In this document: in pieces, positions 1 to 64,000 of the stretch
Layout of the letters: the number at the start of each line of letters is the position of its first letter
Numbering within the stretch: the stretch's first letter is position 1
Assembly (NCBI GenBank): GCA_964559915.1
Contig: CAZLJP010000003.1
Coordinates: 17,870 to 81,869 of the forward strand
DNA length: 64,000 nucleotides
From: an uncultured Candidatus Saccharibacteria bacterium
Lineage (GTDB): Bacteria; Patescibacteriota; Saccharimonadia; Saccharimonadales; JALRHH01
Direction of reading: 5' to 3'
Made by a program: the position numbers and the translations under genes
Notes under the pieces: generated by a model
The model's input: only the letters and a program-made list of their open reading frames with translations
What the model was told of the DNA's origin: nothing
Databases searched by the model: none

Positions 1-591
1 ATCCAAAAATCGCTCTTTGGCGACATAGTCCATGTGGTTGGTAGGCTCATCGATTAACGCCAGATCTGCGCGGGCATGTTGCACTTTGACCAGCTCGACA
101 AACCGCTTCTGGCCGCCTGATAATTGGCCAATTGTGCCCTTTATTTTGCTTGATTCAATCTGATAATCTTGCAGACTACGTTCTATTTCTTCCTCAACCG
201 AGAAGTAGCCCAACACGTTAAAGCGTTCCAGCGCCTCGGAATATTCCTCCATCTTTTTCATACTGCTACCCATGGTGTCTGGATAGGTATCAAGGATGTG
301 CTTGAGACTGGCATAGTCTGGTAGGTCGTCGAGGATATATTCCAGGATTGGCGTGTCTTCAAAACCGTGATGTTCCTGACGAGAGTCGATTACCACCAAG
401 TTCTTACGGAAGTCGAATTCCCCCGCAAAGTCGGTATCAGCCCCTGTTAGGATATTGAACAGCGTGGTTTTGCCACTACCATTTCGGCCAATTAAGCCCA
501 CCTTCTCGTGAGCGTTTAGCTTAAACTCCAGGCCGCTATAGAGCACTTTGTCACCGTAAGATTTATCTGCTATATCGATGTTTGCAATCAC
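1..591 (-). CDS. ABC-F type ATPase, N-terminal part (gene runs off the window start)
   Basis: Reverse translation from GTG (589-591, AGGAGG about 9 nt upstream) gives VIANIDIADKSYGDKVLYSGLEF..GRNGSGKTTLF (Walker A)..LSGGQKRF (signature)..LALIDEPTNHMD (Walker B). Open to position 1, so absent from the ORF track. Confidence 0.8.
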   Translation of the reverse strand, partial: MIANIDIADKSYGDKVLYSGLEFKLNAHEKVGLIGRNGSGKTTLFNILTGADTDFAGEFDFRKNLVVIDSRQEHHGFEDTPILEYILDDLPDYASLKHILDTYPDTMGSSMKKMEEYSEALERFNVLGYFSVEEEIERSLQDYQIESSKIKGTIGQLSGGQKRFVELVKVQHARADLALIDEPTNHMDYVAKERFLD

Positions 592-645
592 GAGGCTTCG
601 CCTCCTGGCAGCATAATTATGTTAGATATAAGAAAAATCACTTCT
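592..645 (-). repeat. Shared upstream element, copy 1 (abuts the ABC-F start codon)
   Basis: 44/54 nt identical to 7023-7076 by hand alignment. Core is GCATAATTATGTTAGATA..AGAAAAATCAC. Hairpin GAGGC-TTC-GCCTC lies next to the start codon. Confidence 0.6.
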
Positions 646-1330
646 GTACGTTCTTCTGGATGAGTTCCGCTGTTATGCCCTCTGTTGGTAGACTGCTGGT
701 GATATTGAATGTACCCACTCTGGTACGGCGGAGGTCGGACATATAGGCGCCTGTGCCTAATGTCTCGCCGAGGTCCTGTACCAGACTGCGGATATAGGTG
801 CCTGTGCTTACATGGCTGGTGAACTTCACATATGGATAGTCGTAAGTTGTCAGTTCATTGCTGTGAATTGTGACTGGCCGGGCTTCTAATTCTACTGCTT
901 TGCCAGCACGCGCCAGTTTATAGGCCCGCTGACCGTTGATTTTCATGGCCGAGAACTGTGGTGGTGTCTGCATAATCTGGCCCGTAAACTGCTCTAGCGC
1001 GGCTAGAATGGCTTTTTCATCCGGTACGGTGTCTGATACTGCTGTTTTCTCGCCCTCATCATCGCCCGTGGTACTGGTCTGGCCAAGTTTCATGGTCACT
1101 TCGTAAACCTTGTCTAGCTTGCTAAACTCGCCTGCTCGGCGGGTATATTCTTTGCCGATAACCAGTATCAACAGCCCTGTTGCCAAGGGGTCAAGCGTGC
1201 CACAATGGCCAACTTTTGTGTTCTTTGGCTTGGTACCTTGCGCGCCCGCAACAATTTTGCGCACATAATTAACAACGTCAAATGACGTCCAAGTTTTGGG
1301 CTTATCAATTAGTAGTATCCCTTGCATCAA
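638..1330 (-). CDS. truB: tRNA pseudouridine-55 synthase
   Basis: 230 aa ORF. Has the GHCGTLDPLATGLL catalytic-Asp motif and TruB-like N-terminus GILLIDKPKTWTSFDVV. Confidence 0.9.
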   Translation of the reverse strand: MMQGILLIDKPKTWTSFDVVNYVRKIVAGAQGTKPKNTKVGHCGTLDPLATGLLILVIGKEYTRRAGEFSKLDKVYEVTMKLGQTSTTGDDEGEKTAVSDTVPDEKAILAALEQFTGQIMQTPPQFSAMKINGQRAYKLARAGKAVELEARPVTIHSNELTTYDYPYVKFTSHVSTGTYIRSLVQDLGETLGTGAYMSDLRRTRVGTFNITSSLPTEGITAELIQKNVQK

Positions 1331-1430
1331 TAGACATTATACCTGGCTAAGGGAAAAGAGCAGCCAGACAAAAAGTCACGCCTTTTTGCCTGCGCGACGA
1401 GAAAAACCGCAGGTTTGTCTCTGTTAGAAG

Positions 1431-3134
1431 CTAGGATGGCGGCAGACCAAAGGGGTTCTGCGGGTTCGCTGGATTTGCATTTGGTGCAGCAGGAGGTTGC
1501 TGTGGCTCTGATGTGATATTGCCTGATGTGGGATCTATTTGAATATTGGGACTAGGCATTGTGGGCATAAACGGTGGCGGTACCGTAGGTGGTGCAGACG
1601 GCGTTTCTGTCTGTGCAGCAGTGGTATCAATAGCTGGACCCTGCGGGGGCACAAGGTTTTCTGGCATGGTGAACGGTGCGTCCTGGGTGGGCTGGTTGAG
1701 GTTTTCGCCTAGTGGCTGAGCATTCAAGCCGGCAATTGGCTCTGGAGCTGGGCCAATTGATGCCAGAGCATCACTCACAGCATCACGTGCATTATCAACG
1801 CCCGGTACCAAATTCTCTGCAGCGGTGGGTTCGTTGGCTGTCAAATGAGGGCTACTAACGGCTTCTTCTAGCTTGCTGAGTGTTTGTGGGCCGTCTGCCA
1901 ATGGTGCATTTGCTGGGAAATCTTGGGGCTGGCTAGAAACTGGGGATTCATCGTGACTTAACAGCGGTGTGGAGTGCCGCCCTGCACCCATTGGATCAAT
2001 AGCGGGGTCCAGTGGCTCGGGTTCTGTATTGGCAGTAAGCTTGCTGTCGAATGATGGTGGTTCGGTGATACGGCTTGTACCTCCATCGGCCAGTGACTCT
2101 GATTGAGCCGCAGGCTCTTCGGCAGCCGGTACTTCAGGCTCAAATGGCGGTAGTTCACTCACCTGCTCAGTTTCATCTGAGGATTGTATAGAGCCGTTTT
2201 CATCAATCACCAACTCTTCTTGTGGTAACGCAGGCTCTTCATCAATTACTGGTACTGGAGGCGGTACATCCTCGTGCACTGCTGCATCATGGTCTATCTG
2301 AAGTGCGCCGGCATCTTCTTCGGAATCATTCTTGTCTTCTTGTTTGGCGCCTTTGTGGCCGCGTTTGCCAGCAGATTTCTCTTCTGTTTTGGGCTTTTCC
2401 TCTAGCTTGCTGGCGACCAATTGCTGATTAGCGCCCGCACTCATCAGCCCGGCGCTGATGCTCATAGTTACTGCAGAAGTTCGTTCGTTACTAAAGCGCT
2501 TTGTCTCGGCAATAATACCGGTCAGCAATGATGTAGCAATCTGGCCATCTAGCAAATCAGCCTGAAATGCACCGGCCAAGCCAGCTATCATTTCACACAA
2601 GCTGCTTGCGGTCTGGTCAGCCCAGTTAACCGAGCCAAGACTACTGCTGGTGTTGGTTGTCAGCGAGAATGTAGTAGCGTCGTGCAGAATGCGACCATGA
2701 GCCGTAATAGCACGGTCGAGGTCTTTTTGCTCTTGTACGCCCAATGCCACAACAACTTCAACATTGAAATCACCCTGGCTAAAGTCTAAATCTTTCTCTG
2801 TGATAGAGGTTTTGTACGGCGTGATGAAAATACGGACAAAGTTGTCTTCCACCTTGTAGCGCAGCTTGTCTGCCTTGGACTTATCCAGGGCAATGATGAA
2901 GTCGCGCAACGAATCAGTGTTTTTTTCGAGCGTTTTTTCAGGTTGTAAGAACTCAATCGTTGACGGCACTTCACCGCTAAATACAGCTGTGGCATGCTTG
3001 CCTAGTTTGTTGAGCATCAGCGTCAAACCAATAGCAGCAGATAGTTGGTCCACACTAGGGTTGGTACTGACGCTAACCAGTACGTTATTCGCTGTTTTGA
3101 GACGCTCAATGAGCTGTTGTTTTGGGTTTTCCAT
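1431..3134 (-). CDS. DHH/NrnA-like protein with degenerate motif I and a ~330-aa Pro/Glu/Ala/Gln-rich tail
   Basis: N-terminal ~230 aa resemble NrnA-type DHH phosphoesterases, but the usual H.PDGD motif reads STNPSVDQ. The rest is low complexity. Start moved to ATG 3132-3134 (MENPKQQ); start is uncertain because no SD is visible. Confidence 0.5.
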   Translation of the reverse strand: MENPKQQLIERLKTANNVLVSVSTNPSVDQLSAAIGLTLMLNKLGKHATAVFSGEVPSTIEFLQPEKTLEKNTDSLRDFIIALDKSKADKLRYKVEDNFVRIFITPYKTSITEKDLDFSQGDFNVEVVVALGVQEQKDLDRAITAHGRILHDATTFSLTTNTSSSLGSVNWADQTASSLCEMIAGLAGAFQADLLDGQIATSLLTGIIAETKRFSNERTSAVTMSISAGLMSAGANQQLVASKLEEKPKTEEKSAGKRGHKGAKQEDKNDSEEDAGALQIDHDAAVHEDVPPPVPVIDEEPALPQEELVIDENGSIQSSDETEQVSELPPFEPEVPAAEEPAAQSESLADGGTSRITEPPSFDSKLTANTEPEPLDPAIDPMGAGRHSTPLLSHDESPVSSQPQDFPANAPLADGPQTLSKLEEAVSSPHLTANEPTAAENLVPGVDNARDAVSDALASIGPAPEPIAGLNAQPLGENLNQPTQDAPFTMPENLVPPQGPAIDTTAAQTETPSAPPTVPPPFMPTMPSPNIQIDPTSGNITSEPQQPPAAPNANPANPQNPFGLPPS

Positions 3135-3215
3135 TTTTTGGTTTTTTGACCTCTGTTGGCATGGTAGCATAAACACTTTAGCGAATCAAGTAGTTTGTGC
3201 CCTTACGCAGGGTCT

Positions 3216-3244
3216 TTGACAGCGACACCTTAAAATGGTACATT
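3216..3244 (+). promoter_or_regulatory. Candidate sigma-70 promoter for rpsT
   Basis: TTGACA (3216-3221), 17-nt spacer, TACATT (3239-3244), 38 nt before the rpsT ATG. Confidence 0.4.
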
Positions 3245-3282
3245 TTAGGACGAATTGATACTAAATTCTAAGAGGAAAATAC

Positions 3283-3663
3283 ATGCCAATTATCAAATCA
3301 GCAAAGAAGCGCGTTAAGGTAGCCCGCAAGGCAACTGTTCGCAACGTAAAGACCAAGAAGTCTCTAAAGACTGCTTTGAAAGAATTCTTGGCAAAGCCTG
3401 CGGCTAAGAGCCAGTCAGCTGCCCAAAGCAACCTAGACAAGGCTGTTAAAAAAGGTGTTATTAGCAAGAAAAAGGCTGCTCGCAAGAAGAGCCAGCTTGC
3501 TGCCAAGGCTAAGGCCGCTGGTGTAAAGCACACTGGTACCAAGAAAGCTGCTGCTAAGCCTGCGGCTAAGAAAACCACTACTAAACCAGCTGCAAAAGCT
3601 GCAGTGAAAAAGGCTCCTGCCAAGAAGCCTGCCGCTAAAAAAGCTCCAGCAAAAAAGAAATAA
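3283..3663 (+). CDS. rpsT: 30S ribosomal protein S20 with Lys/Ala/Pro-rich C-terminal extension
   Basis: MPIIKSAKKRVKVARKATVRN is a typical S20 N-terminus, with AGAGGA RBS upstream. At 126 aa it is longer than my recollection of typical S20 (under 90 aa), owing to an AAKPAAKK-type tail. Confidence 0.9.
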   Translation: MPIIKSAKKRVKVARKATVRNVKTKKSLKTALKEFLAKPAAKSQSAAQSNLDKAVKKGVISKKKAARKKSQLAAKAKAAGVKHTGTKKAAAKPAAKKTTTKPAAKAAVKKAPAKKPAAKKAPAKKK

Positions 3664-3682
3664 GAACTATTTCTTAAAAATT

Positions 3683-3706
3683 AAAGAGCCGGAAACGGCT
3701 CTTTTT
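3683..3706. terminator. Bidirectional intrinsic terminator
   Basis: AAAGAGCCG-GAAA-CGGCTCTTT flanked by A- and T-runs, between convergent rpsT and the 109-aa gene. Confidence 0.7.
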
Positions 3707-3724
3707 AATTAAAGTAAGTCGGGA

Positions 3725-4054
3725 TTATTGATTTTTTAAATCATAAATCTCAGAAGCAACACGACCAATTTCTACAGCTTTTTCATTAAGCCTTACAGCA
3801 GACTTTAATGTATCAGAGGCACGTTCAAGTTCTTGCATAGTCTGAGAATGAGTACCCATACGAGAAGGTCGTATTTCCTCTTTGCCTGTTTGTTGGTCCT
3901 TTTCAATTCTTTGAGTAAAGCCATCTACCGCTTCACTTCTTAAATTAATCGCTTGGTCACGATATACTTTCTCTGCTTGAGCTACAAATCGAGCCTTTTC
4001 AACATCCTGGATAGCATCAGGATAGTCTGGGTTGCTTTGTGGGGTTTCACTCAT
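3725..4054 (-). CDS. Hypothetical helical protein (109 aa)
   Basis: Intact ORF with a good upstream promoter. No recognisable motif. Confidence 0.55.
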   Translation of the reverse strand: MSETPQSNPDYPDAIQDVEKARFVAQAEKVYRDQAINLRSEAVDGFTQRIEKDQQTGKEEIRPSRMGTHSQTMQELERASDTLKSAVRLNEKAVEIGRVASEIYDLKNQ

Positions 4055-4125
4055 TTTGGTTTTTTCCTTATCTTTCTTCTTATCTTTCTTTTGGTTCTAG
4101 GTTTTATTTTTTAGAACTTAGATAC

Positions 4126-4154
4126 AATATACACTACTTATGCTTTTTTGTCAA
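4126..4154 (-). promoter_or_regulatory. Sigma-70-like promoter for the 109-aa gene
   Basis: On the minus strand: TTGACA (4154-4149), 17-nt spacer, TATATT (4131-4126). Confidence 0.55.
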
Positions 4155-4422
4155 TAATATTTGTTAAGTGTAAAGCGTCTGGGCGGAATTGGTGCATCGG
4201 AAAAACCGGTGGCTGGCATCAGGGCTGTTCCGAATCAAGCAGCCAGTGTGCCGAGGCTTTTCTTATGAAAAAGCCAGTCGAGGCCGACCGGAGGGAGTTC
4301 TGGCTGCGCGGAACAGTTCTGGTATGACGGCCAACCGTGTTTTTACGCGCACAAGCTTCTTTGCTTCGTTTCTTGGCGACCCAAGAAATGAAGGTGGGCG
4401 GACCTTCAGGTCCGTACGCAAC

Positions 4423-5340
4423 TTATTTCAAAGAAATTATTAAGTTTTGGAGGGCTTCGTCGGCGTCTATTGATTCTGATTTGAGCCGAATATCAAGCTG
4501 CAGCGTGTCGTGAATAAGTTTTTTGAGCTGCGGTAGCGTCATGTTGCGCACAATACCTTGTGTTTTGCGCACCACAAACGGATTGAGTTTGGCTTCTCGC
4601 GCAATATCAGCTGAGTCACGGTCACCTGCTGTTTTGACCAATGCCATAGCGTGCAGTTGCCAGCCTAGCAATGCTAAAATCTGCTGCGGCTCCACTTTCA
4701 TTGCACGCTGTTCAGCATATAACTCGAGTGCCCGCTTAGTCTTACCACCTAGTGCGGCATCCAGTAGTTCAAAAATTGTACTCTGAGGCGTACGTTCTGT
4801 CAGCAAATCAATTGTTTGCCGTGTTATTTTTGCATCGTAGAGTAATAACTTTGCGAGCTCGTTATGTAAAGCTTGCTGATTAGTGCCTACGCGCTCCACC
4901 AAATACGTTGCATCGCCTAGTGATACATCTCCACCCTGCTCTTTGGCGGATTCTACCAACCATTTTGCCAGTTGCGGCACATCCAGTTGGTTGTATTCGT
5001 GCAAGTCTGTGCTCTTTTTTAAAAACTTGTAATAGACTGTGCGTTTGTCAGGTTTGGGCTCTATAATCACCACATCTGTTGAATCGGAAGCTTCTGTGAG
5101 CAGCTTCTCGGCAGACTCTAAAAACTGTTTATTGGCGCTGGGCGCGCGTAGCACCACCAACTTTTTGCTAGCCAGGAATGGCAAACTTTGCAGGGCTTCG
5201 CGCATACGGTCAAACTCTGCTTCTTCGCCGTCTAGTTGTTCCAAAGCCATGTCACCATGCTCTGCCACAAAGCCGTCAACAATCCGTCGCAGCTCTGCAT
5301 GCAACATAAAACTATTCTCGCCCGTTAGTACTGTAATCAT
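4423..5340 (-). CDS. holA: DNA polymerase III delta subunit
   Basis: 305 aa with HolA-like layout (VLTGENSFMLHAEL.. N-terminus, helical C-terminal domain). 4-nt overlap with upstream mutM. Confidence 0.75.
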   Translation of the reverse strand: MITVLTGENSFMLHAELRRIVDGFVAEHGDMALEQLDGEEAEFDRMREALQSLPFLASKKLVVLRAPSANKQFLESAEKLLTEASDSTDVVIIEPKPDKRTVYYKFLKKSTDLHEYNQLDVPQLAKWLVESAKEQGGDVSLGDATYLVERVGTNQQALHNELAKLLLYDAKITRQTIDLLTERTPQSTIFELLDAALGGKTKRALELYAEQRAMKVEPQQILALLGWQLHAMALVKTAGDRDSADIAREAKLNPFVVRKTQGIVRNMTLPQLKKLIHDTLQLDIRLKSESIDADEALQNLIISLK

Positions 5341-6212
5341 GGTTTAGGCACTTTCTGACAGACGGGGCATGTGTGGGTGCCGCGACCGGCGACTTTGGTT
5401 TTAATAATCGTTGTGCCGCAACGCGGGCATGGCAGATTTTCGCGGCGAAAGACGCGGGCAAAGTCCATATAACTACCTCGCTTGCCTTCGGCATTCACAT
5501 AGGTATGGTTGGATGAACCGCCTTTATCAATAGCCAGCTGCAAAACATATTGTAGCTCTTCATATAGCTTTTTAATCGGCGTATCTTTGAGATCTTTGAC
5601 CAACGTGGTGGGGTGAATTTTGGCACCCCACAATGATTCGTCAGCGTAAATATTACCGACGCCGGCAATCACCGTCTGGTCTAGCAATACAGCTTTAATA
5701 TTGCTGTTTTTGCGGCGCTGTAATCGGCCCTTAAATACTTGCCACGTAAAATCTGCGGCTAGTGGCTCGGGTCCAACTTTCTGGAAAAAATCTAAATTTT
5801 CTACCTCGACGGTTGGCATTAACCGAACCCAGCCAAACTTGCGTTGGTCGTTAAAAAACAGACTAGCACCCTTGTCTAGCTGTAATGTGACATGCGTAGA
5901 CTTATCTGGCAACTGCCCAACTAAACTATCACTTGGATGACCCGCGCCAAATCGTTGTTCACCAACATATACTAATTGCCCTGTCATCTTCAAGTGGATG
6001 ACTAGTGTGTAGTTAGTGCTAAGGTCTATGAGTAGCACTTTGGCGCGGCGGCGCACCTGAGTAACTGTGGAGCCAATCAAAAATTGCTCAATGTCAGCAG
6101 GCGCATTTGGAAAGCTTTTGGGCCAATCATGCGTTACGGCCGTAACAATGTGGCCTGGCAATAATTTAGTGAGGCCACTGCGAACGGTCTCGACTTCTGG
6201 TAACTCCGGCAT
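5337..6212 (-). CDS. mutM: Formamidopyrimidine-DNA glycosylase
   Basis: N-terminal MPELPEVETV and C-terminal zinc finger CPRCGTTIIKTKVAGRGTHTCPVCQ. Confidence 0.9.
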   Translation of the reverse strand: MPELPEVETVRSGLTKLLPGHIVTAVTHDWPKSFPNAPADIEQFLIGSTVTQVRRRAKVLLIDLSTNYTLVIHLKMTGQLVYVGEQRFGAGHPSDSLVGQLPDKSTHVTLQLDKGASLFFNDQRKFGWVRLMPTVEVENLDFFQKVGPEPLAADFTWQVFKGRLQRRKNSNIKAVLLDQTVIAGVGNIYADESLWGAKIHPTTLVKDLKDTPIKKLYEELQYVLQLAIDKGGSSNHTYVNAEGKRGSYMDFARVFRRENLPCPRCGTTIIKTKVAGRGTHTCPVCQKVPKP

Positions 6213-6233
6213 AGTACATCTATACTATCAGAT

Positions 6234-6473
6234 ATGAGTGACTCTATTGGTGATTTATTAGATAAGCAGCGTTTTGCAGAACCCCCCGAAATTAAGCAGA
6301 TTCAGGAATTTGTGCAAAAACGCTTCAAAGTAACTCCACATGTCAGTGTATCGCAGAAAAATATCGTCATTGCTGTGCCTAGTGGCGCTCTGGCTGGCGC
6401 ACTGCGCCAACTGCTGCACGAACTACAAGAGACTCTAGATACAGATAAGCGCTTAGTGATTCGTATTCAATAG
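6234..6473 (+). CDS. Small DUF721/DciA-like protein (tentative)
   Basis: 79 aa. NIVIAVPSGALAGALRQLLHELQETL resembles the DUF721 pattern from memory. Overlaps the convergent HAD gene by 21 nt. Confidence 0.45.
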   Translation: MSDSIGDLLDKQRFAEPPEIKQIQEFVQKRFKVTPHVSVSQKNIVIAVPSGALAGALRQLLHELQETLDTDKRLVIRIQ

Positions 6474-7022
6474 TTGTTCGATTTGTTGCTTGAAGGTCTG
6501 GAGGTCTTCGTAGACAATACCTTGCATGCCGATGGCTTGTGCCGCGGTTACATAAGGCTCTCTATCGTCTATAAAAATACATTCTTCTGGCTCAACGCCA
6601 AGTCGCTGGGCGGTAATGGTATAGGCTTCTGGTTCAGGCTTGGCGTGGCCGATTTCGCCTGACGCAACAACCGCATCAAAGTGTTCAGAAAGCTCATCAT
6701 CAGAAAAACGGCGCCACAAACTCTCGCGGCCAATATTGCTGAGCATGCCTGTTTTGTACTGTGGCCGCAGCTGCTTAATATATGCGAGTAATTCTTGGTT
6801 TTTGACCTCGCCACTAGCCAGCGTTGCACGATACGTCTCGTATGGAATATCGAGTACTGCCGCTATTTGCATGCTGGCGTCGTGCGATGATATATAGCCA
6901 CGATTGCCCTGCTGGATGATATCGGTGACGACTTCTGATTTATCTGGATATTTATCGCGAAGAGCTTGGAGCGCGTCCGTTATAAGGACACCGAAGCAGT
7001 CAAAAATAATCGCTTTAATCAT
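6453..7022 (-). CDS. HAD-superfamily hydrolase-like protein
   Basis: MIKAIIFDCFGVLI (motif I, second Asp replaced), SN (motif II-like), FIDDREPYV (motif IV). Confidence 0.75.
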   Translation of the reverse strand: MIKAIIFDCFGVLITDALQALRDKYPDKSEVVTDIIQQGNRGYISSHDASMQIAAVLDIPYETYRATLASGEVKNQELLAYIKQLRPQYKTGMLSNIGRESLWRRFSDDELSEHFDAVVASGEIGHAKPEPEAYTITAQRLGVEPEECIFIDDREPYVTAAQAIGMQGIVYEDLQTFKQQIEQLLNTNH

Positions 7023-7076
7023 CGGGCCTTGCCCGCTGGCGGCATAATTATGTTAGATAGCAGAAAAATCACGTCT
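7023..7076 (-). repeat. Shared upstream element, copy 2 (abuts the HAD start codon)
   Basis: 44/54 identical to 592-645. Hairpin here is CGGGC-CTT-GCCCG, with stem changes compensatory relative to copy 1. Confidence 0.6.
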
Positions 7077-7088
7077 CAATTGTACCAG

Positions 7089-7649
7089 CTACAGCTTAAC
7101 GCTCTGGGTTTGCTTGCTATAATCTGGAATCTGGTCCTGGAACAGGCTACGAATAATTGAACCTTGGCCCCTGAAAGTGCCCAGCTTATTACAATTATTG
7201 GCCCATAGGTTGGATTCGTGTTGGCCATTGACGCTCAAATCATAGATATAACGATTGCCCGTGGGACAAATGCCTCGTTGGTCGAGTAAGCTCTTTTTGC
7301 TACTTATAAATCCTGCATTGCCGAGTGCACTCAAGAAGGTCTCATATGCACTCTGCGTATTTACATACGAAGAGCTGCTGGTGACATTCTGGTCGTAGCC
7401 ACTCAATACTTCTAGGCGACGTTCATTGCGTGACACGCTAATGCGAACTTCACGGTGGCTGTCCTGGCCTACCAAACGACCAATTGTCGTGACACTAACA
7501 CTACTGTTAAGGCCAGCATACGTTATTAACTGCGCTTGAGCAGTCTGTGGCCGCGCAGATGAACCATTATCACCGCGAAGCATTACCCAAATCACCACAA
7601 ATATGAGCAAGAAGATGCCTAAAGCTCCAGCTATATATTTCATCATCAA
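7089..7649 (-). CDS. Hypothetical N-terminally anchored/secreted protein (186 aa)
   Basis: N-terminal hydrophobic helix IAGALGIFLLIFVVIWVML. No known motif. Confidence 0.55.
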   Translation of the reverse strand: MMMKYIAGALGIFLLIFVVIWVMLRGDNGSSARPQTAQAQLITYAGLNSSVSVTTIGRLVGQDSHREVRISVSRNERRLEVLSGYDQNVTSSSSYVNTQSAYETFLSALGNAGFISSKKSLLDQRGICPTGNRYIYDLSVNGQHESNLWANNCNKLGTFRGQGSIIRSLFQDQIPDYSKQTQSVKL

Positions 7650-7784
7650 TATATTTCCTAAATTTAGTAAATATAACGGGCAGTACTCAGAGAATATATA
7701 AGCAAACTCCTGTTCTCTTCCGTTCTTACATTATTATGCCACAAGTGTCAATATTTAGCAACTCTGTTATTATGTATATAACTT

Positions 7785-8525
7785 ATGTGGCTTACTTCAC
7801 TCAGAAGCCCTGATGTAAGTCAGAGCAAAAAATACTCTCAGCGTACACTATTTTGGATGCTTGGTATCCTCATCGTCTTGCTGGTAGTCCATATTGGGCT
7901 ACAGTATCTGAATCTTGAGGTTTATAACGAGAAAAACGGTGCTGTTTATGAACTGGCTAACAGATTCGACTTTGATGATGAATCCAGTGTGATGACATGG
8001 ATATCACAGTTTCAGCTGATTGCATTGAGCGGCATCTGTTTGCTGGCGGCTGTGTTGGAAAAACAGAAAACGCTTAAGAAGCTGTGGCTGATACCGAGCG
8101 TACTAGGCTTGCTCTTCTCTATAGATGAAACTGCCACTTTGCACGAATTTATTCTGCAGAGGATTCATGTTGCATTCTTTGGCGATGCCAAGCCCACGCT
8201 TATGATGAATGCATGGGTTATTATACTGCCGTTTATCGCACTGTTTGCTGGTCTCATGGCATGGAAAATGTTCAAACAATTACCTCGTGTCACGGTTGGG
8301 CTTATCTGCCTTGGTGGTGCAATATTTCTTGGTGGTGCGGTGTTTGTAGATTTAATAACTAATGGCTTGCCAGAGACACCATTTGTGGCACAAGGCATTT
8401 TGGTGGCACTTGAAGAGTCGTCAGAACTGTTGGGTGTCAGCATCGTTATCTACGCAGTCGCAAGCTACATTGAACAGACGTATGGGCATGCTGTCGGCAG
8501 AGCCATCAGACAGTTGAAGGGCTAG
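7785..8525 (+). CDS. Hypothetical polytopic membrane protein (246 aa)
   Basis: Multiple hydrophobic segments. ATG start. Confidence 0.55.
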   Translation: MWLTSLRSPDVSQSKKYSQRTLFWMLGILIVLLVVHIGLQYLNLEVYNEKNGAVYELANRFDFDDESSVMTWISQFQLIALSGICLLAAVLEKQKTLKKLWLIPSVLGLLFSIDETATLHEFILQRIHVAFFGDAKPTLMMNAWVIILPFIALFAGLMAWKMFKQLPRVTVGLICLGGAIFLGGAVFVDLITNGLPETPFVAQGILVALEESSELLGVSIVIYAVASYIEQTYGHAVGRAIRQLKG

Positions 8526-8587
8526 TTGATTATGGGGTGGGCTGATTTGTGTATACGGTATACTAAAGAGGAACCTTAGGTCATTTT

Positions 8588-9253
8588 ATGCCGCGCAAAA
8601 CCAATAACTACACCAAAACAGTGCTCAACCCCACCTTCCAGTCGCTTATGGCCCTGGGGTTGTTTGCTATAGCCGCCGTTGCGGCTCAGGCGCCAGAGAT
8701 TGCAGGGTGGGAAGCTCACTTGTTCTACATGGTCTATGACTTGCCGCGGACGCTTTACCCATTATTCTATCTGATTACGCAGGCCGGCAGTGTGCTTGTT
8801 TTGGGTGGTTTACTACTTCTATATCTTTATAAAAGACACTATCACATCGTACTACGCTTACTAATGACCGGAACGCTGGCTTATCTATTGGCGGGGATTG
8901 CCAAGAGTTTATGGGGCAGAGCGCGGCCATTTGATTTGCTAGACAATGTAACCATTCTGGACGTTATCCAGGGGCCAGGGTTCCCTTCTGGTCACACTGC
9001 GCTGGCAACTGCGCTGGCGCTGACTATGGGCCATTATCTGATTAAGCAGAAGTATTATTGGATTCCAGTGGTATGGATAGTTGGCGTGGGTCTTTCACGG
9101 CTGTACCTAGGAGCTCACCTGCCACTTGATATTATTGGTGGCTTTGCCGTAGGCTGGTTGTCATATGCGCTGTTTAGACATGTACGTATATATGACATTT
9201 CTACTCCGAAAAAATCCAAACAAAAGGCTGTCGGCATAAAGTTCAAGCCGTAG
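8588..9253 (+). CDS. PAP2-family phosphatase
   Basis: PAP2 motifs KSLWGRARP, PSGH and SRLYLGAHLPLD within a polytopic membrane protein. Confidence 0.8.
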   Translation: MPRKTNNYTKTVLNPTFQSLMALGLFAIAAVAAQAPEIAGWEAHLFYMVYDLPRTLYPLFYLITQAGSVLVLGGLLLLYLYKRHYHIVLRLLMTGTLAYLLAGIAKSLWGRARPFDLLDNVTILDVIQGPGFPSGHTALATALALTMGHYLIKQKYYWIPVVWIVGVGLSRLYLGAHLPLDIIGGFAVGWLSYALFRHVRIYDISTPKKSKQKAVGIKFKP

Positions 9254-9258
9254 CAAAG

Positions 9259-9858
9259 CTACTGCTTTTTGAGCACGACTTCGAACCATTTGTAGCCGTC
9301 AATGGTGTCGTATAACTCCTGGACTTTTTTGAGACCTGTAGGTGAATAGTGATGAATAATGTCAGGGTTATAGTAGTGTATTTGGCGGACACCGTAACTA
9401 TCTTTGCGAACTTCTTCGCGGTAGTAATCATCATAATTAGAGGATATATACAGTACTCCTCCATCGCGTAGGTTATCGTAAATATTCTTGAGCACCATGC
9501 CTAAATCGCCCGGCGCAATGTGGCGAAAACTAGCAAACGCAAATACCACATCATAGGGTCCTTGGTATCTATATGTCACTGCGTCAGCCACCTCAAAATT
9601 GCCCAGCGGCACCTTTTGGCGCGCTAGTTCTATCATTTGCGGCGAGGTATCAATCCCCGTGTAATACGGGGTGTGGCGCAAAATAGCCTGGGCATCACGA
9701 CCATTGCCGCAGCCAATCTCAAGTACGCGGGCATTCTCGGGGCTGCCGGCTATGGTAAATGCCAAACTAACATCACCGCCTCGCTCGCCAATCTCATCAT
9801 AGTGCTGGCCGAGTGGACCAGCCGAATTACTGTATGTATCACGTGTTCTTTGCTGCAT
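9259..9858 (-). CDS. SAM-dependent methyltransferase
   Basis: VLEIGCGNGRDA motif I. 199 aa. Confidence 0.8.
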   Translation of the reverse strand: MQQRTRDTYSNSAGPLGQHYDEIGERGGDVSLAFTIAGSPENARVLEIGCGNGRDAQAILRHTPYYTGIDTSPQMIELARQKVPLGNFEVADAVTYRYQGPYDVVFAFASFRHIAPGDLGMVLKNIYDNLRDGGVLYISSNYDDYYREEVRKDSYGVRQIHYYNPDIIHHYSPTGLKKVQELYDTIDGYKWFEVVLKKQ

Positions 9859-9936
9859 TGCATGCCTCGATATGACACTTAAAAGTGATACGTCTCATTA
9901 TAGACCTCTTGGCAAGGGCCTAGTAATCTACTCCTT

Positions 9937-10143
9937 CTACCGTATTCTTATATGGGCTCTCTGCATTACGAGACGACCACACAAATCAACATGTTTCAAA
10001 ATCACGTCGCCAGGCCCAGGCTTAATCTCAGCCCGTGGCTCTGCAATGGTGGGCGCATCATACATCTCTTCTAGTTTTGCGATTTCTGCATCTTTGTATC
10101 GGTCGTCGCCTGCTTCTGGTTGAAGCGTTTCAGCTAGTGCCAC
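9937..10143 (-). CDS. Doubtful small ORF (68 aa, GTG start)
   Basis: Only an ORF in a 400-nt gap. Weak SD and no motif. Confidence 0.2.
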   Translation of the reverse strand: MALAETLQPEAGDDRYKDAEIAKLEEMYDAPTIAEPRAEIKPGPGDVILKHVDLCGRLVMQRAHIRIR

Positions 10144-10257
10144 GGCGGCTCACTTTCTGACATCAAGTAGATTATTACTAATCAAAATAGGAGTTCCCAC
10201 TTGTGCTAGCCCATTATGTCAAAGCATGGGCATGTTGAGCAGTAATAATCCTTACAC

Positions 10258-10572
10258 TTATTCTGTACGTTCTAAGAATACTCTAGGAGCGAATCCACCA
10301 CGTTCTTGTAGTTTTTTGAGCCGTGCTGCCTCAACCTTTTCAGGACCATACAATTCTTCAAGTTCTAATACCGCTTGCTTTAAGTCTGCAAGTTCCTCAA
10401 CCTTCTCTTCTGTAGTCTGGGCTTCAACAAGTTCGCTTGCTTCTTCTAGTGGCTTTTTAAGTAGTTCTGTTTCATATTCTTCATTACCAAGTATACGAGT
10501 AATTGGGACTTCCCCGTTGGCTCTAATAATATCTGGGATATTGCCTCTGACAAGCTTGTTATATTCAGGCAT
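10258..10572 (-). CDS. MazG-like nucleoside triphosphate pyrophosphohydrolase (small all-alpha type)
   Basis: YNKLVRGNIPDII N-terminus and acidic helices typical of small MazG/PRA-PH-like proteins. 1-nt overlap with the polA stop. Confidence 0.65.
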   Translation of the reverse strand: MPEYNKLVRGNIPDIIRANGEVPITRILGNEEYETELLKKPLEEASELVEAQTTEEKVEELADLKQAVLELEELYGPEKVEAARLKKLQERGGFAPRVFLERTE

Positions 10573-13232
10573 TACAGTTCACCCCAGTTTTTGCCGATGG
10601 TTGTGTCGACAGTGAGTTTTACGGGTAGTTCGTGCACCGATTCCATCACGTTCTTCAGCATGGCGGCGATAGTTTCTGCCTCACTTTCAGGGCATTCAAC
10701 CAATATTGAATCGTGGATTTGTAGCAATTGCTTGGCACGTCCGCCTGCTAACTTTTCATCCAATGTGACCATGGCAAGTTTCATAAGATCTGCTTCTGTG
10801 CCCTGAATTGGCATATTAATTGCTGCTCGTTCGGCGGCTTGGCGCACAATAAAATTAGCCGAATTAACATCGGGTGTGGGGCGGCGACGACCAAACAGTG
10901 TCTCTACATAGCCGTCCTTGTGTGCTTTTTCTTTGAGACTATTCATGTAATCAAGCAGTGGTTTGCGCAGCTCAAAATACTTATCAATAAAGTGTTTGGC
11001 AGCTACAAAATCCATACCTGTTGCAGCACTTAGTCCATGTGGGCTCATCCCATACAGCACTCCAAAATTAATAACCTTAGCGTCGCGTCGCATCTGTTTA
11101 GTGACTTCGTCTGGCTGGCGGTTATAGACCTGTGCGGCCGTAGCAGTATGAATATCTGCGCCATTATTGAACATTTCCATAAGCTCGGTGTCGTTTGCCA
11201 AGTAAGCTGCGAGGCGCAGTTCAAACTGGCTGTAATCAGCACTAACGAGCACATTACCCTTGCCGGCTACAAAAGCCGTGCGGATATGTTTGCCTAAGTC
11301 TGTTCTGACAGGAATGTTCTGAAGATTAGGGTCATTGCTGCTTAGACGGCCAGTCTGGGCAACCGTCATAGCAAAGGTGGTGTGCAATCGTGAATGCTCA
11401 TCTACCATTGTTGGTAGTGTGTCGACATAGGTACTCTTGAGCTTAGTGAGCTCACGGTAGTGAGTAATAAGGTCGATAATTGGGTGAGCTGCACGGAGTT
11501 TATCCAGCTCGTTGGCTGCGGTAGAATAGCCGGTCTTACCCTTTTTAACACCTTGCGTTGGCAGACCAAGTTTTACAAACAACACCTCGGCTAGTTGTGC
11601 CGGACTGCTGATATTAAACTCGTCGTCGGCATGGCCATATATCTGTTGCTCTACATCGCTAATTTGTTCTTCGAGCTGGCCAGACATCTTGTTCAGGTAA
11701 TCGGTATCAAGTTTTATGCCCTCGTACTCCATACGTGCGAGCACAGCAATGACTGGCCATTCAATCGTCCGAGCCAGCTCGGCAACCTTGGGCATTGCAG
11801 CCAAATCTTTGGTCTGCTTAGCGGCTATTTGACGAATAACTTGGGCCAGTTCTGGAGCGTGCGTCACAAGTTGTTCTGGGTCGAGGTCATCCAGGTTGCC
11901 TTCATAGCCAAGCTCCGTAAAAGCTAGTTCGCTGAGTGACAAATCCTTGCGTAGAGCATTAATCAAAAAAGCACCGATTTGCGTGTCATGTGCCACTCCC
12001 TGCACATCAACGCCCAGCTCATAACAGATTTGCAGTGTGTTCTTGATATCATGACCGACCTTGCCAATAGTGGGATTTATTAGTGCATCCTTCAATGTTT
12101 CAACAACTTTTGATGCAGACAATGTGTTCAGCTGCAATGTATACAGTTCGTCCTCATTTGGGCTGAGTAACAATGTTTCAGGCCCACGACCGTGCCTACC
12201 AGCAGCCCTGCCGTAGAGCACCACTTGGCGTGATTTTTTGAGGCCATCAGCTACGACCGAGAGCTGATTATCGCTACTAATGATGGTGTTTTTGGGCAGT
12301 GTCCCTAGCTGAAAATCATCATTCTGAGGCGAACCGGCAGCATCTGTCATAATCATGACTTCCGGTAGTTGTCTGACAAGGGTACGGAATTCAAATTTCT
12401 GTAATAAATCGCGGATTTTCTCTGGCTCGCATTTGTTGACGTCCAGAGCTTTGCGGTCAAGCGTTACGGGCGCATCAGTCCATATGGCAGCAATTTGTTT
12501 GCTCAGGTAGGCTGAGTCTTTACCGGCTTCGAGCTTTTTGCGCGTACCGTCTTTTATTAGCGCCAGGTTTTCATAGACACCGTCTAGCGTTTCATACAAT
12601 TTAAGTAACTCGATGGCGCCCTTCTCGCCCACTCCGGGTACACCTGGTATATTATCGGAGCTATCGCCCATTAATGACTTGAGGTCTAGGAATTGGTCCG
12701 GACGAATGCCATACTTGGCAGTAAAGCTTTCGGGGCTATACAGCTCGATGTTACTCAAACCCTTCTTCAGCGCATACACGTGCACGAGCGGGTCAATCAA
12801 CTGCAACATATCCATGTCAGAGGTGACGAGTAGCGTTTCAATGTCTTCTTTGGTAGCCTGGACAGCCAAAGTGCCCATAATATCGTCGGCCTCGTAGTCA
12901 TCAAACTCATATAATGGCCAGCCAAATGCACCTAGTAGCTCATGGAGCATGGGAATCTGAGTATAAAAATCAGCTGGCGCAGGTTTGCGGCCAGCCTTAT
13001 ATGCTGGATAAAGTTCTAAGCGTCGGCGAATATTAGTTTTGGGCTTATCCCAGGCAACACAAACATAATCTGGCTTGAGCTTCTTGATGACCTCAAGTGC
13101 CATAACTGCAAAGCCATATACACCACCAGTTGCCACACCGTCACGCGTGGCCAAATTAGGCATTGCGTAATAGCCTCTATAGAACACTGATTTACCGTCA
13201 ATAACAACTAGTCTCTTGCGCTTCTCAGCCAT
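10572..13232 (-). CDS. polA: DNA polymerase I
   Basis: 886 aa with 5'-nuclease N-terminus, motif A DYSQFELR, motif B RRDAKVINFGVLYGMS and motif C QIHDSILVE. Confidence 0.95.
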   Translation of the reverse strand: MAEKRKRLVVIDGKSVFYRGYYAMPNLATRDGVATGGVYGFAVMALEVIKKLKPDYVCVAWDKPKTNIRRRLELYPAYKAGRKPAPADFYTQIPMLHELLGAFGWPLYEFDDYEADDIMGTLAVQATKEDIETLLVTSDMDMLQLIDPLVHVYALKKGLSNIELYSPESFTAKYGIRPDQFLDLKSLMGDSSDNIPGVPGVGEKGAIELLKLYETLDGVYENLALIKDGTRKKLEAGKDSAYLSKQIAAIWTDAPVTLDRKALDVNKCEPEKIRDLLQKFEFRTLVRQLPEVMIMTDAAGSPQNDDFQLGTLPKNTIISSDNQLSVVADGLKKSRQVVLYGRAAGRHGRGPETLLLSPNEDELYTLQLNTLSASKVVETLKDALINPTIGKVGHDIKNTLQICYELGVDVQGVAHDTQIGAFLINALRKDLSLSELAFTELGYEGNLDDLDPEQLVTHAPELAQVIRQIAAKQTKDLAAMPKVAELARTIEWPVIAVLARMEYEGIKLDTDYLNKMSGQLEEQISDVEQQIYGHADDEFNISSPAQLAEVLFVKLGLPTQGVKKGKTGYSTAANELDKLRAAHPIIDLITHYRELTKLKSTYVDTLPTMVDEHSRLHTTFAMTVAQTGRLSSNDPNLQNIPVRTDLGKHIRTAFVAGKGNVLVSADYSQFELRLAAYLANDTELMEMFNNGADIHTATAAQVYNRQPDEVTKQMRRDAKVINFGVLYGMSPHGLSAATGMDFVAAKHFIDKYFELRKPLLDYMNSLKEKAHKDGYVETLFGRRRPTPDVNSANFIVRQAAERAAINMPIQGTEADLMKLAMVTLDEKLAGGRAKQLLQIHDSILVECPESEAETIAAMLKNVMESVHELPVKLTVDTTIGKNWGEL

Positions 13233-13277
13233 ACAGATAGTATACGCTGTTAAGTGGGCTTAAAGAAAACGCTCGTG

Positions 13278-13538
13278 CTAGCTTGCTGACTCCATTACAA
13301 CTGCACCGGCCCATGGTGCCACTTGGTTTCTTCGAATTTTGATGCGTTCACTTTCGGATAAGCCACCCCAAACACCAAAATTTAAGTTTTCGTCGAGCGA
13401 GTAATTAAGACATTCTGATTGAACAGGACATAGTCTGTTGCATATTTCTGTCGCTTCTTTGATTTCGTATTGGCTAAAGAACAGTTCTGGGTCTTCATTA
13501 TTGCAAGCAGCATCTGCCATCCAGTCAAGATTTGCCAT
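13278..13538 (-). CDS. WhiB-like (Wbl) Fe-S transcription factor
   Basis: AAC..DPELFF..ICNRLCPVQSEC..GVWGGLSESER. Four Cys and the GVWGG turn match Wbl proteins, with C-x3-C rather than the usual C-x2-C. Confidence 0.8.
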   Translation of the reverse strand: MANLDWMADAACNNEDPELFFSQYEIKEATEICNRLCPVQSECLNYSLDENLNFGVWGGLSESERIKIRRNQVAPWAGAVVMESAS

Positions 13539-13545
13539 GGCTATA

Positions 13546-14649
13546 TTACGCCTTTCTCTTGACTAAGTACTTGGCAAGGGCTGACAAGAAATCAACGCTC
13601 TTACTGTTCCAATGCGTGTGGTGTGCGAGTGAGCTTAATGCTTTCTCGACATGCACTGTGGCTGCTGCTTGAGCGTGCTCTAGAGCACCTGATGTTGCTA
13701 TAACTGTTTTGACTCGCTCAAATTCAACAGGGGTAATATTGGCATTGCCGAGCATTTGAACCAAGAAATTCTTGTTATCATTCGTGGTGTGTTCCAGCGC
13801 ATAGGCAATGATTAATGTCCGCTTGCCTTCACGAATGTCATCCATCGGGCTCTTACCGCTCTCGAACTCACTACCAAAGGTGCCGATAATATCATCTGTT
13901 ATTTGGAACGCCTTACCTGCATGATTGGCATAGTCCGTGATACCTGCAATTGTTTGCACATCTGCGCCAGCCAATGTCATACCAACGGACAATGGGTTAA
14001 AGAAGGTGTAGTACGCTGTTTTCCATTCCAGCACGCGCTCAATATCCTGGGCTGACACCTCGGCGACAACTTCATTAATAATGTCATTCGTTTGACCATG
14101 GGCAGTTATTACCATGGCCTTGTTAATAATCTGGATGGTTTTTAGGCGAAGCTCGGCATCCACATCAAGATGTGCCAGTACCTGCTGTGCGGCGTGTGCG
14201 CCACCAAGCGCTGCGTTGAGCGCAATTGAGGCGCCAAAGTGTTCGCCGTCACCAGCCAGCTCATTACGCTGATGATAGCGAGCCAGTAGACGGTGAGCTG
14301 TTGGGCCACCACGACGTATTGCTGAGCGGTCCTGGAAATCATCAACGATTAAGATATAAGCATGGAGCATCTCAACCGCCCGTGCAGCCTGCAGAATCAT
14401 CTCTGAGTCTTTGCCGCCAGCCATTTCATAGCCGACCATAACCAGCGACCCGCGGACACGCTTGCCGCCGCGCTTTAAAATTTGTAGATAGGCGTCAGTT
14501 TCGAGACGCGCATTAGCGCCAAAAGTCTGGAATGTTTCACGCTCGAGCTTTTGTGCATAGGCCTCGATATCAGTATCTATCAGCTGCTTATACGCGCCTA
14601 GTTGTGTCAAAAAAGTGTTCGATTTGGTTGTGTCAGTAGTCTTGGACAT
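13546..14649 (-). CDS. Polyprenyl diphosphate synthase (trans-isoprenyl, GGPP/longer)
   Basis: Two Asp-rich motifs, LIVDDFQDRS and ITDDIIG. Confidence 0.85.
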   Translation of the reverse strand: MSKTTDTTKSNTFLTQLGAYKQLIDTDIEAYAQKLERETFQTFGANARLETDAYLQILKRGGKRVRGSLVMVGYEMAGGKDSEMILQAARAVEMLHAYILIVDDFQDRSAIRRGGPTAHRLLARYHQRNELAGDGEHFGASIALNAALGGAHAAQQVLAHLDVDAELRLKTIQIINKAMVITAHGQTNDIINEVVAEVSAQDIERVLEWKTAYYTFFNPLSVGMTLAGADVQTIAGITDYANHAGKAFQITDDIIGTFGSEFESGKSPMDDIREGKRTLIIAYALEHTTNDNKNFLVQMLGNANITPVEFERVKTVIATSGALEHAQAAATVHVEKALSSLAHHTHWNSKSVDFLSALAKYLVKRKA

Positions 14650-14677
14650 TACTACAGTATATCAATCCTGATACAAT

Positions 14678-15283
14678 TTAGGATAGTTGGTCAACAAGCT
14701 GGTGTGCAGCTGACTCGAATTCCTCTAGAGTAGAAAAATTGTTTTCGAAGGTATCCGTGGCGTGCTCTTTTACGTACGCGACATTCATCTGAATCTCTGC
14801 TGGCATATCAGGGCGTGGCTGCCACTGGAGTGCCTCTTGTGCCACAAAATCCTCAAGCCCAACCGCAACTTCCCCTTCACGCATGTGTTTGAGGTTTCTT
14901 TCGTGACGAACCATATCTTCGGCTTCAACCCAGATAAGTTTGCCAGCGTGCTCGGCGATAAAATCAACTTCTATGGGCGCTCGAATGCTAAAAACAACAA
15001 GGCCTTTATAGGGCGCATTCTTGAGAGCATTACGATACTGGTCTAAAGCAATTTTAAGCGCAAAGTCAGCACCCTTTTCCTGGCGCAGATGGTTGGAAGT
15101 TTCGGTCATATTTGCTATTGAAATAGGGTCTGGCGTGTCAGCATGACGCTCACGGGAAACATTGCGTACGATGTCACCGAGTGACACACCATAGTAGCCT
15201 CGTTCGATAAACAATGCCGCCAGTGAATCCTTGCCACTTCGCGGCAAACCACCAATCCCCACAATATGAATATTCTGCTCCAT
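14678..15283 (-). CDS. P-loop nucleotide kinase-like protein
   Basis: GIGGLPRSGKDS Walker A near the N-terminus. 201 aa. Substrate not inferable. Confidence 0.55.
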   Translation of the reverse strand: MEQNIHIVGIGGLPRSGKDSLAALFIERGYYGVSLGDIVRNVSRERHADTPDPISIANMTETSNHLRQEKGADFALKIALDQYRNALKNAPYKGLVVFSIRAPIEVDFIAEHAGKLIWVEAEDMVRHERNLKHMREGEVAVGLEDFVAQEALQWQPRPDMPAEIQMNVAYVKEHATDTFENNFSTLEEFESAAHQLVDQLS

Positions 15284-15285
15284 GG

Positions 15286-16413
15286 CTACTTAATGTAATC
15301 GTGGAGTTTTTTGCTGTCTTTGTGCTTGCGAAGCTTGGCTAATGCCTTGGCTTCAATTTGGCGAATACGTTCACGCGTGACAGAAAATTCTTGACCCACC
15401 TCTTCAAGCGTGTGACTTTTGCCATCTTCAAGACCGAATCGGAGTTTAAGAATCTTCTGCTCTCGCTCTGTGAGGGCGCCAAGCATCTCTTTAACATGCT
15501 CTTTCAGAAGCTGGCCAGTGGCCGACTCTTCGGGAGAGATAGTATCTTCGTCTTCGATAAAGTCTGCTAGGACCGAGTCTTCTTCATCGTCACGTACTGA
15601 AGCGTCAAGTGAACTAATGTCCTGCTTAATCTTCATGATGTGCTCGACCTTCTCTACTTCAATCTCCATTTCTTTGGCGATTTCTTCGTTGGTAGGCTCT
15701 CGGTTGAGTTCCTGAGTCAGACGACGCTGAGTACGAAGCAACTTGTTGATTGTTTCAACCATGTGTACCGGAATACGAATGGTTCGTGCCTGGTCAGCAA
15801 TAGCACGTGTAATCGCCTGGCGGATCCACCAAGTAGCGTAGGTACTAAATTTGAAGCCCTTGTCTGGGTCAAACTTCTCAACAGCACGAAGTAAACCGGT
15901 GTTACCTTCCTGAATCAAGTCCAGCAGGTCCAAGCCACGGCCAACATAGCGTTTAGCAATCGAAACCACCAGACGCATATTGGCTTCCGCCATTTTGTCC
16001 TTAGCACGTTTGTCTCCAGCTACTACTTTGTGGGCAAGTTCTAGCTCTTCTTCGGCATTTAACAGCGGGATTTTACCAATTTCGCGCAGGTATAGACGGA
16101 CTGAGTCATCGGCAATATCGTCCATGTAGACTTTTTCGTCCAGGACGATTTCTTCTTCTGGGTCTTCTTCTGCGACCCACTCGTCACTCAGCACTACAGC
16201 CGGTACTTCTTCGGTCTCTTCGGCATCAACGGTGATTTCAACGTTGAGTTCAGCTAGTTCACTGTACAGACCGTCCAGCAATTCACTGTTTTCTGGCACA
16301 TCAGCAATAACTGCAAAGATATCCTGTTGTGAGATTTTACTGGCCTTTTTGGCCTTTTTTAGCAGATCTTTCTTGGCGTCTTCTAGTGGTGATTTATCGT
16401 CTTTTTTTGCCAT
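15286..16413 (-). CDS. rpoD: Primary-type sigma-70 factor
   Basis: Region 2 [14 protein letters not shown], region 4.2 [24 protein letters not shown], acidic N-terminal region. Confidence 0.9.
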
Positions 16414-16436
16414 GTATACTCCTTGGTTAGCGGCAG

Positions 16437-18173
16437 CTACATCAGCTGCCTTAAGCGTTCGTCCAAATCCTTAGCCTGATTAAGCAGGCTGACTGATGAT
16501 GCCTCGTCAGATGTTTGGAGGGCCAACGCAATTTCTACTTTTTTAGTTTTTATATATTGTTCTGTGAGACGGTTCTGTAGTCGCTTGGCCTCCTGGCCTA
16601 AGTCAACATCGTCCTGATCTTGGTACAACGTTTCGTACTGTAATGACACTATTTTAATATATTCGGCTATTTTTTTCAATGCACCGGTGTTTGGAATCTT
16701 GCCGTCAAAGTCGGGATGCGCCTGTAGATAAGCCAGCAGCATCCTGCCTTGCTCTTCTGGCAATACGTCTGCGGCAAGCCCCTGTACCATTGGCCGTAGC
16801 GACGGTCGCATCAGTGCTAGTGACAATAATTGGTCTTGTAACTTCTTGCGTTCGAGCTTATATGGGTCTACTGTTTCGACTTGGTGTGTTGTTTTGCGCA
16901 GCTTTTGGCCTGTTGGGGCTTGGCGCAGTTTGCTGGTAATGGCGTCTGGACTGACATGTAGTAGCTGCGCAACTTTTTGTACATAGTGATCTTGTTCAAC
17001 ACTATCAGTCAGTTGGCGTACCACAGTAATAATGGCATCACTAAAGGTGCGTTTGTCTGGTGCTTTATCCAAGTCCAGCTGCTGGGCATAGCGATTAATC
17101 AGCCAATCGATAGCATACTCGTTATTAGCGATTGCCTGCTCCCACAATTTGGGGTCTTTTTGAATGAGCTCGTCGGGATCTTTTCCGGACGGGATGGTTA
17201 CCATGCTCAACCGCACCCCCACCTTGCTAGCAATCGGTATGGCACGCTCGGTGGCGTTGAGCCCTGCCTGGTCTTCATCGAATGCCAGGCGAATATCACC
17301 AGTAAAGCGGCTAATACCCTTGAGATGTTGCTCTGTTAGTGCTGTGCCAGCGGTGGCGACAACGTTTGTGATACCGGCCTGATGGCTGGCAATCACATCC
17401 AGGTTTCCTTCTACTAATACAGCAAACTTCTGTTTGCGTAGCCCGTCTTTGGCTAGATGCAGGCCATAAATATGACGTGATTTATCGTAGAGTAAGGTTT
17501 GAGGTGTGTTCAGATACTTGGGCCCATTGTCATCTGCTTCTAGCTGCCTAGCCGTAAAGCCCACTACTCTGCCTTGCTGGTCTTGCAGCGGCACCATCAG
17601 TCGGCCACGGAACATGTCGCCACCATAACGATTAGTTAGGCCAGCCTTGGCAATTTCTTGCTTAGTAAAACCTTGTTTTGTCAGGTAGTCCACCAATGCG
17701 TTGCCGTTATTTGGTGCATAGCCCAGGCGGAACGCTAATGCCGTTTCTTTGCTATAGTTACGCTGTTTGAGCACGTATTCCAGAGCTGTTTTGCTATGGC
17801 TAAATTGCACTTGATAAAACTTGGCTGCTTGTTCGTTGGCGCTATAGAGTCGCTCTTTGAGCTGCGCATTGCCGCTACCGCCGCTACCGCGGAATTGCTC
17901 CAAATCCACACTGGCTTTTCTGGCTAACAGCTCTAGGGCTTCTTTAAATTCCAAGCCCTCCATTTCCATCACAAAGCTGAACATATTACCGCCCTTGCCT
18001 GATGAAAAATCATGCCAGATACCTTTTTCGGGACTGACCATAAAGCTTGGCGTTTTCTCTGCAGAGAATGGACTCAGACCCTTAAAATTACGCCCCGAAC
18101 GCTTCAGCTGAACATATTCGCTGATAACATCCTCAATGTTGAGCCGGGACTTAATCTCCTCTACTGCATCCAT
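16437..18173 (-). CDS. dnaG: DNA primase
   Basis: EKTPSF motif, TOPRIM EGNLDV and DxD region. All four zinc-ribbon ligand positions are substituted (see findings). Confidence 0.9.
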
Positions 18174-18234
18174 ATCTGTTATAAGTATGTGCTACTTCGG
18201 TAAAAGAGACAAGCAGTAGCAAGAAGTTAGTGTT

Positions 18235-18837
18235 ATGCGTCTTGTGTCGCCTCATAGTACAATAATGCTTATGCAACCCCAGAACCCTTATGACTTTATG
18301 CACGCCGGCCAAATATCACGCAACGGTGGTTCAAAAAAGACCCGTATACTGATAGTGGCTGGTGGTGCAACGGTACTACTTATTGTTGCACTCATTTTTA
18401 TATCTATTCTCGGTTCAGCTGGCAAGGCAGACAAACAAAGTCTTATTACTTTAGCGCAACAACAAACAGAACTTATTCGCGTTAGTAAGCTCGGCCAAGA
18501 ACGAGCCAAAGATAGCTCGGCCAAGAACCTCGCTGTGACTGTTGGCGTATCACTTCAATCAGACCAAACGGCGCTTCAGGGCATACTCAAAAGCCAACAT
18601 ATCAAGCTGAGCGCGAAGGAACTTGCGGCAGGCAAAAAGCAAGAGACCGATTCCCTGCTTAACAACGCCGAGCAAACTAACAAGTTTGATGCCGTCTTCA
18701 TCCAAACCATACAATTACAACTCAAGAACTATCAGAAGACATTGAACGATACCTATACCAAAACCCAGAGCAAAAAGACCAAGGCGCTCTTAGAACACCA
18801 GTATAAAAACGCTCGGCTACTCGCGAACAGTAAATAA
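18235..18837 (+). CDS. Hypothetical membrane-anchored protein (200 aa)
   Basis: Single TM ILIVAGGATVLLIVALIFISIL followed by a polar helical domain. Confidence 0.5.
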   Translation: MRLVSPHSTIMLMQPQNPYDFMHAGQISRNGGSKKTRILIVAGGATVLLIVALIFISILGSAGKADKQSLITLAQQQTELIRVSKLGQERAKDSSAKNLAVTVGVSLQSDQTALQGILKSQHIKLSAKELAAGKKQETDSLLNNAEQTNKFDAVFIQTIQLQLKNYQKTLNDTYTKTQSKKTKALLEHQYKNARLLANSK

Positions 18838-18840
18838 GTA

Positions 18841-19185
18841 TTAGTTCATGGTTGGCGTTATGCCATCTGTGCCAGCTACAAGATTATAGCTATGTAAGAT
18901 AAACCCTTGGATATCTTCCCAAGGCAGCTGACCACTGAGTACAATGGTATTCCAATGTTTTTTGTTCAGATGATAGCCAGGCATGACAGACTCATACTTA
19001 TCACGCAGTAGTACGCTTAACTGTGGGTCACATTTCAGACTAATACGAACCGGTTCCTTGCCTTCTGGTATGAGCGCAAACATTTTGCCATCTACCTTGT
19101 ACACCGCAACCTCTTCGCCAAACGGATAGTCCCGTTCGGCATTTGGCATACTCAAGACATACTCTTCAACCGTCTTATGATTCAT
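18841..19185 (-). CDS. MmcQ/YjbR-family protein
   Basis: YPFGEEVAVYKVDGKMFALI..LNKKHWNTI pattern. Start moved to MNHKTVEEY (19185), overlapping the orn stop by 11 nt. Confidence 0.65.
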   Translation of the reverse strand: MNHKTVEEYVLSMPNAERDYPFGEEVAVYKVDGKMFALIPEGKEPVRISLKCDPQLSVLLRDKYESVMPGYHLNKKHWNTIVLSGQLPWEDIQGFILHSYNLVAGTDGITPTMN

Positions 19186-19726
19186 GATGGTTTCCAAACC
19201 ACTCGAGATAATACTGTAGTTCGGCAATACTGGCCTGGATATCGTCGAAGGCCCGGTGGACTTCTTTTTTCTCGAACTGTACGTTGTGTTTAGCCTGCAT
19301 CAAAACCTTCCAAGCGCTGACATCTAGCATACGATAATGCAGCAATTCGTCGACTTCTGGCCACCAACGCTTCACAAAATTACGGTCATTATGTATTGAA
19401 TTGCCTGCCATAACGGCTGGCTCGTCACCAAACTGCGCCTGGATAAAACCAACTAGTTCGTGCACGACATCACGCTCTGCTCGACCAATGGTGCGAACCC
19501 GCTCCGCTAGGCCACTTTTAGCATGTTGAGCCTTTGCCCACTCGTTTGAACGCTCTAGCACTGAATCCGGGTGATGGATAATAGCCTCGTAGCTCGCCAA
19601 TGTTTTGAAGTTCCAGTCTGTTACTTCAATGGCGACTTCAAGAATTACATCCTTGTGAGCATCAAGCCCCGTCATCTCCAAATCTACCCAGAGTAGCTTG
19701 GTTGGTACCGCGTTTTTATCAATCAT
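19175..19726 (-). CDS. orn: Oligoribonuclease
   Basis: LWVDLEMTGLD (Exo I), NSIHNDRNF, DEDDh layout. 183 aa. Confidence 0.85.
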   Translation of the reverse strand: MIDKNAVPTKLLWVDLEMTGLDAHKDVILEVAIEVTDWNFKTLASYEAIIHHPDSVLERSNEWAKAQHAKSGLAERVRTIGRAERDVVHELVGFIQAQFGDEPAVMAGNSIHNDRNFVKRWWPEVDELLHYRMLDVSAWKVLMQAKHNVQFEKKEVHRAFDDIQASIAELQYYLEWFGNHHES

Positions 19727-19765
19727 TACTGCAAGTATACCATTTAGGTGTAGTAGTATTGAGGT

Positions 19766-20518
19766 ATGCGAAAGAAAGAAGTTCTGCTTATTATCTCAAT
19801 TGCCTTGGTAGTTATTGCTGGGCCGGCCTACATTTTACTTCGTGACAAGCCTATCCAGCCGGCACCACAGCCAGCCAAGACTGCCGACACAACACCTGCT
19901 GAAAAACCCGACAGCCGACCAGCACCAGCCAGTTTTAATAAAAATAAGTATTCGTACAATGATGTCACCAGCATCTGGGTGGTGGTAAACAAACAGCGGC
20001 CACTTAGTCCTCAGACCTATGCCCCAGCTGATTTAGTAAGTGTAGGTGGCGGTCAGCAAATACGAGCCGAAGCGGCGGCGGCCTTGCAGCAACTTGTTGC
20101 AGGTGCCAAACAACAAAACTTAGCAATAGCTGCACTAAGCGGCTACCGTTCATACAATACGCAGGTTTCTGTCTACAACGCCGAGGTAAAAAACTATGGT
20201 CAAGCCGTGGCTGACTCAGAAAGTGCCCGGCCTGGCACCAGTGAACACCAAACCGGCCTGGCAATTGATGTTGGTGGAGGTGGCTGTGGTATTGAGGACT
20301 GTTTTGGCAACACAGCGGAGGGTAAATGGCTGGCGGCACATGCCTATGAATACGGATTTATCATCCGCTACACTTCGGACAAGCAAGCTATTACTGGCTA
20401 CCGTGCTGAGCCGTGGCATATCCGTTATATTGGTGTCGAATTGTCCGGTGAAATGCACAAACAAGGCATCACCACGCTGGAAGAGTTCTTTGGCCTACCC
20501 GCCGCCCCAAATTACTAG
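19766..20518 (+). CDS. VanY/M15B-type D-Ala-D-Ala carboxypeptidase
   Basis: N-terminal anchor, SEHQTGLAIDV and EPWHIRY zinc-peptidase motifs. Confidence 0.8.
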   Translation: MRKKEVLLIISIALVVIAGPAYILLRDKPIQPAPQPAKTADTTPAEKPDSRPAPASFNKNKYSYNDVTSIWVVVNKQRPLSPQTYAPADLVSVGGGQQIRAEAAAALQQLVAGAKQQNLAIAALSGYRSYNTQVSVYNAEVKNYGQAVADSESARPGTSEHQTGLAIDVGGGGCGIEDCFGNTAEGKWLAAHAYEYGFIIRYTSDKQAITGYRAEPWHIRYIGVELSGEMHKQGITTLEEFFGLPAAPNY

Positions 20519-20528
20519 GCCTCGCGTG

Positions 20529-21104
20529 TTATTTGGCAGCCTTGAGAGCATCTGCGAACCAGACTAGTTGTTCAGCCTGGCTCTTGAGGGCTGTTTGTGG
20601 ACCATAAGGATTGCTCGCAATCTCCTCATGCAGCTTACCATCCTCGGTAATAACATCTCCGACTCGATGGTTAAAATAGATAGCTTGGGGGATAGTAACC
20701 GCGCCGACACCAGGTAAGGCATTTCGCAGATTACCGACCGCTTGGGCGCCACCGGTTGTCCCGTGGCCAACAAGTGCTACCGGTTTTTGTTCCAGCTGAT
20801 AGTCCAGAAAATCAATGGCATTCTTGAGTACTCCTGATACTGAGCGATTGTACTCAGGTGTGACTAGTACATAGCCGTCGAATTGCGCAAGCTTATCAAG
20901 CCATTTCTTTGGCGCGGCTTCTGGTTCCCTGTCGGGGTTGTAGCGCGGGCTGACTGGCTCTTCGAAGAATGGCAAGTCATAGTCTTTGAGGTCGATTATT
21001 TCTACCTCTGCATTCTTCTTAACTTCTTCTGCTACCCAAGTAGCCAAGCGGTCTGTTACGCGGCCTTCCCGTGTGGTACCAATAATTACGGCAATTTTTG
21101 TCAT
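20529..21104 (-). CDS. NADPH-dependent FMN reductase family protein
   Basis: MTKIAVIIGTTREGR N-terminus and PEYNRSVSGVLKNAIDFL. Confidence 0.8.
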   Translation of the reverse strand: MTKIAVIIGTTREGRVTDRLATWVAEEVKKNAEVEIIDLKDYDLPFFEEPVSPRYNPDREPEAAPKKWLDKLAQFDGYVLVTPEYNRSVSGVLKNAIDFLDYQLEQKPVALVGHGTTGGAQAVGNLRNALPGVGAVTIPQAIYFNHRVGDVITEDGKLHEEIASNPYGPQTALKSQAEQLVWFADALKAAK

Positions 21105-21133
21105 AGTGTCTATCTCCTTTTATGATATACTTT

Positions 21134-21168
21134 GTATAGTAATCTCTAGTATAGAGCCATTACTATAC
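21134..21168. promoter_or_regulatory. Candidate HxlR operator (10-bp perfect inverted repeat)
   Basis: GTATAGTAAT (21134-21143) and ATTACTATAC (21159-21168) in the 75-nt divergent region between the FMN reductase and hxlR-family genes. Confidence 0.35.
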
Positions 21169-21179
21169 TTTGTAAAGCT

Positions 21180-21512
21180 ATGAAAATTACCCCTGTTACA
21201 GAACCACGAACTGGCTGCATTGCATCAGCCATGGAAATAATTGGCAACAAATGGACAGCCCTTATTCTACGTGACCTGACAAGTGGACCGAAACGATTCA
21301 CCGAACTAGAGAAATCAGTTGGCGGCATTAATCCGCGTACCCTATCACAAAGGCTTGATGACTTAGAACAGCACGGTATTATTACCAAACAATCGTTTGC
21401 AGAAGTACCTCCTCGTTGCGAGTACAATCTGACTGAAAAAGGACAGGATTTGATTCCTGTCCTCGAACAAATGGCCACGTGGGGCAATAAGCACTACGAC
21501 ATAGGTCGCTAA
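21180..21512 (+). CDS. HxlR-family transcriptional regulator
   Basis: CIASAMEIIGNKWTALILRDL, PRCEYNLTEKG wing. Confidence 0.8.
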   Translation: MKITPVTEPRTGCIASAMEIIGNKWTALILRDLTSGPKRFTELEKSVGGINPRTLSQRLDDLEQHGIITKQSFAEVPPRCEYNLTEKGQDLIPVLEQMATWGNKHYDIGR

Positions 21513-21518
21513 AAAGCC

Positions 21519-21917
21519 CTACTCTTTTGGTGTAAAGCCAAGGCAGGCTGAATTAATACAGTAGTGCTTGCCACCATCTGGAGCGTCATCAGCATCAAAA
21601 ACATGGCCGAGGTGTGCACCGCAATTTTTGCATACTACCTCTGTGCGAGCCATACCCAAGGCGTCATCGGCACGCAATTCTACTGCATCGTTGGTGGCCG
21701 GGTCAGCAAAACTGGGCCAACCAACTAATCCTGGCGTTCGTGATTCGTACTTGGCATCACTTTTGAATAACTCCACGCCGCAATTAACACAGGTATACAT
21801 GCCTGTTTCGCTATGATTCAGGTATTGCCCGCTACCTGGTGCTTCGGTCCCCTTCTCAAACAGGACGTGCTTTTGCTCGTCAGTCAGATTTGGATTTTGT
21901 TGTTTTGGTTCGGACAT
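21519..21917 (-). CDS. msrB: Peptide-methionine (R)-S-oxide reductase
   Basis: CVNCG and CKNCGAHLGHVF motifs. Start moved to MSEPKQQ (GGAGG 5-6 nt upstream). Confidence 0.85.
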   Translation of the reverse strand: MSEPKQQNPNLTDEQKHVLFEKGTEAPGSGQYLNHSETGMYTCVNCGVELFKSDAKYESRTPGLVGWPSFADPATNDAVELRADDALGMARTEVVCKNCGAHLGHVFDADDAPDGGKHYCINSACLGFTPKE

Positions 21918-22194
21918 CTTTACCTCCCCACTTCCATCTAGGTGGTTCACCGTACTTGAATGAAATATATACTAACGCCGCTACATCAACTACGATAATT
22001 GCCACAAATAGTGATATGGCTCCGCTGGATGGCTGCTCAGTTCCGACAGGAACCAACAATGTTAACAAAGCAATCAGCCAGATAGCAACAAACAGCAGAA
22101 AACTCAGCCACCCCTTAAAATTAAGTGGCAGCCCCCATCCCCAACCGTATTTTTTGACTTTGAACCAGTACTCCGGCTGCTGCTTTTTTGGCAT
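21880..22194 (-). CDS. Hypothetical small membrane protein (104 aa)
   Basis: Two TM helices. Its 3' end overlaps the msrB 5' end by 38 nt. Confidence 0.5.
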   Translation of the reverse strand: MPKKQQPEYWFKVKKYGWGWGLPLNFKGWLSFLLFVAIWLIALLTLLVPVGTEQPSSGAISLFVAIIVVDVAALVYISFKYGEPPRWKWGGKDVRTKTTKSKSD

Positions 22195-22484
22195 TACTTC
22201 TTCTTTTTAGCAGTTTGGCGTGTCTTCTTGTACAAAAGCTGACGAGCAAATACAACGATTATCAACAATAGCTCTAGGCCAACAAGTGCCAGTGCGTATG
22301 CTGCTGCTGGGATGTAAAAATCAGCTGCCACGATTGGCTGAGCTGCGTCGCTAGGTACACCTATACGATTGGCCAACGGTGCAGCAATCTGAGCTAAAAA
22401 CTGAAACGTCAAAAAGCCGATAACTGTCGCTACACTAATAGCTGCGATATCTCTTCGGAGTAAAATTCTCTCTATAATTGTCAT
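22194..22484 (-). CDS. Hypothetical small membrane protein (96 aa)
   Basis: Two or three hydrophobic helices, Lys-rich C-terminus. 1-nt overlap with the downstream gene. Confidence 0.5.
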   Translation of the reverse strand: MTIIERILLRRDIAAISVATVIGFLTFQFLAQIAAPLANRIGVPSDAAQPIVAADFYIPAAAYALALVGLELLLIIVVFARQLLYKKTRQTAKKKK

Positions 22485-22493
22485 GTTTGTATC

Positions 22494-22865
22494 CTAACCC
22501 TTCTTTTTATCTAACTTATCAAGCTTAGCAATATGGACCAACTGGTAGATTACAAAGGCGGTTGCCAATAATGTGATTGTAGCCGATAGGATTGCGCCCC
22601 AGCCAAATACTAGCTCCTTATCAGCATTAGTGAGACCTGTGTGCCACTGCAATTTCTCCAGGCTGACACCACCTACCAAGAATCCAACGATAGGGTTGAT
22701 GAAGTTATCGACAATTGATTTAACCGCTGCACCAGCTGAAGTACCAATTGCCAGACCGACTGCCAAGCCAACGACTCCCTGCTCACGCACAAAGGTGGTA
22801 AACCCAGAGCTGTGTCCTTTTAGCTTACTTGCACTTGCTATGACCTTTTTCTTGGCTTGCGCCAT
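22494..22865 (-). CDS. mscL: Large-conductance mechanosensitive channel
   Basis: FVREQGVVGLAVGLAIGTSAGAAVKSIVDNFINPIVG is the conserved MscL TM1 region. Confidence 0.85.
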   Translation of the reverse strand: MAQAKKKVIASASKLKGHSSGFTTFVREQGVVGLAVGLAIGTSAGAAVKSIVDNFINPIVGFLVGGVSLEKLQWHTGLTNADKELVFGWGAILSATITLLATAFVIYQLVHIAKLDKLDKKKG

Positions 22866-22950
22866 ACTACTACTCCTTATAACTTACTCTAGCACTTATG
22901 ATACAACGAATCGTTCAGCAATCAACGTGCTATCAGATAAGCACACCATG

Positions 22951-24438
22951 TTATTGCGTATGTAGATTGAGGAAATCATCGGCTCGATAGTACATAATGC
23001 GCTTTTGGTCTGGATCAAGCCGATGTAGCCGCTGCACAATACTACGCATGCCAGGCTTTGTTTTGAGCACCGCTTCGTGGCGCTCGATAAATTTCCAGTA
23101 CAAGCCGTCCCACACATTAGCCCACTCACCTCTTGTGTAGTCGCTTTTATCCATCAACATTTTGCTGGTACCGATGTACGGGCCGCCTTCTAGTGTGGTG
23201 TCGTCTGCAAACTGTCCGAGCGCATAGATATTTGGTACTAATGACCAGTCTTGAGTATCAACGCACAACTCCTTAAACCACCGGTAGATATCGCCAGGTG
23301 TGATTTCACATAATGTCATGAGGGTAGCAGCAACATGTAGGCGTTCACTATCGTGCAAATAACCACGGGATAGCGCCTTTTTGACCACATCGTCATAGAT
23401 TGGTATACCGGTATCACCGGTATACCAAGCAGCCGTTAGGCGGCGGCGGGCTTGTAGCGGATTAGCTTGGCGCAGTTCAGGGCCGCCAACCAAGGAAATA
23501 CCGCGAGTAAACTCGCGCTGACCCAAAATACGGCGAATGAATAATTCTAGGCTAGTGAGTGGTACTGGTTCTGCCGCATGTCGTGCCAGCGCAGCACTGA
23601 CCACTTGTTGTGGGCTTAGCAGGCCAGTATTAAGACTGCTGCTGAGCGCACTGTGATGCAGCCAGGGCGCCTGGCTGTCAATACGGTCATTCTGGGCTGC
23701 AAAGTTGTTCAGCCGATGATGGACAAAATCCTTGAGCCACTGCGCGGCCTCAGCATGGCTAGTGGGCCAGATACAGTCGCTACTGCCAGGATTATCCGGG
23801 AAGTGCTTGGCAACATATTGCGACGCATCAGCTACCCACTTATTGTCGCCAAACACGGGAAAACTTGGCAGCGCCTGATGCGATGCTGGCAGCTTGTCGG
23901 TTATCATCCAGCTACCCCCGACTGGTTTGTAATCGTCAACCAATATGTTGAAACGCTCACGTTGCCACTGATAGAACTCAACAAATGGGTGTGCGTGCCG
24001 CTCGGTAAAATACTGCCTGATTTCTTGCTCTTTTAGATAGAAGTTAGGGCTGGGCAAAAATTGGATTGCTGGCGCATCCTCACCCAACGTTCGGCGAGCA
24101 GCCAGCAGCCCTTTGGTCAAAATCTCATTGCTTGGATCAAACACCATAAGCTGCTCAGAACGACGAACCTTACGCAGCACATCGGTCAGTTGCAACAATG
24201 GGTCAAGTTCTATGTATTCGACTTTTACGCCGGTTGGCCACAATACCTCCTCCACATAGCGACGCATACTGGCCCGCATAGAGATGAGTTTTTGTTTATG
24301 CAGCTGGAGGCGATGGTCCGGGTCAAGCCCAAATGACAAAGAGTCTTCGACCACGATTACCGTATCAACATCAGGCAAATCCTTGGTTGGATACAGCTGA
24401 TGTGGGAATAAAAGCAGTGAGGCTTTAGATGAACTCAT
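22951..24438 (-). CDS. Cryptochrome/photolyase-related protein (DPRP-like)
   Basis: 495 aa. N-terminal LLLFPHQLY and C-terminal FAD-binding-like region resemble the deoxyribodipyrimidine photolyase-related family. Only 3 Cys, so not an Fe-S type. Confidence 0.65.
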   Translation of the reverse strand: MSSSKASLLLFPHQLYPTKDLPDVDTVIVVEDSLSFGLDPDHRLQLHKQKLISMRASMRRYVEEVLWPTGVKVEYIELDPLLQLTDVLRKVRRSEQLMVFDPSNEILTKGLLAARRTLGEDAPAIQFLPSPNFYLKEQEIRQYFTERHAHPFVEFYQWQRERFNILVDDYKPVGGSWMITDKLPASHQALPSFPVFGDNKWVADASQYVAKHFPDNPGSSDCIWPTSHAEAAQWLKDFVHHRLNNFAAQNDRIDSQAPWLHHSALSSSLNTGLLSPQQVVSAALARHAAEPVPLTSLELFIRRILGQREFTRGISLVGGPELRQANPLQARRRLTAAWYTGDTGIPIYDDVVKKALSRGYLHDSERLHVAATLMTLCEITPGDIYRWFKELCVDTQDWSLVPNIYALGQFADDTTLEGGPYIGTSKMLMDKSDYTRGEWANVWDGLYWKFIERHEAVLKTKPGMRSIVQRLHRLDPDQKRIMYYRADDFLNLHTQ

Positions 24439-24471
24439 TACGCTTATTCTTACAAATAAGCGCGTAAAAAG

Positions 24472-25134
24472 CTAGGCCACTTGAGCTTGTGGGATATGAA
24501 GTCCGCATTCGGACTTAGTATCAAGTAGCCGCCCCTCTCGTCCCTTGCCTGGTTGGACTAGCGGTTTGTCATCTATCGATTCATAACCCTGATGATACAG
24601 CGGATGATACGGCAGGTCTTCGGCTACAAAGTATTCCTTCACAACCTGCTTTGGCCAGTGTACGACCGGATGGATACGCCACTCGTCGTCTCTGCCCACA
24701 AATCCGTGAGCGTTTTCGGCTCTATTTGCAGTCTGGTCCGCTCTAATACCCGTTAGTAGTGCGTCCACCTCTAACTCATTAATGGCTTCAGATAGCGGGT
24801 TAAGCTTAGTGTGCCGACGGTATGCACTCAAATCCTTTTCCCATAGTTGTGTGGCAAAAATAGTGTCGATAACAAGGTCGTCTGGACGATAGCTAATAGC
24901 AGTAAATCCCAAACGTTTCTCTAGGTTTTGCCTGTGAACATGCGTTTCGGGCAACCAAAAGCCCGTATCTATAGTAATAATGGGTACTTCTACGCCGCTC
25001 TTTTGAATGAGTGTTGGCAGCAACGCAGACTCTGCGCCAAAACTTGATAGTGCATATAACCCCTCTCCAAAATCTTCGCGAGATTGACGGATTACCTCTA
25101 TTGAGTATTCTTCATATTCTTTGTAATGTGACAT
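24472..25134 (-). CDS. cysH: Phosphoadenosine phosphosulfate (PAPS/APS) reductase
   Basis: SSFGAESALL, ITIDTGFWLPETH, LTGIRADQ, YHPLYHQGYESIDD and C-terminal ECGLH catalytic motif. AGGAG RBS. Confidence 0.8.
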   Translation of the reverse strand: MSHYKEYEEYSIEVIRQSREDFGEGLYALSSFGAESALLPTLIQKSGVEVPIITIDTGFWLPETHVHRQNLEKRLGFTAISYRPDDLVIDTIFATQLWEKDLSAYRRHTKLNPLSEAINELEVDALLTGIRADQTANRAENAHGFVGRDDEWRIHPVVHWPKQVVKEYFVAEDLPYHPLYHQGYESIDDKPLVQPGKGREGRLLDTKSECGLHIPQAQVA

Positions 25135-25157
25135 TGTTTTCTCCTAAATATATAAAA

Positions 25158-25185
25158 AGACCCCTTGGCTGTTGCCGTGGGGTCT
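25158..25185 (-). terminator. Intrinsic terminator / candidate attenuator between argS and cysH
   Basis: Minus strand reads AGACCCC-(14-nt loop)-GGGGTCT followed by TTTTTATATATTT. The T-run ends about 10 nt before the cysH RBS. Confidence 0.6.
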
Positions 25186-25207
25186 TCTAGGAATCTAGGT
25201 GTAAATA

Positions 25208-25276
25208 TTATGAATCACAGCAACAGCAAGAACAGTTGTCCATGCAACACATCATTACTGTTGTGGTTTGTTTCAT
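25208..25276 (-). CDS. Polycysteine micro-ORF (22 codons), candidate leader peptide
   Basis: ATG..TAA encodes MKQTTTVMMCCMDNCSCCCCDS (7 Cys). Starts 14 nt after the argS stop with no clear SD. Below the ORF-track size cut-off. Confidence 0.35.
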   Translation of the reverse strand: MKQTTTVMMCCMDNCSCCCCDS

Positions 25277-25290
25277 AGTTTTAGTGTACA

Positions 25291-26973
25291 TCACATTTTT
25301 TCTGGTGCAACAATACCTAGAAGACCGAGGCCATCTTTCAGGGTATCAGCATAGGTGCGTACGAGACTTAGACGCTCTGCTTCACGGACATCACCAATAA
25401 CCCGGTTCTGCTCGTAAAAACGATTAAAGGTCTGCGCAAGTTCATATAGATAGGTGCAAATGTGGTGCGGCATTAAACTGGCAGTTGCATTAGCGACTAC
25501 CTCGGGGTATTCAGTCAATTTACGTACCAAACTACGCTCACCTGCTTCAAGACTATTTACAGAAATACCTTTCTGGGCAGCTTTAGCCAGAATACTTCGC
25601 GCACGAGCATGTGCGTACTGCAGGTACGGCCCACTATTACCTTCCAACGCCACTGATTCGAGAGGGTCATATACAACATCGGCGCCTATGCGGTTTTTGA
25701 GGAAGGCATATTTAACTGCTGCAAGAATTATGGATTCGTCTTGTGCCTTGCCACTAGCCTGGCCAGCTTCACGGGCAGCCGCCAAGATATCCAACGCACT
25801 GACAATATTGCCTTTACGGCTACTCATCTTTACACCACCAGACAGCTTAACTACGCCGTGCGTCAGGTGTTGCGTGCGACTAATTGGCTCGGGCTGAAAC
25901 TGCTCAATGCTTTTGAGTACAACTTGCATGTATTGGTCTTGTTCGTTGGCGGTAATCACGATTGAGTGGTCAAATCGATAATCGTTCCATTTTGTTTCCA
26001 ACAGGCCAACTTCCTTAGCCTCGTAGGTTGGCAAACCTTCTGAGTTGATAAATACGCGGGTATGTAGCCCGTAGTCCTCGCCATTGAACACCACTGCGCC
26101 GTCACTTTTGATGTATACCTCAGGGTGTTCTACGACCGTAGCAATGCCCAGCGGGGTCACTTCGCTCTCGGGTATGGTCCGTGTGAACGGAATTACGCCG
26201 AGTTGATTATACAAAGTCTTGAAGTAATCGTAGCTCCATTGTCGAACAGCCCAATATATCTGCGCAAACGCCGATTCATGGTCATTATCAGCATGGATTG
26301 CATACACTTTCTTGTTTACAGCAATAATTTCTGCCCTGGCAGTTTCGTCATCTTCATAAGCATTGTTGCCTTGAACGTACATCTCACCCAACCAGGCATT
26401 CTTGTCACGTAATATCCGGACGTCTCCGGCTGCACCAATACCCAGTTTTTCTGGATACTCGCCTTCCAAGTATTTGATAATAGCCCATAAACTTTTGCCT
26501 ACGTGCAGGCCTACATCACCACCGTAGTTCAGACGAATCGTCTCTGCTCCGCTACGCTCAATCAGGCGTGCAATAGCATCACCAACCAGTGTGGTGTACA
26601 GATGGCCCGCATGAAGTGGCTTCAATGGATTGGGGTCAGAATATTCTACTAACACCTTCTGCTTGGATGGCTCCGGGATAGATAACACTGATTCTAAGTC
26701 TATGAGTAATGCTTCATCAGTAAGTGTAATGTTCAAGAAACCTGGTCCCGCTACCTCGATACTTTTCACGGTTTTCACAGAGTTTTCACGAATTTTCACG
26801 GCCAGAGCTTCTGCGATTTCGCGGGGGTTCTTGCCCACTTGTTTGCTCAGCTGCAAAGCAATGTTGGTCGCATACTCACCAAATTGTTCATCCGGACGTG
26901 TCAGTTCAGGCTCAACAGTAATGCTGAACAAATCTGTACATGCAGTTGCAATAGCCCGACGAATCTCTTTCAT
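25291..26973 (-). CDS. argS: Arginine--tRNA ligase
   Basis: 560 aa, class I HAGH signature (PLHAGHLYTT), KMSSRKG loop, anticodon-binding C-terminus. Confidence 0.95.
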   Translation of the reverse strand: MKEIRRAIATACTDLFSITVEPELTRPDEQFGEYATNIALQLSKQVGKNPREIAEALAVKIRENSVKTVKSIEVAGPGFLNITLTDEALLIDLESVLSIPEPSKQKVLVEYSDPNPLKPLHAGHLYTTLVGDAIARLIERSGAETIRLNYGGDVGLHVGKSLWAIIKYLEGEYPEKLGIGAAGDVRILRDKNAWLGEMYVQGNNAYEDDETARAEIIAVNKKVYAIHADNDHESAFAQIYWAVRQWSYDYFKTLYNQLGVIPFTRTIPESEVTPLGIATVVEHPEVYIKSDGAVVFNGEDYGLHTRVFINSEGLPTYEAKEVGLLETKWNDYRFDHSIVITANEQDQYMQVVLKSIEQFQPEPISRTQHLTHGVVKLSGGVKMSSRKGNIVSALDILAAAREAGQASGKAQDESIILAAVKYAFLKNRIGADVVYDPLESVALEGNSGPYLQYAHARARSILAKAAQKGISVNSLEAGERSLVRKLTEYPEVVANATASLMPHHICTYLYELAQTFNRFYEQNRVIGDVREAERLSLVRTYADTLKDGLGLLGIVAPEKM

Positions 26974-26993
26974 GTTAGAGGTATTGTATCAGA

Positions 26994-27776
26994 TTAGCGA
27001 CGGAATATTTTGAGGGTACGCAGGATTTCCCAGGCCAAGAAATAAAACGCAGTAATCAGCAATGTAAACGAAGCTGTCACCACAAATGCCTGGGGATGCT
27101 GTAGGGGGTGCAGAATATCATCAGAGACATCAAACAACAGGCCGGCTGGGTTGAACAACGCATCCCAGCTATTCCAACGCAAGACACGCCCGAGGTAAAT
27201 TGCGTAGCTTGATAGCACAAACACCCCTGTTATTAGCACCATTGCTACGCGCACGCTGACTCGCTGCAACAACTCGCGGTGCACAAAGAATGTACCAATA
27301 AAGCCGGCGATGAAGCCGTTGAAGATGAATGAAGTAAATAGAACTGCATCGAAGATGATACTTACTTCACCCGTTTGGTGAACATGGATTAAATCGCTCA
27401 CCATATAAAAACTATTAGGCAAAAAGCCAAGCCACAGCAATGTGAGCAGTAGATTGCCCCACTGATTCCAAGTAGTGCGCTGTAATCGCACGGCTAGGCG
27501 CCAAGCGATAAGTGGTGCAATCCAAGCCAATACCAGATTCCAGAGCATGAACCAGTAGCGATTGTTCTCTGCTCCGATGAACCGTAGCCCAAACAATAGA
27601 ACACTAACCGTATTCGTAAGAATCAGGGCGTAAATAATACGTCGGAAACGATGGGCCTGCAGACGTACAGGCAGTCGCTTGACCTCACCACCCATAGCTG
27701 TGGCTGACCCAGTAATGGCTCGCCATCGTGCTGTCTGCCGCCCGTTCATGCCATCAGTATACGCTAGTGCGGGCAT
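26994..27776 (-). CDS. DUF1361-like integral membrane protein
   Basis: LPNSFYMVSDLIHV and YLGRVLRWNSWD resemble DUF1361 signatures. Six or more TM helices. Confidence 0.6.
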   Translation of the reverse strand: MPALAYTDGMNGRQTARWRAITGSATAMGGEVKRLPVRLQAHRFRRIIYALILTNTVSVLLFGLRFIGAENNRYWFMLWNLVLAWIAPLIAWRLAVRLQRTTWNQWGNLLLTLLWLGFLPNSFYMVSDLIHVHQTGEVSIIFDAVLFTSFIFNGFIAGFIGTFFVHRELLQRVSVRVAMVLITGVFVLSSYAIYLGRVLRWNSWDALFNPAGLLFDVSDDILHPLQHPQAFVVTASFTLLITAFYFLAWEILRTLKIFRR

Positions 27777-27808
27777 AAACTCTGTTCCTACGGTATACTA
27801 GGAGCTAA

Positions 27809-28456
27809 ATGAAACTATTGAATACTTTTTTGGATGCCGCCCGCACCATCGTGCGTGGCTGGATGCACCTGTTGGCAACCTTGCTCAACACCCTGTCTGG
27901 CGGCAAGCTCAGTCCTAACGCTGTAACTATTTTGGCACTGCTGATGCACCTACCAATTGGCTGGTTGATTGCCACCAATCACTATTGGTGGGCAGCAATT
28001 TTACTACTTGTATTTGGGCTATTCGATGCCCTGGATGGTGCTCTAGCCCGCCTACAAAAACGTGCCGGTAACGCTGGTATGTTATTGGACGCAACGACCG
28101 ACCGCATTAAAGAAACTATCCTATATTGTGGTGTTGCCTATAGTCTGGCCTCTGGCAATAACCCCAAGCTAGCTGTTTGGGCAGTAGCCGCCTGTGGTGC
28201 TAGCCTGTGTGTTAGTTACGTAAAAGCCAAGGGTGAAACGGCTGTCAGTGGCCAAAAACTATCGCCCAACGAAGTGAATCGCCTCTTTCAGGATGGATTA
28301 CTACGTTTTGAAATCAGAATGACCATTCTCATCCTTGGCCTGGCACTTGATGTGCTGGCACCCGCAGTCATCATCATCGCAGTATTTTCAACCTTCACAG
28401 CTATTGGCAGATTAATTTCTATCACCAAATATCTGCTCAGTAGTGAAGCGAAGTAG
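27809..28456 (+). CDS. CDP-alcohol phosphatidyltransferase family protein
   Basis: Signature D-G-x2-A-R-x8-G-x3-D-x3-D, seen as FDALDGALARLQKRAGNAGMLLDATTDR. Confidence 0.85.
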   Translation: MKLLNTFLDAARTIVRGWMHLLATLLNTLSGGKLSPNAVTILALLMHLPIGWLIATNHYWWAAILLLVFGLFDALDGALARLQKRAGNAGMLLDATTDRIKETILYCGVAYSLASGNNPKLAVWAVAACGASLCVSYVKAKGETAVSGQKLSPNEVNRLFQDGLLRFEIRMTILILGLALDVLAPAVIIIAVFSTFTAIGRLISITKYLLSSEAK

Positions 28457-28458
28457 CT

Positions 28459-29112
28459 ATGTTCAAGGTTGATTTACACACTCACTCCAGCGCCTCTCCG
28501 GACGGTGGCATCACCGTCACACAGTATCAACAAGCACTGGAGCGCGGTGTGGTTGATGTTGTGGCCATAACCGACCACAACACTATTGCATTGGCTCAGA
28601 CTCTGCATCAACAGCTAGGCGACAAAATTATCGTCGGCGAGGAAATTATGACTACGCACGGCGAGATTATTGGCCTGTTTTTAGATGAAGTTATCCCTGG
28701 TGGCCTGAGTCCCGAGGACACAATTCGCCGTATCAAAGACCAGCATGGACTGGTCTACATTCCGCACCCTTTTGAGACAGTCCGCAAAGGCATATCTCCA
28801 CAGACCCTAGAAAGTATTGCTGACTATGTCGATATTATTGAGGTCTGTAATGGACGGGCGTTCCTGCAGAATCGTTCGTCGCAAACTGTGGTGTGGTCAC
28901 GTCTCAACAATGTGCCAGGTGCTGCTAGTAGTGATGCACATGGCGTCAAAGGCCTTGGCCGTACCTATACCGATGTAGAGGACGTACCTACTCGTGACAC
29001 ACTTACAAGCTTACTCGACAAGAGCGTGCTCAGGACCGGCCAGCCAACTATACAAGCATTGTTGTATCCTAAATATCACCGCCTTCGTAAGCGCATTGGA
29101 GGTCAGCGATGA
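28459..29112 (+). CDS. PHP-domain phosphoesterase
   Basis: DLHTHSSASPDG, ITDHN, SDAHG metal-binding motifs. Starts 2 nt after the upstream stop. Confidence 0.8.
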   Translation: MFKVDLHTHSSASPDGGITVTQYQQALERGVVDVVAITDHNTIALAQTLHQQLGDKIIVGEEIMTTHGEIIGLFLDEVIPGGLSPEDTIRRIKDQHGLVYIPHPFETVRKGISPQTLESIADYVDIIEVCNGRAFLQNRSSQTVVWSRLNNVPGAASSDAHGVKGLGRTYTDVEDVPTRDTLTSLLDKSVLRTGQPTIQALLYPKYHRLRKRIGGQR

Positions 29113-29612
29113 CATTGGAACATGCACTCTATGCACTGCTCTTTTTCCTGCCTGCCGGCGTGGCTAACATGACACCGATTTTTGCCAGCCGTGTGCCATT
29201 GCTACGCAACTGGCAAACACCCCTCGACTTTGGTAAAACTTATCGTGGTAAGCGCATTTTTGGGCGTAATAAGACGTGGCGCGGACTGATATTTGGCACT
29301 CTTATGGGGGCTCTTATTGGCACACTGCTACTCTCAACTGATAACTTCTGGATATCTGCCAGCATGGGCTTTGGTGCCCTACTAGGTGATGCCATAGAAA
29401 GCTTCTTCAAACGTCAGCGTGGTATCGAGTCCGGTAAGGCCTGGTTCCCGTTTGATCAAACTGATTATATTATTGGTGGCTTAATATTCACTTTGCCGTT
29501 CGGCGTATTGCCACTTTGGCTAGTAATTTGGGTATGTATTATTTACTTCGGTCTACACCTGCTGAGTAGCTACGTTGGCTATCTGCTGGGCTTTAAAGAC
29601 CAGCCCATCTAG
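29109..29612 (+). CDS. CarS-like (CDP-archaeol synthase family / DUF46) membrane cytidylyltransferase
   Basis: 167-aa membrane protein with KTWRG and GDAIESFFKRQ..FPFDQTDY. Resembles the CarS family from memory. 4-nt overlap with the PHP gene. Confidence 0.6.
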   Translation: MTLEHALYALLFFLPAGVANMTPIFASRVPLLRNWQTPLDFGKTYRGKRIFGRNKTWRGLIFGTLMGALIGTLLLSTDNFWISASMGFGALLGDAIESFFKRQRGIESGKAWFPFDQTDYIIGGLIFTLPFGVLPLWLVIWVCIIYFGLHLLSSYVGYLLGFKDQPI

Positions 29613-30312
29613 GAGCCGCAACCAGCGCTTCCGTACCCAGAGCATGGGCTAATTCTTGTCTACTCAATTGTTCGAACCATGTACCATATTGCGAAGGCAT
29701 AACTTCAAGTGCCTGGATTTTACAATTAATATAGGCCGGTTCTAGGTGCACTAAAACATCACAGGCTGACTCCGAAACAAAGCTTGGCTTATTAGTTGCA
29801 AAGTAAATATTAAATAATTCGTCTAACGACTTGAGATGCGCATCATATGCTTCCTTGGTATGCACAGCAAAATAGATTGGCAGATTTTGCTGCGCGGCGG
29901 CCAATTGAGCCCAACGCGAAACCGCCTGATGGTCAGGGTGTCCGGTCAGTCCATCGGGAGCAAAAGTCACAATGGTATCGGGCTGATACTGGTTAATCAG
30001 CACTACGAGTTTTGCCACTGCTTCAGCTTCGTTTACTTCGGCACATGCACCATCTTGATATCCCAGATACTGCTGCTCTGATACGCCTAATATATTGAGC
30101 GCACTAACGAGTTCCTGTGTGCGAATCTCGGCTAGATTATCACCTTTGCCGCCTTTTTCACCGCGCGTTGCGGTTACGCAAATAGTTTGCTGGCCGGCAT
30201 CTGCCGCCATGGCCAACAGACCCCCTATCGTGAATGTCTCATCATCAGGATGAGCCCAAATGCCCAGAATGGTTCCCAGCTGACTAGTGTTTGAGTTACT
30301 CATCAAGTGCAA
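29593..30312 (-). CDS. PIG-L/LmbE-family deacetylase
   Basis: AHPDDETF and GHPDH zinc-site motifs. Convergent 20-nt overlap with the CarS-like gene. Confidence 0.8.
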   Translation of the reverse strand: MHLMSNSNTSQLGTILGIWAHPDDETFTIGGLLAMAADAGQQTICVTATRGEKGGKGDNLAEIRTQELVSALNILGVSEQQYLGYQDGACAEVNEAEAVAKLVVLINQYQPDTIVTFAPDGLTGHPDHQAVSRWAQLAAAQQNLPIYFAVHTKEAYDAHLKSLDELFNIYFATNKPSFVSESACDVLVHLEPAYINCKIQALEVMPSQYGTWFEQLSRQELAHALGTEALVAAPRWAGL

Positions 30313-31327
30313 GTTTGAACTTTTCTACCAAATCAACTGGCGTGGGGTTTACGCCATTCAAGAGCGCAACATAGATACTCGTGAAGTCTGCAAACACTGC
30401 CGTCCAGAGCAGTTGCTGCAACAGTGTGTCGCCATGAGGCGTAATAATTTCAGGACTAGGGCGTAGGCCAGATAATAGTCGCTCAGAAACTTGAAATCGC
30501 TTCTGGACTCGTGCGTGCTCTAAGTTAGAACGAATTTCTACTACTGCGTATGGCTTATCTGTTGGGTGGCTACTCCAGCCAATGAATTCATTATGATTGA
30601 GTTCGGGATACTGATTAACCCAGGCTACGTTCTTGGCATTTTCATTCAGACAAATTTTGAATTTATTAGCGACAGGAAACAGTTTGGGGCCACTATAGAC
30701 CACAACGGATTTACCCATGAGCTCGAGCGCCAGTTGCTTGGCGGGGTTCTTGGCAGTTGGAACATCTGCTTTCCAATCAACTGTTTGTGTAGCAAGCCAC
30801 TCACCTGCCTTGCTTAGCTCTTCGGCTGAACCAGCTGGTACGAGTCCCTGTGGCTCAAGCAATTGTACGAATGCAGCTAGGAAGTAAAACGATGACATAC
30901 GCGGCTGGATACCACTCGGAATGCTAAATAATAAGTATTTCTTCTCTATGGCGTGCTCAGCCAATTTGCCACCGGCGGCTATCACGACAATTCGTGCACC
31001 CCGCGCTTCTGCCTGGGCCAACGCCGATAATGTTTCTTCTGTATTGCCTGAGTAGCTGGATGAAATAAATAATGTGTTCTCATCTACATACGCCGGTATG
31101 TCGTAATCACGAACAATTTCAAGTGGTAAGGTCGTAGTGGGCCATGACTTAAGGAACACTGCTGGTAATGCCGAACCACCCATGCCCGCCAACACAATAT
31201 TCTGAAGTCCTTGTGGCTGCGGCACGCTCGCTTGGTAGTCGTAGACCAATTGTTGGTATTGTTTCTCGGCCACGCCTAGTGCATCTTGTGCGTCTCTGTC
31301 ATGGATATACTTTAGGTCGTCCAGCAT
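30296..31327 (-). CDS. Bifunctional phosphoglucose/phosphomannose isomerase (SIS type)
   Basis: GMGGSALPA SIS motif. Start moved from the TTG at 31381 to ATG 31325-31327 (MLDDLKYI, GAGGGA upstream). Confidence 0.75.
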   Translation of the reverse strand: MLDDLKYIHDRDAQDALGVAEKQYQQLVYDYQASVPQPQGLQNIVLAGMGGSALPAVFLKSWPTTTLPLEIVRDYDIPAYVDENTLFISSSYSGNTEETLSALAQAEARGARIVVIAAGGKLAEHAIEKKYLLFSIPSGIQPRMSSFYFLAAFVQLLEPQGLVPAGSAEELSKAGEWLATQTVDWKADVPTAKNPAKQLALELMGKSVVVYSGPKLFPVANKFKICLNENAKNVAWVNQYPELNHNEFIGWSSHPTDKPYAVVEIRSNLEHARVQKRFQVSERLLSGLRPSPEIITPHGDTLLQQLLWTAVFADFTSIYVALLNGVNPTPVDLVEKFKLALDE

Positions 31328-31434
31328 TGTTCCCTCGTCGATTACGTAATTAGCCCTATTATACCTTGCTTGGAGAGGCAAAACCGCTTATGCTGTACAT
31401 AATACATTTAGAGTCTAAATCACGAGGGGGTGGG

Positions 31435-31968
31435 ATGAACGACGACCAACAGCAAACAGATGCTGCAAACGACACATACGATCAGTTATTTAATACGACA
31501 CCGTCTGCGCCGGCACCTGGAGCACCAGCTGGGCCAATCAGCCAGGATGACGCGCCAATGGCCAGCGCACCTGAAGCACCAGCTGCAGATGACCCAACTA
31601 ATTTGGATGTTGAATCAACAGCAGCCAGCTTTGGTCCTGTTACTACACCGGTATCCGACACCTCTGAATCAACAGCAGTGAACGTGGAAACCCCTACTGC
31701 TACAGCCCCGGATAGTGACGATTTACTCGAGATAAAACAAGATGCCTTACATGAATTATCACCACTAATAGACCAGCTCGAGCAATCACCAGAGGAAAAA
31801 TTCCGCACCACAATGATGTTGATTCAAGCCTCTGATGACCACAGCCTTATCAAGGCAGCTTACGAGGCCGCCAAGCAAATCACCGATGAGAAAGCCCGTG
31901 CTCAAGCACTCCTAGACGTCGTCAACGAAATAAATTATTTTACTCAACAAAGTTCAAACCAGAGCTAA
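31435..31968 (+). CDS. Hypothetical acidic protein (177 aa)
   Basis: Start set at MNDDQQQ (GAGGGGG RBS). Disordered acidic N-terminal half, helical C-terminal half. Confidence 0.5.
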   Translation: MNDDQQQTDAANDTYDQLFNTTPSAPAPGAPAGPISQDDAPMASAPEAPAADDPTNLDVESTAASFGPVTTPVSDTSESTAVNVETPTATAPDSDDLLEIKQDALHELSPLIDQLEQSPEEKFRTTMMLIQASDDHSLIKAAYEAAKQITDEKARAQALLDVVNEINYFTQQSSNQS

Positions 31969-32321
31969 TTCTCTGGCCGGTATACATACTCAACTGTAGG
32001 CTGACCATCTGTCTGTGGCTGCGCCGGCACAACAATACGCTGTGGCTTTGTGGCATGATGCACAACCGTCTGCTGCGTATTGCGCAGTTCTGCTTCTAGA
32101 TTAATCAGTCGCGCCTCTAGTGCTACGACGCGCCGTGATAACTGTGACTGCTGATATTCACTCTGTTTTAGTAATTGCTGGCTCTGTTGGTGGAGATTAT
32201 TCAGTGTGCGGATTGTGTCTGCGATAACGGATATGTCCTGTTTTGTCACCATACGCTCCATAATGCGGTTTCGCGCAACCTCAACAATGTTTTGTACATC
32301 TTGCCGATTAGCTGGACCCAT
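31965..32321 (-). CDS. Hypothetical coiled-coil protein (118 aa)
   Basis: Gln/Leu heptad-like sequence. No motif. Confidence 0.45.
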   Translation of the reverse strand: MGPANRQDVQNIVEVARNRIMERMVTKQDISVIADTIRTLNNLHQQSQQLLKQSEYQQSQLSRRVVALEARLINLEAELRNTQQTVVHHATKPQRIVVPAQPQTDGQPTVEYVYRPEN

Positions 32322-32432
32322 TGGAACCCCCTTTGGTCTGGCTTATTTTGTGTTACCGACCTCTGTTCTCCGCTTGGTTTTTCTGAACACCTCCGTGTTC
32401 TGGCTGCAGTATAGCAGGCAAATATTAAGACA

Positions 32433-32454
32433 GGCTGTGAACTTTATCACAGCC
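32433..32454 (-). terminator. Hairpin downstream of the 131-aa gene
   Basis: GGCTGTG-(8 nt)-CACAGCC with a T-rich tract following on the minus strand. Confidence 0.45.
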
Positions 32455-32483
32455 CACTGTGAGAACTTTGGGTGAAATCGAGC

Positions 32484-32879
32484 CTAAAGTTCGTCGCCAG
32501 GGCCAGTATTGATAAGTTCGCTTGGACCTGTGTTCGGCGTAGTGGTTGGCTTAGGTGTTGTGGCGGTTGAAGTACTTGTTGATGGCGTCTGGCTCGTGTT
32601 AGTACTACTGGTCTTTGGGTTCTCGTTGGTACTTGTGTTGGTTTTATCCTGGACTGTCTGGACAGTGGCAGTAGGTGTGTTAGTACGGTGGAATACATGG
32701 CGATAAATCCAACGGCCACCGATGAACAGTACGACAGCAATGAGGATTGTCAGAATCAGCGTTGCGGCAGCCAAAAACCAGGCTGCACCAGTACGCTGGC
32801 GGCTTTCTGCCTGATAATAGTCACGGACTTCTTCTGGAAGTACACCGTTGTCTCGATTTCGACGCTTGAATAATGCCAT
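32484..32879 (-). CDS. Hypothetical membrane-anchored Thr/Ser/Pro-rich protein (131 aa)
   Basis: One TM (AAWFLAAATLILTILIAVVLFI) followed by a T/S/P/N low-complexity ectodomain. Confidence 0.5.
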   Translation of the reverse strand: MALFKRRNRDNGVLPEEVRDYYQAESRQRTGAAWFLAAATLILTILIAVVLFIGGRWIYRHVFHRTNTPTATVQTVQDKTNTSTNENPKTSSTNTSQTPSTSTSTATTPKPTTTPNTGPSELINTGPGDEL

Positions 32880-33099
32880 TGCTCAACACTCCTCTTGTTG
32901 CCTATACCGTACCAGATAAAAACATCTTTTGCAATATTCTAGGCAATACCGCTAGTGCTTAGACACTGTTCATTAAAAGGCAAATTGGAGTTCGAATTTA
33001 TTTCGAAACTCCAGTTTTCTAACCCAGGAAGGAGCAGCCGGAGTTTAGCTGGGCCAAACACCGCGCGTCGAGGAAACCTATCTCGGTTCCTTTGAAACC

Positions 33100-34740
33100 T
33101 TACATACCCAGGCCCATGCCCCCAGCACCTGGCATATCCGGAGCCTTTGGTTCAGGCACTTCTACCACGAGTGCACCCATGGTCATGGCGGTACCAGCAA
33201 TAGACACAGCGTTTTGAATAGCTTCTTTGGTAACACGGGCCGGGTCAACGACACCAGCGGTCTTTAAATCTACAATCGCGGTTGGTTCATTAACGTTTAC
33301 GCCCTGTCCTGGCTTGGCTTTGCGCACCAATGGTAGCCACTCGTCAGCATTGAGGCCAGAGTTACCCATCAGGATACGGAATGGTTGTTCAAGCGCGTTT
33401 TGCAGCAACTTATGACCCGCTGCAAACGTTTCGTCACCCTTGATTTTCAAACTATCAGCTAAGTTTACTAACGTTACGCCACCGCCCGGTACGATACCTT
33501 CATCCAGTGCTGCTTTGACAGCTGCAACGGCGTCATCTACACGATATTTCTTCTCTTCAATCTCGGTCTCAGTCACACCACCAACCTTGATGACAGCAAC
33601 TTTGCCAGACAACGCAGCACGACGCTGCTCGAGGTTTGCACGGTCGTACTCGCTTGTAGCGGCGTCAGCCTGGTTATTAATCTGGCCAATGCGTGCTTTT
33701 ACGTCTGCGGTGCTTCCGGCACCCTCGATAATGGTCGTTTCGTCCTTGCTGACAATGACCTTACGAGCGCTGCCCAGCAGATTTAGGTCGGCAGCTTCAA
33801 AGGTATAGCCTTGCTCTTCTGATATCACAGTCGCACCAGTTAAGGTCGCTATGTCATTCAGTACATCTTTGCGACGATCGCCAAATGATGGTGCCTTGAT
33901 GGCTACGGTATTAAATACGCCTTTTAGGCGGTTCAAAATCAACGTGCCCATGGCTTCGCCTTCTACGTCTTCGGCAATCAGCACGAGGTCTTTCTTGCCA
34001 GCTTGGGCAAGTTTTTCGAGGATTGGTAGGAACTCCTGGATAGAGGTTAGTTTCTTGTCGGTAATCAAAATAGCTGGCTTGTCATATACGGCTTCCATAC
34101 GAGCGGTATCGGTCACCATGTACGGGCTCACAAAGCCGCGGTCAAAGGTAAAGCCTTCTACGACTTCACTTTCCAACGCAAATCCCTGGCCTTCTTCTAC
34201 GGTGACCACACCATCTTTACCAACCTTGTCGATGATATCGGCAATCAGCTTGCCAATTTCGGCGTCACCAGCAGAGATAGTCGCTACTTCGGCCACGCGG
34301 CCCTTCTTTGCAGATACGTCCTCAGCAAGACCGCTGAGATTCTTGAGCACGTCTTGCGCAGCTGCTTCCAGACCTTTGCGCAGTAGCATTGGATTGTGAC
34401 CAGCGGCAATCAGCTTATTAGCTTCGTTCAAGATGTGATACGTCAGTACGGTTACAGTGGTTGTGCCATCGCCAGCAACATCGTTCATCTTATTAGCAGC
34501 TTGTTTAATGAGCTCGGCACCGACTTTGTAGCCTAGTGTTTCGTCATCTACGTCAGCAATATCCACACCTTTGGCTACCGTTACACCATCGTGTGTGACA
34601 GTTGGGTTACCGTAGCTCTTGCTAATAACCACATTTCGGCCTTTTGGACCCATGGTTGTCTTGACTGCGTTATATAGAATAGTTGCGCCGCCCAGGATGC
34701 GCTCACGGGCATCTGCATCGTAAAAAACTTTCTTAGCCAT
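33100..34740 (-). CDS. groL: Chaperonin GroEL
   Basis: 546 aa. AKKVFYDADAR, GPKGRNVV, GDGTTT and C-terminal GGMGLGM. Confidence 0.97.
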   Translation of the reverse strand: MAKKVFYDADARERILGGATILYNAVKTTMGPKGRNVVISKSYGNPTVTHDGVTVAKGVDIADVDDETLGYKVGAELIKQAANKMNDVAGDGTTTVTVLTYHILNEANKLIAAGHNPMLLRKGLEAAAQDVLKNLSGLAEDVSAKKGRVAEVATISAGDAEIGKLIADIIDKVGKDGVVTVEEGQGFALESEVVEGFTFDRGFVSPYMVTDTARMEAVYDKPAILITDKKLTSIQEFLPILEKLAQAGKKDLVLIAEDVEGEAMGTLILNRLKGVFNTVAIKAPSFGDRRKDVLNDIATLTGATVISEEQGYTFEAADLNLLGSARKVIVSKDETTIIEGAGSTADVKARIGQINNQADAATSEYDRANLEQRRAALSGKVAVIKVGGVTETEIEEKKYRVDDAVAAVKAALDEGIVPGGGVTLVNLADSLKIKGDETFAAGHKLLQNALEQPFRILMGNSGLNADEWLPLVRKAKPGQGVNVNEPTAIVDLKTAGVVDPARVTKEAIQNAVSIAGTAMTMGALVVEVPEPKAPDMPGAGGMGLGM

Positions 34741-35013
34741 TTACGCATCCACCTTTGCGAAGATGTTCTCTTCTTTAATAAGCAGGTAGTCAATGCCGGC
34801 ATGTTTAACTTCGGTATTACTGTAACCCCCGTAGATGATACGGTCACCAACTTTGATTTCCTTGATATCTTTACCTACTGCCAGAACCTTAGCAATCTTG
34901 GGCTGTTCTTGAGCTTGCGTTGGCAGATAAATACCACTTGCAGTCTTTTCCTCAGCTTTTTCTTGCTGTGCTACTACATAGTCAGCCAGAGGCTTAATCT
35001 TCGACATATCCAC
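34741..35013 (-). CDS. groES: Co-chaperonin GroES
   Basis: 90 aa. IKPLADYVVAQ and GIYLP mobile-loop region. Directly abuts groEL. Confidence 0.95.
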   Translation of the reverse strand: MDMSKIKPLADYVVAQQEKAEEKTASGIYLPTQAQEQPKIAKVLAVGKDIKEIKVGDRIIYGGYSNTEVKHAGIDYLLIKEENIFAKVDA

Positions 35014-35060
35014 TCCTCACTTAAACAATTGGTCGATAATTCTCGCAGTATCATCGACTT

Positions 35061-35087
35061 CTAGCACTCATGGTACCGGAGTGCTAA
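35061..35087. promoter_or_regulatory. CIRCE element (HrcA operator) upstream of groES
   Basis: CTAGCACTC-N9-GAGTGCTAA versus consensus TTAGCACTC-N9-GAGTGCTAA. Confidence 0.85.
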
Positions 35088-35101
35088 TTCCTCGTCAAGC
35101 G

Positions 35102-35779
35102 CTAGGTATAGAATGGTGGACGCACGTCATTGGTCTGAGGACGAAAGACATATTGGTGTAGCGCATGACTCAAAGCACCTACAGACATTTTGGGAGCAAG
35201 ACGACGTCTATAATCAACGCTATACAAATCGCCTTTTTCGTCGGGTTCTATGCTTGGAGTAATATCCTCTACTGAACGATACCGTATAAGCCCCTGCTTG
35301 TTGAGCAGGTAATAATATGGATGCCGCCTGCCGTGCCAAACCTCTAGAAACAGGTCATTTACACGGCCAGTCTCTGATTCAGTTGGGTTATTATCATCAG
35401 GCGTAACTGGTGCACGTAGAACAACCGCTTCAATCTTATCAACAACCGGGTGGCGGTATTTTGGGCCCATAACTATACGCTTATGTGGCATCGACACTTG
35501 CCCGCCTTCATGTGAATAATCAATTGCCGCATTACCAGCATCAAGTGGTTGATGAGCACTTCGTGCTGCATCCTGCAGCCCAATTTGATAAATCTGAGCG
35601 AGTTTTACTTGGTCATGCAAGTAGCCAAGCAAGTCCAATGCTAGGAGATGCTCGTGCTCTTCGTAAGGCATTTCGTATTCGTTTAAAAACTCACTCATAA
35701 CTGTGGTTATTTTATAATTTTTACCAATTTTAGTCAATACTATTGACTTCTTGTCAATTGGGCGTATGATTGCCTCCAT
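35102..35779 (-). CDS. Hypothetical protein (225 aa), divergent from the GC-rich gene
   Basis: Intact ATG ORF of window-typical composition. No recognisable motif. Confidence 0.5.
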   Translation of the reverse strand: MEAIIRPIDKKSIVLTKIGKNYKITTVMSEFLNEYEMPYEEHEHLLALDLLGYLHDQVKLAQIYQIGLQDAARSAHQPLDAGNAAIDYSHEGGQVSMPHKRIVMGPKYRHPVVDKIEAVVLRAPVTPDDNNPTESETGRVNDLFLEVWHGRRHPYYYLLNKQGLIRYRSVEDITPSIEPDEKGDLYSVDYRRRLAPKMSVGALSHALHQYVFRPQTNDVRPPFYT

Positions 35780-35835
35780 GGTTCGTCCATAAAGTTGTAC
35801 CTTTCACAACCCAACCCCTACCCTCAGGAGTAGAC

Positions 35836-36216
35836 ATGTCCGTACCCTTCAAGTGTGATTCACTCGGCAACATCGCCATGGTGGACGTCGTGCCCGACAA
35901 GCATGATGAAAACAAGCAGGAAATGCGCTACTTCGCGTGCGATTACATCCTCGACCACGAGACGCTCAAGAACATGCAGGCAATCGCCCGCACCATCGCC
36001 GGCATCGAAATCGTCGAGTACAGCAACCGCACCCTCGAGAACGGCAAGACCGCGGACTTCCGCATCGTCTTCCAGGCAGGAATCAAGGCGCCGCAGGCCA
36101 CACAGTCCAGCATCGACATGATGCGACGCGTGACCCGCAACCTCAACCTCCACTCCGCCCACGACCGCGGCAACATCGCCATGGCCATCAACAGCGAAGT
36201 GAGGCGCTTCGAGTAG
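35836..36216 (+). CDS. Hypothetical protein (126 aa) of foreign, high-GC3 composition
   Basis: ATG at 35836 with AGGAG 5 nt upstream. The ORF-track start at 35770 is likely an extension. 111 of 127 codons end in G/C by hand count, and shadow ORFs occur in several other frames. Confidence 0.6.
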   Translation: MSVPFKCDSLGNIAMVDVVPDKHDENKQEMRYFACDYILDHETLKNMQAIARTIAGIEIVEYSNRTLENGKTADFRIVFQAGIKAPQATQSSIDMMRRVTRNLNLHSAHDRGNIAMAINSEVRRFE

Positions 36217-36229
36217 GGGACACGGACCA

Positions 36230-36285
36230 GGGGTAGGTATCGCGCGATTGCGCCGATGAGTCGCTTCCAACGCGATACCTCCCCC
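36230..36285 (+). terminator. Long GC-rich hairpin just after the GC-rich gene
   Basis: GGGGTAGGTATCGCG (36230-36244) pairs with CGCGATACCTCCCCC (36271-36285), 14 of 15 bp. No U-tract. Confidence 0.4.
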
Positions 36286-36290
36286 GCTCC

Positions 36291-36361
36291 GGGCTTAGTT
36301 GGTCATATGACTTTGTCGAGGCTTATAGCTTCCAATCTCATATACAAACCCAGCTAAGCCC
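36291..36361 (+). other. Extended imperfect hairpin (~70 nt), function unknown
   Basis: 12-bp outer stem (36291-36302 with 36350-36361, one G-U), plus inner CATATGA/TCATATA and GGCT/AGCT pairings. Confidence 0.4.
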
Positions 36362-36381
36362 GAAACACACCATGTATTGAT

Positions 36382-36406
36382 AACAGCCAGCGGGCTGTTT
36401 TTTTGT
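36382..36406 (+). terminator. Intrinsic terminator 29 nt upstream of the amidinotransferase-like gene
   Basis: AACAGCC-AGCG-GGCTGTT followed by TTTTTGTGTCTTTTTTT. Confidence 0.75.
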
Positions 36407-36434
36407 GTCTTTTTTTGTACAATAGCCAGTAACA

Positions 36435-37292
36435 ATGGCAAAGATAAACACAACTGTCCTGATGTCCGGCGCCGAATATTTTGACGACGGCTACGCTATC
36501 AATGCCTACATGGATGCATCAGTGCCGGTGGATGTTGCTGCGGCCATAGCCGAACATACCGCTGTGGCAAAAGCACTAGAAGCCGCCGGCGTAACCGTAA
36601 TTCACACCGAACCGCCCGCAGCCTGCCAAGACGGCGTTTACACCGCCAACTGGGGACTGACACGTGGCAAAAAGGCCATCCTGTCTTCCCTGCCCAACAA
36701 GCGGCAAGCCGAACAACCCTATGCTCGGAGTGCGTTAGAGCAACAAGGTTTTGAGGTGATTGAAGCACCCTACCGCTTTAGTGGCCAGGGCGATGCATTG
36801 CCGTGTGGCAATTATCTGTTCATGGGCAGCCAATACCGCACCGACGTAGAAATGCGCCAGTTTGTGGCAGATACCTTGGGATACGAAGTAATTGGGCTAC
36901 AAACCGTGCCTTATCTAGACAGCCACGGCCGGGCCATCACCAATGATGTAACCGGCTGGCCAGACAGCTTTTTCTACGACATAGACCTAGCTTTGTCTGT
37001 ACTTCGTGAAGATTTAATAGCGTGGTGTCCTGAGGCATTTATGCCAGAAAGCCAAGAAAAATTACATGCCCTGCCCATAGATAAGATTGAGGTCTCGCTC
37101 GAGGAAGCCATGCAGGGATTTGCTTGCAATCTGGTGTCCACTGGCGAAACCGTAATCATGAGTGCTCATGCACCGCTTTTTCAGGCTCAAATAGAGGCCA
37201 AAGGCCTACACACCATCACTCCCAAAATCCACGAGCTCGCCAAAGGCGGTGGCTACATCCGCTGTACTACCCTTACCCTCGACAACGCTTAA
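36435..37292 (+). CDS. Amidinotransferase/DDAH-superfamily protein
   Basis: 285 aa ending GGGYIRCTTLTLDN (catalytic Cys context of the guanidino-modifying superfamily). Confidence 0.7.
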   Translation: MAKINTTVLMSGAEYFDDGYAINAYMDASVPVDVAAAIAEHTAVAKALEAAGVTVIHTEPPAACQDGVYTANWGLTRGKKAILSSLPNKRQAEQPYARSALEQQGFEVIEAPYRFSGQGDALPCGNYLFMGSQYRTDVEMRQFVADTLGYEVIGLQTVPYLDSHGRAITNDVTGWPDSFFYDIDLALSVLREDLIAWCPEAFMPESQEKLHALPIDKIEVSLEEAMQGFACNLVSTGETVIMSAHAPLFQAQIEAKGLHTITPKIHELAKGGGYIRCTTLTLDNA

Positions 37293-37295
37293 GAA

Positions 37296-38327
37296 TTATT
37301 TGTCTTGAGCTCGTTTTGTGGCAATCACTGCTTCAATTGGCTTGTCGTTGTAGCGTTCAATCCTCTGGTCAAAATCATCTGCATCACGGACGGTTGACGG
37401 CAAGAACACAAACTTATGCTCGGCTGCATCCTTGGCTAACATTTTGAGTTCTTTACGGAGTTGCAGCGCATCCTGATCGCCTTTCAGCACGGTGCTAAGG
37501 AAGTGCTTGCCCAAACGCTGGGTCATGCTTGGTGACAAACCAGATTTAGATTCTTCACGGTTACCAACACCGCGGCCCGTCGCGACATCTTCTCTATACC
37601 ACACAGGGATATCGGCGTTGCCAATTGCCCTGCCCTTCATAGTAACGCCACCCATCCAGTGGGCCGCACCCACATATGCAGTTGGGAAGGCACGTTTGAA
37701 GAACTTGCTGGCAATATCAAGAGTCCTACCAGAGGCATAGACTTCGTCAACAATCATAACTGTCTTGCCGTCAAGGTATGACTGAGCTTCGTCTATGTGT
37801 TGACCAAGACCATCTTGTTTATCTTTGGGGCTAACAAACACTGATCGTAGGCTACGAACAACACTTTTACCAACACGGTCAATGTTCATATAGCCAGTAC
37901 CTTCTGGGTCAACTTCGTTAATCCACTGTTCGCGGTCAATGTTCACAAATTTGAAATCCGGCATGTCGGGTACTTCACCATTTTCATCCGCCGCCAACTG
38001 AGGCCATGCTTCTTTGGTGAGCCATGATAGTGGTCGCGCCGATTTATCGAGCCACACCACCACGTCCGGCTTACGAACTACTTTGTTGCCAGTTTCAGGG
38101 TCTGTGACTTCTAAGCCATTGGTCATGAGATGCACTAGTTTATCGGTGTTCGTCATGTACTCTGCTTTTAGCTGCTCGTCAGTTTTGAACGACCCGTTTG
38201 TTCGATGGTGGCCAACGAGCAACCTGTAGGCTGCATCTGGCTGCACATCCTCAATTGGGAAAAGTTCTCCTTGTAATTCATAGGAGATGTCTGGTTGTGG
38301 CTGGGATTGTTCTGAATTGTGAGGCAT
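37296..38327 (-). CDS. Phosphoribosyltransferase-domain protein with a long unknown N-terminal region
   Basis: PRPP-binding motif VMIVDEVYASGRTL. Start tentatively at MPHNSEQ (38327). The ORF track begins at 38363. Confidence 0.6.
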   Translation of the reverse strand: MPHNSEQSQPQPDISYELQGELFPIEDVQPDAAYRLLVGHHRTNGSFKTDEQLKAEYMTNTDKLVHLMTNGLEVTDPETGNKVVRKPDVVVWLDKSARPLSWLTKEAWPQLAADENGEVPDMPDFKFVNIDREQWINEVDPEGTGYMNIDRVGKSVVRSLRSVFVSPKDKQDGLGQHIDEAQSYLDGKTVMIVDEVYASGRTLDIASKFFKRAFPTAYVGAAHWMGGVTMKGRAIGNADIPVWYREDVATGRGVGNREESKSGLSPSMTQRLGKHFLSTVLKGDQDALQLRKELKMLAKDAAEHKFVFLPSTVRDADDFDQRIERYNDKPIEAVIATKRAQDK

Positions 38328-38389
38328 GGTTTTTGTTTTAATACCTAACATAAACATTAGCATAATATTGCTAATTTAGCAAGTATTAT

Positions 38390-39691
38390 TTACTGTTGGT
38401 TTATCTGAAGAGCGTTGTGGGCGGTGGCGATTTCGTCCCACGGGTTTTCACCGTTAGCACGTTCTATGGTTTTTTCGTGGCCCTTGCCTAGTAGTAAAAC
38501 GGTGTCGCCTGCTTTTGCACGGTTGATGGCGAACTGGATGGCTTCCGTACGGTCATGGACCAAGAACAAGTCCGTGCCTTGAACCTTGCCCGCCGTTTCT
38601 GCGCCACCAGCAATCTGATTCATAATTTCTATGCCATCGATATCGCGGTCATCTTCCTCTGTTAGCACCACCTCATCGGCGTATTGGCCGGCCAGTTTAC
38701 CCTGCACTGCTCGCTTGGCTTCGTCGCGGCGGCCGGCGCTGCCAAACATGACAATTAGCTTACCTTTGACGACCGGACGCAAATCTTTGAACAGCTTTTC
38801 GAAGCTGTCTGGCGTATGTGCAAAATCTACAATCACATCAAAATCTTGACCCTCATCAATACGTGTCATACGACCTTCTACCGCTGGTAATGCGGCGATT
38901 CCCTGCTCTACTTGTGCTTTGCTTAGCCCCAGCGTGTGTCCCACAGCCACGACCGCCAAAGAGTTAGACACGTTGAAACTGCCCGGGATGTTGCATGTTA
39001 TGTCGTACGTCACTTTGTCGGTTACGGCCTGGTACTTGCTGCCGGCTGGTGTCAGCTCCACGTTCCGAGCCACCACATGGCCAGTTTTGAGCCCATAACC
39101 TACGGCATGTACTACATCGCTCGAGAACAGCCGAACGCTCTCATCATCAGTGTTTACGATACCGGTGCGGAGGCCCTTCTTGTTTTTGTTGGCTAGCTTG
39201 AATAGCTTGCGTTTGGCGTCACGATAATGCTCGAATGTGCCGTGAAAATCCAAGTGCTCGTGGGTGACATTAGTCATGACGGCCACGCTATATGGCACGC
39301 CCCAGACACGGTTCTGTGCCAAGGCATGACTGGTCGTTTCGAGCACCAGCCACTCTGCGCCCTGCTTCTTCATCCATTGCAGACGTGCCATTAACTCTGG
39401 TACGGGTACGTTGGTCATGTGGTGAATCTGCGGCCGAATATCATCATTTACACCATATGCAACGGTGGTCATGAGTCCCACATTGTAACCGGCCTCTCGC
39501 AGCATACGATGAATCATATAGCTGGTAGTGGTCTTGCCATTGGTACCAGTGACCCCTATGACCTTGAACTTACGGCCCGGGAATCCGTAGACGATGTTAT
39601 ATAGGATTGCTTCAACCAAGTGACCAACCGGTTCAATCTTTCGGAAAAGAGACATCGGAAGAAGAGACTTAACAATCTTTCGGATATTCAT
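38390..39691 (-). CDS. Mur ligase (MurE-family UDP-MurNAc-tripeptide synthetase-like)
   Basis: GVTGTNGKTTT P-loop and C-terminal GKGHE. Start moved to MNIRKIV (39691), because the 73-codon upstream extension overlaps tsaD on the other strand. Confidence 0.8.
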   Translation of the reverse strand: MNIRKIVKSLLPMSLFRKIEPVGHLVEAILYNIVYGFPGRKFKVIGVTGTNGKTTTSYMIHRMLREAGYNVGLMTTVAYGVNDDIRPQIHHMTNVPVPELMARLQWMKKQGAEWLVLETTSHALAQNRVWGVPYSVAVMTNVTHEHLDFHGTFEHYRDAKRKLFKLANKNKKGLRTGIVNTDDESVRLFSSDVVHAVGYGLKTGHVVARNVELTPAGSKYQAVTDKVTYDITCNIPGSFNVSNSLAVVAVGHTLGLSKAQVEQGIAALPAVEGRMTRIDEGQDFDVIVDFAHTPDSFEKLFKDLRPVVKGKLIVMFGSAGRRDEAKRAVQGKLAGQYADEVVLTEEDDRDIDGIEIMNQIAGGAETAGKVQGTDLFLVHDRTEAIQFAINRAKAGDTVLLLGKGHEKTIERANGENPWDEIATAHNALQINQQ

Positions 39692-39699
39692 GCGTCTAG

Positions 39700-39705
39700 T
39701 ATACT
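39700..39705 (+). promoter_or_regulatory. -10 box for tsaD (near-leaderless layout)
   Basis: TATACT ends 10 nt before the tsaD ATG. No SD in between. Confidence 0.4.
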
Positions 39706-39715
39706 GTAATCTGTT

Positions 39716-40777
39716 ATGAAAATACTGGGTATTGAGACTAGTTGTGATGAAACCGCTGCTGCGGTGGTACAAGACGGCAAAAAGCTGCTGTCTAATGTGG
39801 TGTTGTCCAGTATGGATTTGCACGCAGCCTACGGCGGCGTAGTGCCAGAGATTGCAGCACGCAGTCATATCGAGGCCATCACCCCTGTTATAAACCAGGC
39901 TCTGGAGCAAGCCAACTGTACCTGGGACGATATTGATGCAATAGCGGTGACCTATGGCGCCGGCTTAGGTGGTTCCCTGCTGGTGGGAGTTTTGACGGCT
40001 CGAACTTTAGCAATTATGAAAGATAAACCCCTATACGCTGTGAATCATGTAGAAGGCCATATCTATGTCAATTTCTTGACCGAGACTTCTCTGCCTAACT
40101 ACACACTACCCGCTAAGGCGCCAGAATTCCCTCTGTTGGGGCTGATTGTATCTGGTGGGCACAGTCAATTGGTGCTGTGGCGTAATCATTTTGATTACAC
40201 CCTGCTGGGGCAAACACATGACGATGCCATTGGCGAAGCCTTTGATAAGGTGGCGAAAATCCTCGGCCTGCCCTATCCTGGGGGCCCATCAGTTAGTAAA
40301 AAGGCGCTCGAGGGTGACCCACATGCATATGAGTTTCCGAAATCAAAAATGCAGAACAAATACGATTACAGCTTCAGCGGCGTTAAAACAGCCGTTTTGC
40401 GCACCGCACAGGCGGCAATCGGTGAGAATCACGCATTTCCCTCTTACGGGCTGTCGGAGCGCCTCTCTGAGGCCCAGAAGGCCAACATTGCTGCTAGCTT
40501 CCAGCGCGTAGCCGTAGAAACCGTCATAGATAAAACAGTTCAGGCATTTGAAGAATTCCAGCCTAAGAGCGTCGTCATTGGTGGTGGCGTAGCAGCCAGC
40601 CCAGAGTTGCGCCGCCAATTGGCAGAGCGCTTGCCTATCGAAATTCTGTATACCGACCCCAAGCTCTGCACCGATAACGGCGCTATGATTGCCACATTAG
40701 GAAGTTTTCACGCCCTGCACAAGCAACCCACAGCCGACCCCTACACCCTCGACATCGCCCCCAGTCTCTCTATGTAA
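39716..40777 (+). CDS. tsaD: tRNA N6-adenosine threonylcarbamoyltransferase
   Basis: GIETSCDETAAAV N-terminus, HVEGHI metal site, 353 aa. Confidence 0.9.
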   Translation: MKILGIETSCDETAAAVVQDGKKLLSNVVLSSMDLHAAYGGVVPEIAARSHIEAITPVINQALEQANCTWDDIDAIAVTYGAGLGGSLLVGVLTARTLAIMKDKPLYAVNHVEGHIYVNFLTETSLPNYTLPAKAPEFPLLGLIVSGGHSQLVLWRNHFDYTLLGQTHDDAIGEAFDKVAKILGLPYPGGPSVSKKALEGDPHAYEFPKSKMQNKYDYSFSGVKTAVLRTAQAAIGENHAFPSYGLSERLSEAQKANIAASFQRVAVETVIDKTVQAFEEFQPKSVVIGGGVAASPELRRQLAERLPIEILYTDPKLCTDNGAMIATLGSFHALHKQPTADPYTLDIAPSLSM

Positions 40778-40805
40778 ATAACCATTTGTGCCTCTGTTAA
40801 TTGGA

Positions 40806-40814
40806 TGCTATACT
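40806..40814 (+). promoter_or_regulatory. Extended -10 promoter for the valS leader
   Basis: TGCTATACT about 180 nt upstream of the valS ATG. Confidence 0.4.
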
Positions 40815-40896
40815 GCTTATGAAAACAAACAGTTTCATCGGCCGGTGGGCTAGTACCTTTGAAACAAAAGTATCAGTTTGGAGAATTTGCAGAAAA

Positions 40897-40912
40897 GCTT
40901 TCACGTGAAAGC
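40897..40912 (+). terminator. Palindromic hairpin in the valS leader (candidate attenuator)
   Basis: GCTTTCAC/GTGAAAGC perfect 8-bp arms followed by CCTTGTGTTTATTTG. Confidence 0.3.
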
Positions 40913-40996
40913 CCTTGTGTTTATTTGCCAAATTTCATGTGAAAACCATAAGCCTTACTCTGTGCCTATCAGAGGTGATATACTGTTTGAGTATTT

Positions 40997-43550
<2,554 letters not shown>

Positions 43551-43558
<8 letters not shown>

Positions 43559-44306
43559 CGTCACGGCGGGTAAACAAGAGGCAGGCTATAAGCCCGAAGA
43601 CGCCAAGGTACCCCAGTGTCACGAGGAATGCTGTCATATGCGAGAGGTTCGGTGAGCCTGGAATAGTCTCTGCAACTTGGGTAGATGAGATTGCATCAAG
43701 CGCGCGGAAGGGCAGGTACCGAGTGTTACCCTTGAGCAGCAGCGACAAAATATTCTCTATTGTAGGGATTAGGAAGAACGCCACAATTGAGCCAACTAGA
43801 CCCCTAATAATAACTGCCAAGATAATACCGGTCAGGGCATAGCCCCAGATGTAGGCGAGCCACTGTGGGCCCAGAATACTCAAATCAAAGTTCTGTGGAA
43901 CCAGAGTTATATCCTTGAGAGACAGGCCAAGCTTAGTGCCAAAATAAGTCAGCGTAACGACTGCTGTACCCATAACTGCAGCATACGCGAGTGCAACGAC
44001 CACCTTGGTGGCGAGCACGCGCAAGCGGCTGCGTGCAGCCGTCAGGCTATAGAGAATCATATTGTAGCGATATTCATGCGCCACGATTAGAATCGCTGTA
44101 ATGGTAGCAAAGATAGCAAAGGTACCAAGCATGCTATAGATAACTTGACTCATGAAATTGGCATCAGTTGGAATACCCGCAGCCTGTTTGTACCCAAACA
44201 CGTAGACCGAGAAAAAGGCTACTACGAGCAGTACAAAACCGCTAACAAAGTAGGTAGAACGGATGGTCAATAGCTTGCGGAATTCGGATTTAAGGGTTGT
44301 TATCAT
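43551..44306 (-). CDS. ABC-2 type transporter permease
   Basis: 251 aa with six hydrophobic helices. 4-nt overlap with the upstream ATPase gene. Confidence 0.7.
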
Positions 44307-45205
44307 GACTGAGCGCCCCCTTTATACTCTTGACTATCGGCTGTCACTTCCAGGAAAGCATCCTCGAGCGACACTGTCTGATTGGCCAGTTCCAACAAAG
44401 GTGCACCTGCCGCAAAAGCTAGTTTGCCCACCTCATCAGTTGTGGCACCGTGGACCTTAAGGCCACCCTCGTGTTTTTCAGTCTCGAAGTGTGCTTTCAG
44501 GGCTTTCTCGAGTGCGCTCAGCTTGCTACTGCGCACAAACACGCCTGTACCAGAAGCTGCATCAACAAAATCTTTGACAGTGCCATCAGTAATCAGCTTG
44601 CCCTTACCAATTACTACCAGATTATCTGCCATCAGCGCCATTTCTGTGAGTAGGTGACTAGAGACAAACACCCCGTTACCTTCGTTGGCGTAATCTTTCA
44701 GGAATTGACGTAGCCAATGGATGCCTTCGGGGTCAAGACCATTGGCGGGTTCGTCTAACATTAGGTACTTTGGCTTACCCAAAATGGCCGCTGCAATACC
44801 CAATCGCTGACTCATGCCAAGGCTAAATTTGCCTGGTTTTTTACCAGCTACGTCAGATAAGCCTACAATTTCTAGCACTTCGTTCACGCGACTAGCGGGA
44901 ATGCCGCCAGCATCTGCCAACACCTTGAGGTGATTACGGGCAGAGCGTGTAGGGTGAAATGCCTTAGCTTCCAGCAAAATTCCAACCGTTTTTGATGGAT
45001 ATGGGTGCTTGCTGAGCGGTTTACCATCAAAATGAGTGGTGCCCTTGCCGTTATCAAGACCCAGCATCAGACGCATAGTAGTGGATTTACCAGCACCGTT
45101 CGGGCCCAAAAAGCCAGTCACTTTGCCAGTTTCCACCGTAAACGACAGGTTATCAACCGCTGTCTTTTTCTTGTATGTCTTGGTTAGGTTCCGTGCCTCA
45201 ATCAT
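44303..45205 (-). CDS. ABC transporter ATP-binding protein (ABC-2 exporter type)
   Basis: GPNGAGKST, LSLGMSQRLGIA, LMLDEP. Confidence 0.9.
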   Translation of the reverse strand: MIEARNLTKTYKKKTAVDNLSFTVETGKVTGFLGPNGAGKSTTMRLMLGLDNGKGTTHFDGKPLSKHPYPSKTVGILLEAKAFHPTRSARNHLKVLADAGGIPASRVNEVLEIVGLSDVAGKKPGKFSLGMSQRLGIAAAILGKPKYLMLDEPANGLDPEGIHWLRQFLKDYANEGNGVFVSSHLLTEMALMADNLVVIGKGKLITDGTVKDFVDAASGTGVFVRSSKLSALEKALKAHFETEKHEGGLKVHGATTDEVGKLAFAAGAPLLELANQTVSLEDAFLEVTADSQEYKGGAQS

Positions 45206-45224
45206 ATGAATCTAGTATACAGTG

Positions 45225-46070
45225 TTAGGCTTCGGGCTCTAATGCCTCACGGATACGCTTGGTGCTTTCATCTGGACGATAATCATCAAACCACAGCACT
45301 TTCCAGCCCAAACGCTCGGCTGCCATGAGGTTAGGGCGTGAGTCATCAATCAATAAAATTTCGTGTGGCTCTACGCCGGCACGCTGTGCAGCAATTTGGA
45401 AAATCTTTTCCTCTGGCTTGATGGCATTTACTACTGATGAATCAATAATTTGGTCGTAGGCAACACGGGGCAGAGCACCCTCGGCAATCATGCGGTCAAT
45501 AAAGCCGGGCATGATATTGCTCAACAAGCCAACTTGGTAATTTTCAGCAGCCCAGACTAGTAATTCCTGTACATCTTTCAGCACATCAATTGCTTCAAAA
45601 TAATAGTTTTGCCAATCGACTGATTCGACTTCTAGTTTATCGGCCAAGGCCTGGTTAAACTGGGGCATCGTCATGTCACCCCTGCAAATAGCATCATTAA
45701 AATGCCAGAATGCTGTCTCTATAACATCGGCGGATTTGCCGGTATCCTTGGCCAGTTGGGTAAAGCCGCGGCTGAAAAATCGCACCAAACACCCGTTGAT
45801 ATCAAAATAGACAAACCGGATGCCGTTTTTAGAACGTCTTTTGGCAGCTTTGGCAGCAGTGGGTGGCTCGCCCACCAAATCGGCGAGCGAAGTATTTAGT
45901 GCGCCGGCAATACTCTGAATCGTAAAGATTGAGGGTGCCTTGATAGCACCACGTTCAATTTTGGCGAGTGTAGAGTAGCTCAAACCTGCACGTTGGCACA
46001 GTTCTTGCTGTGTTAAACCGGCTTTTTTGCGCGCCTGCTGTAATAGTTGGCCTAATCCCACCTCATCCAT
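45225..46070 (-). CDS. XRE-type HTH domain fused to a HAD-like hydrolase domain
   Basis: N-terminus LGQLLQQARKKAGLTQQELCQRAGLSYSTLAKIERG. C-terminus has HAD-like YFDINGCLV and LLIDDSRPN. Confidence 0.7.
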   Translation of the reverse strand: MDEVGLGQLLQQARKKAGLTQQELCQRAGLSYSTLAKIERGAIKAPSIFTIQSIAGALNTSLADLVGEPPTAAKAAKRRSKNGIRFVYFDINGCLVRFFSRGFTQLAKDTGKSADVIETAFWHFNDAICRGDMTMPQFNQALADKLEVESVDWQNYYFEAIDVLKDVQELLVWAAENYQVGLLSNIMPGFIDRMIAEGALPRVAYDQIIDSSVVNAIKPEEKIFQIAAQRAGVEPHEILLIDDSRPNLMAAERLGWKVLWFDDYRPDESTKRIREALEPEA

Positions 46071-46143
46071 ATAGACCGTATGATACCTGTTTTAGGGGCA
46101 AAAACCAAGGGTAACTAGTATGAAGAGGCTACCTCAAAGGCTT

Positions 46144-46215
46144 CCCATGCCACTCACACTTGGCGGGTCATGGGCTCCGCCTATGAGCAGATCAAGCTGG
46201 TGTGAGCGGCATGGG
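46144..46215 (-). other. 16-bp stem / 40-nt loop immediately downstream of the small membrane ORF
   Basis: CCCATGCCACTCACAC (46144-46159) versus GTGTGAGCGGCATGGG (46200-46215). One position becomes G-U in the minus-strand RNA. Confidence 0.45.
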
Positions 46216-46217
46216 GG

Positions 46218-46391
46218 TTATTCGGGGATAAAACTCAGTAGAATCAGCGCGACAATCAGAATCGCGACGCCAGCTATGGCACCCATGGTCAGGGCTGTTT
46301 GTGTGTTCCCGCCGGTGGTACGATTGGTCTTGGCATAAATCCAGGTACCACCGCCGCCAGCAAGTAATAAAGCAATAAAGAATGATGACAT
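46218..46391 (-). CDS. Small two-helix membrane protein (57 aa), missed by the ORF track
   Basis: MSSFFIALLLAGGGGTWIYAKTNRTTGGNTQTALTMGAIAGVAILIVALILLSFIPE. More protein-like than the listed 71-aa ORF 46192-46407 in another frame. Confidence 0.45.
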   Translation of the reverse strand: MSSFFIALLLAGGGGTWIYAKTNRTTGGNTQTALTMGAIAGVAILIVALILLSFIPE

Positions 46392-46452
46392 GGCAGTATG
46401 GTATCACCCTTGCTGGTTAACGCGCTAGGGCTATATAGGATACAATGATGCC

Positions 46453-47463
46453 ATGAATTTCTTACGCAGAACTATCTATCATGGGGCGGGGGCTTTCTTT
46501 ACTAGCCTACTGGCAATAACACCGTTTGTATTCGCAATAGCAATGACGCTAGGTAACTCTGGCACCATTCAGAACATCATAAAAGCAAGTGGGGCATATC
46601 AACAATATCCACAAATCGCCCTGGAACATGCCGTAAAAGAGACAAAAGATCCAGGCAGCAAACAGGTCCTGAGCGACCCGGCTGCTCAGAAGGCAATTAC
46701 CAGCGCACTGCCAGAAGATTTGCTGGAAAAATCCGTTGGATCATTTATTGATGGTCTGTATGGTTGGCTAGAGGGCAAGACCGCAGAGCCACAGTTCACA
46801 ATAGATTTGAGCCAAGCCAAGCAGGGTATTGCCACCAATCTAGCAGCGTATGCGGAGAAACGTGCAGCCAGTTTGCCGCCTTGTTCACTTGCGCAGTTGC
46901 GGGCACTAGGACAGAACATCGATCCACTCAGTTTGCCATGTTTACCGCCAAATGTGAGTCAGCAGCAAGTCGGTCAGCAGGTCAGCCAGCAATTGACGAG
47001 TAATACTGGTTTTATTGAGCACCCTGTGATTAGCAATGACACCATCAAGCAAGCAAATGATGGCAAATCATTTGTGGCTGACCTTGATTCTGTACCAAAG
47101 GCATATCGAATTGTTCAGGCTAGTAAATGGGTGCTACTTGTACTAATTGTAGGGCTGGGTGCTGCTCTGGTGTTTGCTCGCAAGAATCGCTTGGCGGGCT
47201 TACGGCATGTTGGCTTATCGCTAATTCTGACAGGGGCGTTTTTGACGCTAGCCCTCGTAGCATTTTGGCTGTTTTTCAATCAGCTCAGCACCAACAGCCT
47301 ACATCCCGACGCAACCGAACAGATTGCTTTCAAGGGTGGAAAGGCACTTGTTTCAAGCCTGGATAAGATTGTGGCAATCTTTACTGCCAGCTACGTGGTG
47401 GGTGGTGCAGGGCTGCTTGTCTGGCTACACAAACTCGGCGGCGGCATCCGCCCCACCAAGTAG
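46453..47463 (+). CDS. Hypothetical membrane protein (336 aa)
   Basis: N-terminal TM, large polar domain, C-terminal cluster of TM helices. Confidence 0.55.
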
Positions 47464-47481
47464 TTGGTACAATATTGGCAA

Positions 47482-47569
<88 letters not shown>

Positions 47570-47589
47570 ATCATAGCCTAACCGTAATA

Positions 47590-47618
47590 TTGACATTTAA
47601 CAAAGCTTATGCTAATAT
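47590..47618 (+). promoter_or_regulatory. Strong sigma-70 promoter, near-leaderless layout
   Basis: TTGACA, 17 nt, TAATAT, then 9 nt to the GTG at 47628 with no SD. Confidence 0.55.
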
Positions 47619-47627
47619 ATAAATATC

Positions 47628-48185
47628 GTGTCAGAAGCAAACAACTACAATCCAAACCAAGTACCACTCTTAGAAAGTTACACAGCACTACCAATTGAAG
47701 TGTTGCCAGAGAGGGCCCAAGAAGTTGGCAATTACTTCAATCAGATACTTGATGACTATGGTAAGTATACTGACCTGCGCATCGTAGGCCGAACCTATAA
47801 AGTCCGTCACCAGTCTGGCCGACAAGCAGAATTTACTACTGGTGATACAAAATTAATAGTCAGTAAGTTTGACAATCCTGATTTTGCCCCAGAAACCGTG
47901 GCAACAATATTTGAACTCAATAAAGAAAACAAGTGGTCTTGGGATAAAGAGCATACATTTACGTATAACCGAAAAAATAAACGCCAGCTTGATTATAGGC
48001 GAGGCAACATCTTGTCATACATACCTGGTGAGTGGCCACTTGAGAACCCTGGTGCTGAAGGCATGGAAGATATGCTCGGCTCATTCTTACAAGAAGCCAA
48101 TCAAATCATCGAGAAATCCAGACATCCTCAACAAAAAGTTCGTGCGATTGGTCGCCGACTTGTTAATTTTGCACGGAAAATTTAG
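47628..48185 (+). CDS. Hypothetical protein (185 aa, GTG start)
   Basis: Intact ORF behind a canonical promoter. No motif recognised. Confidence 0.5.
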   Translation: MSEANNYNPNQVPLLESYTALPIEVLPERAQEVGNYFNQILDDYGKYTDLRIVGRTYKVRHQSGRQAEFTTGDTKLIVSKFDNPDFAPETVATIFELNKENKWSWDKEHTFTYNRKNKRQLDYRRGNILSYIPGEWPLENPGAEGMEDMLGSFLQEANQIIEKSRHPQQKVRAIGRRLVNFARKI

Positions 48186-48204
48186 AGTAACTCCACTCTT
48201 TGAA

Positions 48205-49899
48205 CTAGTGCAGTAAGTGGGCTTTGTGCCAGCCCCACCAGCTACCACTAAACATTGCCAGCCCAGAGAGAAGGGCTCCCAGCACCGCCCAGCCAAGTGG
48301 CAGCGATGAAGGAACCTGAATCGTACCGCTTTGAATGCTGCCGAATAATGTTTCGGGGCTGTTGTTCACGACAATACCTACTGATTTCTTGTCTGTACGG
48401 CCGTCGCGGTAATAGACGCGGGCGTTAATGGTGTGATTGCCGTTAGTCATACGCATAGTATCGAGTGCGAATGGCGGTTTTGCTGTTTCATAGACATACG
48501 TTTCTTGGTCGTAATAGACCACTTTGTAGACACCCTCGGCTGCCTGAATATTCATCAGCTCGGGTAGGATATTGGCATACCCGGTATACGGCTGGTCTAT
48601 GATTACGCTCGGCTTGGCTTCTGGGGCAGGGTCGTTGGGAATAACTCCGGAAACGGTGATTTTTATCTGGCTGCTGGCGGTGCCGGCTGGCCCACCACAG
48701 CGCAACACAAAGACCGTGTCGTTTTGCAGCGGTAATGTTTCACTAGTACCCTGCGCCGGCAAATTGTCGCCAATGCCAGGTATGGCGCAGCGACTGATGT
48801 TGGACGATTGCCAGCTCAGCGTTACACGGCTACCCACAGCAGTGGTAGTGGCAGATGCATTGAGCTGTGTGATGGCGGGTACAGGGGCAGATTGACCGTA
48901 ATCAGTGGGCAGGGCCTGGAGCTTTTCCCAGGGGAAATTAACCAATACGCCAGCAGTGCCGCCTGGACCAAGTGCACCAAGATAAGGATTAGCTAAGCCA
49001 CGGGTTGTTAAAGAGATTGGGTTCTCTGCCACGATACCCACTGTGCTGCTATTGTTCCAGATAACAAAGCCATATGTTTGCGCGGCTTTGGCGATAGCCA
49101 CACCCACCGTGCTCAGCCCTAGATTATTTACATTTATACTGGGGTCAAGGCGGAATCGCATACCCTGGGCTGGTGTACCACCAACCGCCCCACCTGATTG
49201 GGTAGCGGGCCAGGTGGAGCCATTAGTTTGCGGCAAGCTTAGACCAATTACATGATTAATATAGCCAGAATTAATGTCATTTTGGTTGAGCTGGCCAGCC
49301 AAAGTGGCAAGACCGCTACTTGAGAGTCCGTAAGGGCTCGGAAACACGCCATCTGTACCTGTAGATGTTCGGCCACCATCACAAGCTTGCCACTGGCTGC
49401 TGACGTTGGTCATATGGCCAAATTCCCAAACAGTACCGCTACTGGGCTGGTAGACAATCATGGAACCCTCAGCGCTGGGTACGGCATAGAAGGGTATTGG
49501 TACTGCCTGCCACTGTGCAGCCAAATCGGGCAAAATACCATGGCCACAATCATATGGCAGTACTGTTACTGTAGAGGCATTGGGCTCGGCTACATATACT
49601 GGGGATGAGCCAGTACTGGTGCTAAAACTTGCGCCATACTGGCCAACCTGACGAGTGATATCTGATACAAGAGCGGCAGATTGTGGGTGCAGTGAAGTGT
49701 AGGCAGGTACAGAAGCATTCCAGAAACTACTGGGAGCAAAGTTACTGACCGCTGCCTGAGCTGGACGAATTGCCAGTGGGGAAAAGATAGTCAGGGCCAA
49801 TGAACCTAAGAATGTCAGTGCTACAAGTGCAGTCAGCGCGCCAAAGTGGACCGCGTGAACGGCTCGGTGCCAGTGGGGAAGGTGAATATGGTTTTGCAT
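48205..49899 (-). CDS. Hypothetical large surface/secreted protein (564 aa) with N-terminal anchor and C-terminal TM
   Basis: N-terminus FGALTALVALTFLGSLALTIF, C-terminus LGWAVLGALLSGLAMFSGSWWGW, Gly/Ser/Thr-rich middle. Confidence 0.6.
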   Translation of the reverse strand: MQNHIHLPHWHRAVHAVHFGALTALVALTFLGSLALTIFSPLAIRPAQAAVSNFAPSSFWNASVPAYTSLHPQSAALVSDITRQVGQYGASFSTSTGSSPVYVAEPNASTVTVLPYDCGHGILPDLAAQWQAVPIPFYAVPSAEGSMIVYQPSSGTVWEFGHMTNVSSQWQACDGGRTSTGTDGVFPSPYGLSSSGLATLAGQLNQNDINSGYINHVIGLSLPQTNGSTWPATQSGGAVGGTPAQGMRFRLDPSINVNNLGLSTVGVAIAKAAQTYGFVIWNNSSTVGIVAENPISLTTRGLANPYLGALGPGGTAGVLVNFPWEKLQALPTDYGQSAPVPAITQLNASATTTAVGSRVTLSWQSSNISRCAIPGIGDNLPAQGTSETLPLQNDTVFVLRCGGPAGTASSQIKITVSGVIPNDPAPEAKPSVIIDQPYTGYANILPELMNIQAAEGVYKVVYYDQETYVYETAKPPFALDTMRMTNGNHTINARVYYRDGRTDKKSVGIVVNNSPETLFGSIQSGTIQVPSSLPLGWAVLGALLSGLAMFSGSWWGWHKAHLLH

Positions 49900-50115
49900 C
49901 TTTATTTTTTAAGAACTACCTACAGCGTAGCACAAGAGTAAGAGTTTCGCACTTGAGACTCAGATTCAATTTCTCTCTGAGAAACGGACCGAGCCGTACA
50001 AAAAAGTACGGTGAAGGGAGTATCGGAAGAGAAAATTGGGTATGAGGCCAAGAATCCGGTAGAGTTTCTGGCTCCGCCAGAAAGCAGACCGGATGGTGTG
50101 AAACTCGTAAGGTGG

Positions 50116-50145
50116 TAAACAAAAACCCGCCTACGAGAGGCGGGT
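50116..50145 (-). terminator. Intrinsic terminator of the RRM gene
   Basis: Minus strand reads ACCCGCCT-CTCGT-AGGCGGGT followed by TTTTGTTT. Confidence 0.7.
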
Positions 50146-50167
50146 GATTGATGCAAAAGCTAGTAGA

Positions 50168-50476
50168 TTACCAGCTGCGGCTGCCACCGCCACCACCGCC
50201 ACCACCGAATGAACGGTTTTCGCGTGGCTGCTGTGGGCGAGCCTCAGAGACTACAACAGCACGGCCGCCGAGTTCTTTGCCATTAAGCTGGTCAACAGCT
50301 GCTTTGGCCTCTTCGTCGGTTTCGTACTCTACAAAACCAAAGCCTTTTGAGCGGTTGGTTTCGCGGTCCATGATTACTTTTGCTGATACTACGTTACCAG
50401 CAGCCTTGAAGAATTCTTCAAGCTCCTCGTCACGTACTGAGTAGGCTAATGAGCCTACAAATAGTTTAGCTGCCAT
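50168..50476 (-). CDS. RRM-type RNA-binding protein with Gly-rich tail
   Basis: RNP-2 KLFVGSL, RNP-1 KGFGFVEY, C-terminal GGGGGGG. Start set at MAAKLFV. Confidence 0.85.
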   Translation of the reverse strand: MAAKLFVGSLAYSVRDEELEEFFKAAGNVVSAKVIMDRETNRSKGFGFVEYETDEEAKAAVDQLNGKELGGRAVVVSEARPQQPRENRSFGGGGGGGGSRSW

Positions 50477-50699
50477 TTTGGGCATACTCCTCATATAACT
50501 TTCTCTGAGGTAGGATGACCTAGCTGCTCCTCAAACGAAACGATTTTACTAACTCTAGAACACTTAGCAGCTATATCTAGTAGCCTAACCATAACACTTT
50601 TCACAACAATTCACAATGATTTATCTCTAGACGGCCAGAACAGAAGTGCTATGCTGAACTTGTCTATCGTCCCAACGAGATTCCCTGAGGAGGTGAACC

Positions 50700-51422
50700 A
50701 TGGGCACCACGATAGCGTTCCTTCAGGAACAAGCGCAACACTTTCTGAGTGGAGGTGCAGGCACAATTGCTGGTAAGCTCATCGGTAGCGTAGCTGGCAT
50801 TCTGTTGTTAGCAAAGGTCTTGCAGGCAACATTTTATGTTGTAAAGACAGGCGAACGTGGCGTGTTACTACGCAATGGACAGCCAATCATGCGACGCAAC
50901 GGTACCTACAAGGTTCGCGGCCCAGGAATCGGAATCAAAATCCCTGGTTACCACGGCATTGAAAAGGTAAATGTGCAGGAGCAGTCCCAACGTCTGCCCG
51001 ACATCATCGCTGAATGCGCTGATGGTCAGTACAGACTGGAGATTGACCTGGTGTTCAAATTCCTGTGCGAAGAGGATAATCCGTTGTTCAAGGATTTTCC
51101 GGCACTGACGGTCATCAAGACCAAGGAGCCCGCCCAGGTGTTCATCAGTCGCTGTGGACGTGCTGCACGTATGGCCATCGAGTCGTGTTCGAGCAGTGCT
51201 CAACGCAATGACAGCAGCCGGTTGCTCAAGAAGACCAATGCCGTCGTTGGCAGAAAGCTTCACAAGCGCGGTCTCAAGCTGCTGGAAGTCAACATCATCA
51301 GTTGTTCCCGGACTCCAATCCAGGTTGCAGCCGATAAGTTTGGCCCCAGCGAACCGTCAAATGTTGCTGCCTTGCCGCATCCGATTGTCACGACGACAGC
51401 CTTTAACGAGGGTGTCGCCTAA
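50700..51422 (+). CDS. SPFH/band-7-like protein
   Basis: N-terminal TM followed by YVVKTGERGVLLRNG, typical of the start of an SPFH domain. GAGGAGG RBS. Confidence 0.6.
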   Translation: MGTTIAFLQEQAQHFLSGGAGTIAGKLIGSVAGILLLAKVLQATFYVVKTGERGVLLRNGQPIMRRNGTYKVRGPGIGIKIPGYHGIEKVNVQEQSQRLPDIIAECADGQYRLEIDLVFKFLCEEDNPLFKDFPALTVIKTKEPAQVFISRCGRAARMAIESCSSSAQRNDSSRLLKKTNAVVGRKLHKRGLKLLEVNIISCSRTPIQVAADKFGPSEPSNVAALPHPIVTTTAFNEGVA

Positions 51423-51437
51423 ATTCCTGAAGGCTTA

Positions 51438-51490
51438 GCCCTCGTTCCCAATGAATTCACCTATACGGTGGAAACAACGGGAACGAGGGC
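51438..51490. terminator. 12-bp perfect inverted repeat between convergent SPFH and ino1 genes
   Basis: GCCCTCGTTCCC (51438-51449) and GGGAACGAGGGC (51479-51490), 29-nt loop, no clear U-tract. Confidence 0.5.
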
Positions 51491-51507
51491 ATTAACTTTT
51501 ATAGACT

Positions 51508-52686
51508 TTATACGATAGCTGGTTCTTTGATTTCAGCAGGAGCAGCCTGCTCACCGTGAAAGATGTTCTCGCGCTTGGTCACAACCGTCGTTTCTCGTCG
51601 AGCAATGGCTTCGCACTCGGCCATGGCATCCTTGAACTTCATCTGATACTTAGGGCTCTTCTGCGTAAAGGCGCTGGGACCATTGATAGTGCCAATCATG
51701 CCCATTTCGCGTGCTACTTGCAGGTAACGTATGGCGTCAACCACTACACCAGCAGAGTTTTCGCTGTCTTGGACAGACAATTTAGCATCGATAGTAATCG
51801 GCGCATCGCCAAAGCCGCGCAGGCGGATGTTGAGATAAGCCACCTTGTTATCTTCAAGATATGGGATAAAGGTGCTTGGGCCAGCAAAGAGGCTGTCTTT
51901 GGCCAGTGGAATATCACGGATATCATTCTGAGCACGAATGACGTTCTCTTTTGACTTCTTCTTGCTAGCAAGTCGTGATTGGACCATCATATTATTAAAG
52001 TCAGTGTTGCCACCGATGTTAATTTGCTGGTGAAAATCCACTTCAGCACCGCGGTCAAAGGCTAATTCTTGTAGCATCTGTGACAGCACACTGGCGCCAA
52101 CCTGGCTACGCATGTCGTCACCGATAATTGGCAATTTTGCATCAATAAACTTCTGTTCCCACACCGGGTCACTGGCAATAAATACCGGGATACAGTTCAC
52201 CACAGCCACGCCAGCATCGATAGCGGCTTGCATGTAAAATTCGGTGGCTTTTTGTGAGCCAACAGGCAAGTAATTAACCAGAATCTGGGCGCCGCTGTCC
52301 TTCAGAACCTGTACGACATCAACAGGGGCTTTGTCCGCTACGCGGAAGCCACGGTCGGCGCGCTCGGCCTGCATGTATTCAGAAATGCCATCTAATACTT
52401 CACCCATCTGTACAGTCGGGCCGTCTGGTACATCTTTAGCAAAGACACGTGCGCAGTTTGGTTCCTCGAAGATAGCCTGGCCGATGGGCAACCCCACCTT
52501 GCGAGCATCTACATCAAATGCGGCCACGACTTCGATATCACCTAAGGTATATCCACCGATATCAGCAAACATAACACCCGGGATTTTGTCTCCGGTAGAG
52601 TTCTTGTAGTAGGCGAGTCCTTGATAGATTGCTGAGGCGCAGTTACCGACGCCTACGATGGCGACCTTTATAGAATTTTTAGACAT
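51508..52686 (-). CDS. ino1: myo-Inositol-1-phosphate synthase
   Basis: 392 aa. N-terminal NAD site KVAIVGVGNCASA and overall bacterial/archaeal MIPS pattern (GDDMRSQVGAS, SKKKSKE region). Confidence 0.85.
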   Translation of the reverse strand: MSKNSIKVAIVGVGNCASAIYQGLAYYKNSTGDKIPGVMFADIGGYTLGDIEVVAAFDVDARKVGLPIGQAIFEEPNCARVFAKDVPDGPTVQMGEVLDGISEYMQAERADRGFRVADKAPVDVVQVLKDSGAQILVNYLPVGSQKATEFYMQAAIDAGVAVVNCIPVFIASDPVWEQKFIDAKLPIIGDDMRSQVGASVLSQMLQELAFDRGAEVDFHQQINIGGNTDFNNMMVQSRLASKKKSKENVIRAQNDIRDIPLAKDSLFAGPSTFIPYLEDNKVAYLNIRLRGFGDAPITIDAKLSVQDSENSAGVVVDAIRYLQVAREMGMIGTINGPSAFTQKSPKYQMKFKDAMAECEAIARRETTVVTKRENIFHGEQAAPAEIKEPAIV

Positions 52687-52808
52687 TAAGTATGTTACCT
52701 TCCGTTACTGAACCATCCTACTCTATAGAAGTATATAAATCCAATATATCGTATATATAGTATGATAAATAATAGTTATGTATCATGTAGTGAGCCCTTG
52801 ATTGCATT

Positions 52809-53102
52809 ATGTTCTATGTATACGTATTACAATCCGAAGTAAAAAACCGACTCTATATAGGTAAGACGTCTGATTTGAGGCGCCGCGTGAAGGAACATAA
52901 TGCAGGTCAAAATGCTTCCAGCAAACCATACGTGCCCTGGGAAGTAATATTCTATGAAGCCTACACTAGACAATCTGACGCCAGTCGACGTGAAAAGTAT
53001 CTCAAGACTACCCAGGGCCACCAAGCACTAAAGCGTATGCTAAAGGACTACTTTAAAGACTACCCAGACAAGCATTTTGAGTATCAAGGATCTACTACGT
53101 GA
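52809..53102 (+). CDS. GIY-YIG domain protein (small, stand-alone)
   Basis: FYVYVLQSEVKNRLYIGKTSDLRRRVKEHN contains the GIY/YIG elements. Confidence 0.75.
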   Translation: MFYVYVLQSEVKNRLYIGKTSDLRRRVKEHNAGQNASSKPYVPWEVIFYEAYTRQSDASRREKYLKTTQGHQALKRMLKDYFKDYPDKHFEYQGSTT

Positions 53103-53959
53103 TGGATGACCGTCTACAAAAATTTGCACGACTCGTAGAAACTGGCAGTTTTACTAAAGCTGCTGGACTGTTGCATATATCTCAACCCGCACTCTCGATA
53201 GCAATAGAGAAGCTAGAGCGAGAAATCGGCACGGAGCTGGTAGTACGGAGCCATAAAAAACTGGAAATTACAGAGGCGGGCAAGCTCGTCTACCAATCAG
53301 CTCTCGACCAACTGAATATTGCCGACCAACTACAAACAAACTTAATCCGGCTGGCCAGAAAGCGGCCTCAGATATATATAGGTATGACTGACAATATCGC
53401 CAGTCGCTTGTGCACTACTGAGGCATTCGAACAGCTAGAGAGTCGTAGTGATGTTACATTGGTAGTGAACAATTCGCGCTATCTTCGTGAAGCGGTACAC
53501 CAACGGCAGCTGGATATCGCCTACGTAATCGATGACGGCACCGAGCATCCACCACTAACAAGCGTAGCGGCAGGCAATGAGGAACTGCTATTGGTATGCC
53601 ATCCCTCGGTGGCAGAAGAGGCAAATAATAATTTTAGTCTTGGCAAACTGCGTAATTTCATCTGTTATGACAAACCCTCTACGACCTATGGCCATATCTG
53701 GCGCACCCTTCGGGCTGCTAATATCAAACCACACACGACATTGTTATCTAGTAGTCCTGATGTAATGCTACGAATGGTCTTGCGGGGCAAAGGTATAGCT
53801 GCTTTGCCCGCATTGCTCGTGCAAGAATACCTGGAACGTGACGAGCTTGCTGTAGTACCAATAGTTATTCAATTACCTGTCAGTCGTGTGGAGCTAGCAG
53901 GAAAAGTACATGCCCCCGTACTACGAGATTTCATCGAAAGTATAGAATCTACCAAATAA
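53099..53959 (+). CDS. LysR-family transcriptional regulator
   Basis: HTH FTKAAGLLHISQPALSIAIEKLE plus a substrate-binding domain. 4-nt overlap with the GIY-YIG gene. Confidence 0.85.
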   Translation: MMDDRLQKFARLVETGSFTKAAGLLHISQPALSIAIEKLEREIGTELVVRSHKKLEITEAGKLVYQSALDQLNIADQLQTNLIRLARKRPQIYIGMTDNIASRLCTTEAFEQLESRSDVTLVVNNSRYLREAVHQRQLDIAYVIDDGTEHPPLTSVAAGNEELLLVCHPSVAEEANNNFSLGKLRNFICYDKPSTTYGHIWRTLRAANIKPHTTLLSSSPDVMLRMVLRGKGIAALPALLVQEYLERDELAVVPIVIQLPVSRVELAGKVHAPVLRDFIESIESTK

Positions 53960-53980
53960 AAAACGCCACCGGTGGTGACG
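53958..53980. terminator. Terminator hairpin downstream of the tRNA 3' fragment (also follows lysR)
   Basis: Minus strand reads CGTCACCACCGGTGGCG followed by TTTTTT. Confidence 0.55.
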
Positions 53981-53988
53981 TACTTTAT

Positions 53989-54008
53989 TTGGTGAACCCG
54001 GCAGGAGT
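53989..54008 (-). repeat. Duplicate of the tRNA-Arg 3' end (20 nt)
   Basis: TTGGTGAACCCGGCAGGAGT is identical to 54156-54175. Confidence 0.75.
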
Positions 54009-54120
54009 ATAGCGCCTTCGCGCATATAATCTGCGGTCTTTCTCGGAGCAAGCTCCTGCGAGAGCCCTTGATTATCGACCTGTGGGGTCGCAGGTTCGAG
54101 AATTCGCTAACGAATTCCAC

Positions 54121-54148
54121 AAATTCAAAAGCCCCTCTTTCGAGGGGC
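54121..54148 (-). terminator. Intrinsic terminator of tRNA-Arg
   Basis: Minus strand reads GCCCCTC-GAAA-GAGGGGC followed by TTTTGAATTT, 8 nt after the tRNA CCA. Confidence 0.65.
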
Positions 54149-54156
54149 ACTTGAAT

Positions 54157-54233
54157 TGGTGAACCCGGCAGGAGTCGAACCTGCGACCTCTTGTACCGCA
54201 AACAAACGCTCTATCCAGCTGAGCTACGGGTCC
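54157..54233 (-). tRNA. tRNA-Arg (anticodon read as GCG)
   Basis: 77 nt. Acceptor GGACCCG/CGGGTTC, D-arm GCTC-AGCTGGATA-GAGC with A20, anticodon loop TTGCGGT, T-arm GCAGG-TTCGACT-CCTGC, encoded CCA. Confidence 0.85.
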
Positions 54234-54326
54234 ACATTTGGCGATAATTCGCCTCTGAATTATTAACTTTGCATATCGTAGACGCTGGTAGAGCAACGCT
54301 CATAATTATTTCTGGCCTATTGGCCG

Positions 54327-54348
54327 CCAGCTGAGCTACGGGTCCACA
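54327..54348 (-). repeat. Duplicate of the tRNA-Arg 5' end (22 nt including 3 upstream nt)
   Basis: CCAGCTGAGCTACGGGTCCACA is identical to 54215-54236. Confidence 0.75.
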
Positions 54349-54409
54349 ATTCACGTTTTTATACGCGAAACAGAGGCTATCTTAGCACAAATAACAGGTT
54401 AAATCCAGC

Positions 54410-55024
54410 CTAGAACCTAATCTTGCTCATGAGGCGGTCGACGGCGTCTGGCTCTTTGTCCTCGTGCGGGAGATAGCTGCCAAGTGCATTGAGAATTGCA
54501 TCCTCGGATTTGGGGTCATAAAACACTGTGATTGGTGGCAAGAACCGTTTAAGTGGGAGTAATAGTACAGAGGGAAGTGGACCTTCTTCAAGCACAGCAA
54601 ACGACTTAAACTCCTGGAAACTGTAGTGTTTGGTGTCTATTTGTAGGCCATGTGCGTCAATGCTGTAGTTAAGTACTCGTGGGGGGCGAGCTGCAAAGAT
54701 TCCAAAAGCCAGTCCAGCTACACCTACCATACCTGCGGCCATGATGTCCTTGCCGCCAATAAAGTAGATGGTGACAACTAGAGCCGACAGAATAAGGCCG
54801 AGGCCAACAAACCAACCGAGGCCCTTGGTATGTTCGATGTACTCTGAAGCAGTCCAGGATATCGGGCCAGCCGGGACGGAAGCAGGGGCAGGCATGAGCG
54901 CCGCATCATCTGATTCGGCTGTAAAGTTCCAGCTCGTGTCTGCTGGAGTATTCTGGCCGGGTTGTATCACCCGTGGTTCAGTTGGCGTATCTGCCACCGT
55001 ATTTCCCTCATTAAGTATAAGCAT
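54410..55024 (-). CDS. Hypothetical membrane protein (204 aa)
   Basis: Disordered N-terminus, two TM helices, C-terminal globular part. No motif recognised. Confidence 0.55.
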   Translation of the reverse strand: MLILNEGNTVADTPTEPRVIQPGQNTPADTSWNFTAESDDAALMPAPASVPAGPISWTASEYIEHTKGLGWFVGLGLILSALVVTIYFIGGKDIMAAGMVGVAGLAFGIFAARPPRVLNYSIDAHGLQIDTKHYSFQEFKSFAVLEEGPLPSVLLLPLKRFLPPITVFYDPKSEDAILNALGSYLPHEDKEPDAVDRLMSKIRF

Positions 55025-55090
55025 ATTGTACCTTAGAAAGGCCGCCTCGTTCTACTGCTATATTTCAGGGGTAGTATAAAGGGGATATTC

Positions 55091-55099
55091 TGGTATAAT
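55091..55099 (+). promoter_or_regulatory. Extended -10 promoter for tRNA-Ser(GCU)
   Basis: TGGTATAAT ends 17 nt before the tRNA 5' end. Confidence 0.45.
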
Positions 55100-55116
55100 T
55101 TCTCTCTGTTAGCCAC

Positions 55117-55209
55117 GGAGAGGTACCCAAGTGGCTGAAGGGGACGGTTTGCTAAATCGTTAGGGGGGCGAGAGCTCCCGCGAGGGTTCGAATCCCTCTC
55201 TCTCCGCCA
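55117..55209 (+). tRNA. tRNA-Ser (anticodon GCU)
   Basis: Acceptor GGAGAGG/TCTCTCC, anticodon loop TTGCTAA, long variable arm, T-arm GAGGG-TTCGAAT-CCCTC, encoded CCA. Confidence 0.9.
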
Positions 55210-55336
55210 GTTTCTTTTACAAAATATCAAACCAAGCTGTTTATCTGCTGTTTGGGATTTTGAGAGGAAGAAACGACCAAAGGGTGAAAGAAAAGTGATG
55301 TATCACTTTTTGGAAGCCGACCGTCGGTTCTGACGA

Positions 55337-55426
55337 GGAAGGGTGTCCGAGTGGTTGAAGGAAACGGTCTTGAAAACCGTCGTGCCGGCAACGGTACCGA
55401 GGGTTCGAATCCCTCCCCTTCCGCCA
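55337..55426 (+). tRNA. tRNA-Ser (anticodon UGA)
   Basis: Acceptor GGAAGGG/CCCTTCC, anticodon stem ACGGT/ACCGT with loop CTTGAAA, long variable arm, encoded CCA. Confidence 0.9.
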
Positions 55427-55438
55427 GAACTGCATACT

Positions 55439-55460
55439 AGACCCGAATGGGTCTTTTTTA
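55439..55460 (+). terminator. Intrinsic terminator after tRNA-Ser(UGA)
   Basis: AGACCC-GAAT-GGGTCT followed by TTTTTT. Confidence 0.75.
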
Positions 55461-55476
55461 GTATCAAAGCTTCGCT

Positions 55477-56145
55477 TTATTGCTTTTGAGCGAAGGCGGC
55501 GGCGTTTACTTGCTTGGCCCCAGCTTTTTTCAGTACCCTTGCAGCGGCCTCGAGTGTGGCACCGGTAGTAGAGATATCGTCTATAAGAACAACTGTTGTG
55601 CCCTTGAGACTACGGATTGATGCAAGGCCGTAATGAAGCTCGGCTTGTTTGATGCGCTGCGTGCGGGATGCGCCTGTTTGGCGGGTTTGGCCGCGACGCA
55701 CTAACAGGCGAGCAACTTCCAGTCCGCGCCGTTTGGCCAACATACGAGCAATTAATTGTGATTGGTCATAGCCGCGTATGCGTACACGACCTGTGGCAGT
55801 AGGAATGTAGGATAGCACCGTATCTTTGGGCAGGGCAGGCACTGTTGTATCCAGCAAATCAGCCACTAGTGCCGCAGCAGCACGACTCCGCCCAAATTTT
55901 AGCTGATACAGTAGCTTCTGTGCTGGCCCACTGTAGAGTGTATGAACCCAAACATATTTCAATGGGCTATGCCTGCGGCATGTTTGGCAGACGGCATAAT
56001 CAGAACTTAGCGCATGACAGCGGTAGCAACGTTCAGGTATGGGAGATATCGCGTCTATACGGCAGGGCACACAGAGCAGGGAGCCCTCGCTACAGCAAGC
56101 CACACAGCCGTGAGGTGCCAATATGGCGATAAGTCTATCTAGCAT
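55477..56145 (-). CDS. comF: ComF-family protein (phosphoribosyltransferase-like competence protein)
   Basis: N-terminal Cys pairs CVACC..CVPC..CYRC..CQTC and C-terminal VVLIDDISTTGATL. Start moved to MLDRLIA (56145). Confidence 0.8.
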   Translation of the reverse strand: MLDRLIAILAPHGCVACCSEGSLLCVPCRIDAISPIPERCYRCHALSSDYAVCQTCRRHSPLKYVWVHTLYSGPAQKLLYQLKFGRSRAAAALVADLLDTTVPALPKDTVLSYIPTATGRVRIRGYDQSQLIARMLAKRRGLEVARLLVRRGQTRQTGASRTQRIKQAELHYGLASIRSLKGTTVVLIDDISTTGATLEAAARVLKKAGAKQVNAAAFAQKQ

Positions 56146-56367
56146 GAGCCCATAATATTCATTTAGACCGCAACATTCCACACTTGAGCCAATTTGGATT
56201 TGTTTGAGCGGAACGTAAAGGAGCCGTACTAAGGTACGGTGACTACGTACCGTAAGCAAACAAATACGAAGGGGCCAAGAAGTCAGCGGGTCACGAGCTC
56301 CGCTCGAGAGCAGGCTGGCTGGTGGGGGATGTTGTCGATTTTGTGTTGTAAATAGTGCTGGTACCGG

Positions 56368-56397
56368 TTGCACCCCTGTGCATATCTAAGCTATACT
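56368..56397 (+). promoter_or_regulatory. Candidate promoter for the hsp20 gene
   Basis: TTGCAC, 18 nt, TATACT, about 100 nt before the ATG (GGAGGG RBS). Confidence 0.45.
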
Positions 56398-56496
56398 GAT
56401 GAGTAACAAAAATTGCAAACGCTTCTTCTGCGAGGCCCCTACATTTAGAGGATGAAGAACATAAACCTGAATTAATTTGGTTGGAGGGTAACAACT

Positions 56497-56967
56497 ATGG
56501 CGCGACGCAGCCGCGATGAAGATCTGCTAATGGAAGACGAATTAACCGCAGCATTCCTCGGCGAGGATGACCTGCCGACTTCAGACGATCCAGGTCTGCA
56601 AACAGCAGCTCCTGCTGATGAGTGGGATGAGGACGAAGCCGTTCCTGGCCAATTGGCTGTTGATGTATACGAAACCAAGGAGCGCCTAGTCGTAAAGGCT
56701 CGCACCGCTGGTGTAAACAAACACGATCTTGATGTCAGTATCTCTGATAACACGTTGAGCATCCGTGGCACCTTGTCTGCCGGTAACGAAGACGATGTAG
56801 AGAACTACTTTGTTCAGGAATGTTACTGGGGCGAGTTCAGCCGCAGCATCGCACTACCAGTGCCAGTAAAGGAAGATGAAATCGAAGCCGTCCTGAAAGA
56901 TGGTGTCCTGACCATCTCATTCACTAAGCTGAAGCAAGATACTGTTAAGAAGATTCAGATCCTGTAG
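56497..56967 (+). CDS. Hsp20/alpha-crystallin small heat-shock protein
   Basis: AVDVYETKERLVVKARTAGV..LSIRG..DGVLTISF alpha-crystallin core. Confidence 0.9.
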   Translation: MARRSRDEDLLMEDELTAAFLGEDDLPTSDDPGLQTAAPADEWDEDEAVPGQLAVDVYETKERLVVKARTAGVNKHDLDVSISDNTLSIRGTLSAGNEDDVENYFVQECYWGEFSRSIALPVPVKEDEIEAVLKDGVLTISFTKLKQDTVKKIQIL

Positions 56968-57075
56968 TAGACTTTTGCGTTGTCCGCTTTGACGGACAGT
57001 TACCTGGACACTTGGCCAAGAAAGTCGCAAAAGCTCACTACGGGACAGATTCTCTAAGAGAAATCTTGAGCAAAT

Positions 57076-57104
57076 AAAAAACCCTCCGGCCGGAGGGTTT
57101 TTTA
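57076..57104. terminator. Bidirectional intrinsic terminator
   Basis: AAAAAACCCTCCGG/CCGGAGGGTTTTTT between convergent hsp20 and pilin-like gene P1. Confidence 0.8.
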
Positions 57105-57118
57105 AATTGTCTAACTTT

Positions 57119-57535
57119 TTATTCGCTGCCGCTAATGGCTTTGCCAAGTACAAACTTGACGATAACCTGTGCCAAGGCAACAATCACAAGGCCAATGATG
57201 GCGTACAGAATGGTATTCTTTGCGCTTTGTACATTGTTACTATCACCAGATGAAGTGATGTACTTCAAGCCACCGATGATAATCATGATGACTGAGACTA
57301 CGCCGACTACAAGAGAGAAGATAGTAATGACGGTTTTGATAAGGCCATTGATTTTGTCGTTGGCGCCATCAGTACTCTCGGTACAGTCACTGCCACCACC
57401 AACATCAAAGCTAGCGCCCTGACAGAGGCTGTCTTGGATGTCGTCTGCTGATGCAACAGCAGGGACAAGCAATGGTGCTGCAAACAGGCTAAGTAATAGA
57501 CTGGCTGCGATTAATTTTTTGATTGTTTTTAGCAT
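57119..57535 (-). CDS. T4SS pilin-like protein P1 (138 aa)
   Basis: Signal peptide, Cys-x12-Cys, then IIGGLKYITSSGDSNNVQSAKNTILYAIIGLVIVALAQVIVKFVLG two-helix core. Confidence 0.7.
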   Translation of the reverse strand: MLKTIKKLIAASLLLSLFAAPLLVPAVASADDIQDSLCQGASFDVGGGSDCTESTDGANDKINGLIKTVITIFSLVVGVVSVIMIIIGGLKYITSSGDSNNVQSAKNTILYAIIGLVIVALAQVIVKFVLGKAISGSE

Positions 57536-57608
57536 TTATAATACCTTTCTTATTTCTAATGACTACTTATACCACAGGGTGATGTGCGCGACAAGGCTGG
57601 CATCGGCT

Positions 57609-58022
57609 TTAGCCGGTAGCCTTACCTAGTACAAAATGAACGATAATCTGGGCCATCAATACAATCACCAGACCGACGACGGCATAAATCAAAGTGTTTC
57701 TGGCACTTTTGATGCCGTTGGCGTCGCCACTAGCGGTGATAAACTTCAGGCCGCCTATAATAATCATAATAACCGCTATCACCCCAGCTACCAGGCTCAA
57801 TATTTGCAAAATATTGGCGATTAAATCAGTCAGGTTTGAGCCACTCTCACTGCCATCATCACCACAGCTTGTATCTGCATTAATTGCTCCGATAGTCTCG
57901 CAGGCGGCCTGTTTAGAAGCCTCTCCGGCTGCGGCTATATATGGTGTCTGGGCAGCAGCAAGGGCAGGTGACAGACAGAAGGCAAACAACAAGCTAACTA
58001 CAAGTACTATGCGCTGCTTCAT
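57609..58022 (-). CDS. T4SS pilin-like protein P2 (137 aa)
   Basis: Signal peptide, Cys-x11-Cys, core IIGGLKFITASGDANGIKSARNTLIYAVVGLVIVLMAQIIVHFVLG. Confidence 0.7.
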   Translation of the reverse strand: MKQRIVLVVSLLFAFCLSPALAAAQTPYIAAAGEASKQAACETIGAINADTSCGDDGSESGSNLTDLIANILQILSLVAGVIAVIMIIIGGLKFITASGDANGIKSARNTLIYAVVGLVIVLMAQIIVHFVLGKATG

Positions 58023-58429
58023 TAGAGTTTTCCTACAACAAACACTACGAGCGTTCGTGCCAACACAATTACAACCAAGCCAATCACGGCATACAGAATG
58101 GCGTTCCGAGCGCTGCTGACTTTGCCAGGGTCGCCCGTCGATACCATAAACTGAATACCCGCTATCACAATAATGATAGTTGCTGCTATGCCAGCGATGA
58201 TGGCAATAATATTGGCAATTTTGGTAATAATGCCGTCGGGGCCATAAATGGTGTTGTCGCCTGGGTCTTGTGAGGTTTCGCGGTCCTGACAGACAGATGA
58301 ACTACTGGCTTCGCCACTATTACAGGCTTGGTCAAAGATAGCACTTTCGGCAGAAACAACCGACAGACCACCCGCTGATACCACAAAACCCGTCAGCAGG
58401 CTCAATGCAAGAAGCTTCAAGCGACTCAT
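58022..58429 (-). CDS. T4SS pilin-like protein P3 (135 aa)
   Basis: Signal peptide, Cys-x10-Cys, core VIAGIQFMVSTGDPGKVSSARNAILYAVIGLVVIVLARTLVVFVVG. TAATG overlap with P2. Confidence 0.7.
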   Translation of the reverse strand: MSRLKLLALSLLTGFVVSAGGLSVVSAESAIFDQACNSGEASSSSVCQDRETSQDPGDNTIYGPDGIITKIANIIAIIAGIAATIIIVIAGIQFMVSTGDPGKVSSARNAILYAVIGLVVIVLARTLVVFVVGKL

Positions 58430-58707
58430 CAGACGCGACCAACCACAAAAGTTACAATAGTAAAGGCGGATGCCGCTATAACTAAGCCGATGAGAGCATA
58501 GATAATGGTGTTCTTGGCCTTGGCAACTTCGGCGGCTTCACCTCTAGAGAGCACATATTTGAGGCCTGCTATAACTAACATCAAAATCGCCAGTGCTGCC
58601 GCAAATCCGAACACCACTTGTAGTACTGTATTCAGTGAGCCTTGGCCTAATTCTGCCTTGGGTACATCAAAGCTATCATCAGTTAGGGCAAAGAAGATGT
58701 TGCTCAT
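58429..58707 (-). CDS. T4SS pilin-like protein P4 (92 aa, no signal peptide, no Cys)
   Basis: Core VIAGLKYVLSRGEAAEVAKAKNTIIYALIGLVIAASAFTIVTFVVG. TGATG overlap with P3. Confidence 0.65.
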   Translation of the reverse strand: MSNIFFALTDDSFDVPKAELGQGSLNTVLQVVFGFAAALAILMLVIAGLKYVLSRGEAAEVAKAKNTIIYALIGLVIAASAFTIVTFVVGRV

Positions 58708-59075
58708 GAGGTAAACTGCCCCCCGATGAACGACACCACACCCGTAGCAATTATCGCAATCACCAGACCAATCAGGGCATTCATAATAGATTGACGGGCA
58801 GCGCTGGCTTTATCCGGCTCACCCTGGCTAGTGATAAACAAAATAGCGCCATATATTATGTAACCCACAGCAACAATCGCACCGATACGCAGCATAATAT
58901 CAACCACGGCTAGTAAGATAGCCGATATGTCCCCAGGGAAGTTAATTATCGGGCTACAAGTACCTGATGAATCTGTCTCACCAGGTAAATATTCATACCA
59001 GGTTGGTAATATAGATATGCCGCCAGAGCCGGGCTCACAAGCAGCAGCAAAGTTAGTAATAGAATCCAAAGCCAC
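58704..59075 (-). CDS. T4SS pilin-like protein P5 (123 aa, no signal peptide)
   Basis: Cys-x26-Cys, core IYGAILFITSQGEPDKASAARQSIMNALIGLVIAIIATGVVSFIGG. ATGA overlap with P4. Confidence 0.65.
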   Translation of the reverse strand: MALDSITNFAAACEPGSGGISILPTWYEYLPGETDSSGTCSPIINFPGDISAILLAVVDIMLRIGAIVAVGYIIYGAILFITSQGEPDKASAARQSIMNALIGLVIAIIATGVVSFIGGQFTS

Positions 59076-59487
59076 TAATTACCCCTCCTGGAACCAACCA
59101 TTGTAATAATGAATAACCAAATATAAGCAGAAGCAACGCAAGCAGGGCGTTGGTAATCTTGCTCTTGGCGGCCTGAACTTTGCTAGAATCTGCCCCAGCA
59201 GCAGAATACTGAACCCCACCCCAAACGATTACGGCAATTATGACCACGGCTGCAATAGCAGAAAGAGCATTAGTTATGGTCACTACTATTTTAATAATGC
59301 CGCAATTGTCTTCGTTAAGTTGTTGTCCGGAGTCAACTTTGCAATCTTCTTCGGATCGTTCAACACCTACTTGATCCAGACTGTTTGTGCTATCAGCATA
59401 TACTAATGACGGACCGACAGAGAGCAAGGACAGACCAAAGATAGACAGTGCAGTGAACGACAATAATTTATGTTTTAGAACGCGCAT
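59053..59487 (-). CDS. T4SS pilin-like protein P6 (144 aa, most divergent)
   Basis: Signal peptide, Cys-x12-Cys, core VWGGVQYSAAGADSSKVQAAKSKITNALLALLLLIFGYSLLQWLV. 23-nt overlap with P5. Confidence 0.6.
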   Translation of the reverse strand: MRVLKHKLLSFTALSIFGLSLLSVGPSLVYADSTNSLDQVGVERSEEDCKVDSGQQLNEDNCGIIKIVVTITNALSAIAAVVIIAVIVWGGVQYSAAGADSSKVQAAKSKITNALLALLLLIFGYSLLQWLVPGGVISGFGFYY

Positions 59488-59496
59488 TTACCGACT

Positions 59497-59502
59497 ATTA
59501 TA
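59497..59502 (-). promoter_or_regulatory. -10 box for the pilin operon (near-leaderless layout)
   Basis: TATAAT on the minus strand, 9 nt before the P6 ATG, no SD. Confidence 0.4.
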
Positions 59503-59582
59503 TGGTGTTTTAGATATTTCTCAACATTATGGGCTAATCAGATTGCTCAAACCATTCTCCTCCATTACAATTAAGCGTAATC

Positions 59583-60518
59583 ATGATGTTCTCTCGCAAG
59601 CTGCGACTTCTAGCTATTCCACTGCTCCTCTTCTGGGGTACTATCAGCACACTCAGTGTTGCACTACCATCCCACCATGTATACGCAGCAGAGACGAGCG
59701 ATAGTGAAAGTGAAGATACTGCCACTCTCGGTAAGGACGTAAAGTGTGAGTTCTCGCTTAACGCAGCAATAGGCTGGTTTCTATGTCGCTTTATTGACCT
59801 GATTGACGGAACCCTCAATTGGCTCGACCAACAGGTGAATGCTCTGCTATTTGTAGACAACAAGTACTACTCGACCGAGAATATTGGTGATACATGGAGA
59901 GCTATGCGCAACATTGCGCTCCTCTTGCTTGTTCCTATGATGCTTGTCATGGTGATAGGAACGGCAGTGGGCATTGGACCGTTTGATGCATACACCGTTA
60001 AAAAAGCCTTGCCCCGCATGGTTTTGGCAGTGATGTTCATTGTGTTGTCTTTGCCCATCTGCCAATTTGCCGTTCAGCTAAGTAACGGGGTTGGCAACGG
60101 TCTGGGTAATCTGATTCTTTCCGTTACCCCGCCAGATGCAAGAGTAGAATCCATTAATCAGATATTTAATGGGCAAGACACTACCGACAATGGAACTAAT
60201 AACTTGTTGGGGCTCGGGTTATTGGTTGGTGGAGCGGCTGCCGGTTTTGGGGTTGGACTGACTATCTTCCTCTTTGCAGCGACTGCCGTATTGGGGCTGT
60301 TTATGGGTTTTGTCGTGTTAATTATGCGAGAGGTGTTGCTAGTAACGCTTATCGTCATAGGACCCATAGCTATAATTGCCTGGATATTCCCAGGCAATGA
60401 CAAGTTATGGAGTATCTGGAGAACTACATTCATCGCAATGCTTATGATGTACCCGCTGATAGCCTTACTGATAGCAGCGGGTAAGTTTGTAGCTGGAATA
60501 TCGGGGACACCAACATAA
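59583..60518 (+). CDS. VirB6/TrbL-like polytopic membrane protein (311 aa)
   Basis: Signal peptide plus 6 or more TM helices with Gly-rich loops. Position in the T4SS cluster supports the call. Assignment by topology only. Confidence 0.5.
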   Translation: MMFSRKLRLLAIPLLLFWGTISTLSVALPSHHVYAAETSDSESEDTATLGKDVKCEFSLNAAIGWFLCRFIDLIDGTLNWLDQQVNALLFVDNKYYSTENIGDTWRAMRNIALLLLVPMMLVMVIGTAVGIGPFDAYTVKKALPRMVLAVMFIVLSLPICQFAVQLSNGVGNGLGNLILSVTPPDARVESINQIFNGQDTTDNGTNNLLGLGLLVGGAAAGFGVGLTIFLFAATAVLGLFMGFVVLIMREVLLVTLIVIGPIAIIAWIFPGNDKLWSIWRTTFIAMLMMYPLIALLIAAGKFVAGISGTPT

Positions 60519-61720
60519 TGATAGATATTTTCTTCGCAGCTACAGCAGATTCAGTAGCCGATTCAGATTTAGTCAGAAAGCTTATTCAACTCATAGCATA
60601 TGCGGCTCCATACTTTCTCATACCATGGACATTCAAAGCTGGTATGGGCGTGTTTGGTGCCCTAACGGGCGCTGTCAATGACCGCAGCAGGGGCGGTTTT
60701 GATAGACTTAGAAAAGCTCGTCAAAACAAACGCGCAGCAACTTGGCAAAGAGCAAGGAACTTTGAAAGGTTTAAAGCTCCTGGTTTACGAAAGCTTAATA
60801 CTGCAATTGGCGCAGGAGCGAACCCCAGAAGCATGCTGGGTGGAAAGACGGGTGTTTTAGCTGCTCGTGAAGGTGGACGACTAGCTCAGGCTGCTGCCGA
60901 CCTCGAGAACGATAAGATATTCCAAGCGCATAAAAATGACGATAAGTTCTTGGCTGCACTGGCAAATCGCCAATTGGCAACAGATAATCTAAAAAGTGCA
61001 CAAGCAAAGCTTACTGAAGCACGAGCATCTGGTGACCAAGATAAGATTAATGCTGCACAGGCAGATGTGGATGCCCGAACTTACGGACTTACCGCTGCCG
61101 GGCGAGTCGCTTCGAAGAATATGAGATCTACGCAGGCAGCCGCTTTTGATGCGTGGACCAAAACCGGATACGAAGTATCGGCTGGGCAAAAGGGCTATGA
61201 GGAGATTCGAAGCACTGCAGAAAAGATATCAGGTGGTGATCCGGGTGTTATGAGCTCAATGATGAACCAGGCACAATACAACCTAAAGGGTGCTCTGCGC
61301 CCAGACCTGGGTGGTCTTAATAACGGTGCCGTTGGAACTCGTGAAACTATTAAATCTGGTATTCGTAAGCTTAATAACTATGGTCGTGGGCAAGGCAAAA
61401 CAGAGCTATACCATGGCGGTGCCGAAGCATGGCTAGGCGTCAGCTCAGCAGATGAAGCTTTCGGCCCAAAGCTAGGTCAAATAATGGCTTCGGGTGGCGA
61501 ACAGCAATTGAAAGATGTAGCCGAATGGCATGGTATGCTCCGAGCTGATTATCAAGGAGCTACTGATGGTAACAAGCTAGAGATTATGAAACAGATAGAA
61601 GCTATAGAGTCTGCTCGAGTTGGCGGAACTCCAGAAGAAAGAGAGACCTTTGCTAAGAAACTTGCTGAAAATAACGCTTCGGCAAGAACTTACGTTGATC
61701 GATCAGAGCTAGATAAATGA
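60518..61720 (+). CDS. Hypothetical T4SS-associated protein (400 aa), one N-terminal TM then a helical Ala/Lys/Gln-rich domain
   Basis: TAATG overlap with the VirB6-like gene. Could be the cytoplasmic continuation of a split VirB6-like protein. Confidence 0.5.
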   Translation: MIDIFFAATADSVADSDLVRKLIQLIAYAAPYFLIPWTFKAGMGVFGALTGAVNDRSRGGFDRLRKARQNKRAATWQRARNFERFKAPGLRKLNTAIGAGANPRSMLGGKTGVLAAREGGRLAQAAADLENDKIFQAHKNDDKFLAALANRQLATDNLKSAQAKLTEARASGDQDKINAAQADVDARTYGLTAAGRVASKNMRSTQAAAFDAWTKTGYEVSAGQKGYEEIRSTAEKISGGDPGVMSSMMNQAQYNLKGALRPDLGGLNNGAVGTRETIKSGIRKLNNYGRGQGKTELYHGGAEAWLGVSSADEAFGPKLGQIMASGGEQQLKDVAEWHGMLRADYQGATDGNKLEIMKQIEAIESARVGGTPEERETFAKKLAENNASARTYVDRSELDK

Positions 61721-61764
61721 CCATACTATTGACTTAATTGCTATATTGTGCTAATGTTTATATC

Positions 61765-62634
61765 ATGGAATCCGTTCCTCCCCAGAACCAAGAAGATGAC
61801 ATTAATCAAACTCTGGTGATACCCCCAACGCCAGAGGCTATTGCCGAATCTAGCGAACAAGCAAATAGAGAATCGATTGGCCGTAGAATCGGTGCTTTAT
61901 TGGTAGATGTCCCCCAGGGTTTTGTTGAGCGAAAGTTAGCACGCGCAGAAACATACGCATATCGTGCACAGAAATCCCACAGAACACGGTCGGATACGCT
62001 AAAACCAGGTGAGAAAATATCAAAACGAATCGATATTACAAAGCAACAGCTAAAGGGAGAAATTAGCTCACATGATGCACGTATCCAGCGCCTCAAAACC
62101 AAAGCGAACACTGACCTCAGTTATAGAGAGATTAAACGTACTCAACGAAACCTAAAAGTTACGGCTTTTCTAGCTGGTATTGTTGGGGTGCGTCGTGATG
62201 TTGAAGCTCCCCAGAGTATCGAACCAGCGACAATCAATCCTGCTAACATCGAGCTTGGTGAATCTTACAAAGAAAGGTTAGAGCGCGAAGCTCAAGAGCG
62301 TGCAGAAAGGCGCGATAACAAGCACAAAGAGGGTGGAGGGAAAAGCGTAAAGCTCACTTCTGAGCAGAAAGCCGTACTTTCGATTGACCATATGGAGGCT
62401 CTGAATTCCCGTATTAAGCCCGAAGCTGACGTGATTACCAAAAGACCAGCACGAACCGAAGAAGAAAAAGAAGCAAAGCGTAGAAATTTAACAGACAAAC
62501 GATTGGAGATAGTTAAAGACTACCTCGAAGATAACGGTATTGATGCGAGTAATCCTGCGGTTATTCAGGAGATATCAAGGCGCTATCTTATTATTGCCGA
62601 GGCTCATGATTGGCTAAGCACAACTGTAGAATAA
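61765..62634 (+). CDS. Hypothetical highly charged protein (289 aa)
   Basis: Start set at ATG 61765 (MESVPPQ); the ORF track begins at TTG 61738. Lys/Arg/Glu-rich with one hydrophobic segment VTAFLAGIVGV. Confidence 0.45.
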   Translation: MESVPPQNQEDDINQTLVIPPTPEAIAESSEQANRESIGRRIGALLVDVPQGFVERKLARAETYAYRAQKSHRTRSDTLKPGEKISKRIDITKQQLKGEISSHDARIQRLKTKANTDLSYREIKRTQRNLKVTAFLAGIVGVRRDVEAPQSIEPATINPANIELGESYKERLEREAQERAERRDNKHKEGGGKSVKLTSEQKAVLSIDHMEALNSRIKPEADVITKRPARTEEEKEAKRRNLTDKRLEIVKDYLEDNGIDASNPAVIQEISRRYLIIAEAHDWLSTTVE

Positions 62635-62642
62635 ATAATTCT

Positions 62643-62651
62643 TGCTATACT
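62643..62651 (+). promoter_or_regulatory. Extended -10 promoter for the PrgI-like gene (near-leaderless layout)
   Basis: TGCTATACT ends 8 nt before ATG 62660, no SD. Confidence 0.4.
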
Positions 62652-62659
62652 TAAGCAGT

Positions 62660-63565
62660 ATGGGTACCTACAAAGTAATCCAAGATATTGAGGCCGATGA
62701 CAAATTAATCGGCTGGATGACGCCACGTCAGGCAATTTATGCCACGATTGTGGTTATTTCTGGTGCTATTGGTTTTTTGTTCATCACCAAGGGTGCGTGG
62801 TGGGCAGCTATACCGCTATTACCACACATGATACTATTTGCAGTTTTGGCTGGGCCGTTCATGCATGATCAGCCCGCCGAAGTGTGGCTTTTGGCCAAGA
62901 TTCAGTTCTTCCTAAAACCTCGTAAACGCATATGGGACCAGAGTGGCATATCCGAGCTAGTAACCATAACTGTGCCCAAAAAGATTGAGCGGATACTCAC
63001 CGATGGGCTCAGCCAAACAGAGGTCAAAAGCCGATTACAGGTCCTGGCTAATGTAATAGATAGTCGCGGTTGGTCAACCAAAAATATTGCCACAAACCCA
63101 TATGGGCCAACGGGGTACGCATTTGCAAATAGTGATCGCTTGGTTGATACCAGCCAACTACCCCAACAAGTTCCAGCCATTGATGTGACAGACCAGGAAG
63201 ATATCCTGGATGAACAGATGAATCCAACCGCGCAGCATTTACAGCAAATGATTGCCCAATCGTCTCAGGCCCATAGAGAACAGGTGATTAAGACCATGCA
63301 TCATCCGATAAAGAAGCCTACTAAAAAAGATGAGCCGGCTCAGCAGTGGTTCGCAAACGATAGTAATACTACTACCGGCACTACTAAGCCAACAGCCACA
63401 AAACATCGACAGCCCGCAACCACACCAGCTCAACCAATAAACCCCGTCGTACAGCAATTAGCAAACAACGATGACCTCAATATAGCCACAATTGCTAGGC
63501 AGGCAAACAAGGCGACTGGCCAGTCAGAACTTGGCAATAATGAAGTGGTGATTTCACTCCACTAG
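62660..63565 (+). CDS. PrgI/VirB3-like T4SS membrane protein with Thr/Pro/Gln-rich tail (301 aa)
   Basis: YKVIQDIEADDKLIGWMTPRQAIYATIVVISGAIGFLF followed by a second TM matches my recollection of the PrgI-family N-terminus. Start set at ATG 62660. Confidence 0.55.
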   Translation: MGTYKVIQDIEADDKLIGWMTPRQAIYATIVVISGAIGFLFITKGAWWAAIPLLPHMILFAVLAGPFMHDQPAEVWLLAKIQFFLKPRKRIWDQSGISELVTITVPKKIERILTDGLSQTEVKSRLQVLANVIDSRGWSTKNIATNPYGPTGYAFANSDRLVDTSQLPQQVPAIDVTDQEDILDEQMNPTAQHLQQMIAQSSQAHREQVIKTMHHPIKKPTKKDEPAQQWFANDSNTTTGTTKPTATKHRQPATTPAQPINPVVQQLANNDDLNIATIARQANKATGQSELGNNEVVISLH

Positions 63566-63664
63566 ATTCTGTGAGAATTCTAGTACTCAAGCCCTGGTAC
63601 ACAGGCTCTAAAAGGGGTATACTTAAGCGGTATAAACCTCGAGTAGGGTGGGACAAAAACGTAC

Positions 63665-64000
63665 ATGGATCCACAATCACCATATCCCCAATATCCATCA
63701 GCACAAGGTGGCGTTCCGCAAGGCGTGCCTCCTGCTGGTCCATACCCACAACAGCCCAGTCAGCCAGGCTTTCCACCCGTTGGGCCAACACCTTATGGAG
63801 CAGGCCAGCCACAAATGGCATATCCACAGCCCGGCATGCCAGTTCAGCCCCCGGCTTACGGACAGTCGCCGGTAGCCGGCCAGGCTCAGGTATATGGCGG
63901 CCAAGTTGGGCAACCACAGCCCGCACCAGCACCACGTAGTAATCCAAATAGCACACAGAACGCACTACAGATTGCCGAGATTCGTGACGGTATTGTCATT
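63665..64000 (+). CDS. VirB4/PrgJ-like T4SS ATPase, N-terminal fragment with Pro/Gln-rich extension (runs off window end)
   Basis: Frame open from ATG 63665 to the window end (112 codons): MDPQSPYPQYPSAQGG...PRSNPNSTQNALQIAEIRDGIVI. The last 20 aa resemble the usual N-terminus of Gram-positive VirB4-like ATPases. Not in the ORF track (no stop). Confidence 0.5.
   Translation, partial: MDPQSPYPQYPSAQGGVPQGVPPAGPYPQQPSQPGFPPVGPTPYGAGQPQMAYPQPGMPVQPPAYGQSPVAGQAQVYGGQVGQPQPAPAPRSNPNSTQNALQIAEIRDGIVI

Follow-up and report, generated by a model that had tools for sequence, protein, structure and literature searches.

What governs expression of the PAPS-reductase gene (cysH) that follows argS in this Saccharimonadales genome, and what part is played by the short polycysteine ORF that lies between the two genes? 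We analysed the whole 64,000-nucleotide stretch of DNA (the window) together with related loci. At a probability of roughly 0.7, we read the region upstream of cysH as a ribosome-mediated transcription attenuator that senses the charging of Cys-tRNA (possibly of Met-tRNA as well) and that controls cysH and, in the sub-family to which the window belongs, a photolyase-related gene as well. All features described below lie on the minus strand and are given in window coordinates.

The leader between argS and cysH

The argS gene ends with a TGA at 25291 and is followed by a micro-ORF of 22 codons plus a stop (MKQTTTVMMCCMDNCSCCCCDS; 25208..25276, with the ATG at 25276..25274 and the TAA at 25210..25208). 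The micro-ORF contains seven Cys codons and is the most Cys-dense small ORF of the 64-kb window. Its run of four consecutive Cys codons is the only such run in the window, all frames considered, and we found no other Cys-rich intergenic ORF there. The encoded peptide lacks a Pfam match. An intrinsic terminator (25146..25187), identified by folding and by a hairpin scan, consists of GAAGACCCC, a loop, GGGGUCUUU and a U-rich tail. Its 5' arm, (GA)AGACCCC, occupies 25187..25179 and its 3' arm, GGGGUCU(UU), occupies 25164..25156 and runs into UUAUAUAUUU; the 14-nt loop between them (ACGGCAACAGCCAA; 25178..25165) itself holds a 3-bp mini-stem (GGC/GCC). The Shine-Dalgarno sequence of cysH (AGGAG; 25141..25145) sits directly behind the U-tract and thus leaves no space for a separate cysH promoter, so that transcription starting within this gap could be ruled out. 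The first-pass annotation had described the 22-codon polycysteine ORF, the terminator, the Shine-Dalgarno sequence and the cysH start, and our reading of the sequence agrees with it in every detail.

The leader region as a whole folds far more stably than shuffled sequences (z = -6.1). A standard terminator scan misses the leader hairpin because it is limited to loops of 3-8 nt, and a standard promoter scan also missed the weak -35 promoter; we used wider-loop and promoter scans of our own instead. By the hairpin and U-tract scan, the leader terminator is the most stable of the window (-21.6 kcal/mol; -19.3 kcal/mol for the hairpin in the comparison across leader families). An Rfam 15 scan of 24900..25500 (E up to 10) returned just sub-threshold chance matches to unrelated sRNAs, and control by a riboswitch or T-box (SAM/S-box, Cys T-box) was ruled out on the grounds that the scan gave no match to a curated RNA family.

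The micro-ORF has no obvious Shine-Dalgarno sequence of its own. The first-pass annotation had recognized this and suggested a reliance on coupling to argS; the former point holds, but a leaderless mRNA accounts better for the missing Shine-Dalgarno sequence. A candidate -10 hexamer (TACACT; 25283..25288) lies 6 nt before the micro-ORF AUG and 16 nt from a candidate -35 hexamer (TTGCAC; 25305..25310) placed within the last argS codons. In the two relatives that retain the argS-cysH order (L001 and L002), the -35 candidate is identical, synonymous argS sites included, and the -10 hexamer reads TATACT. A TAnnnT motif ends 6-8 nt upstream of the micro-ORF start codon in all eight leaders that could be inspected, against a background of 4.7% of ATGs in the window with the same geometry; L100 has TCGACA-17-TATAAT-7-ATG. 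Of the 56 gene starts in the window, 9 display this promoter-to-start geometry. These positions suggest that transcription probably starts at or next to the micro-ORF AUG and that the mRNA is leaderless. Coupling to argS through a TGATG overlap and an extended ORF of 27 amino acids was ruled out, as the overlapping ATG is absent from L001 and L002.

The gene downstream of the leader (24472..25134) encodes a CysH-like PAPS reductase by Pfam (PF01507, E = 2e-30). The protein contains a single Cys, in a catalytic C-terminal ECGLH motif, and the KSECGLH that includes it is invariant in our alignment. Its best NCBIfam match is phosphoadenylyl-sulfate reductase, at 138.6 bits and so below the equivalog cut-off of 154, and we found no other sulfate-assimilation gene in the 64-kb window; the physiological link to cysteine is thus an assumption. 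A photolyase-related gene (DPRP; 22951..24438) follows cysH after a gap of 33 nt in which no terminator was found. It is not adjacent to cysH in L007, L094, L099 and L100, and we consider it to be probably co-regulated with cysH in the window sub-family only.

Conservation of the leader within a CysH clade

A Cys-rich micro-ORF, a terminator and a Shine-Dalgarno sequence precede cysH at every one of the eight loci of the clade that have readable upstream DNA (the window, L001, L002, L004, L007, L094, L099 and L100); at a ninth locus, L096, the sequence begins at the terminator. CysH proteins of this clade are 46-100% identical. Among named sequences, the nearest CysH homologues come from Candidatus Saccharimonadales MAGs, and these names lend indirect support to the placement in Patescibacteria. 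The first-pass annotation had named loss of the frame or of its cysteines in argS-cysH relatives as evidence against its proposal. In L001 and L002, whose CysH proteins are 77% and 55% identical to that of the window, the reading frame is intact and none of the seven Cys codons has been lost. Cys-rich ORFs with a terminator were also found in front of cysH behind other upstream genes: across the clade, the upstream neighbor is argS, an ornithine carbamoyltransferase gene, an unknown gene, a divergent aroA-type gene or a sigma-like gene. These differing neighbors indicate that the leader travels with cysH.

Within the window family, the intergenic leader retains 81-85% nucleotide identity, compared to 59-75% for the flanking genes, and variation is restricted to a hairpin loop, wobble positions and spacers. 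The segment covering Cys codons 17-20 is invariant in L001 and L002, and the terminator loop is conserved in both, the single change (A to G in L001) still allowing a G-U pair.

Leader peptides of different families vary in sequence, length (19-33 amino acids) and Cys spacing, but their Cys content remains at 12-32% (3-7 Cys). At least two consecutive Cys codons are present in the window, L001, L002, L004, L094, L099 and L100, whereas the L007 micro-ORF contains only a C-x-x-C-x-C-x-x-C pattern without consecutive Cys. An early Met/Cys cluster with an AUGUGU or UGUAUG motif is found in every family. All families also have a GC-rich hairpin (-11.4 to -19.3 kcal/mol) followed by at least four U, and the 21-33 nt between the terminator and the cysH start codon are filled by the Shine-Dalgarno sequence. 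Shared AUGUGUAGCC and GCCGGCUG segments identify the families as diverged homologues rather than independent inventions, so that the locus counts given here overstate independence.

More distant cysH loci served as a negative control. These were obtained from a contig search with an alignment of nine CysH sequences and encode proteins of at most 39% identity from Planctomycetota, Myxococcota, Xanthomonadales and Verrucomicrobiota. None of the 78 has this arrangement, and even under a lenient rule just two have a Cys-rich small ORF. A search of viral contigs yielded no relatives, and the loci P0005 and P0007-P0010, which belong to other lineages or contexts, have no leader.

A predicted antiterminator and the proposed sensing of tRNA charging

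The micro-ORF and the terminator are connected by a predicted alternative pairing. Region 2 (GCUGUUGCUGUG; 25216..25227), which consists of Cys codons 17-20 and is the predicted 5' strand of an antiterminator, can form 12 contiguous pairs (one of them G-U) with region 3 (CACGGCAACAGC; 25168..25179), the predicted 3' strand, which comprises the final nucleotide of this terminator's 5' arm and most of its loop. This complementarity had been noticed in the first-pass annotation and is borne out by RNAduplex, which assigns the duplex -27.4 kcal/mol, a value matched by 0.4% of codon-shuffled ORFs. By a nesting and steric argument, formation of the antiterminator should exclude a closed terminator stem. 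Region 1 (CACAACAGUAA; codons 4-8, 25255..25265) pairs with region 2 in MFE folds of the untranslated RNA and is thus a predicted anti-antiterminator; one uncompensated mismatch weakens the pairing in L001 and L002.

Pairing between Cys codons and the terminator loop is predicted in the other leader families too, where the sequences involved are different. Ordinary terminators of the genome have loops of 4-5 nt, compared to 6-14 nt for the leader terminators, and the large loops carry a segment complementary to the 3' end of the micro-ORF. Energies for the micro-ORF 3' end against its own terminator range from -18.6 to -27.4 kcal/mol across families. When terminators were swapped between families, cognate pairs averaged -21.9 and non-cognate pairs -18.0, and 2 of 720 permutations did as well as the true assignment. 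Codon shuffling singles out the pairing in the window (p = 0.004) and in L094 (p = 0.002), while its significance, taken singly, is weak in L004 (p = 0.07) and L007 (p = 0.17).

We next consider which ribosome positions would permit the antiterminator, with the caveat that masked folding assumes a footprint from -15 to +11 relative to the A site and that its outcome depends on this footprint. In folded nascent RNA, the antiterminator (10-17 pairs) appears as long as the A site has not passed the first Met/Cys cluster and is lost once the ribosome has moved on by 2-4 codons. The equilibrium probability of the terminator likewise has its minimum at the first Met/Cys codons (C10-C11 in the window). 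This minimum falls to 0.0-0.1 in L094, 0.0-0.3 in L100, 0.2-0.6 in L004 and 0.5-0.6 in the window, while L007 displays no clear pattern. In the window family, the terminator wins at equilibrium at every ribosome position (P >= 0.5), and the switch would therefore need kinetic, co-transcriptional control; nascent transcripts were folded because equilibrium folding as the only criterion fails for this family. The trp attenuator of E. coli is likewise under kinetic control, with a terminator that wins at equilibrium.

These folds distinguish the early from the late Cys codons. Early Cys and Met codons would free the antiterminator when a ribosome stalls on them and the late Cys run would not, a placement that again depends on the footprint. 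At five of the seven Cys codons, the run of four included, a stall would keep the antiterminator from forming. According to the model, sensing is likely to fall to the early Met/Cys cluster (Met Met Cys Cys Met; codons 8-12, 25241..25255), and the poly-Cys run does not appear to be placed like a classical sensor, the model accounting just for its role as region 2. The first-pass proposal of a Cys-tRNA-sensing attenuator is thus supported in its general form, with the correction that a stall on the run of four Cys codons itself would block the antiterminator.

Based on these elements, the leader could operate as follows, with transcription and translation presumably coupled. The promoter that overlaps the end of argS would direct transcription from or next to the AUG of the leaderless 22-codon micro-ORF. 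On RNA that carries no ribosome, region 1 would pair with region 2, the terminator would form and transcription would stop before cysH. With ample Cys-tRNA, the ribosome would reach the stop codon and cover region 2, and the terminator would form as well. When Cys-tRNA is scarce, the ribosome would stall at Met-Met-Cys-Cys-Met, masking region 1 and leaving region 2 free to pair with region 3 (the 5' arm's end and the loop) as this emerges from the polymerase; the terminator could then not close, and read-through would allow cysH to be made. An elaboration of this scheme, which we put forward tentatively and regard as doubtful, is a two-zone sensor of sulfur amino acids on a leaderless mRNA. 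The early Met/Cys cluster would switch cysH on when either Met-tRNA or Cys-tRNA is low, and the C-terminal poly-Cys run would add a second layer, by holding the ribosome on region 2 or by producing a graded or band-pass response.

The position of most Cys codons at the 3' end of the ORF could instead suggest a pyrBI-like device of opposite logic, in which a ribosome that keeps pace with the polymerase and reaches the stop codon hinders the terminator, abundant Cys-tRNA allows cysH expression and a stall at the poly-Cys run leads to termination. The folding model does have a stall at this position favor the terminator. The stop codon is, moreover, just 17-32 nt from the terminator 5' arm, and in E. 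coli a terminating ribosome can partly repress terminators that lie less than ~30 nt from the stop codon (PMC4824070). The footprint of a ribosome at the leader stop codon would extend just ~10 nt further, however, short of the core stem, and the first Cys codons that the ribosome meets fall in the read-through zone. Such a device, which we consider unlikely, also neither needs nor explains the co-varying complementarity between the ORF 3' end and the terminator loop, and switching off a sulfur-assimilation enzyme during cysteine shortage would make little physiological sense. We judge it quite unlikely that regulation is mainly translational, as for mycobacterial Ms5788A, with access to the cysH Shine-Dalgarno sequence as the main effect and a hairpin that serves mainly for structure and not for termination. 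Proven Cys leaders work in this way, and they too are leaderless with C-terminal Cys runs; in addition, the MFE fold of the window pairs CCUAGAU with AUUUAGG at the base of the hairpin, covering part of the Shine-Dalgarno sequence. Yet this pairing is seen in the window fold only and is lost in L002, the Shine-Dalgarno sequence lies 12-25 nt past the hairpin in other families, and a GC-rich stem followed by at least four U in all families is the intrinsic terminator signature used elsewhere in the genome.

The remaining explanations do not invoke attenuation. Given its conservation and its probable promoter, the ORF might encode a free-standing Cys-rich micro-protein (metal- or redox-binding) with its own terminator, cysH being expressed by constitutive leak-through; some leader peptides are known to act in trans. 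Families differ in the number and spacing of Cys, in peptide length and at every other residue, unlike a metal-binding site, and the peptide has no counterpart in Pfam. The ORF is always directly upstream of cysH, which has no room for a promoter behind the terminator, and invariance at the nucleotide level, including the choice of UGU or UGC, points to a constraint on the RNA. Together these features make a free micro-protein very unlikely. It is highly improbable that the ORF arose by chance and that the hairpin merely terminates argS: the terminator is indeed found behind argS in the window, L001 and L002, but the same arrangement stands behind four other kinds of upstream gene, one of them divergently transcribed, the run of four Cys codons has no second instance in 64 kb, and the leader is more conserved than the genes that flank it.

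Implications and relation to known leaders

Leader-peptide attenuation is a textbook mechanism in Proteobacteria and Actinobacteria. Saccharimonadales are usually viewed as amino-acid auxotrophs and are thought unable to make cysteine. Consistent with the first-pass annotation, which was aware of no polycysteine leader in Patescibacteria, we found no description of leader-peptide attenuation for this group in the set of papers that we searched for Saccharibacteria and the CPR. If the attenuator reading is correct, these epibionts, which have reduced genomes and mostly lack cultured members, would use the ribosome to gauge tRNA charging and would link transcription to translation, they would regularly employ leaderless translation, and the lone PAPS reductase of the clade would be tied to cysteine supply, providing a handle on sulfur metabolism. 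Were the two-zone version also to apply, Saccharimonadales would be active in sulfur assimilation, by way of a PAPS reductase that is apparently an orphan, and run tightly coupled transcription and translation, and further genes might share leaderless Cys micro-ORFs, forming a 'Cys ribulon' outside Actinobacteria. For annotation, the Cys-rich micro-ORF with a large-loop terminator adds a recognizable element that currently goes unannotated.

Classical attenuators (trpL, hisL, pheL, thrL and ilvL of Proteobacteria; trp and ilvB leaders of Actinobacteria, PMC1262725) share with the cysH leader a short ORF rich in cognate codons, an intrinsic terminator and mutually exclusive 1:2, 2:3 and 3:4 pairings (predicted here), with the position of the lead ribosome deciding between them. 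They differ in being led by a Shine-Dalgarno sequence, whereas the cysH leader is apparently leaderless, has cysteine as its putative signal and occurs in a Saccharimonadales host. Region 2 of the cysH leader is, in addition, located inside the ORF and itself made up of Cys codons, and its region 3 consists mostly of terminator loop, where classical leaders use the whole 5' arm.

A parallel is found in the mycobacterial polycysteine leaderless sORFs (Ms5788A and others; Canestrari et al., 2020, bioRxiv 10.1101/834739), which the first-pass annotation had correctly mentioned. These also have Cys runs near the C-terminus and precede cysteine and sulfur genes. Stalling at Cys codons is the signal there, and low cysteine has been shown to raise expression; the cysH leader would respond in the same direction. 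Ms5788A acts translationally, a stalled ribosome opening a duplex that hides the Shine-Dalgarno sequence without any terminator, whereas the cysH leader has a canonical terminator and uses its Cys run as a predicted antiterminator strand. The two are from different phyla and lack sequence homology.

Other candidate cysteine leaders resemble the cysH leader in part. The predicted uORFC-8-2 upstream of cysS in Rhodobacterales has tandem Cys codons in a stem, with a terminator hairpin and a run of U behind it, and has been interpreted as ribosome-mediated transcription attenuation in response to Cys-tRNA (PMC8632094). It is alphaproteobacterial, controls a Cys-tRNA synthetase gene rather than a PAPS reductase and has a different Cys pattern, with only two Cys codons (14-15); no sequence or Rfam match linking it to the cysH leader was found. 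The present loci would extend Cys-codon leaders with a proper terminator beyond this single predicted motif. The candidate Cys leaders that Seliverstov et al. (2005, PMC1262725) described for cys/cbs operons of Mycobacterium, P. acnes and B. longum similarly have Cys runs near the stop codon and precede cysteine-synthesis genes. Those leaders lack recognizable terminators, and Rho dependence has been proposed for them, whereas the cysH leader combines a clear terminator with a predicted antiterminator.

Leader elements between argS and cysH

On the minus strand of the window, argS (Pfam tRNA-synt_1d, DALR_1 and Arg_tRNA_synt_N) ends at 25291 and the PAPS-reductase gene cysH (PF01507, E = 2e-30, with a score below the NCBIfam equivalog cut-offs) starts with an ATG at 25134. 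The first-pass annotation had placed a Cys micro-ORF and a terminator before cysH and proposed a Cys-tRNA-sensing attenuator. A minus-strand reading of 24900..25500 and an ORF listing bore out every element: a 22-codon micro-ORF, MKQTTTVMMCCMDNCSCCCCDS (ATG 25276 to TAA 25208); a terminator starting 20 nt past it (5' arm GAAGACCCC, 25187..25179; loop ACGGCAACAGCCAA; 3' arm GGGGUCUUU, 25164..25156; then UUAUAUAUUU); and, directly after the terminator, the cysH Shine-Dalgarno (SD) sequence AGGAG (25145..25141). Apart from the CCCC of the micro-ORF, the 64-kb window has no run of four Cys codons, whichever frame is read. The leader region was far more stably folded than shuffles (z = -6.1), and a custom terminator scan ranked the leader hairpin as the most stable hairpin with a U-tract in the window; the standard scan lacks it because it accepts loops of 3-8 nt only.

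The claimed helix of 12 contiguous pairs, including a G-U, between the Cys codons and the terminator also held: GCUGUUGCUGUG (25227..25216, Cys codons 17-20) pairs with CACGGCAACAGC (25179..25168) at -27.4 kcal/mol (RNAduplex), a value matched by only 0.4% of codon-shuffled ORFs. When the RNA is not translated, this Cys segment has codons 4-8 as its partner instead (CACAACAGUAA in the window), which gives the classical 1:2, 2:3, 3:4 layout, with codons 4-8 as region 1, the Cys segment as region 2 and the end of the terminator 5' arm plus loop as region 3. The 1:2 pairing carries one uncompensated mismatch in the related loci L001 and L002.

Conservation across the CysH clade

Relatives were reached by CysH protein search, contig look-ups and a metagenome scan; the nearest CysH homologues bearing a name come from 'Candidatus Saccharimonadales bacterium' MAGs, which is indirect support for a patescibacterial origin. 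The T4SS pilin, PrgI, CarS-like and amidinotransferase genes of the window are compatible with that origin but are no proof of it. Looking for Cys micro-ORFs before cysH in related genomes, a check put forward in the first-pass annotation, recovered them in L001 (MKRITTVMMCCGNNCSCCCCDS; CysH 77% identical to that of the window), L002 (MKQITTVMMCCANNCSCCCCDS; 55%), L004 (MKQTIQQQCMCPCTMCTCC, with a GTG start; 49%), L007 (equal to L008 and L097; MKQLAADQIGTQTIQITNRGGMCSQCPCAGCPL; 47%), L094 (equal to L095; MSSLKSKQICMRSCMPEGRCCD; 51%), L099 (MNLVFHSRSCMCSRFQDAGCCCDC, on an 896-kb contig; 46%) and L100 (MKLVDSHFDMCSQQFYAGCCSI; 48%). The sequence of L096 (49%) starts at the terminator, and the terminator and SD alone are visible. 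In L004, L007, L094, L099 and L100 a GC-rich hairpin with a U-tract lies 17-32 nt past the micro-ORF, followed by an SD and, 21-33 nt beyond the hairpin, by the cysH start.

The window, L001 and L002 have the gene order argS, leader, PAPS reductase and photolyase-related gene in common. Within this window family the leader is 81-85% identical at the nucleotide level, versus 59-75% for argS, cysH and the third gene. All Cys codons are invariant, including the UGU/UGC choice, as is the terminator loop apart from an A to G at its first base in L001, and leader changes are confined to wobble positions, spacers and the loop of a small hairpin (codons 12-13). L001 has a further A to G in the terminator arm; each of these two changes turns an A-U into a G-U and is compatible with the pairing. 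Genes upstream of the leader vary across the clade (argS, ornithine carbamoyltransferase, an unknown gene, a divergently transcribed aroA-type gene, a sigma-like gene) and the photolyase-related gene stands beside cysH in the window family only; the leader therefore travels with cysH. The leader families have AUGUGUAGCC, GCCGGCUG and an MKQ start in common and are therefore diverged homologues rather than independent inventions.

Every family shows complementarity between the 3' end of the ORF, where the last Cys codons lie, and a stretch of the terminator of that ORF; depending on the family, this stretch falls in the loop, at the end of the 5' arm or at the start of the 3' arm. The counterparts of the window's GCUGUUGCUGUG and CACGGCAACAGC are GCCGUUGCUGCG and CGCAGUAACAGGC in L094, CCGGC(U)GUUGC and GCAACGCCGG in L100, CCGGCUGCUG and CACCAGCCGG in L099, CCGGCUGC and GUAGCCGG in L007, and CCUGCUGCUAGCG and CGCCAGCCAGCGGG in L004. 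Cognate ORF-terminator pairs averaged -21.9 kcal/mol versus -18.0 for swapped pairs, and 2 of 720 permutations were as good as the cognate set. Leader terminators have loops of 6-14 nt that bear the complementary segment, versus 4-5 nt in ordinary terminators of this genome. Canonical intrinsic terminators with such short loops lie at 57060..57100 (both strands), 3702(+), 54130(-), 53963(-) and 50125(-); one of this set, AAAACCCUCCGGCCGGAGGGUUUU, is bidirectional and separates convergent genes.

Beyond the clade, among 78 cysH loci of other phyla (<=39% identity), only 2 had a small ORF that passed a lenient Cys rule, and neither resembles the leader arrangement; one is MIPYFFCQQLCSRGCRN, about 170 nt ahead of the cysH match in the Myxococcales locus L025. 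The arrangement was likewise absent from five further PAPS-reductase loci of other lineages. A 45% identical homologue (L005/L006) without the leader sits in a polysaccharide-type cluster beside a fused ATP-sulfurylase/APS-kinase, a pyruvyl transferase and glycosyltransferases, which suggests a different role for this paralogue.

Predicted attenuation and its alternatives

Leaders were folded with a ribosome footprint masked codon by codon (A site -15 to +11), and nascent-RNA folds used transcripts ending just within the terminator 3' arm. Nascent RNA had 10-17 antiterminator (2:3) pairs with the A site no further along than the first Met/Cys cluster (codons up to about 12-13), and essentially none with the ribosome 2-4 codons past the cluster or at the stop codon; L099 had none without a ribosome either. 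With the full hairpin, the equilibrium terminator probability was 0.9-1.0 except for a dip that coincides exactly with the early Met/Cys codons (0.0-0.1 in L094, 0.0-0.3 in L100, 0.2-0.6 in L004, 0.5-0.6 in the window), and L007 gave no clear masked-folding pattern. As modeled, this behavior is classical attenuation logic. Under Cys starvation the lead ribosome would stall at the first Cys codons and cover region 1, the 2:3 pairing would form and polymerase would read through; with ample Cys-tRNA, or no translation, the terminator would form.

Whatever the state, the terminator is the more stable fold in the window family, and the decision must therefore be kinetic. The terminator of the E. 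coli trp attenuator is likewise the more stable and its decision kinetic. Five of the seven Cys codons, CCCC included, sit where a stalled ribosome is predicted to block the antiterminator, so the late Cys run would be an antiterminator strand rather than a classical sensor. Met codons adjoin the first Cys codons in every family (MMCCM, 25241..25255 in the window; CMC; MCS; CMRSCM), with AUGUGU or UGUAUG in the RNA, and Met-tRNA may be sensed besides Cys-tRNA, though this adjacency has small weight because the leader families are homologous.

The leader is a genuine and conserved cis-regulatory element, best explained (probability about 0.7) as a transcription attenuator that would respond to cysteine through a leader peptide and act on a leaderless transcript. 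An inverse, pyrBI-like logic, with a ribosome reaching the stop codon hindering the terminator, draws on the terminator starting only 17-32 nt past that codon, and partial repression is possible for E. coli terminators that close (PMC4824070); it is nonetheless unlikely, as it leaves the co-varying ORF-terminator complementarity unexplained and is physiologically hard to rationalize. Attenuation at the level of translation alone, as in Ms5788A, is quite improbable given canonical terminators in all families and the loss in L002 of the SD-covering pairing seen in the window fold. That the micro-ORF encodes a free-standing Cys-rich micro-protein is very doubtful, since the ORF varies in Cys spacing and in all its other residues and is never found away from cysH, and chance is scarcely credible.

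A cysteine attenuator is not surprising in principle. In mycobacteria, ribosome stalling in the Cys tract of leaderless poly-Cys short ORFs relieves translational repression of cysteine-related operons, with no terminator involved in the case studied (bioRxiv 10.1101/834739, Canestrari et al.), and Cys leader peptides without terminators have been predicted in Mycobacterium, P. acnes and B. longum (Seliverstov et al. 2005, PMC1262725). In Rhodobacterales, uORFC-8-2, a uORF ahead of cysS, combines tandem Cys codons with an intrinsic terminator and has been read as ribosome-mediated attenuation (PMC8632094). The window leader resembles the former mycobacterial leaders in being, as predicted, a leaderless Cys micro-ORF and uORFC-8-2 in having a terminator and antiterminator, but differs from both in regulated gene and phylum. 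We found no matching Rfam family and no paper that ties leader-peptide attenuation, or this cysH, to Saccharibacteria or CPR; as far as we found, the element is the first of its kind in Patescibacteria, with a bearing there on how transcription and translation are coupled, on leaderless translation and on sulfur metabolism.

Probable leaderless start and window content

The micro-ORF has no obvious SD, as the first-pass annotation pointed out. Alignment on the start codon revealed a TAnnnT hexamer ending 6-8 nt 5' of it in every leader: TACACT in the window, TATACT in L001 and L002, TATGCT in L007, L094 and L004 (the last cut by the contig end), TATCCT in L099 and TATAAT in L100 as -10 candidates. 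Candidate -35 elements are TTGCAC in the window family (spacing 16 nt) and TCGACA in L007, L099 and L100 (17 nt). It is therefore probable that the micro-ORF opens a leaderless mRNA, like the mycobacterial Cys leaders. The same geometry occurs at 4.7% of all ATGs in the window and at 9 of 56 called gene starts, often as TATACT, and an SD-like motif at only 21 of the 56, start calls being crude; many window genes thus seem leaderless, with starts of this type at, for example, 13232(-), 14649(-), 19726(-) and 45205(-).

Reliance of the micro-ORF start on coupling to argS, earlier suggested as a possibility, is disfavored. An ATG overlapping the argS stop (TGATG, 25289..25294), which would give a longer, in-frame micro-ORF of 27 aa (MYTKTM...), is found in the window only (TGACG in L001, TAAAG in L002), which argues against coupling; this ATG is probably irrelevant. 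The 5' AUGAA (25272..25276) is complementary to UUCAU (25211..25215) just 5' of the micro-ORF stop, and a synonymous TCA to TCG in L002 preserves the pairing as U-G; it could mask the 5' AUG of an untranslated, putatively leaderless RNA.

The photolyase-related gene (22951..24438, minus strand; Pfam DPRP and a weak FAD_binding_7 match) appears to share a transcript with cysH only in the window, L001 and L002. FeS-type bacterial cryptochrome/photolyases have a four-Cys iron-sulfur site, which this protein, with three Cys only, would therefore lack. A gene-content search found no other sulfate-assimilation genes within the 64-kb window, and a tRNA search found no tRNA-Cys there; a cluster of tRNA-Arg(GCG), tRNA-Ser(GCU) and tRNA-Ser(UGA) lies at 54157..55426 and a tRNA-Ser(CGA) at 47482. 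Other window genes include a CarS-like gene and an amidinotransferase, and the cluster at 57119..63565, where a TrbC/VirB2-type T4SS pilin and a PrgI-family protein accompany several ORFs that have no Pfam match, suggests a type IV secretion or conjugation-like locus.
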